In this document: in pieces, positions 1 through 64,000 of the stretch
Layout: each line of letters starts with the position of its first letter
How positions within the stretch are numbered: position 1 is the first letter of the stretch
Assembly: GCA_964016885.1 (NCBI GenBank)
Contig: OZ024754.1
Coordinates: 13,454,001 to 13,518,000, forward strand
Origin: Eledone cirrhosa
Taxonomy: Eukaryota
Direction: 5' to 3'
DNA length: 64,000 bases
Position numbers and translations under genes: made by a program
Notes under the pieces: model-generated
What the model was told of the DNA's origin: nothing
The model's database searches: none
What the model saw: only the letters and a program-made list of their open reading frames with translations

Positions 1-637
1 GACCAAACCAGACCCCGAGCAGCTTTACCGGTCCTTCCGTCCAGCGTCCGACGACGCCATCAGAAGGCATCGGTTTGCCTCTCCACGTTCCGAGTTGCAA
101 ACCAACGGATTTGTCCCGGTTCAGCTTCGCTCCTGTGAACCTTTCGTATTCCTTCAGTAAGGTGCCGACCTCCCCGATTTGCGAGGTGCTCGACTCCATT
201 ACTGTCACGTCGGCGTAGGCCGACGCCGCTTTTCGCAGTCCCGGTTCCAAAGGAATGGCCTGCAATAGCTCCAACTTCAGCAGTAGTGGCTCGAGAGTCA
301 GTACGTACAGAAGGGAGGAGAGAGGGCATCTCTGTCGGATGGATCGCGTGATATGGAACGGCTCCGAGAGGTAGCCGTTCGCCTTGACCCTTGAGCAGAT
401 GTTGCTGTTGTGCATTGCAGCAATCCTGCCCCTGAACACGGGTCCGAAGCCTGCCGCCTCGAGTACCGCATCCAGGTAACGATGGTCAACCCTATCGAAA
501 GCCTTAGACTGATCCAAGTTGATCAGGGCCCTACCGAAACCGAGTTTACACCCCTACCCTGTCTATAATGTATCGCATAAGGTGGAGGTTGTCGTGTATG
601 GACCTGGTCGGATTGCGCATGTCTGCGCTTCTCCCAG
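1..637 (-). mobile_element. L1/Tx1-clade non-LTR retrotransposon, frameshifted reverse transcriptase fragment
   Basis: Manual translation across frames gives GEAQTCAI..RSIHDNLHLMRYII..ALINLDQSKAFDRVDH..FGPVF..VKANGYLSEPFHITRSIRQRCPLSP..LYVLTLEPLL..SAYAD..FTGAKLNRDKS..VKLLGVWFG. These are L1-type RT motifs. Confidence 0.9.
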
Positions 638-666
638 ATAGATAGATAGATAGATAGGTAGATAGT

Positions 667-711
<45 letters not shown>

Positions 712-769
712 TTCTTTATTAGCCACAGGGGCACAAAAGAAGGGGACAAATACAAAGGGGGAAGTTTAG

Positions 770-846
<77 letters not shown>

Positions 847-850
847 AATA
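638..850. repeat. (GATA)n/(GA)n microsatellites containing a duplicated LINE 3' end
   Basis: Direct reading. The segment agatttctttattagccaca.gggc.cacaa occurs at about 707-750 and again at about 853-900. Confidence 0.85.
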
Positions 851-1340
851 GATAGATTTCTTTATTAGCCACAAGGGCGCACAAGAAAAGGGGACAAAAC
901 AAAGAATGCCGAGGATTTTACATACCATCGTGTAAAAATATGAAACAAACAATTATAACAATCTAAATCCCCAATAGGGGGGAGGCGCCACAAATGTGTT
1001 GTTTAATACTCCGTCGATAGAACAACCCTCAACTTCAGAAGCGTATTGTGCAAGTGCTCCTTTCTTCTTTTTGCTCTCTTCTTCAACCTACAGGTTTATA
1101 TACAGATAAGGCCCAATCACTCGGGCCATTTTTGCCACATTCACCCACCTTTCAGTAAATTTACTGGAGTGTAGTGCCTCTCTTTTCACTCTTATTCTCC
1201 TTCTAAAGTGGTATCTAAAGAAGGAAATGAGTTGTTGTCCGGAGAGAAAGGCATCTGTCCTCAGTCCTCTCATTCTCGTCCACCATATAACTTCTTTCAC
1301 CATAGCCACTATACAGAGGAAAACCGCCTCTCTTTTTTTT
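851..1340 (-). mobile_element. 3' end of an L1/Tx1-like LINE (ORF2 C-terminus, 3'UTR, AATAAA, (TCTA)n tail)
   Basis: ORF 1088-1309 (AMVKEVIWWTRMRG..F.ERW) resembles L1/Tx1 ORF2 C-termini. GCTAATAAAG is followed by a TCTA repeat tail. Confidence 0.65.
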
Positions 1341-2081
1341 TAGAAAGAAGTTAGATAGATAGACAGATAGTTAGATAGAGATGGGGAGAGAAATAGAGAG
1401 AGCGTAGAAGACAGAAGAGAAAGAGCGGTTTTGAAGGAAAGATATATATATATATAAGTATGTACACGTACATACATATATGTATACAGACGTACAGTAG
1501 TATGTATATTTGTATACATACATGCACACATATATATATATGTACGTATGGATTCACCGAACATTTATTATAATGCTCGGTGTGTTTGTAAACAAACATC
1601 CCGTATTAAGCCGTAGTGTCCAGCAACCATCGTTGCTCGTTTGTTCAACACTGACAAAGGAACGCTGTGCTAGTTTCAAGCTCATTAGCTATCGTCAGCA
1701 ACGTATACCTTCCTGCCAGATTGCTGAACGTATATACTTACCTTGTGCATATTAACGGCTGAGTAGTCCAATTTGCATATCGAGTGGGTTAATCGGCCGG
1801 GTGCACCGAAAACGATAAATGGAAAAATTGAAACGAAATTTCAATTCCCACTCTTAGTACGGCTGTTACTTAAATATAAGTATGTACACGTACATAGATA
1901 TATGTATACAGACGTACAGTAGTATGTATATATATATACATACATGCGCACATATATATATGTACGTATGGATTCACCGAACATTTATTATAATGCTCGG
2001 TGTGTTTGTAAACAAACATCCCGTATTAAGCCGTAGTGTCCAGCAACCATCGTTGCTCGTTTGTTCAACACTGACAAAGGA

Positions 2082-2124
2082 ACGCTGTACTAGTTTCAAA
2101 CTTATTAGCTATCGTCAGCAACGT
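2082..2124 (-). ncRNA. Type I hammerhead ribozyme (family E)
   Basis: ACGUUG CUGACGA UAGCUAAUAAGUUU GAAA CUAG UA CAGCGU. The paralog at 1662-1704 has U16.1 changed to C. Confidence 0.75.
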
Positions 2125-2174
2125 ATACCTTCCTGCCAGATTGTTGAACGTATATAATTACCTTATGCACAGTC

Positions 2175-2226
2175 GGCTTTCCTGATGATTTCCTTCAAAT
2201 GAAACAGTTCTAGTCCTGTAGAAGCC
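2175..2226 (+). ncRNA. Type I hammerhead ribozyme (family A)
   Basis: GGCUUUC CUGAUGA UUUCCUUCAAAU GAAA CAG-UUCUAGUC-CUG UA GAAGCC. Confidence 0.75.
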
Positions 2227-2324
2227 ATTTCTACATTAAATATTTATACTCTGCTATGTATTGAGTACCTTTCTGACTGTCGTTGCTCCCGATTGAACCA
2301 GAGATACACACACACACACACACA

Positions 2325-2474
<150 letters not shown>

Positions 2475-2681
2475 TATGTATACGTACATACATATATGTA
2501 TACAGACGTACAGTAGTATGCATATATATATATACATGCATGCACACACATATATGTATGTACGTATGGATTCACCGAACATCTATTATAATGCTCGGTG
2601 TGTTTGTAAACAAACACCCCGAATTAAGCCGTGCAGTGTCTAGCAACCATCGTTGCTCATTTGTTCAACACTGACAAAGGA

Positions 2682-2724
2682 ACGCTGTACTAGTTTCAAG
2701 CTTATTAGCTATCGTCAGCAACGT
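2682..2724 (-). ncRNA. Type I hammerhead ribozyme (family E)
   Basis: Reverse complement of the intact motif at 2799-2841. Confidence 0.8.
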
Positions 2725-2798
2725 ATACCTTCCTGCCAGATGGTTGAACGTCTGAAAGTATTTACATTCAGACGTTCAACCATCTGGCAGGAAGGTAT

Positions 2799-2841
2799 AC
2801 GTTGCTGACGATAGCTAATAAGCTTGAAACTAGTACAGCGT
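2799..2841 (+). ncRNA. Type I hammerhead ribozyme (family E)
   Basis: ACGUUG CUGACGA U-AGCU-AAUA-AGCU-U GAAA CUAG UA CAGCGU. Stem I is 6 bp, loop III is palindromic, and the cleavage triplet is GUA. Confidence 0.8.
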
Positions 2842-2988
2842 TCCTTTGTCAGTGTTGAACAAATGAGCAACGATGGTTGCTAGACACTGCACGGCTTAAT
2901 TCGGGGTGTTTGTTTACAAACACACCGAGCATTATAATAAATGTTCGGTGAATCCATACGTACATATATATATATATATGTATGCATG

Positions 2989-3058
<70 letters not shown>

Positions 3059-3260
3059 TACTACTGTACGTCTGTATACATATATGTATGTACGTATACA
3101 TACTTATATTTAAGTGGCCAAATTTGAATAATTTAGTTGTAGTGATTGGTTTAGCTCTTTGCACTCGAAATTGGTCAGAAAACTTCTATATGTGATAAAC
3201 ATTACATGTACATAAATTGTAGCGCATATCCAAATAGATGTGTGTTTTGAAAACCATAAT

Positions 3261-3325
3261 TATTTTATTATATATATTTCAAGGGCAACCAAGGCAATCT
3301 TGGTGCGCTTTCATCAGATAAAATA
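3261..3325 (-). ncRNA. Type I hammerhead ribozyme (family B)
   Basis: Inverted copy of 3422-3486. Confidence 0.8.
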
Positions 3326-3421
3326 CAAAATTTGTTTTATAAATAGTGACATAACCGTGGAAAAACCGTGGAAAACAACCTTGATGGTTGAAAATTCGCT
3401 GGATAGATAAAACAAATTTTG

Positions 3422-3486
3422 TATTTTATCTGATGAAAGCGCACCAAGATGGTCTTGGTTGCCCTTGAAATATATATAATAAAATA
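3422..3486 (+). ncRNA. Type I hammerhead ribozyme (family B)
   Basis: UAUUUUAU CUGAUGA AAGCGCACCAAGA-UGG-UCUUGGUUGCCCUU GAAA UAUAUA UA AUAAAAUA. Stem I is a perfect 8 bp. Confidence 0.85.
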
Positions 3487-3606
3487 ATTATGGTTTTATA
3501 AATATAGTTTCCATTTATTAATATATTGAATATTTACTCCAGTCTCTATATTAGTTATAAACTTTTAAGTTTGTTGGATTCCCAACAAATTAAATATAAC
3601 TTCTGC

Positions 3607-3732
<126 letters not shown>

Positions 3733-4199
3733 AGAAGGAGAGAGAGGGAGAGGGGGTATCATTGATGGTATGGTAGTATGGGGTATGGTTACCTGTCATT
3801 GAATCTTGTCCAGCCTTGAGAAGAGATTATTCTCATTGGAAATAATCTATTTGTTGAAATTCTATAGTTAAAGATTTTTCGACTGTGATTCGATGGAATT
3901 GTGATTATCACGTTAACACTGAACAAGAAACCTTCTGAAATAATTTAATTGAAATGACATTGGAATTTAGTAAAGTGAATTTTAAAACTAATGTTTTATT
4001 TATTTTTATGTTTTTATATGTTTATTTGTTTTTGTATTTGTTCGGTTTTTGTGAATTGATAGAAGTGTAATCATCTTGTTAGTTCTGGTAGTTTCATCAC
4101 CTGTTACCACTACACATCTTCTGTTTGGTTATAAAAGAATCAGCGAATGAAGATAACTACTCTTTAGTTAAATTGTGCATGTATTTATTAGGATAAAGA

Positions 4200-4360
4200 G
4201 GCGGCGAATTGGAAGAGTATTTAGAATGTTGATCGGATAGAATGCTTTGAGATATTTATTCTGGTTCTATAAGTTCTGTTTCAAATTTCACCCAGGTCAT
4301 ATTTGCCTTCCATTTATTCGAGGTCGATAAATAAAGTACCAGTCCAGTACTGGGATCGAC
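4200..4360 (+). mobile_element. tRNA-derived SINE family 1, degraded
   Basis: ggcggcgaattggaag..ttcaaat..tttgccttccatt..gtcgataaataaagtaccag. Confidence 0.6.
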
Positions 4361-4604
4361 GCCTTTTCTGTATCTTTTTCTCTTTATCTGTATTTCTTTC
4401 TCTCGTTTTTCCTCCCCTGCTCTCTGACTTCTAAATATTTCTTCCAGAGAAGCAGAGAGAGAAGGGAGGGAGGGAGGGAGAGAAGTGATAGAGAGGGAAT
4501 GAGATCGAAATGGAAAGTTGTAACTAGATACCGCAAGATATTTTGTCCGACGGTCTACCGACTTTGCTAATCTACCGCCATGATATGTGTGTGTGTGTGT
4601 GTGA

Positions 4605-4842
4605 CAGCTCACACCTATGCAGTTTCAGCTGGCCTCCTCCAAGGTATATCTCGTTGGAGGTGTCTTGGGTAATTTAATGATAGGGACCCCAGTCCTATCA
4701 ACTCATTTCTACAGCTGAGTAAACTGGAGCAACGTGAAATAAAGTGTCTTGCTCAAGGAAACAACACATCACTCGGTCAGAGAATTGAACTCACAACCTT
4801 TCGATTGCAAGCCCAATGCTCTAACCACTAAGCCATGCGCCT
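4605..4842 (-). mobile_element. tRNA-derived SINE family 2
   Basis: Reverse complement reads GGCGCATGGCTTAGTGGTTAGAG (A box), GTTCAATTC (B box), then CCTTGAGCAAGACACTTTATTTCACGTTGCTCC. Confidence 0.75.
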
Positions 4843-5220
4843 TCACAATGATATAGGATAATAACATTTGAATTTTATTTAAAGGGTCAAATTATGTTCC
4901 ATTTATTAAAAAAAAAGTACATGCAGATGTGGAAAAGTCCAGGGACCTCAAAAATGATGGGAAATTGTGAGGTGTAGAAAGTTTGGTACAAATGATACAA
5001 ATTAAGGAAAATTAGTAAAAAAGGGGGGGGGGTAGTTAGTCAGGAGGGTGGGGAAGACACCGATAATCCTTTTAGTAACCCTATTAGTTTTATGTTTTAC
5101 AGATTTTCAAGCAATTAATATAAATTAAATGATAAACAGAATTAATCCTACAATCGCTAATTTGAATAAGCACCTTGATGATTAAACTTTTTAATGTGGT
5201 CGGTATATTATTGTATAAGT

Positions 5221-5733
5221 CTCAAAGTTCTCAAAGTGGGCGCTACCGCCCCCTGGGGGCGTTGAGAAGGTCCAGGGGCGGTGGGACGGTAGAGATGATA
5301 TAATAGTATATTAAATATCAAATGATACATATTATATATAAATATAGTAAAATGAAAATAATATAATATTTATTTATACATAGTATATATTATATTATTT
5401 ATTATATATAAATTAACTGTTTCTACTTTAGGCACAAGGCCAGCAATTACCCAGTGCATTACTGGTACTTTATTTTATCGACCCCGTAAGGATGAAAGGC
5501 AAAGTCAACCTCGGCGGGATTTGAACTCAGATCGTAAAGGGACGTAACTATGCTGGAAAGCATGGTGTCTGACCCTCTACCGATACTGCTAATCCACATT
5601 AACGATTTTATTTATTATATATTATTTACAATTTACGTGTAGGCAGGTCTCTCTAGAAATAGGGTTTGGGGTTGCTTAGGGTATTACGAGGCCATGAGGG
5701 AGAACAGTGACCACAAAAGTTTGAGAACCTCTG
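5221..5733. mobile_element. hAT-type MITE with a nested SINE
   Basis: Imperfect TIRs (gttctcaaa / tttgagaacctctg). The 8-bp TSD gtataagt is at 5213-5220 and 5734-5741. Confidence 0.75.
5411..5597 (-). mobile_element. tRNA-derived SINE family 1
   Basis: Matches the ~185-bp consensus seen at 59618-59800. Confidence 0.85.
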
Positions 5734-6154
5734 GTATAAGTCGATCTATCAATTGCCCGTTCGTTCGCCTTGGTATGACAAAAAAAACAAATTTTTTTTT
5801 ATTCACGTTATTTCTAAAGAAATGGTTGAAGCCATACATAAGAAGGACCAATGGACAATAGAGTGATATCACCATGAAGATAACGTCCCGGCAAAATAAA
5901 ATTTGTTTGATATGTTAACATGCTTCTTCAAGGTTTTTTTATATAATCTATATTGTATAAAGATTCTAAATTGTATCATTTGTTACATTGATTTCTTGAA
6001 AATCAGCAAAATGGGAGATTTGTAGTCACGATCGATTTTTGTGTCTATATGGATCTGAAACTCTTGATGATGTAGTATTAGTGCCATCCTGAAATATAGC
6101 GCTTTGGAGGCACTTTAAATGTGGCGGGGCCCTTCCCTTCTGGAAGAACACAGC

Positions 6155-7708
6155 CGTTTTCTTCCAGAGCTCGTCCCTTCCCGAGACTGGAACACAGCTG
6201 ATTTCTTTCAGAGCTCGCCCCTTCCCTAGATTGGAACACAACAGATGTCTTTCAGAGCTCGTCCCTTCTCTAGATTGGAACACAACTGATGTCTTTCAGA
6301 GCTCGTCCCTTCCCTAGATTGGAACACAACAGATGTCTTTCAGAGCTCGCCCCTTCCCTAGATTGGAACACAACAGATGTCTTTCAGAGCTCGCCCCTTC
6401 TCTAGATTGGAACACAACAGATGTCTTTCAGAGCTCGTCCCTTCTCTAGATTGGAACACAACTGATGTCTTTCAGAGCTCGTCCCTTCCCTAGATTGGAA
6501 CACAACAGATGTCTTTCAGAGCTCGCCCCTTCTCTAGATTGGAACACAACAGATGTCTTTCAGAGCTCGTCCCTTCTATAGGTTGGGACACAACTGATTT
6601 CTTTCAGAGCTCGTCCCTTCTATAGGTTGGGACACAACTGATTTCTTTCAGAGCTCGTCCCTTCTCTAGATTGGGACACAACTGATTTCTTTCAGAGCTC
6701 GTCCCTTCCCTAGATTGGAACACAACTGATGTCTTTCAGAGCTCGTCCCTTCTCTAGACTGGAACACAACTGATTTCTTTCAGAGCTCGCCCCTTCTCTA
6801 GACTGGAACACAACTGATTTCTTTCAGAGCTCTTCCCTTCTATAGGTTGGGACACAACTGATTTCTTTCAGAGCTCGTCCCTTCTCTAGATTGGGACACA
6901 ACTGATTTCTTTCAGAGCTCGTCCCTTCTCTAGACTGGAACACAACTGATTTCTTTCAGAGCTCATCCCTTCTCTAGACTGGAACACAACTGATTTCTTT
7001 CAGAGCTCGTCCCTTCTCTAGATTGGGACACAACTGATTTCTTTCAGAGCTCGTCCCTTCTCTAGACTGGAACACAACTGATTTCTTTCAGAGCTCGTCC
7101 CTTCTCTAGACTGGAACACAACTGATTTCTTTCAGAGCTCGCCCCTTCTCTAGACTGGAACACAACTGATTTCTTTCAGAGCTCTTCCCTTCTATAGGTT
7201 GGGACACAACTGATTTCTTTCAGAGCTCGTCCCTTCTCTAGACTGGGACACAACTGATTTCTTTCAGAGCTCGCCCCTTCTCTAGATTGGAACACAACTG
7301 ATGTCTTTCAGAGCTCGTCCCTTCTCTAGATTGGAACACAACTGATGTCTTTCAGAGCTCGTCCCTTCTCTAGATTGGAACACAACTGATTTCTTTCAGA
7401 GCTCGTCCCTTCTCTAGATTGGAACACAACTGATGTCTTTCAGAGCTCGTCCCTTCCCTAGATTGGAACACAACTGATTTCTTTCAGAGCTCGTCCCTTC
7501 CCTAGATTGGGACACAACTGATTTCTTTCAGAGCTCGTCCCTTCCCTAGACTAGAACATAGCTGATTTCTTTCAGAGCTCGTCCCTTCCCTAGACTGAAA
7601 CACAGCTGATTTCTTTCAGAGCTCGTCCCTTCCCTAGACTGGAACACAGCTGATTTCCTCCAGAGCCCATCCCTTCTATAGGTTGGAATACAGCTGATTT
7701 CTTTCAGA
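6155..7708. repeat. 44-bp minisatellite, about 35 copies
   Basis: Unit gagctcgtcccttctctagattggaacacaactgatttctttca. Confidence 0.95.
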
Positions 7709-8019
7709 GAAGGAGAGAAAAAGAATGAGAAAGAGAGAAGAAGAATCAACTCCAATACAGGAGTGGTACTTCATTTATCAACCTCGAAATAAGAAAAGGG
7801 GAAGTGAAGCTCGGTTAGATTTGAATGCAGAGAACTAGAACAAACACCGCAAAACATTCTATCCAATGTTCTAACAATCCAAACAACTCTGCTAATCCGT
7901 GATATACGTATGTAACATCATATGGAAACATTTGTAAGCTACCCTGGCTTTATATGTAGTTCTTTACACCTAATTATTTAGGCTATTGTGTATCTCTTTA
8001 TAGTTACACACAGAGAGGA

Positions 8020-8460
8020 GGGTGTGTGTGTTTGTGTGTAGACATGTGTGTGTGTGTGTGTGTGTGTTTGGGTGCGTGTTTGTGTGTGTGTGTAAACATG
8101 TGTGTGTAGACATGTGTGTGTGTAGACATGTGTGTGAGTGTAGACATGTGTGTGTGTAGACATGTGTGTGTGTTTGGGTGTGTGTGTGTAGAGAGAGAGA
8201 GAGATGTGTTTGTGTGTGTGTGTGTGTTTGTGTGTAGACATGTGTGTGTGTTTGGGTGTGTGTTTGTGTGAGTGTAGACATGTTTGTGTGTGTTTGGGTG
8301 TGTGTTTGTGTGTGTAGACGTGTGTGTGTAGAGAGAGAGAGATATGTGTTTGTGTGTGTGTGTTTTTGTGTGTAGACATATGTGTGCATGTGTGTGTAGA
8401 CGTTTGTGTGGGTGTTTGTGTGTGTATGTGTGTGTATGTGCGTGTGTAGACATGTGTATG
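8020..8460. repeat. Degenerate (TG)n-based satellite
   Basis: tgtgtgtagaca motif recurs within TG runs. Confidence 0.85.
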
Positions 8461-8835
8461 CATCGGTGTTGATCTTGAGAACATAAGACCGAGTTGTTAC
8501 AAGTCTTTACCATGACAGTAATCACATCACAAGAGAAAGACAGCTACCATATAAGATAACGATTATGCCAACATATATATAATTCCAACCAAAAGTGATT
8601 GTACTGCTAAAATTTCTAATCTTATAAACTAATAAAATGCTGACTTATATCTGTATGTAAGAGTAAGTATTTGTATGTGTGTGTGTGGAGGGTGTGGGGG
8701 TGGGGGGGGGGCTGATAGAGATTGTGTGTGTAAAATATGCGTGTATGTAAGTGTATATATTGGATTATATGTATATATACATATATGTGTGGGGAGTGTA
8801 TGTATTTATGTATATATATAGTAAATTTCTTTAAG

Positions 8836-8908
<73 letters not shown>

Positions 8909-9195
8909 AAGTATGTCCATGGAAACATTTGATAATATATATACACCATTTCCTCTTCCAATTACCATAATCAACCACACAAAAAACCAATTAAACCAGG
9001 CTATAAGATTAAAAGGCACCTATGAAGAAATAGTAGATAAATAAACGACAGCCATCTATTCGCGATCAACAGCTATAGAATATTTACCCAACATTTCAAT
9101 AGCACGTGGAAATCGATTAAATATACCGTCAACCATACACAGTTAGGTATAAAATTAGTTGGAAGAAAAAATGCATATACACATAACAGGATTAC

Positions 9196-9276
9196 GTTTC
9201 TACCCTTAGGATTTCGTTCGCTTTCGGAAATATCCTATCAAGGATAAATTCTCGAGCTTCGAACTCATCAGGAAAC
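9196..9276 (-). ncRNA. Type I hammerhead ribozyme (family G), extended stem II
   Basis: GUUUC CUGAUGA GUUCG..(49-nt domain)..CGAAC GAAA UCCUAAGGG UA GAAAC. It lies within a ~600-bp TA-flanked element (8900-9510) homologous to 29250-29740. Confidence 0.75.
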
Positions 9277-9508
9277 AAACTCATTTGGACAAAGAATTTT
9301 CTAAAGTGATCCCCGCCAGAAACGAATTCAAAATGGCTAAGAGCTGTGACGTGGCAGTGGTCAAGTCAGAAAGAATGTGATTGGTTCCTTACGGCGAGTG
9401 GGCTGGTTGCTAGAGAAGCGCAGCCCAATATTGCCCATAATACATCTCAACCTTATGGGAGATTATCAAATATAAAGATTTACATATACACAAACTAGAC
9501 AAAGTCAC

Positions 9509-9607
<99 letters not shown>

Positions 9608-9714
9608 GAGAGAGAGAGTGTGTGTGTGTGAAAGAGATTGATATATATATTATATATATATATTTATATATATGTATATATATATAAATATATATATATA
9701 TTATATATATATAC

Positions 9715-9801
<87 letters not shown>

Positions 9802-9819
9802 TATACATATATAAATATT

Positions 9820-9936
<117 letters not shown>

Positions 9937-9987
9937 TAATAAAAACAATGAATTAAAAACAAAGAGACAGTTCCTTATATTAAAAAA

Positions 9988-10128
9988 TTCATCATTTTAC
10001 GATCGTTTCTAGGATATATAAGTGTGTGTTGGTATGTATATCATATAGATCTATGTAAAAAAATGTACAAACTATCAGAGGAAATATACATACCTACACA
10101 TATATATGCTGTCTTCAGAAATAATGAA
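9988..10128 (-). ncRNA. Type I hammerhead ribozyme (family H), ~100-nt stem II
   Basis: UUCAUUAUUU CUGAAGA [long hairpin] GAAA CGAUCG UA AAAUGAUGAA. It lies within the inverted repeat 9931-10309. Confidence 0.7.
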
Positions 10129-10510
10129 GACAGCATATATATGTGTAGGTATGTATATTCCCTCTGATAGTTTGTAAAATTTTTACATAGATCTATATGA
10201 TATACATACCAACACACACATATATATCCTAGAAACGATCGTAAAATGATGAATTTTTTAATATAAGGAACTGTTTCTTTGTTTTTATTCATTGTTTTTA
10301 TTAATTTATCTTGACTCTGTTTTCCAGTGATTTTCATCGAAAAGATTTTCGAATACATCTTCTCTTTTCATGATATTTGGATTACATTGAGTTCTTCATA
10401 CGGATTGGACACTACCGTATATTTTGGTAGATTTATCTACATATATATATATATTATATATATGTATATATATATATATGTATATTTATAATGTATATTT
10501 ATATGCATAT

Positions 10511-10843
<333 letters not shown>

Positions 10844-10917
10844 GATCGAGTATCGAAAAATCGGCGCACGAGTTCACGATAAACGAAATTCGATATGAGC
10901 GGCAGAGGGCTCAATAA

Positions 10918-10979
<62 letters not shown>

Positions 10980-11399
10980 ATATACATATAAATATACATT
11001 ATAAATATACATATATATATATATACAGAGAGAGAGAAAAAGAGAGAGGTGGATGGATGGGAGAAAGAGTAAGAAAAAGCAAAGGGGGAATAAGAGAGAA
11101 AGCTATGAGGGGCAGGAAGAGAGAGTAGATATACTAAGCTCATATGTGACAGTCATAACAAATATCTCTGCCATGCATCAACTACAAGACTTAACATGAT
11201 GGGATTTCCTTGGTTCAAATTAAAATTGAAGAAAATCTGACAAGGCATTGTGGGAAGGGCGATAATGAAAAGCGTGACATCTAGTGAATACGGCCCACAT
11301 CCGGTTTTGGACAGTTTCCTGAACTGACCTGAAATATATCGATTGTATTATATTATATTATATTGTAATGTATTGTATTATGTTTATAATGTAGGTATT

Positions 11400-12460
11400 T
11401 CGGTGGCGGTGGTGGCGGTGGTGGTTTGGGGGGGGGGGGGGGTAGTGTTGGTGGTGGTGTTAATGGTGGTGGTGTCGGTGGCGGTTGCGTTAATGGCGAT
11501 GGTGGTGGTGGTTGTGTTAATGGCGGTGGTGGTTGTAGTGGTGGTGGTTGTGTTAATGGCGGTGGTGGTTGTAGTGGTGGTGGTGGTGGTCATTGTGTTA
11601 ATGGCGATGGTAGTGGTGGTGGTGGTGTGTTTGGTGTTAATGGCGGTGGTGTTGTTGGTGGTGGTGGTGGTCGTCGCGTTGGTGGTGGTGTTGGAGGTGG
11701 TGGTGGTCGTCGTGTTGGTAGTGGTGTTAATGGTGGTGGTGGTAGTGTTGGAGGTGGTTGTGTTAATGGCGATGGTGGTGGTGATGGTGGTGGTGGTTGT
11801 GTTAATGGCGGTGGTGGTTGTAGTGGTGGTGGTGGTGTTGTTATTGTTGGTGGTGGTGCTGGTGGTTGTGTTAATGGCGATGGTGGTGGTGATGGTGGTG
11901 GTGGTGGTGCTTGTGTTAATGGTGGTGTTGGTTGTAGTGGTGGTGGTGGTGGTGGTGGTGGTGATGGTGGTGGTGGTGCTTGTGTTAATGGTGGTGTTGG
12001 TTGTAGTGGTGGTGGTGGTGGTTGTGTTAATGGCGGCGGTGGTGGTGGTGGTGGTTGTGTTAATGGCGGTGGTGGTGTTAATGGTGGTGGTGGTGGTGGT
12101 CATGGTAGTGGTAGTTGTGTTAATGGCGGTGGTGGTGGTGGTGGTGGCGGTGGTGTTAATGATGGTGGTGGTGGTGGTGGTGATGGTGGTGGTGGTTGTG
12201 TTAATGTTGGTGGTGCTGGCGTTAATGGCGACGGTGGTGGAGATTGTGTTAATGGTGGTGGTGGTGGTGGTGGTGGTGGTGATGATGGTGGTGGTGGTGG
12301 TTGTGTTAATGGTGGTGGTGGTGGTGTTAATGGCGATGGTGGTGGAGGTTGTGTTAATGGCGGTGGTGGTGGTGTCAATGGTGTTGGTATTGGTGGTGAT
12401 GGTGGTGGTGGTGGTGGTGATGTTGGTGGTGGTGGTAGTGGTGGTGGTGGTGGTTGTAAT
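11400..12460. repeat. Cryptic (GGT)n satellite
   Basis: GGT runs punctuated by tgtgttaatggc. Confidence 0.9.
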
Positions 12461-12605
12461 GAGGCTGGCTGATAGCTGCTACTACAGGCGATGCTGGTTA
12501 TTGATACGGTGGTGGTTCTACTGGTGTGGCTATTGTAGTTGTTAAAGCAGCAGTAGCTGATGGTGTTGATGTTTTTGTCGTTGTTAGTGGTGGTGGTGGT
12601 GGTGG

Positions 12606-12767
12606 CAAGGCCGTCTTAACGCACGGGCAAGCTGGGCAGTTGCCCGTGGGCCCCACGAGGGTAGGGGGCCCATATTTGTATTTTTATTCCTGGGAGTGGT
12701 TGTGTAGGTAGGGGGCCCCAGTGCTCTGCTTTGCCCGGGGGCCTATAATGCTGTTACGACGGCCCTG
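12606..12767. mobile_element. hAT-type MITE (162 bp)
   Basis: TIR caaggccgtcttaac vs cagggccgtcgtaac (13/15). Probable 8-bp TSD ggtggtgg/gatggtgg. GC-rich body. Confidence 0.7.
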
Positions 12768-13061
12768 GATGGTGGTGTTAATGGAAGTAAAGCTGGTGGT
12801 TGCTGTTTAAAACCAAGTCCCTATTGTATAGACAAGTCTATGATCAAAGGTGTTCAGGCCGTGACCGTCCTATTTACTTATCTTCTCCAGTATTCGCGAG
12901 TTAAGTGAATTGGTTGACACGGAAACAGAAACTGTACACGAAAACCTAAAGCTTTTCGTGATCTTTATATGAAACTAGACCACCCCCCGTTACCCTTTGG
13001 GCCCCGTTCACTTAAGAATATTTTTTAAAATCATGTACACTTAAAAATGATTTTTACACCT

Positions 13062-13129
<68 letters not shown>

Positions 13130-13398
13130 CTATGTCTCTATTTCTATCTATTCTCTCACAACCACTCTCTCTTTCTTTCTATCCTTCTCTGTCTCTATTT
13201 ATGAAGGTAGCCAGAAAACTCCGTATCTCGGGAACCCGTGCTTTAATTTACGCGAAACTTGTTTTATTCCATTTGTATTCCCATTTTAGGGTCAACTTCC
13301 TTTCAAAGTATTTTCCCATTATGCGCCCTTTTGGCTGTATTACATTACAGACAAGCAAGCAATCAAGCAATCACAGAGTTTTAGTATTATATAGATAT

Positions 13399-13552
13399 AG
13401 GCGGTCAATTGGCGGAGTTGTTAGAACGTCAGATAGAATGCTTTGCAGTATTCGATTTGGCTCTCTGAGTTCAAATCCCGTTGAGGTCAACTTTTCCTTT
13501 CATCCATTAGAGGTTGATAAAAAAAAGTTTGCAGTCAAGTACTGGGGTCGAT
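13399..13552 (+). mobile_element. tRNA-derived SINE family 1, older copy
   Basis: A box ttggcggagttgttag, B box gagttcaaatccc, and the core. Confidence 0.7.
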
Positions 13553-13964
13553 TCTTCCTCTATATCTCTTTCTCACTTTCTTTCTGTCAATCTCTTTATC
13601 CTTCTCTGGAAAAAAAATTTCTGTATTCAGACCTGGAGAGGAGATGAGCTCCGCCAAGTTTTTTTTTAATGTCCTAGAAATGCCGTATCTCAATACAGCG
13701 CACTTACGACTTCCCCAGAAGTTACGGGACCATCCATTCACCCATTCTTATATCTAGCAACAATAAAGTCGAAGAAATTGCTGTAGATTTGAACCTTAGA
13801 ACAACGAGTAGATAAATTACCGTCTTACACACTCGGTCACTTACGTAGCTTCTCTTACCATAAAGGCGTGAGATAAACTGTATTTATTTGAAGTTTTACT
13901 GATCTAAATCATATGATGTACATTATCTTAATGAAATTATAACTGATTCTACTGTATTATTAAT

Positions 13965-14156
13965 GGCGGTGGATTGGCAGTATCGGTAGAGGATAGGACG
14001 CCATGCTTTTACGCATAGAGTTACGGCCCTTGCCATTCTGAGTTCAAATCTCGCCGAGGTTAACTTTACCTTTCATCCTTACGGGGTCGATAAAATAAAG
14101 TACCAGTAATGTACTGGGTAATTGATGGCCTTGTGCCAAAAGTAGAAACAATTATT
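13965..14156 (+). mobile_element. tRNA-derived SINE family 1
   Basis: Full-length match to the consensus, with attattaat on both flanks. Confidence 0.85.
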
Positions 14157-14569
14157 AATGTACTAATGAAAATTATTTACTCTCCTTAAACTATATTGAC
14201 GATTAATTCTCTGATCTTGCAAATCATTAGCGCTAAATTCATTACACTAGATAAGAAACGATATGAGACAATCGTTTCTCTGATATATTTTTAAGTGCAT
14301 GCATTATTTATTAATGTGTTATTATAGTAAGAGTGGCCCCTGGGAATTCCATGTTTTGTAAACGTTCTATTTTAATGCATAGATTTATCGATCTTCATGC
14401 CAGTATTTCATTGTTAAAAATCTTGATTATATCTTCGATTTCGTTCCATAATTACAGATTACAATTGCTTAAAGCGCAAATATTCAAGCTTGTTTGTTTA
14501 TGCTCAAAGATTTCGATTATGTCTTTGATTTTGTTTTAATGTCAAGTTTATAAAAAAAAGGTAACCAAG

Positions 14570-15087
14570 AGCGGTAGACAGGCATAATTGGGAGCGGGTT
14601 GAATGAAATGCCTTGCAGTATCTCTTTACAGAAACTTAGTCTTCTAGGTTCTGGGTTCAAATACCACCCAGACTAACATTGCATTTGATTCTTCCAGGAT
14701 CGATAAAATAATGTACTGTGGTCAATTAGTGTACTGAATATTATCGACTTCCCCCTGCACCCACAAATACCATCGATGCCAAGTTTGCCTTTCATCTTTT
14801 CGGGATCGATAAAATAAAGTACTATGGTCAATCACTAGATTCAATATAAACGACTTCACCTTCCACCCAAAACTTTCAACTGTTGTTCCATACCTAATAC
14901 TTGAGTACTTATGGATTATAAATATTCATATTTCGATTTTGATGCATAAATTATTACATCTTCTCAACATTGTTTCAAATACCGCCGAGGTTAAATTTGC
15001 CTTTCATCCTTACGACGTCGATAAAATAAAGTACCAGTAATGCACTGGGGTAATTGCTGGCCTTGTGCCAAAAGTAGAAATAATTAT
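14570..15087 (+). mobile_element. Cluster of SINE family 1 fragments
   Basis: Three recurrences of the gtcgataaaataaagtac core. Confidence 0.65.
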
Positions 15088-15229
15088 GTAAATATTCGTA
15101 ATAACGAGTTATATATTTTTCGTGAAAAACTTCTGTAAACTCCAGTTGATAACATAACGTTACATTTTATTAAATATATATAAAAATACGAGAAGTAGAA
15201 ATTAATTAGGTAATTATAGATATAAATGG

Positions 15230-15351
15230 CATATACACGCACAGAGAGGTGTGTTGATTCGTGGAGATGCACATATACACATATATATATATATACACAC
15301 ACACAACACGCACAGAGAGGTGTGTTGATTCGTGGAGGTGCACATATACAC

Positions 15352-15382
<31 letters not shown>

Positions 15383-16219
15383 GAGGTGTGTTGATTCGTG
15401 GAGATGCACATATACACATATATATATACACACAGAGAGGTGTGTTGATTCGTGGAAATGCACATATACACATATATATATACACACAGAGAGGTGTGTT
15501 GATTCGTGGAGATGCACATATACACATATATATATACACACACAGAGAGGTGTGTTGATTCGTGGAGATGCACATATACACATATATATATACACACAGA
15601 GAGGTGTGTTGATTCGTGGAGATGCACATATACACATATATATATATACACACAGAGAGGTGTGTTGATTCGTGGAGATGCACATATACACATATATATA
15701 TACACACAGAGAGGTGTGTTGATTCGTGGAGATGCACATATACACATATATATATACACACAGAGAGGTGTGTTGATTCGTGGAGGTGCACATATACACA
15801 TATATATATACACACACACACAGAGAGGTGTGTTGATTCGTGGAGATGCACATATACACATATATATACACACACACACACACAGAGAGGTGTGTTGATT
15901 CGTGGAGATGCACATATACACATATATATATATATACACACACACATACACAGAGAGGTGTGTTGATTCGTGGAGGTGCACATATACACATATATATATA
16001 TACACACACACACACAGAGGTGTGTTGATTCGTGGAGGTGCACATATACACATATATATATACACACACACACAGAGGTGTGTTGATTCGTGGAGATGCA
16101 CATATACACATATATATATACACACAGAGAGGTATGTTGATTCGTGGAGATGCACATATACACATATATATATACACACACAGAGAGGTGTGTTGATTCG
16201 CGGAGGTGCACATATACAC

Positions 16220-16252
<33 letters not shown>

Positions 16253-16705
16253 GAGGTATGTTGATTCGTGGAGGTGCACATATACACATATATATATACA
16301 CACACACACACACAGAGGTATGTTGATTCGTGGAGGTGCACATATACACATATATATATATATACACACACACACGCACAGAGAGGTGTGTTGATTCGTG
16401 GAGATGCACATATACACATATATATATATACACACACACACACACAGAGAGGTGTGTTGATTCGTGGAGATGCACATATACACATATATATACACACACA
16501 CACACACAGAGGTGTGTTGATTCGTGGAGATGCACATATACACATATATATATATACACACACACACACACAGAGAGGTGTGTTGATTCGTGGAGATGCA
16601 CATATACACATATATATATACACACACACACAGAGAGGTGTGTTGATACGTGGAGATGCACATATACACATATATATATACACACACACATACATACATA
16701 CACAC
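15230..16705. repeat. Minisatellite (~50-65 bp, variable TA/CA spacers)
   Basis: Core cagagaggtgtgttgattcgtggagatgcacatatacac. Confidence 0.95.
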
Positions 16706-16746
16706 ACACGCACAGAGATACATCTACATATGGATGTGCACAAACA

Positions 16747-16790
<44 letters not shown>

Positions 16791-16917
16791 TACATCTATA
16801 TATGGATGTGCACACACAAGCGCATATACACATAACATACGCACACAGATACATCTATATATGGATGTGCACACACAAACGCACATAACCATACACACAC
16901 ACACATACACACACACA

Positions 16918-16960
<43 letters not shown>

Positions 16961-17181
16961 ACACACACACACACACACATCTATATATGGATGTGCACAA
17001 ATAAACGCACATACATATATACACACACATGCACAGAGATACATCTGTATATGGATGTGCACACACAAACGCACATACACATATATATATACACATACAT
17101 GCGCACAGAGATACATCTATATATGGATGTGCACACACAAACGCACATAACCATACACACACACACATACACACACACACT

Positions 17182-17231
<50 letters not shown>

Positions 17232-17321
17232 CACATACATGCGCACAGAGATACATCTGTATATGGATGTGAACACACAAACGCACATAACCATACACAC
17301 ACACACATACACACACACACT

Positions 17322-17354
<33 letters not shown>

Positions 17355-17467
17355 GCACATACACACATATATATACACACATACATGCGCACAGAGATAC
17401 ATCTGTATATGGATGTGAACACACAAACGCACATAACCATACACACACACACATACACACACACACT

Positions 17468-17505
<38 letters not shown>

Positions 17506-18345
17506 CACATACACATATATATATATATACACATACATGCGCACAGAGATACATCTGTATATGGATGTGAACACACAAACGCACATAACCATACACACAC
17601 ACACATACACACACACACTCACACACACACATATATATATACACATACATGCGCACAGAGATACATCTATATATGGATGTGCACACACACACGCACATAC
17701 ACATACATATATACACATACATGCGCACAGAGATACATCTGTATATGGATGTGTACACACAAACGCACATACACATATAAATATACACATACATGCGCAC
17801 AGAGATACATCTGTATATGGATGTGCACACACACACGCACATACACATACATATATACACATACATGCGCACAGAGATACATCTGTATATGGATGTGTAC
17901 ACACAAACGCACATACACATATAAATATACACATACATGCGCACAGAGATACATCTGTATATGGATGTGCACACACACACGCACATACACATACATATAT
18001 ACACATACATGCGCACAGAGATACATCTGTATATGGATGTGTACACACAAACGCACATACACATATAAATATACACATACATGCGCACAGAGATACATCT
18101 GTATATGGATGTGCACACACACACGCACATACACATACATATATACACATACATGCGCACAGAGATACATCTGTATATGGATGTGTACACACAAACGCAC
18201 ATACACATATAAATATACACATACATGCGCACAGAGATACATCTGTATATGGATGTGTACACACAAACGCACATACACATATAAATATACACATACATGC
18301 GCACAGAGATACATCTGTATATGGATGTGCACACACACACGCCCA
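16706..18345. repeat. 60-bp minisatellite
   Basis: Core gcgcacagagatacatctgtatatggatgtg. The period is 60 bp from about 17650. Confidence 0.95.
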
Positions 18346-18577
18346 ACACACACACATCCACACACACACATCTCCCGAATCATGTCTGTTTTCCTTTCAA
18401 TACAAGGATCTTTAGTTAACTTAATACTTCTCTTTTTCGTATCTGTATTTTTCTCTTTTAAAATTCTAGAAATTAAACTCATTAAATTCTTATGGTCAGT
18501 AAATTGAAAACGATGGTAAAACCTGAAATAATTATTTCAGAAATGGGCTCCAGGCTGCTCTTTAATGATAGGTAATA

Positions 18578-18722
18578 GGGCGATGGATTGGCAGAGTTGT
18601 GACAACGTTTGTAGTGTTTGATCCGGATCTCCCTGAGTTCTATTCCCATCGAGGTCAACTTTGCCTTTCATCCTTTCGAGGTCGATAAAAAAAAAAAAAA
18701 ATGTACTGGTCAAATACTGGAT
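18578..18722 (+). mobile_element. SINE family 1, older copy
   Basis: ggcgatggattggcagag..gaggtcaactttgcctttcatcctttcgaggtcgat. Confidence 0.7.
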
Positions 18723-18759
18723 GAAAGACAATACCGAGTTCGGCTGGATTTGAATACAG

Positions 18760-18862
<103 letters not shown>

Positions 18863-19283
18863 ATACTTTGGGAGGGTCATGTTGCCAATAAGAAACACAC
18901 GCACCAGTTGCTTTCACTTCAATTTAATTTAATATATATTTATAAATTTACAAATTTATAAATTTCTGTATAACAAAGTATAACAATATCGGTTTCAACA
19001 CACGATTTCAGATAAAGAATCTTGCTAAACAAATTCAGAAACGAAATATATATATATATAGTAATAATAGTAAATTTGAAGACTAAAATCCAAAGAGGGC
19101 TCGATAAGGATAAATATATATCAAATATATAAGAACCGTAGAGCAAATATTTATTAAAATAACAGATTAAAGTTTAAGCAAAGAATCGCTGCCTTCACCC
19201 TTAAAGGGATCTTCTGAAATATGTGTGTGTGTGAGTGTGTATGTATGTAGTTTATATCTAGTGCAATAACGGTCTTGTTTACG

Positions 19284-19320
<37 letters not shown>

Positions 19321-20009
19321 AAATATGTGTATATATATATATATGAAAATAGGGAGAAAGAGATGATTATGTGGAAGAAAAATATATTTTTTTCCTTTTT
19401 TGTTTCTCTCTCTCCTTTTTCTGGGTTAGAAAATGATTAAAACGAAATGTTTTACTTTGTGTGAAGTGTTAAGGTATTAGTTGATTTATTTATTATTTAA
19501 CAATGGCATTTATTTATTTATTTATATATTTAATTATTGTCTATTACCGGTTTCAGCATTTATATGCATTATCAAATGATAGTGATATGTATTAGTGTGG
19601 TGTCGCACATGTTAAACAGAAGGTGCAGAAAGAATAATGTTATATACAAACAAGGTTTAAGAAGTGAAAAGAAAAAAGAAAAAGGAAAAAAAACGTGCAT
19701 AATGTGGAACGTAAAAAGTCAATGTGGAAGAAAAAATAATGTTATTTACAAGCACGGTCATTGAAGTTAAGCAGTTCAAAATTTGTTAATATAGCAAGAG
19801 TTCTTAGTTGAACAATGGTTCCGTGAAGGAGGCAAATGGTGGACTGTGGTTTGATATGATTTCCCTTTTTAGAGAGTTAATATGCTGGGGGAAGCAATTC
19901 TTGCTGGGTGATATTTAATTTATTTAAGAAAAAGGATTAGGTAGGGTGTGAGAGAGGTAACTCTTGTAAATGTTTGAGGGTTTGTTGCAGTTTTAGATTG
20001 GTCCGATTT

Positions 20010-20495
20010 TTAGGGCATTGAGTAGTGGTTGAAATTTATTGATGAAATGTGTTTCCTTATTGGTACGTTGGATGAAAGTAGCGTTGTCTATGAATTTGTA
20101 AATGGGGAAAATTTTAAAGTTTGGATGTTGGCGATATGTTCACTAAATGCAATCTTTCTGTATTCCTGTATTTTAATTTGTGATTTATGGATGGTCATAC
20201 GTTGACGGAGGCTGTTTTTTGTCTGTCCTATGTAATGCTCTTGACAACCTGAGCAGGTCAAAACATAGATAAGGTTTTCAGATGCACATGTAAAGTTGTG
20301 TTTAACTGTGAAACGTTGTCCTTGTTTAAAATGGAATGTTGAACCTTCTATTAGATTTATGTATATGCCACAGTTGGGCCTTCCGTATTTTGTTACTGTA
20401 GGGTTCATTGTGAGGGTTTGTTGGATTTTGGCTTGTGTGAGGATGTTTTTTATGGATTTGGGTTGTCTTTTGCTCTTTATGATGTTGTGAACGCA
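20010..20495 (-). mobile_element. Penelope-like element, GIY-YIG endonuclease fragment
   Basis: NFTCASENLIYVLTCSGCQEHYIGQT..LRQRMTIH..FSEH. A shifted frame continues KETHFINKFQPLLN. The 5' side is cut by SINEs. Confidence 0.9.
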
Positions 20496-20499
20496 AATC

Positions 20500-21033
20500 A
20501 TAAAGGGAGGTAACTCTATGCAGCAAAGCATGGCGTCCGATCCTCTACCGATACTGCCAATCCACCGCCCTGCTCAAGATTAATAATGGTTTCTTATATA
20601 GGCACAAGGCCAGCAATGTTTCTACTTTTGGCACAAGGCCAGCAATTACCCCAGTGTATTACTGGTACTTTATTTTATCGACCGCGTAAGGATGAAAGGC
20701 AAAGCTAACCTCGGCGGGATTTGAACTCAGATCGTAAATGGTCGCAACTCTATGCTGCAAAGCATGGTGTGCGATGCTCTACCGATACTGCCAATCCATC
20801 GCCCTGCTCAAGTTTACTAATGATTCCTTATATAGGCACAAGGCCAGCATATTTTGGGAAGGGGAAGTCGATTAAATCGACCCCAGTGTGTGACTGGTAC
20901 TTTACGTCATCGACTCCGTAAGGATGAAAGGCAAAGCTAATCTCGGCAGGATTTGAACTCAGATGGTAAAGGGGCGTAACTCTATGCTGCAAAGCATGGT
21001 GTCCGATGCTCTACCGATACTGCCAAACCACCG
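20500..21033 (-). mobile_element. Three head-to-tail SINE family 1 copies
   Basis: ctaccgatactgccaa..cc.cc recurs at about 20545, 20777 and 21011. Confidence 0.85.
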
Positions 21034-21194
21034 AATGATTTCATTATTGGCCACTAGGTCGACATAATAATTGTTTCTAGCATTGGCACAAGGCCAGCAA
21101 TTTGGAGGAAGAAGAAAGTCGATTAATTCAATCCCTCTGTTTTACTAATCGCTCGCTCTGATCGATCGAAAAAATCCCAGACCTCATTCGCTTA

Positions 21195-21400
21195 CCACGT
21201 GGGATGGACCTGGTCAAATTGGACCAAGAAACATTGTTTCCTTTGGTCTTTCCATTGCTGATATTATCTACCAGTCGCAACTCCTGGCAGAAGAAGCAAC
21301 GTGAAATAAAGTGTCTTGCTCAAGGATAGGATAGGATACAACGTATCACCCGATCCAAGAATTGAACTCCCAACCTCACGATGGCAAATCACACGCGCCT
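21195..21400 (-). mobile_element. SINE family 2
   Basis: agcaacgtgaaataaagtgtcttgctcaagga; homologous to 22169-22375. Confidence 0.7.
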
Positions 21401-22168
21401 TCGCAATGCAGTTGTTAATAAGAAGAGTTTAAATTAATGCATGCAAAAACTTTATTTTATCGACTTCGGAATGATGAATGCTAAAGTTGACCTTGGCCAG
21501 ATTTGAACTCAGAAAGTCGTAACTAAAAGCTACAAAGTATTTTGTTCGACACTCTAACGGTTCCAGCAATCCACTGCCCTACAAGGGCCGCATAATAATA
21601 GCAACATTTATAATACCGCCTTTTACGAGGGTGAGCTGAAATGTTCATATGATGATTATGAAGGAGTGACGCTAGAGTTGTGAAATTTTGCATGCATTAA
21701 TTTCAACTTTTCTTATTTTTCTTATCATGTCCACAAGTGTGTCGGCTACAAAGTCTGGATAGATGTGGTTCTGCCACAGCTCAACACATTGCTGTCCTTT
21801 CTCATTAAAATCTGCCAAGTCCAATGCCGTGCAGAGGTGTTCCAGCAGGGAGGCATATCAGGAGGTGCTGCGTTGTCTGTAGTTCGAAGCCACAATCACA
21901 CACATCGTCCCCTTCCTTCAAATATCCCCATTTTGCCAGGGAGTTTGTTGAAAAATAAACCTCATTTGGTCATTCCATGAGAGTATCTTGGTCAGCCTAT
22001 GAACCTTTCAAACGACCCTCCTAAAGCATGCCTCTTTAGTAACATATACTTCGGTCTGAAAGTTAAATAAATGTTTATAGATTTTGGTTGGTAGATGAAA
22101 TCCATAGCTCGGTTTAGTATCAACACCTTTGGGTGCTTTCTTCAGCGTTCATTCTTTTCCTTCCAATA

Positions 22169-22375
22169 GGCGTGTGGCTGAGTGGTTAGAGAATTGGATT
22201 CACAATCGTGAGGTTGTCAGTTCGATTCCTGGACCAGGCGATGCGTTATGTCCTTGAGCGAGACACTTTATTTCACGTTGCTCCTTCTACCTGGAGTTGC
22301 GACCGATAGATAGTATTAACAATTTGATAGACTAACGGAAACATTGTTTCCTCGGTCCGATTTGACGAAAGTCGG
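22169..22375 (+). mobile_element. tRNA-derived SINE family 2
   Basis: ggcgtgtggctgagtggttaga (A box), gttcgattcc (B box), ccttgagcgagacactttatttcacgttgctcc. Confidence 0.8.
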
Positions 22376-22658
22376 TCGACAAATTTTAGGTCTGTTGGTC
22401 TTCCTCCTAACTAAGCTAATAAAAACTTACTACTACAGTCTAGTGGTTCTCATTTACACTACTTTATATATTGAGTTCTGCTCCTGCCAGAGCCGATCCT
22501 TGTATGATTATCTGTGTTCGTAGCAGGTCAATAAAAGCTAAAGTACTATAACCAATAAAAATCAGAGACTAGTATCGATTTAATTGTCTTTAACACACCC
22601 ATAAAATCGCTATGTGACAGTGTGCCAAGATTTTAAAAAGCTTAATAGTTCTAATAAT

Positions 22659-22839
22659 TGTTTCTACTTTAGGCACAAGGCCAGCAAATAGCCAGTGCAT
22701 TACTGGTACTTTATTTTATCGACCCCGTAAGGATGAAAGGCAAAGTCAACCTCGACGGGATTTGAACTCAGATCATAAAGGGACGTAACTATGCTGGAAA
22801 GCATGGCGTCCGACCCTCTACCGATACTGCCAATCCACC
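22659..22839 (-). mobile_element. SINE family 1 with a 19-bp TSD
   Basis: gcttaatagttctaataat at 22640-22658 and 22840-22858. Confidence 0.9.
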
Positions 22840-23005
22840 GCTTAATAGTTCTAATAATGACTGTATGGTTCAGAATTTCGCTTCCCAACCACGTGGTTTC
22901 GAGTTCAGTCCCACTGTGGGGTACCTTGTTTTTAACAATAGTCTTGCGTTAACTAATCCTTTGTCAGTGAAATTTGGTTGACGGAAACTGTAAGTAAGCC
23001 CGTCG

Positions 23006-23046
<41 letters not shown>

Positions 23047-23294
23047 GTGGGTGTGGGTGTGGGTGTGGGTGTGGGTGTGTGTATGTATGTGTGTATGTGT
23101 GTGTGTATGTGTGTGTGTGTAAGTGTATATATATGTGGGTGTGTGCGTGTGTGTGTAAGTATATGTATATGTGTGTGTGTGCGTGTGTGTGTGTGTGCGC
23201 GTGTGTGTGCGCGTGTGTGTGCGCGTGTGTGTGCGTGTGTACATATATGTATGTGTGTGTGTGTGCTCATATGTGTGTGTGTGTGTGTGTGCTC

Positions 23295-23339
<45 letters not shown>

Positions 23340-23340
23340 C

Positions 23341-23414
<74 letters not shown>

Positions 23415-24392
23415 ACGAGATAACCATCTACGCAGTTAACCATACAGCAATGTCTATGTCGTTTGCTGTTAGTTTAATAGCTCTACAATAGTGAGAAAGA
23501 GAGTATTTAGTGGAACAGTTTCATATCCTCCACACGATCAGGTGAAAATTGCAATAAGAAAGAAAATCGGATAAATATAACAAATAATAAAAGAAACAAC
23601 CATCAACAACTACAACAACAACAATAACGACATGAACACATTAAGAAATTATAGGCTTGCATTGTCCTACATCATGGAGGCGGTGTTTAGAAAAATGCCA
23701 GTAAATGTATTTCTATTTCTTCTAAAGAACTAAATATATTCACATAATTTCAACCAAATTAGGAAAATAAACGGTTAGCTTGCCTATTTCGTGAACTAAT
23801 GTGTAGTAATTATGGCACTTATCCAAATATTAATTTTGTCTGTGATATTATTGTACTGGTCGAATGAGCTTGGAAATTTATAATTTTCAGTTGACCTTTG
23901 TAAACAAAGTTTCTTTACAAATAACCAAATAACTATTCTAAGAGCTTTATACGTGATATCAATAACTGTTTGAAAGACAATAATTATGTTGTTATATAAA
24001 ATTATGGACGCTGAGAAGACCTATGTACATCTCAGAGAAATATATTGAAAGAACCAGCCGATACGTTTTTGAAAAAAGAAAAATGATTAGGAACATTTCG
24101 GCGCTTCCCGTATTTCTTTTCTATTTTATATAGTCTAAGGAAAGAGAGAATGGAATTGTTCGATCAGATTGGTGATATGTGATATTCATAATGTTTATAT
24201 TATATATATTTACATATATATATATATATATGTGTGTGTGTAAATATTTATATATTTCAATATATGTATATATTTATATAAATATATATATATTTGTGTG
24301 TGTAAATATTTATATATTTGAATATATGTATATATTTATATAAATATATATATATGTGTGTGTGTGTGTATGTGTGTATGTGTGTATACACA

Positions 24393-24472
<80 letters not shown>

Positions 24473-24560
24473 GGAAAATTTTGAACAGGAACAAAACAGA
24501 GAGGCAGTACTACGAATGTTTATTAATTTCACGCTCTGGAGAGTGGGGTGGTGGTGGGAA

Positions 24561-24592
24561 ACGACGTTTCGGGCATAAGCCCTTCCTCAGGT
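24561..24592 (-). ncRNA. Minimal or degenerate hammerhead motif of PLE type
   Basis: AC CUGAGGA A-GGGC-UUAU-GCCC GAAA CG UC GU. Stem I is only 2 bp. Confidence 0.45.
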
Positions 24593-24834
24593 GAGAAGTG
24601 TGTGGGAACAGAGTTCAAAGGGTGTGTAGGGGAGTGGTGGAGAGACATATAGCGAAAGGAAACGGTTAGAGTATATATATCTTTATTTTTTACCGTTGGT
24701 CAGTCAATGGTAAACATTGAGGACTGAATAAATTAACCGATATAAAAGACACAGAAGTGAAAACCAACCAAACAGTGAATGTGTTCTGTTATTAATTCTG
24801 GCAATATTACGCAAATATGACCCTCCCCAAGTAT

Positions 24835-24870
<36 letters not shown>

Positions 24871-24949
24871 ATGAAATATATATATTTGTTGAATTACCAA
24901 CAAATTAAATATCCCTCTGCTTATATATATATATATATATTACTTGTTC

Positions 24950-25014
<65 letters not shown>

Positions 25015-25018
<4 letters not shown>

Positions 25019-25204
25019 AACAAGTAAGACCCCGACGGCTGAGCTCAAGCCGTTTCGACGGCTAATTCTGTACGAATTAGCCGTCGAAACGGCTTGAGCT
25101 CAGCCGTCGGGGTCTTACTTGTTCCTATTACCCACTCTACTACCCTAAGTATTGAGTACTTTGGTGCGTTATGGTCCACCTGGTTCCTTACCACATTTCC
25201 TTCG

Positions 25205-25207
<3 letters not shown>
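25015..25207 (+). mobile_element. Family F fold-back element (half-hammerhead palindrome plus tail) in (TA)n
   Basis: Palindrome 25014-25128. Homologous copies at 26883, 42159 and 54096. Confidence 0.85.
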
Positions 25208-25269
<62 letters not shown>

Positions 25270-25272
<3 letters not shown>

Positions 25273-25618
25273 TAAATGGAGTGACCATGTAACAAACCAG
25301 GAAGTGAGGAACCGCACCAACCAGCAGCTGGTCTCTTCTGCCATCTGCAAGCGACGCCTGGGCTGGTTTGGGCACGCTTTGAGACTTGCCCCCGGAGAGA
25401 CTTGGCGAACCAAGTACTTAAATGGAACCCACAGGGAAGCAGACGGAGAGGGCGACCCAAAAATGAACTGGCGCCAGACAGTTGAGAGGGACCTGCGAGC
25501 GACAAACAGACAATGGCGAGACGCTGTGCAACTGGCTGCTGACCGAACGCGGTAGAACACTATGATTGCCTCATGCGTCGCAAGACGCGGGAGCTTCTGG
25601 GTCTGATGTATGTATGTG
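25270..25618 (+). mobile_element. RTE-like LINE 3' fragment
   Basis: IKWSDHVTNQEVRNRT..RRLGWFGHALRL..W..TVERDL, followed by a (TGTA)n tail. Confidence 0.8.
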
Positions 25619-25838
25619 TGTATATATACATGCATATATATAAAATTATTATGATTTCATTGTAATTTCATTGTTCTGTGGGGAGCTCAATAGAAGTAAG
25701 TTGAGAAAAAAAAAAGTATCCCAGAACACACTTCTACATAGGTATTACAGAAAACAATATTAATTATATAATGTAATATGACAGGTAGAAAAGTAATCAG
25801 AATATAGTGATATTATTTACACTACTACTGAAACTCTG

Positions 25839-25901
<63 letters not shown>

Positions 25902-25957
25902 ATATATGTATATGTATATGTATATGGAAGATCACTGATGAAGGACTAACTTTATTC

Positions 25958-26024
<67 letters not shown>

Positions 26025-26070
26025 TGTGTGTGTGTGTGTATATATATATATATGTATATATATTTTTTTA

Positions 26071-26126
<56 letters not shown>

Positions 26127-26850
26127 TATATATAATTATATGTATATATATGTATATATATAATTTATATATATAATTATATGTATATATATGTATATAT
26201 ATATGTATATATATATATATATATATTTGTGTGTGTGTGTGGATGTGTGTGTGTGGGGAGGGGGTGTTTGTGGATGTGTGTGTGTGTGTTTATATATATA
26301 TAATAAGTAATGTCAGTAATATTTTTATATCCTGATTGCTTTTACAGTAGCATAGATTTTAAAAGCAACTTGTGGTAATGTGAATTCGTGAATTTATATA
26401 TATCCTCATTATCATCGTCTTTGCGTCCGCTTTTATGTCTGCATGGGTTGGACATGTCCTTCTCAACATGACATCTCTCTCTCTACACGTCCTGATCTTT
26501 TGTAAGTCTCAGAGATTTGAGGTCAGCTCTTACAACCTCTTCCCAGGTTTTTCTTGGTCTATATCGCCTAATCAGCCACTTCTACTGGTCCTTCCTATGC
26601 CGGAAATAGTCTTACATCATTGGTTAACCCCCCCCCCCCGCCCCAGTTACCCCTGTGCATCTTCTACAAACAAAGTCTTCCCGTCCTATTAGCCTACTCT
26701 CGTTGTCCCACTACATCTCTTGTGTACCCAAGATTTACAGTATGTATATCGTAACGAGTTTGTATATATATATATATAGATAGATAGATATATGTGTGTG
26801 TGAGTGTGAGTAAGTGTGTGTGTATATATATATACACACACATACTCACT

Positions 26851-26882
<32 letters not shown>

Positions 26883-26884
<2 letters not shown>

Positions 26885-27073
26885 ACGGAGGAAATGTGGT
26901 AAGGAACCAGGTGGACCATAATGCACCAAAGTACTCAATACTTAGGGTAGTAGAGTGGGTAATAGGAACGAGTAGGACCCCGACGGCTGAGCTCAAGCCG
27001 TTTCGACGGCTAATTCTGGACTAGAATTAGCCGTCGAAACGGCTTGAGCTCAGCCGTCGGGGTCCTACTCGTT

Positions 27074-27077
<4 letters not shown>
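26883..27077 (-). mobile_element. Family F fold-back element in (TA)n
   Basis: Reverse-complement homolog of 25015-25207. Confidence 0.85.
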
Positions 27078-27108
<31 letters not shown>

Positions 27109-27208
27109 TACACACAAATCCGTTGTATATATCCTTATAAACATTTTCATTCTGGTACACCTATACACGCATATTCCTTGTTCTATATCCTTACTTATAT
27201 ATTCATTG

Positions 27209-27392
27209 GTGGATTGGCAGTATCGATAGAGGGTCGGACGCCATGCTTTGAAGCATAGAGTTACCTCCCTTTATTATCTGAGTTCAAATCCAGCCGAGGT
27301 TAACTTTGCCTTTCATTCTTACGGGGTCGATAAAATAAAGTACTAATAATACACTGGGATAATTGCTGGCCTTGTGCCAAAAGTAGAAACAA
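27209..27392 (+). mobile_element. SINE family 1 with an 18-bp TSD
   Basis: ttacttatatattcattg at 27191-27208 and 27393-27410. Confidence 0.9.
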
Positions 27393-54603: not shown

Positions 54604-55300
54604 CGTGTGTGTGCATGTATGTATGTGCGTGTATATGTGTATGTTACACACATAAATAACTTAATTTCTATGACATCTCTCACTTAACACATGTTGTACT
54701 TAAGTGAGATATTTAGTGATCCATTTTGAAATATTAGAGGGAAATAACTCTTCCTATTATATATATATATATATACAAATATAAATTCAGCGAGAATCGC
54801 ATTTCGGCGGGTAGAAAAAGCGAAACGAAACGCAAAAATCAGAGTTATGCTAGCAAGCGCTCCATAGTTAAAAAACTAGAGCTAAACAATATGTTAAAAC
54901 GCCATACAAACTGAAAAAGTGGTCAAGAAGGCATTAACCACCTAAGCCAAAAAACAAGTCAAGCTAAACAGGTCAAACAAAATAAATGATAAAAACAGAC
55001 ATATATATATATTTATATCAACTATCTCAATATATACATATATAGCAACTATCTCAATAGTGATTTAATATAGTTAGCAGTAGGTTTTTCCACCCAAGGG
55101 AAATAATTGCTACTTACTTCCTGTCTATAACTAAGTTATTTCTAATAAAAAATGGCGAAATAAAAAGAAAAGATCGATTCAATTAAAGCTTGAAATATTA
55201 CTACACACAAGGGGAAATTCTAAGTAGGCATTATTTTCTTCTTATTGTACGCAGAAACACGCAAATACACATACACACATTCACACACATTCACACACAC

Positions 55301-55392
<92 letters not shown>

Positions 55393-55689
55393 ATGAATCG
55401 AAAAACTTGGCGAAGACAACGGAAAAACGGACAAAACACAGGATAGTCACTCACTTCGCATCAGTCGACTGCTGGAGCTCCTCATGGTTTCGGTACTTTA
55501 AGGTCGATACAACTAGTTCCAGTGCACATAGGACAGTGACAAATGGTCAACAAATCAATGTGCTGCAACTGGAAAGAAACATTAGAAACAAACCCCAAAG
55601 TATTAGTCGAAAAGAGAAAGTATGCACCCTCTCGTTACTCTTTCCGTGTTGTGTCTGGCTTTAGAGGGCTTACGTCCAAACGAACAATT

Positions 55690-56130
55690 TGTTTCTCAGT
55701 TGACAACCGTTAATGCATCGGACAAAATACTTTGTTGCATTTAGTTACAGCCCTTTACATTCTGAGGGAGGTGTATTGGCAGAACCCTTAGGGCGTTGGA
55801 CTAAATGCTTTGCGATATTTGTTTCAGCTTTTTACGTTCAGAGTTCAAATGCCACAGTGGTCAGCGTCACCTTTCATCCTTCTAGCGTTGATAAAATAAA
55901 GTACCAGTAAAGGACTTGGAGGGGGTTGATATAATCGAATTTTCCCCTCCTTCAAATGTGGGGGCCTCGTGTCTAAATTAAAAATTAATATTAATAATCA
56001 GATATGATATGTATTCTCAGCAATGTTATCCCGCCGAGGTTAACTTTGCCTGTCATCCTTACGGGGTCGATAAAATAAAGTACCAGTAATACACTGGGTA
56101 ATTGCTGGCCTTGTGCCAAAAGTAGAAACA
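55690..56130 (+). mobile_element. SINE family 1 cluster
   Basis: An old copy at about 55765-55980 and a truncated young copy at 56029-56130. Confidence 0.75.
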
Positions 56131-56169
56131 GTTATTATTTCAACAATATATGTATTGCGCGATGTAATC

Positions 56170-56457
56170 AACTTTTCATGCATGCTCTCGTGTGTTGCAA
56201 GCAGCGCGTTGAGTTGGTGCTTATCCCGGTTTCATGGCGTGAAGCGAATGAGAGTACAAGACTTCTCCCTGGACAGGACGCCAGTGATCGCAGGTTGAAT
56301 CCCCGGCTATTGCAGGTACTCATTTTCAGCTGCGTATACTGGAGCAACGTGAAATGAAGTGTTTGTTTACAAGAACACAACACGCAACCCAGCCCAGGAA
56401 TCGAACCCACGACATTACTATCGTAAGTGCATCACCCTTACCACTAGGCTACGAGCT
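56170..56457 (-). mobile_element. SINE family 2
   Basis: ggagcaacgtgaaatgaagtg..ggaatcgaaccc (B box)..accactaggcta (A box). Confidence 0.75.
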
Positions 56458-56769
56458 TTCATCATCATCATCAATCAACTCTCCACTCCACCAAAATTAC
56501 TAGTTTTGTGCCTATGTTAAAAACAATTATTTTTCTACACTCTTTGAAATTGGTTCTGAGAAGTTCGATTAGTTTCTTAATTCTTAAATACGGAGTTCAT
56601 CACGTTCTGTGTTTTAAGAAAGAGAAAAAGAAAATTTAGAAAACGGAAGTTCTAATCTTATTTTACTAAATCTTCAAATCTTTATCTAAATGTTTCTATA
56701 TCTCAATCAAAATTGTCACAAGATATTTCATCACACGAATAACAAATATCAATTTGAAGGATTTTATTG

Positions 56770-58830
56770 GTGTAGTGTAGTGTAGTGTGGTGTAGTGTAG
56801 TGAGGTTTGTTGTAGTGTAGTGTGGTGTAGTGTAGTGTGGTGTGGTGTAGTGTGGTGTGGTGTAGTGAGGTTTGTTGTAGTGTAGTGTGGTGAAGTGTAG
56901 TGTGGTGTAGTGTAGTGAGGTTTGTTGTAGTGTAGTGTGGTGTAGTGTAGTGTGGTGTGGTGTAGTGTGGTGTGGTGTAGTGAGGTTTGTTGTAGTGTAG
57001 TGTGGTGTAGTGTAGTGAGGTTTGTTGTAGTATAGTGTAGTGCAGGGTAGTGTGGTGTGGTGTAGTGTGGTGTGATGTAGCGTAGTGTCGTGTGATGTAG
57101 TGTGGTGTAGTGTAGTGTTGTGTAGTGTAGTGTAGTGTAGTGTGGAGCGGTGTAGTGTGGTGCGGTGTAATGTAGTGTTGTGTGGTGTAGTGTGGTGTAG
57201 TGTAGTGTAGTGTGGTGTGGTGTAGTGAAGTATGGTGTAGTGTAGTGTTTTGTGGTGTAGTGTAGTGTGGTGTAGTGTAGTGTAGTGTACTGTAATGTGG
57301 TGTGGTGTAATGTAGTATCGTGTGGTGTGGTGTGGTGTGGTGTAGTGTACTGTAGTGTAGTATGGTGTGATATGGTGTGGTGTAGTGTAGTTTACTATAT
57401 ATATATATACTAATATATATATTGTGTAGTGTAGTGTGGTGTGGTGTAGTCTGGTGCAGTGTAGTGTGTGTGGTGTAGTGTGGTGCGGTGTAGTGTAGTG
57501 TGGTGTAGTGTAGTGTGGTATGGTGTGGTGTGGTGTAGTGTAGTGAGGTTTTTTGTAGTGTGGTTTAGTGTTGTGTGGGGTAGTGTGTTGTACTGTAGTG
57601 TACTGTAATGCGGTATGGTGTAGTGTAGTGTACTGCAATGTGGTGTAGTATGAGGTGGTCTAGTGTGGTGTAGTGTACTGTAACGCAGTATGGTGTAGTG
57701 TGGTGTGGTGTAGTGTAGCGTAGTGTGATGTAGTGTGGTATAGTGTAGTGTGGTGTAGTGCAGTTTACTGTAGTGTAGTGTAGTGTGGTGTAGTTAAGTG
57801 TGGTGTAGTGTGGTGTAGTGTGGTGTACTGTATTGTGGTCTGGTGTAGTGTGGTGTAGTCTAGTGTGGTGTAGTGTGGTGTACTGTATTGTGGTCTGGTG
57901 TAGTGTGGTGTGGTGTAGTGTAGTGTGGTGTAGTGTGGTGTAGTGTAGTATGGTGCGGTGTAGTGTACTCTATTGTGGTCTGATGTAGTGTAGTGTGGTG
58001 TAGTGCAGTGTGGTGTAGTGTAGTGTACTGTATTGTGGTCTGATGTAGTGTAGTGTGGTGTAGTGTGGTGTGGTGTAGTGTAGTGTGGTGTAGTGAAGTG
58101 TGGTGTGGTGTAGTGTGGTCTGGTGTAGTCTAGTGTAGTTTAGTGTGGTGTGGTGTGGTGTAGTGTGGTGTAGTTCAGTGTGGTGTAGCGTGGTGTACTG
58201 TATTGTGGTCTGGTGTAGTGTAGTGTGGTGTGGTGTAGCGTGGTGTAGTTTAGTGTGGTGTGGTGTAGTGTGGTGTGGTGTAGTGTGGTGTAGTGTAGTG
58301 TGGTATAGTGTAGTGTGGTGTGGTGTAGTGTGGTGTAGTTTAGTGTGGTGTGGTGTAGTGTGGTGTAGTTTAGTGTGGTGTAGTTTACTGTACTGTATTG
58401 TGGTCTGGTGTAGTGTAGTGTGGTGTAGTCTTGTGTGGTGTAATTTAGTGTAGTGTACTGTAATGTTTTGTGGTGTAGTGTGGCGTGGTGTGGTGTAGTG
58501 TAGTGTGGTGTGGTGTAGTGTCGTGTAGTGTAGTGTAGTGTGGTGTAGTGTAGTGTGGCGTGGTGTGGTGTAGTGTAGTGTGGTGTGGTGTAGTGTCGTG
58601 TAGTGTGGTGTAGTGTAGTGTGGTGTAGTGTAGTGTGGCGTGGTGTGGTGTAGTGTAGTGTGGTGTGGTGTAGTGTCGTGTAGTGTCGTGTAATGTAGTG
58701 TAGTGTGGTGTAGTGTAGTGTGGCGTGGTGTGGTATAGTGTAGTGTGGTGTAGTTTAGTGTGGCATGGTGTAGTGTAGTGTGGTGTAGTTTAGTGTAGTG
58801 TACTGTAATGTAGTGTAGTGTAGTGTGGTT
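56770..58830. repeat. (GTGTA/GTGTG)n pentanucleotide satellite
   Basis: Direct reading. Confidence 0.95.
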
Positions 58831-59617
58831 TGGATAAGTGAGTGAGTGAGTGAGGAAGTGAGTGAGTGAAGGAATGAATGAATGAATGTATGAGTGGGTG
58901 GGTGAATGAGTGTAGTGGGTGAAGGGGGGAGAGTTAGGGAGTGAGGGAATATATAAGTGAGTGACGGTAAACATTTCCGACTAAGAACCCTTCAGGACTT
59001 CTAACGAAATCAGACTCAGCGATCATAACCACACTAACGTATATAGATATATTTATTAGAAAATTTATATCATTTGATTTCTAATTTAGATATGACCGGG
59101 GTACGGGCAATGTTGATTGAAAGATATTTTATTTTTATCGATTCATCCTTCAGGGGTCGATAAAAAAAAATACTAGTTAAATACTGCTTTTTTTCCCACC
59201 CCAAAGTTCTGGCATTGAATCAATTTTATAAAGAATGATTTGTGTTATTTACAAATTGATATTTAAACATCATTTGAATTGGTTATTATATGTTAATGTA
59301 ATTCAAATCTATTCTCAACATGGAAATGAGAGTGAGACACTGCCACCCCCACCCCCACACCCCCGCCACCACCAAAACCACCATCACCACCACCACCACA
59401 ACAACAACAACAATCACTACTACTACTATCACCGCCTCCACCGCTGCCACCACCACCGCCACCACCACCACACCACCACCCATCATTATCACCGCCCAGC
59501 AAGGACACCAGATTTGTAACTGTGTTATAATTACTAATATTGTTGTTGCTGTTTAGCCAGAGGTCAGAGATGATCAAAGCGTTGAAGATATGATCATCCC
59601 ATATTATTTTCAGACTA

Positions 59618-59800
59618 GCGGTGGATTGGCAGTATCGGTAGAGGGTCGGACGCCATGCTTTCCAGCATAGTTACGTCCCTTTACGATCTGAGTTCAAATC
59701 CCGCCGAGGTTGACTTTTCCTTTCATTTTTACGGGGTCGATAAAATAAAGTACCAGTAATGCACTGGGTAATTGCTGGCCTTGTGCCTAAAGTAGAAACA
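59618..59800 (+). mobile_element. SINE family 1, full length, 15-bp TSD
   Basis: attattttcagacta at 59603-59617 and 59801-59815. A box tggcagtatcggtag, B box gagttcaaatccc. Confidence 0.92.
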
Positions 59801-60089
59801 ATTATTTTCAGACTATGTATCCTGATCTATATTATCGATTGTGATTTTCATTTTTTCTATCTATCTATTTATCTATATGTATGTATATATATATATATAT
59901 ATATATACAATACATGAACAGAGAAAGCCTTAAGCGATACTCTGACCAACTCCATCTCACTCAACAAACATAAGGATATACTTAAGTATTTTCCCAATTT
60001 AGTGTTTGGGGTGCTAACTAATCAGTATTGTGTGGATAGCTAGTTGTATTATTTTATATGAGATATTATTAAATAAATATCTCATTTCT

Positions 60090-60213
60090 TCCAGACGGCC
60101 GTTTCGTTATAAGATTTCTACAATTTGAGATAAATAATTTCCAGGTTATGTAGAAACTTGTATATAATCCATAGTTTTATACACAAGCGGGCTCTTATAA
60201 ACTCATCAGTGGA
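60090..60213 (-). ncRNA. Type I hammerhead ribozyme (family M), branched stem II
   Basis: UCCA CUGAUGA GUUUAUAAGA[two hairpins]UCUUAUAAC GAAA CGGCCG UC UGGA. Confidence 0.75.
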
Positions 60214-60606
60214 TGCCCAATTAATAACGATATAAGAATTATATCGACATTATATAACTTTTTAGTCCAGCCAGCGACTTGAAAACTCTGGTACAAACAC
60301 TACACTTGTAACAATTATTGACACATAGTGCTGGGCCCATGGTACCATATGACGACAAGTGCAGAGAGATCTCCAGATATAAAGCAATGCCTGTGCCGTG
60401 AAGCTTTTATAGTGAGCAAAGGCACTGCACAAAGCCAGTCCCACTCTCTTAACCAAGATGATATTTACCAAAAAGAAGAACAAGTCAACATCATTGGATA
60501 CCATCAGGGTTGCAGGTGTTATATCAGAGTTTTCCTTCTCCTAGAATTCTGCCTTGACAAATATATATACAAATATATATGTATATACATACATATATAT
60601 ATATAT

Positions 60607-60704
<98 letters not shown>

Positions 60705-60707
60705 ATC

Positions 60708-61853
60708 ATAATCTATAAAGCTCAGTGTGTGGTCATGCTCCTTTCTTATAGAAATCTACGATATAGAATTTCTTCAATTGAAATTTACAATTCAGTATTC
60801 GAAATAGCTTCGATTGCGTCTTGGCACAGATAATTTTTTCAATTTCACCCACAATTACGCAAAAAATAGATAAAACTCAATATTTTACGATTTTTCTCTG
60901 TCATTTAAACTGCTAAACTCTTTCCACTACCATTCAAAATCTATACAACTTCATACTTTCTGCTACTTTCACTTTCCAAGCTTGATGGTGATACTGTCCG
61001 TTTTACTCTCTCATATCATCTGTTTTTCCTCTAACTACAACCTACACATTTTGCTACTTTCTCTTTTATACAGATACATTTATTCAACAACAAGCGATAA
61101 ATCTTTTTTAAAACCTCTTTTCCAAACGCATACAAACACACACTCACTTCAACAACAACAACAACAATCTGCCTTTTATAGATAATGATAAACAATAATA
61201 TCCTCTATGAGGTCACTAAACCTGCTAGAAACAGCAGCTAACTCTCCCCCATATCACACCCCTCCCTAATGTCTTAAATTTAGAAAACATATCTTCTATG
61301 AGGTCACTAAACCTGCTAGAAACAGCAGTTAACTCTCCCCCATAACACACCACTCCCTACTGTCTTAAATTTAGAAAACACATATCCTCTATGAGGTTAC
61401 TAAACCTGCTAGAAGCAGCAGCTAACTCTCCCCTATATTACACACTCCCTACTGTCTTAAATTTAGAAAACACATATCCTCTATGAGGTCACTAAACCTG
61501 CTAGAAACAACAGCTAACTCTCCCTCATATCACAACCCTCCCTACTGTCTTAAATTTAGAAAACACACAGACAACCATGCAGAACAACTCCATCGCAGCT
61601 CTGTTGTTCGGCTGGCATCGTCTACGCGCGTGTTGCGCAAGTACTGTGAAACAATAAATTTCAACACTTTTTTGCACAGAGATAATATCCATAGGCAAAA
61701 CTACAATTGTCACTGCTGGCGCAGCTCCTGCTTCCAGGTCTGCAATTCATTCACCCAGTGCCTGGCAGACAAAAAAGTGCTGCCATAAAATGGGTGGTGC
61801 AACCTAACTTTGGTAACATAATGACCCCGAGCAACGCCGGGCTTTAATGCTAG
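60708..61853 (+). mobile_element. Probable non-autonomous Helitron
   Basis: 3' hairpin cccgagcaacgccggg followed by CTAG-t. Putative 5' a-tctataaagc start. The extent is inferred. Confidence 0.5.
61200..61566. repeat. ~92-bp tandem repeat, 4 copies
   Basis: ctatgagg at 61205, 61296, 61389 and 61481. Confidence 0.9.
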
Positions 61854-61907
61854 TATATATATATATAAATGAAAAGTATAGAAATTATTATGAGCAAGAA
61901 GCACACA

Positions 61908-62094
<187 letters not shown>

Positions 62095-62100
62095 TATACT

Positions 62101-62132
<32 letters not shown>

Positions 62133-62188
62133 TATGTATGTGTATATATATATATATACGTATATATGTATATATATATATATGTGTG

Positions 62189-62273
<85 letters not shown>

Positions 62274-62294
62274 GTATATATATATATATATGTA

Positions 62295-62541
62295 TATATA
62301 AACAAAAATGTCTGTCTCTATGCAGGCGATGCATTTCCACAATTTCCATCCGATTTTATTCAAATATGATTTATAGATTATTTAGCTCCCGATGCATGTC
62401 AACATTTAATTTCAATCTTTCTCTCCGCTAAAATACAGGAGTTCTGGGGCCATTTAAAGACGGCCATGTTAAAAAGAGAGGGTGGGTTCTTTATTTACAG
62501 TGGCGAAAGGTGTGCCCGGCAACGACGGGCTCTTTTGCTAG
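62295..62541 (+). mobile_element. Probable short non-autonomous Helitron
   Basis: 3' hairpin gcccggcaacgacgggc followed by CTAG-t. Confidence 0.5.
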
Positions 62542-63177
62542 TATCTAATAAAAGGGGTTAAGGATGAGGTTTGGGAGGAATTTAGGTGCTGTTTCTAGCA
62601 GTTTTAGCGCCTGTGTAGAGGTTTCCTTCGCTGATATTTCTGTAAATTTCTGAATCGACCATTGTAGTAATAAACAGAGACTTCCGGTGTGGTGAGATCG
62701 TCAACGAACTCAGCGTTAAACAGATGAAAAGATGTTCACTTCATTTCATCCATTGATTCGTTTACGTATATTTTACACATCCTATCTCAATACCACTCCA
62801 CTAAACTCCTTGATAAACAATCGTGGCTTTCAATGCTGTTCAAGACAATTTGAATGAGATAGTAAAAATCATTGTCAGCAACTATTTCAGAAAGATGTGC
62901 TATGTGTACTTTAATGTTCGGTTTATTTCGTGAGATATATAGGGAGCAAACATCAACACCATCTTGATAATATTTTACTATGTCATAAATAGAGGAATGG
63001 AGTCAACAGATAGAAGGTTTATTGATCGAGATTGTCTGCAAGGAGTTTTGGCACATTATCTCCATTTCTTTATCTATCTGTCATTTTTTTCCTTCTCAAT
63101 ATATAATCATATGTTTGCGTTTTATCTGTCCGTATGTGAATACTTATACATACATATATGCAAAATATATATGATAA

Positions 63178-63233
<56 letters not shown>

Positions 63234-63639
63234 TGGCTGCCAACTCGTTTTCGAGTACGGCCACAACTTTATATCCATGTAGGAGAACCCCTACCAATGC
63301 GCTGAACGAGTGTGACTTTTTAGTCCAGCCAGCGACTTGAAAACTCTGGTACAAACACTACATTTGTGACAATTATTGACACATAGTGCTGGGCCCATGG
63401 TACCATGTGACAAGTGCAGAGGGATCTCCAGATATAAAGCAATGCCTGTGCCGTGAAGCTTTTATAGTGAGCAAAGGCACTGCACAAAGCCAGTCCCACT
63501 CTCTTAACCAAGATGATATTTACCAAAAAGAAGAACAAGTCAACATCATTGGATACCATCAGGGTTGCAGGTGTTATATCAGAGTTTTCCTTCTCCTAGA
63601 ATTCTGCCTTGACAAAGGCTAAGGGGTCATCTCTCCCAG

Positions 63640-63733
<94 letters not shown>

Positions 63734-63758
63734 ATATATATATATTTATTGTATAGAA

Positions 63759-63811
63759 GAGCTTCTACAGGACTAGTACTGTTTCATTCAGATGAAATCT
63801 TCAGGAAGCTC
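63759..63811 (-). ncRNA. Type I hammerhead ribozyme (family A)
   Basis: Inverted copy of 63871-63923. Confidence 0.85.
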
Positions 63812-63870
63812 TGTATTCAGAAATTTACAGAAATATCAGCGAAGGAAACCTCTACACAGGCGCTAAAAAG

Positions 63871-63923
63871 GAGCTTCCTGAAGATTTCATCTGAATGAAA
63901 CAGTACTAGTCCTGTAGAAGCTC
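63871..63923 (+). ncRNA. Type I hammerhead ribozyme (family A)
   Basis: GAGCUUC CUGAAGA UUUCA-UC-UGAAU GAAA CAG-UACUAGUC-CUG UA GAAGCUC. Stem I is 7 bp. Confidence 0.88.
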
Positions 63924-64000
63924 CTTCTATACAATAAATATATTTTACTCTGCCATGTATTGAGTACCTTACTTACTGTGGTTATCCCCGACTCAACTCG

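Follow-up and report, generated by a model that had tools for sequence, protein, structure and literature searches.

Fold-back repeats of probable Penelope-like origin whose junctions look insertion-specific and fit the joining of two primed cDNAs

The analysed window, i.e., the whole 64-kb stretch of DNA, is AT-rich and microsatellite-rich animal sequence. It contains four copies of a repeat of about 190 bases, here called family F, and blastn searches with each copy against the window yielded no fifth one. The copies share 84–95% identity over their full length (blastn) and are located at positions 25014–25207 (c1, forward strand), 26883–27078 (c2, reverse strand), 42159–42341 (c3, reverse strand), and 54094–54281 (c4, forward strand). 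The original prediction of four fold-back copies, each consisting of a short inverted arm, a hairpin, and a long arm, was thus borne out with corrections. Read in a common orientation, the copies consist of a (TA)n stretch, an inverted arm of 52–56 nt, a loop of 3–7 nt, the same sequence in forward direction, a 79-nt tail, and again (TA)n, whereby all four carry the head-to-head inverted, 5′-truncated copy and all four have the tail on one side only. A/T runs of 10–78 nt are present on all eight flanks, so that any target-site duplication would be masked by the (TA)n. The termini are not inverted repeats of each other, since the repeated part comprises one end and an inner stretch, and the tail end is unique.

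In c1, the tail-less short arm of 55 nt (25014–25068, reverse strand) meets the (TA)n with its outer end ...TTCCTAT and is followed by the junction loop (25069–25073), the mirrored part of the long arm (25074–25128, forward strand), which gives 55-nt perfect arms in blastn, and the tail (25129–25207, forward strand). A further arm-end piece of 13 nt (24940–24952, forward strand) lies as a mirror image across the left (TA)n of c1. The reverse-strand copy c2 comprises the tail (26883–26961), the long arm (26962–27017), a loop (27018–27022) that equals the family upstream sequence, and the short arm (27023–27078). The corresponding parts of c3 are located at 42159–42237, 42238–42286, 42287–42292, and 42293–42341, respectively, whereas c4 runs in the opposite direction from the short arm (54094–54149) via the loop (54150–54152) to the long arm, which starts at 54153 and is followed by the tail. 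The outer end of the short arm is identical at ...TTCCTAT in three of the four copies, and c4 ends at the same position. The loops differ in all four copies, as had been claimed, including c1 and c3, the arms of which differ by one site only. A comparison with c2 and with the loose ends of public reads showed that the first two letters of the c1 loop are an antisense continuation of the family upstream sequence which the long arm lacks. In c3, the 6-nt loop belongs to the short arm and is absent from the long arm; in the common orientation it reads TAATTC on the short-arm side. Apart from this, the c3 arms show one asymmetric C>T exchange. The long arm of c4 has a 6-nt gap, and these six nucleotides are retained in its short arm. 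As to which arm holds extra letters at the junction, c2 and c4 are the reverse of c1 and c3, so that either arm can reach further 5′ at the variable central junctions.

The long arm contains, in the order that had been described, GCCGTC, GAAA, CGGCT-TGAGCTC-AGCCG, TC, and GGGGTC. In c1 this corresponds to a hammerhead-like 3′ half at 25086–25114 (forward strand) with GAAA, a stem III with a palindromic GAGCTC loop, GUC, and a candidate 3′ strand of stem I, for which the 5′ core was not found. When the long arm was shuffled 20,000 times with its dinucleotides retained, 40 of the resulting strings contained the pattern of GAAA, a 6-bp stem, and UH. This pattern has the same spacing as the real hammerhead of a second family, family H, whose complete hammerheads are located at 2182, 43152, 44249, 63804, and 63878. 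One member of family H that carries a complete hammerhead plus the tail spans 43022–43178 (reverse strand), with a tail-less partner arm at 44223–44308, and another forms a palindrome at 63746–64000, in which both arms are core-intact and a 59-nt spacer is continuous with an RT-like fragment. An exact 11-mer (25149–25159 in c1) is common to the tails of both families and lies 40 nt after the UH triplet in F and 37–40 nt after it in H; such sharing was obtained in 21 of 3,000 shuffles and at a like offset in 4 of 3,000. Whole-region alignments of F and H are weak, their scores being reached by 98, 671, and 7 of 2,000 shuffles. According to the accessible text of PMC4209133, PLE (Penelope-like element) hammerheads carry a palindromic hexamer in loop III. 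Thus, a hammerhead 3′ half in F is plausible in view of its rarity in shuffles, the palindromic hexamer, and the 11-mer shared with the family H tail. The stretches around the 11-mer are 25145–25162 in F as well as 43063–43080, 2254–2271, and 63957–63967 in H, and in c1 and in the family H copy with the hammerhead at 43152 the 11-mer forms a hairpin of 6 bp around a UGA loop, which is a candidate signal for protein binding or RT start.

The claim of a GUC hammerhead half therefore stood as far as the pattern exceeds chance, but the core and the partner strands of stems I and II were not found. The CUGANGA core is absent from all four F copies, and GACCCC and GACGGC occur in them as mirror sequence only. 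Judged from its letters, the F half-hammerhead as it stands is not a ribozyme, since it lacks the core as well as either partner strand, and no Rfam model matched 25060–25210 with E ≤ 10. In the reading favoured below, it would be a passenger. Over the entire window, Rfam reported one weak tRNA at the gathering threshold; in addition, the 150 considered of 392 matches were to miRNA, snoRNA, and similar models on hairpins and simple repeats. Monomer folds of the F arms and tail showed no excess of stability over shuffles (z from −0.8 to +0.5). Readings of F as twister, HDV-like, type II hammerhead, or tRNA-like structure were rejected by eye. Exact F patterns gave no match in viral, metagenome, and prokaryotic genome collections, as expected of an animal repeat.

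Four of 20 matching public runs (16 holders, 11 studies listed) were placed on 25045–25206. These comprised X18 with 23,616 raw reads from a reduced-representation library and X1 with 17,896 contigs, both from the best-matching organism, as well as X5 with 42 contigs from a second and X7 with 2 contigs from a third organism. None of the listed holders was an RNA data set, which carries no weight with regard to expression. Family F thus comprises at least thousands of variants. When the arms are compared over the initial 41 nt that they have in common, those of c1, c2, c3, and c4 differ at 0, 0, 1, and 0 sites, respectively, compared to 1–4 differences between copies, so that the arms cluster by locus, as had been expected. 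The variants that had been called private are indeed shared by both arms of each copy. However, they are not private, since they occur in 16–36% of the X18 reads: at 25115, A was found in 3,854 (29%) and C in 4,722 (36%) of 13,212 reads, at 25120, C in 4,347 (33%) and G in 2,069 (16%) of 13,242 reads, and at 25102, T in 4,875 of 14,955 reads (33%). As these variants are common in the family, the symmetry of the arms shows only that both arms derive from a single source haplotype. The reads also revealed a sharp second 3′ end at 25128, behind which TA follows in 3,853 reads of X18 as well as in 107 and 3 contigs of X1 and X5, respectively. This is the position where the F short arms end, so that the family has two sharp 3′ ends 79 nt apart. 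Likewise, the tail-less arms of families F, I, C, H1, H2, and G meet (TA)n where the long arm continues into the tail.

Thousands of reads carry non-mirror sequence 5′ of the long arm. It precedes 25074 in 2,460 reads, whose consensus ends in TTTAGTCCA, and 25078 in 1,748 reads, whose consensus ends in TTAGTTCGGATC. The loop of c2 matches the first of these types, so that the loops are remnants of upstream sequence. Aligned without gaps, the upstream strings of X5 and X18 are identical at 17 of 30 positions by eye (P = 6e-4), so that there is a longer F parent. Some F copies extend at least 30 nt further upstream in the reads, and the clustered 5′ limit is thus not an absolute template end. 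In both upstream types, a possible 4-bp CTAA/TTAG stem with a 10-nt loop ends at the clustered 5′ limits; by eye, it could be an RT stop. Three readings of the upstream region were rejected: an ORF end at TAG, because the differences lack a third-position bias and chance alone would leave ten codons open; remains of a core in the second of the two upstream types, where 3 of 6 fixed positions agree, which is chance level; and a 5′ limit fixed at the GTC that directly precedes the long arm, past which c2 extends.

The original prediction had assumed that CUGANGA of an intact hammerhead parent was replaced by the mirror at each insertion. Such a replacement was not observed: a GACCCC-CTGANGA-GACGGC parent was found neither in the 64-kb window nor among 17 of the 348 loose-end rows, and the 38–42 nt visible before GAAA in the loose ends contain neither CTGANGA nor GACGGC. 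At 25057, where reads of such a parent should leave the mirror, the depth of X18 does not change (56 reads for 25051–25056 and 55 for 25057–25062, about 111 reads from few loci), so that no read leaves the mirror at the supposed base of stem II. The read evidence on the parent comprises 30 letters per loose end, carries a restriction-site bias, and comes from short-read libraries, which likely lose hairpin molecules. A core further upstream would be possible, as the two core halves of other hammerheads in the window lie up to 52 nt apart.

At least 32 distinct joints occur in the reads (15 of 32 listed). For a closer analysis we used the ten junctions that leave from 25070 towards a downstream position, taken from 12 of 31 rows, whereby 25070–25054 and 25074–25162 were dropped. 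In nine of these ten junctions the filler letters fit the antisense continuation seen in c2. In seven of them the forward arm starts inside the tail, beyond 25128, so that the arms do not overlap at all. The short side of the joints considered has 21–26 letters only, and the single X18 example represents 54 reads with one start. Eight junctions allowed microhomology to be measured, yielding 3, 3, 2, 4, 2, 3, 1, and 3 nt, a mean of 2.6 compared to 0.60 under the null (P = 5e-6, a value that is overstated because the best-supported rows favour microhomology). Joints in which the inverted arm is shortened were seen as well (25074–25117, 25074–25122, and 25078–25122). One loop class with an inserted A behind 25073 recurs in 24 X1 contigs and in 31 of 130 X18 reads. 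Folding of the growing cDNA strand with DNA parameters predicted an unpaired 3′ end at 27014–27023 (P at most 0.19, 37°C), where the real junctions lie, and a paired 3′ end at 26999–27001 (P 0.86–1.0) and at 27011 (P 0.73–0.81), i.e., at two inner hairpins used by none of the four copies. Overall, the F junctions do look insertion-specific. Regarding the proposal that each palindrome formed at its own insertion by a snap-back on stem II, the variation between insertions was thus supported by the four differing loops and the at least 32 joints, but the snap-back was not.

In a masked self-comparison of the window, 21 local inverted matches were detected, including the four F copies. Nine further palindromes with a hammerhead core are likewise arranged head to head (2560–2963, 3250–3497, 9934–10306, 28669–28941, 31319–31800, 37492–37674, 44602–44762, 63746–63937, and 43035–44308). 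Six of the nine have the core in both arms, share 38, 23, 80, 10, 7, and 26 nt upstream of it, and contain spacers from 3 to 1,044 nt. The other three have the core in one arm only, the second arm of two of them beginning in stem II. In the element at 9934–10306, the tail-less arm carries the stem I strand and the full core, and the tailed arm starts one base into the core. The suggestion that ribozyme structure explains the inverted termini of PLEs fails on the six palindromes with the core in both arms, which are joined 7–80 nt upstream of it. The breakpoints of the nine comparison palindromes lie near the ribozyme but not on one helix, and their closeness to the ribozyme follows from the shortness of the insertions.

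Remnants of retroelement coding sequence are present in the window, all on the reverse strand. A PLE-like fragment with RT, thumb, zinc finger, and YIG parts spans 51806–52825 and is followed by a hammerhead-like motif at 51369; a PDB sequence search with this fragment gave no match. A GIY-YIG fragment is located at 20091–20573 (E = 4e-5), a broken RT-like piece at 62590–63080, the end of which recurs in the family H palindrome spacer at 63815–63868, and an RVT_1 fragment at 2–553. Among the 52 scanned of 72 unmasked frames of at least 70 amino acids, no F-linked ORF was identified, and the PLE-type fragments at 51806–52825 and 20091–20573 are not linked to F.

The junction data argue against a snap-back on a ribozyme helix and fit two primed cDNAs. 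F is very probably a PLE-type insertion, whereby PLE membership is read from the anatomy and a modest tail likeness, since neither an F-linked ORF nor a full parent was found. For the mode of insertion, we suggest that an F copy is the 5′-truncated end of a PLE in (TA)n, in which two cDNAs from both nicked strands were joined head to head, and we give this reading a probability of about 50%. A PLE protein with RT and GIY-YIG activities, supplied in trans, would cut both (TA)n strands. Priming would take place from one nicked end where the tail terminates, and from the other at an inner site that is fixed, ends in ...UAU, and could pair with the target. Both cDNAs would usually stop about 0–10 nt upstream of GAATTA, at the template end or a strong stop, and their 3′ ends would anneal by a few bases and be filled in. 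If the tail-primed cDNA stopped early, non-overlapping arms would result, as in L1 twin priming, and if both cDNAs came from the same RNA or source locus, the arms would share variants. A PLE protein has been reported to cleave, in purified form, both strands of AT-rich DNA and to extend them, its RT starting at two adjacent RNA sites bracketing the tail without hammerhead cleavage being needed; the main text of that work does not discuss inverted copies and draws no link to the inverted pLTR (PMC11167929). The fixed inner end, the PLE-unit anatomy, the microhomology, the fact that either arm can be the longer one, and the PLE-type remnants in the window support the joining of two cDNAs. Against it, a deletion of the hairpin tip after insertion would also yield asymmetric junctions with microhomology, arms that overlap fully in each of the four window copies would require strand displacement or two RNAs, and the clustering of the 5′ ends is not explained by the model.

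In an alternative, one strand, either cDNA or antisense RNA, folds back and primes itself close to the template's 5′ end, which yields a longer palindrome, and later hairpin-tip deletions trim the centre to different loops. It would account directly for the symmetry of the arms, perfect 55-bp palindromes are unstable, and some window elements have self-complementary centres (the 37578–37586 region and 54327–54543). Self-priming has also been proposed already for PLE inverted junctions, as the Discussion of PMC3846280 states. However, if a lone cDNA was primed at the tail and then snapped back, the short arm must sit within the long arm, so that a second process is needed for c1, c3, the element at 9934–10306, and the seven tail-starting junctions. 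Self-priming does not by itself explain why copying back stops at one fixed site beside (TA)n, and the strongest predicted fold-back sites of the cDNA remain unused in all four copies. We therefore regard it as rather unlikely, but as an explanation that deserves to be taken seriously. The more specific version, in which the snap-back of the cDNA uses the stem II (GACGGC...GCCGTC) that an intact hammerhead would provide and the mirror takes the place of CUGANGA at each insertion, appears very improbable to us. It would be in line with the above-chance 3′ half with its family H-like spacing, with F centres that lie just 5′ of GAAA, with the long stem II regions of other window hammerheads, which leave room for a core further upstream, and with the two of nine comparison elements in which one arm starts in stem II. 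Yet the predicted parent is missing from the window and the 17 loose-end rows, the depth at 25057 does not drop, the visible upstream letters lack both motifs, and six of the nine comparison palindromes keep the core in both arms. Furthermore, the arms of c1, c3, and the element at 9934–10306 are asymmetric in the forbidden direction, the short arm holding letters that the long arm lacks, and the tail-starting junctions as well as the predicted unpaired 3′ end at the junctions do not agree with this version either. The apparent stem II is the mirror itself, since any palindrome centre resembles a stem.

It might also be that a few palindromic masters are transcribed and re-inserted in full, that conversion or template switching keeps their arms alike, and that the loops mark the masters rather than the insertions. 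The variants shared by the arms are common family polymorphisms, four subfamily masters would give the same picture, and the recurring loop class with the inserted A is what such masters would produce. This stands against the at least 32 distinct joints and the 348 loose-end rows, the four differing loops including those of c1 and c3, and the non-palindromic upstream sequence that is common in the reads, so that we consider masters improbable. An origin of F from a non-PLE element, such as a MITE-like, rolling-hairpin, or other DNA element, would agree with the missing Rfam match, linked ORF, and hammerhead core, but the ends are not mutual inverted repeats, the tail is one-sided, and the shape shared with the nine hammerhead-bearing palindromes fits PLEs; we see hardly any chance for it.

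In shape, the F copies are likely for the most part ordinary PLE insertions of a known kind. The available text of PMC8557442 describes the EN+ PLE unit with an adjacent inverted, 5′-truncated copy, a tail at one end, and a (TA)n target, and F resembles this unit, as found in the (TA)n-targeting Neptune, Hydra, and Naiad types, in its head-to-head copy, one-sided tail, (TA)n, and heavy 5′ truncation (PMC8557442 and PMC3846280, as far as accessible). However, the F tail has 79 nt compared to the 30–40 nt given for EN+ PLEs in the available descriptions, no ORF, full parent, or complete hammerhead was found for F, and its 5′ ends are tightly clustered. The hammerhead of the PLE pLTR is absent in Naiads and is thus not universal. 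With type I PLE hammerheads F shares GAAA, a stem III with palindromic loop, and NUH shortly before the tail (available parts of PMC4209133 and of File S2 of PMC8557442), whereas neither CUGANGA nor a partner for stem I nor an independent one for stem II was found in F. Moreover, with 5 bp plus A-U, stem III of F exceeds that of the PLE motifs listed in the accessible material, and its strand can also pair with the upstream GCCGT. Close opposite-strand hammerhead pairs have been noted in Schistosoma in the accessible part of PMC4209133. Like the non-LTR retrozymes of 10.64898/2026.07.22.740005, F is short, non-coding, PLE-related, and hammerhead-associated, but retrozymes, as portrayed in the available part of that source, form head-to-tail tandems with a full hammerhead per unit, whereas F is solitary and head to head. 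MITE/TIR elements carry inverted repeats at both termini, unlike F with its unique tail end.

Twin priming of L1 reportedly goes back to Ostertag and Kazazian in 2001. F resembles it in the 5′ inversion, the microhomology at the inversion junction, and the internal deletions and duplications. The available portions of 10.1101/2024.08.27.596794 and PMC11702581 describe for L1 internal deletions or duplications and cDNA ends joined by microcomplementarity, the duplications being typically short with a median of 22 bp. In these portions the second L1 primer lies at chance internal sites and overlaps are short, whereas F has a fixed inner site and a full 55-nt overlap in each of its four copies in the window. 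Within a partial coverage of the literature, we found no study that extends twin priming to PLEs or reports family F, and unseen repeat libraries may contain F. The F motifs are absent from the supplement of PMC8557442, where line breaks in the FASTA file could hide a match, and from the available supplementary files of PMC13282606. In one octopus genome, Penelope-like elements make up 6.83%, as given in the available part of PMC13282606.

The inverted copy, the one-sided tail, and the (TA)n targeting have already been described in the accessible text of PMC8557442, which names the complex tandem and inverted structures and the microsatellite bias of PLEs as unexplained. The junction evidence is the part worth keeping. 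If the joining of two primed cDNAs is the right reading, it would tie the in vitro result of two cut strands and two start sites (PMC11167929) to the inverted pLTR, a high-copy family such as F with two fixed 3′ ends would allow a direct genomic test of how inverted arms form, and such genomes would gain many perfect 55-bp hairpins as an integration by-product. As a tentative generalisation, PLEs might integrate by programmed twin priming, in which the two nicked (TA)n strands prime on one RNA, the first where the tail terminates and the second at an inner UAU site that is fixed, and the cDNAs are joined by microhomology. With its thousands of copies and clustered 5′ ends, F would serve as a test bed, and it may be a PLE derivative that is still spreading after the loss of its hammerhead core. 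In that case, a single mechanism would lead to the inverted pLTR, the one-sided tail, and the variants shared by the arms.

Among the other repeats of the window, a SINE-like repeat of about 190 bp is present in about 11 full or partial copies (5410–5597, 13958–14162, 20617–20802, 22652–22847, 27200–27406, 59617–59808, and others). Tandem arrays consist of 35 copies of 44 bp (6158–7709) and of 4 copies of 92 bp (61198–61567). About 10 nt from the tail of c4 lies a palindrome (54290–54543) that has a tail on one side but lacks a clear core. Over 15 nt of this palindrome, 14 positions agree by eye with the upstream loose end of X5, which may be due to chance. Finally, several pieces are mirrored across (TA)n or (CA)n/(TG)n (24940–24952, 30232–30309, 44750–44821, and 26789–26868), as if the microsatellite were the centre of a fold-back.

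Follow-up and report, generated by a model that had tools for sequence, protein, structure and literature searches.

An inverted copy of nearby chromosomal DNA between two head-to-head ends of a likely Penelope-like element in Eledone cirrhosa

Introduction

From where does the DNA that separates two inverted retroelement ends derive, and at which step is it put there? This question is raised by a locus in Eledone cirrhosa, at which 54 nucleotides separate two outward-facing hammerhead-like motifs close to the end of a 64,000-nt stretch (here referred to as the window; forward strand of contig OZ024754.1, positions 13,454,001 to 13,518,000, assembly GCA_964016885.1). Passages of the literature describe insertions of EN+ Penelope-like elements (PLEs) as an inverted, 5'-truncated pLTR with a tail on one side only (PMC8557442, PMC3846280, PMC11167929), and the later steps in the formation of the inverted ends are called unresolved in sections of two of these papers (PMC8557442, PMC11167929). 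When a filler can be traced to local DNA, its strand and side are set; such a filler can tell two-ended priming followed by end joining apart from fold-back by self-priming, and it may account for the capture of host DNA by PLEs. Here, we describe such a filler, which was probably copied in while broken DNA ends were rejoined. The architecture of the insertion is known, and inserts copied from local templates have precedents in L1, in R2 and in the ordinary repair of breaks; the present locus is an example in a new element class. It is one event, which proves little, and the family concerned is very abundant here.

The spacer and its chromosomal source

The spacer (63815-63868, +) is the exact reverse complement of positions 62602-62655, as stated in the initial annotation; all 54 of 54 nt agree and the match extends on neither side (BLAST E 5.6e-24; about 10^-26.8 exact matches expected by chance over both strands of 64 kb). 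The 54-mer occurs only at these two places within the window, its longest local exact match is the full 54 nt, and 0 of 300 shuffles did as well. Exact non-simple repeats of at least 40 nt with unrelated flanks number 11 in the window: seven lie in one tandem region, three are copies of hammerhead elements, and the 54-mer pair is the sole one outside both. The distance of 1.2 kb given earlier is close for donor to spacer (1,160 nt), whereas the donor lies 1,090 nt from the left insertion junction.

The direction of copying can be read from one edge. The 92-nt tandem unit (61198-61567) is homologous to the donor edge, with 13 of 20 positions agreeing inside the 54-mer (shuffle p 0.00035), and because this homology crosses the 62602 breakpoint at the donor and not at the recipient, copying proceeded from donor to spacer. 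Judged from this edge and the 54/54 match, 62602-62655 is the source of the spacer, which upholds the proposal that the spacer was copied from nearby chromosomal DNA. The donor itself remains intact, and the template is both nearby and low-copy (genome-wide uniqueness being judged by read depth). We propose that the spacer is a scar without function. An origin as a spliced upstream exon was rejected, since neither donor edge has a GT. The region around the donor also contains two hairpin-plus-CTAG ends (61820-61856 and 62505-62542), which we take to resemble Helitron 3' termini; the four 92-nt tandem units (61198-61567) lie upstream of the first, and the donor starts 60 nt past the second.

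Architecture of the insertion

The spacer is flanked by two outward-facing type I hammerhead-like motifs of the same family, referred to as family A, with cores that start at 63804 (-) and 63878 (+); that both end at the 5' edge of stem I had also been noted in the initial annotation. On the left, a (TA)n-rich microsatellite (63641-63744) forms the flank and the inferred insertion target, and other family A copies likewise end in (TA)n or (CA)n. The left arm (63745-63816, -) is a 5'-truncated family A end with a predicted cut at 63766/63765 and a short-tail 3' end about 20 nt past it. The right arm (63871-63937, +; predicted cut 63916/63917), likewise 5'-truncated, continues into the family A tail (63938-64000, +), a long-tail end that reaches the window edge and matches 43087-43033 (91%) and 2247-2298 (83%). 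The long tails of paralogs stop 85 and 89 nt past the cut site and the right arm runs for at least 84 nt, from which only a few bases are likely to be missing beyond 64000; contig loose ends run into microsatellite behind 63991-63997. The layout is short-tail arm, spacer, long-tail arm: two Penelope-like ends, each bearing a hammerhead-like motif, stand head-to-head within (TA)n. The same long/short layout is found in the pair at 43030-44318 and in four copies of another family.

The two arms are identical at 72 of 73 positions, with a single 1-nt gap, and are separated by a 59-nt centre, composed of the 54-mer, 3 nt on its left and 2 nt on its right. They are nevertheless asymmetrical: at least 60 nt of tail in the right arm have no counterpart in the left, which in turn differs from the right arm by 1 nt in stem I and by an additional 3-5 nt at its 5' side. 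These 5' bases align ungapped with paralogs, just two of them being independent of the donor, and on the ungapped match to the 5' flank of the paralogs at 43152 and 44249, positions 63815-63816 would be a 2-nt microhomology between left arm and spacer. At the right junction, microhomology with the spacer is 0-1 nt. Stem I is fully paired in both arms (10 bp on the right, 8 bp on the left), with a compensated base difference between them (63869-63870, 63923-63924), which could reflect natural covariation or result from the right cDNA folding back over 2-3 nt; the two junction bases themselves (63869-63870, +), which extend the right arm's stem I so that it closes to the last base, are correspondingly either a natural variant or the product of such a fold-back.

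Truncation at the ribozyme cut site was rejected, as the whole core 5' of the cut is kept in both arms. Ahead of its core, family A has a TATA-like box and a pyrimidine tract (44210-44243, 43160-43192), the terminal CAG of the tract falling on the 5' edge of stem I. The tract resembles a splice acceptor and may explain why truncations cluster at this edge; in the Drosophila element, D. virilis Penelope, the intron end maps to the 5' edge of stem I according to a section of PMC4209133.

Identity of the element

Family A has six copies in the window. Of the six, three stop 15-21 nt past the predicted cut and two stop 85-89 nt past it; each of these ends lies in microsatellite. Both arms have stems I and III and the core expected of a type I hammerhead (CUGANGA ... 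GAAA ... UH), and in an alignment of the six copies 94.8% of cells are paired, two stem I pairs are changed on both sides and the 4-bp stem III is invariant; the stem pairing statistic (5 of 500 shuffles) is weak, the six rows being related. The stem III loop holds a 6-nt palindrome in both arms and a 4-nt palindrome in older copies, and in PLE hammerheads a palindromic loop at this place serves dimer folding, as set out in parts of PMC4209133. The same source, in the parts seen, describes a conserved G10.1-C11.1 pair that closes stem II; in all six family A copies it is replaced by U.U, followed by a 3-bp stem, and because of this U.U pair a stricter hammerhead descriptor missed the family. 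Rfam gave no hammerhead match on either arm, and by its core and stems only the motif is classed as a hammerhead, i.e. a predicted ribozyme.

Neither a reverse transcriptase (RT) nor a GIY-YIG open reading frame was found, with 0 Pfam matches in the six frames of 43700-44240, the one place in the window where family A extends far in the 5' direction, and over 18 frames the single Pfam match was a C2H2 finger at 63232-63638. The element is likely a non-autonomous PLE, its membership resting on architecture because no RT or endonuclease open reading frame was found. This architecture resembles that of EN+ PLEs in its head-to-head inverted ends with a hammerhead-like motif in each, the tail on one side only, the AT-rich or (TA)n target and the two preferred 3' ends; the inverted 5'-truncated copy with a one-sided tail is seen in the present pair and in 43030-44318, and the end pile-ups are family-wide. 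It differs in the lack of an open reading frame here, in the length of the tail (about 65-70 nt here versus 30-40 bp there) and in its centre, which here is host DNA with an identified local source. The family A arms are head-to-head rather than head-to-tail and the window contains no tandem family A array, and a non-LTR retrozyme, defined by two or more head-to-tail hammerhead units, was rejected on the orientation of the arms; the insertion is likewise not of the kind described as tandem retrozymes in the portion seen of 10.64898/2026.07.22.740005. A metagenome match to the family core (L001) proved to be a chance match, without hammerhead core or tail, and a scan of viral contigs with the family core gave 0 matches.

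Representation in public reads and contigs

The public runs compared were X14 and X15 (one sample, contigs), X17 (RAD) and X18; X1-X13 hold <0.2 of the words. The best runs share at most 73% of the words of 62300-64000, and may therefore represent another haplotype or individual. Depth over the spacer (63817-63861) is flat, at 8.03 in X14 and 7.93 in X15, and therefore one contig covers the spacer in each, most simply read as the donor locus; X17 has 1-2 reads on the spacer and X18 none. Arms and tail together reach a summed depth of about 2x10^4 to 1.5x10^6 at 85% likeness in X14 and X15, a summed contig depth that is not a copy number. The flat depth of about 8x, together with the lack of another match in the window, speaks for the uniqueness of the 54-mer. 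That it might be a normal part of family A, a possibility raised in the initial annotation, was rejected on two counts: the other four window copies have different 5' flanks, and depth falls about 10^4-fold or more from arms to spacer.

These data also bear on whether the 54-mer came from an identical repeat copy elsewhere in the genome, the nearby match being coincidental. The homology of the donor edge to the 92-nt tandem unit 1 kb away points to an old repeat family, which counts in favor of such an origin, but within the 54-mer the homologs differ widely, agreeing at only 12-13 of 20 positions, depth is flat at only about 8x at 85% likeness, and because no abundant near-identical copy of the spacer is seen at that likeness a distant donor is unlikely; we consider this origin very improbable.

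An assembly or library chimera would be a further way to arrive at the observed sequence. Neither junction is among the rows listed for the four public runs, and in X14 and X15, where the spacer is on a single contig, no arm-spacer junction occurs among the joints, loose ends and contig pieces listed (contigs drop rare variants); PLE inverted structures are, moreover, known to trouble assemblies, as stated in part of PMC8557442. Against this, overlaps of 0-2 nt at two junctions leave an assembler nothing to join on, both outer ends are at family-typical sites, the window is without Ns and has its long microsatellites resolved, and the runs possibly represent another haplotype or individual, with polymorphism expected for an insertion that carries zero substitutions. 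We regard a chimera as quite improbable. In the assembled sequence the 54-mer copy is confirmed as real, as a single case known from the assembly alone.

Proposed mechanism of spacer formation

In the model that we prefer, for which belief and doubt are about evenly balanced, the 54-mer was made during integration, when a cDNA end folded onto its own resected chromosome strand and then joined a second cDNA. By analogy with PLE biochemistry, the element endonuclease would cut both strands in (TA)n, and reverse transcription would be primed by both 3' ends, beginning at the short-tail start on the left and at the long-tail start on the right, with both copies stopping at the 5' edge of stem I, where the arms indeed end. 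The bottom strand of the left end would be resected by at least 1.1 kb, and the 3' end of the left cDNA would anneal to the top strand thus exposed, at 62655, over about 2 nt. Either the RT or repair synthesis of the Pol theta type would then add 54 nt. Finally, with 0-1 nt of microhomology, this lengthened end would be ligated to the right cDNA. The copy is inverted, matching the prediction for a same-side snap-back, and the left arm, taken as top-strand cDNA, runs on into the complement of the donor top strand, which belongs to the same molecule.

Several features favor two cDNAs. Because of its extra tail, the right arm was not copied from the left, and the left arm is probably not a copy of the right, considering the stem I gap and the 3-5 nt of 5' bases that match paralogs ungapped. 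Since each arm carries sequence absent from the other, the junction of two independent cDNAs is the better reading, and the earlier suggestion of one polymerase passing from element to chromosome and back to element is, as worded, unsupported. In addition, family A has two preferred 3' ends and the pair 43030-44318 has the same layout. Among the 12 joints listed, other head-to-head junctions of the family have fillers of 2-22 nt, one of which is a tail duplication. Sections of PMC11167929 describe a PLE protein that cleaves the two strands and extends each of them, favors AT-rich DNA and is predicted to be dimeric, its RT starting at two sites, which define the tail; a precedent for resection of about 0.9 kb with fold-back inversion is given for an L1 site in part of PMC11702581. 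Other observations count against the model: microhomology of 0-2 nt is not above chance, a donor 1.1 kb away is far compared with the typical distance of at most 15 bp for L1 templated inserts, and small differences between arms, which may have arisen post-insertion, occur in other inverted pairs too. The recurrent palindromic joint described below, the failure to find an RT or GIY-YIG open reading frame in the frames scanned, the lack of arm-spacer junctions among the joints listed and the finding of a local host donor for one of seven tested spacers only also weigh against it. Homology-guided landing is unsupported, as 634 of 2,984 sites do as well for the predicted cDNA continuation.

A single continuous strand could in principle give a similar structure, if the right long-tail cDNA jumped to the donor bottom strand and then onto itself, building the left arm. 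A single RNA would suffice for this, self-priming is proposed for PLE inverted junctions in a section of PMC3846280, and a palindromic joint recurs in family A. The left arm, however, has the 1-nt gap and 3-5 nt of paralog-like 5' bases that are absent from the right, and the donor bottom strand would have to be invaded as a duplex; with a 5' match that rests on two bases independent of the donor, the one-strand version is disfavoured, and we consider it improbable. The palindromic head-to-head joint, which has a 4-nt overlap, is seen at 63804>63880 in X14 and 63798>63874 in X15, with a depth of about 505 in both runs, about 60 times that of the spacer, and marks either a place within the hammerhead where fold-back recurs or a palindromic unit that has been amplified. 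Its recurrence suggests that self-priming fold-back also makes inverted arms in family A.

Palindrome centres are prone to breakage. A near-perfect palindrome could have landed first, its centre being cut later as a hairpin or cruciform and patched from 1.1 kb away, in which case the spacer records host repair and not integration. Half of the inverted pairs in the window (8 of 16) have centres of <10 nt, which speaks for such a sequence of events, and inverted templated inserts with flanking microhomology form without a retroelement (PMC8421209, in the part seen). Both arms, on the other hand, still reach the stem I edge with little asymmetry, and spacer and arms are about equally young with 0 substitutions each, which fits one event and cannot order two. 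We regard such later repair as unlikely. That the spacer is a direct footprint of integration, as originally suggested, is plausible; repair of a palindrome centre would look much alike.

Lastly, the RT might have jumped onto a nascent host RNA across 62602-62655 instead of using DNA. The left cDNA would have the same orientation if copied from a plus-strand transcript, some L1 insertions derive from two RNA templates (PMC11702581, in part) and template jumps are proposed for PLEs in a passage of PMC3846280, but neither donor edge is a splice donor and Pfam gave no match in the six frames of 62545-63170. The prospect of an RNA template is accordingly slim, and templated extension on DNA, in the preferred two-cDNA model, is the reading carried forward here.

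Comparison with known templated insertions

Among PLEs, the spacers of Pen1 and the gaps between solo pLTRs hold captured host DNA, with no local donor named in the sections seen of PMC3846280. In the open-access literature we found no report that traces a PLE inverted-junction filler to a local donor, which does not establish absence from print. For L1, 22 instances of locally templated insertions, typically <250 bp and within 15 bp, are described in part of 10.1101/2024.08.27.596794, and excerpts of PMC11702581 describe three insertions with nearby genomic sequence and three with inversions. These are similar to the present case in that a short, exact copy of nearby DNA lies in a retrotransposon insertion, with little microhomology and a model of resected-end fold-back. 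In contrast, the element here is Penelope-like, the insert is flanked on both sides by cDNA, in inverted orientation, instead of marking the border of cDNA and target, and the donor is 1.1 kb away, in an insertion that is germline and fixed in the assembly. The 'snap-back' 5' junctions of R2/PRINT likewise involve a cDNA 3' end that primes DNA-templated synthesis on itself or nearby target before joining, although in engineered single-ended TPRT at rDNA in human cells (both according to the part seen of PMC11371274). Insertions made by Pol theta, SD-MMEJ or MMBIR share the inverted, same-side template copy at a repair junction, but need no retroelement, and templates were sought within 100 bp (PMC8421209, in the portion seen).

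A more general proposal, which we put forward as doubtful, is that PLEs prime from both ends of a kilobase-resected double-strand break and that the centres of inverted pairs record a geometry rule genome-wide. If true, the filler is inverted when the donor is on the side of the priming arm and direct when it is across the break, and many mini-insertions would form a natural read-out of PLE inverted-repeat formation and host DNA capture.

Other inverted pairs in the window

Sixteen inverted centres, taken from BLAST self-matches, were examined, about 12 of them with whole or partial hammerhead motifs, judged partly by eye. Apart from the eight centres of <10 nt, one of the 16 is 1,017 nt long and lacks a local match, being made up of microsatellite and of what is presumed to be element sequence, and seven were tested for donors within 3 kb. 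Two of the seven tested spacers beat all 300 shuffles, 63815-63868 and 31538-31581, the match of the latter being to the 5' portion of a different copy of its element, and a local host donor was thus found for 63815-63868 only (one of seven). The spacer at 31538-31581 and the segment 32060-32103 are two copies of another hammerhead family whose first base is identical in position, lying about 14 nt ahead of the core, and this shared start suggests a fixed RNA 5' end.

A 305-nt piece recurs in direct orientation 3 kb upstream (60257-60561 and 63315-63616; 97.7% identical, with four substitutions and a 3-nt indel). It is an internal part of a short LINE-like 3' fragment (63232-63640, -) with a C2H2 finger (Pfam PF00096, E 1.5e-4, below cut-off), and its copy at 60257-60561 abuts the 5' side of another hammerhead element (core 60209, -). 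This copy is possibly a second local templated insert, from across the break, and an independent copy is equally possible. Four young palindromic insertions of one family (25014-25128, 26962-27078, 42238-42341 and 54097-54207) are cut inside the hammerhead and have differing centres of 3-6 nt and a one-sided tail. Finally, the spacer at 54417-54452 is a near-palindrome and that at 3341-3406 has an internal direct repeat, and both look like products of iterative end-joining synthesis.
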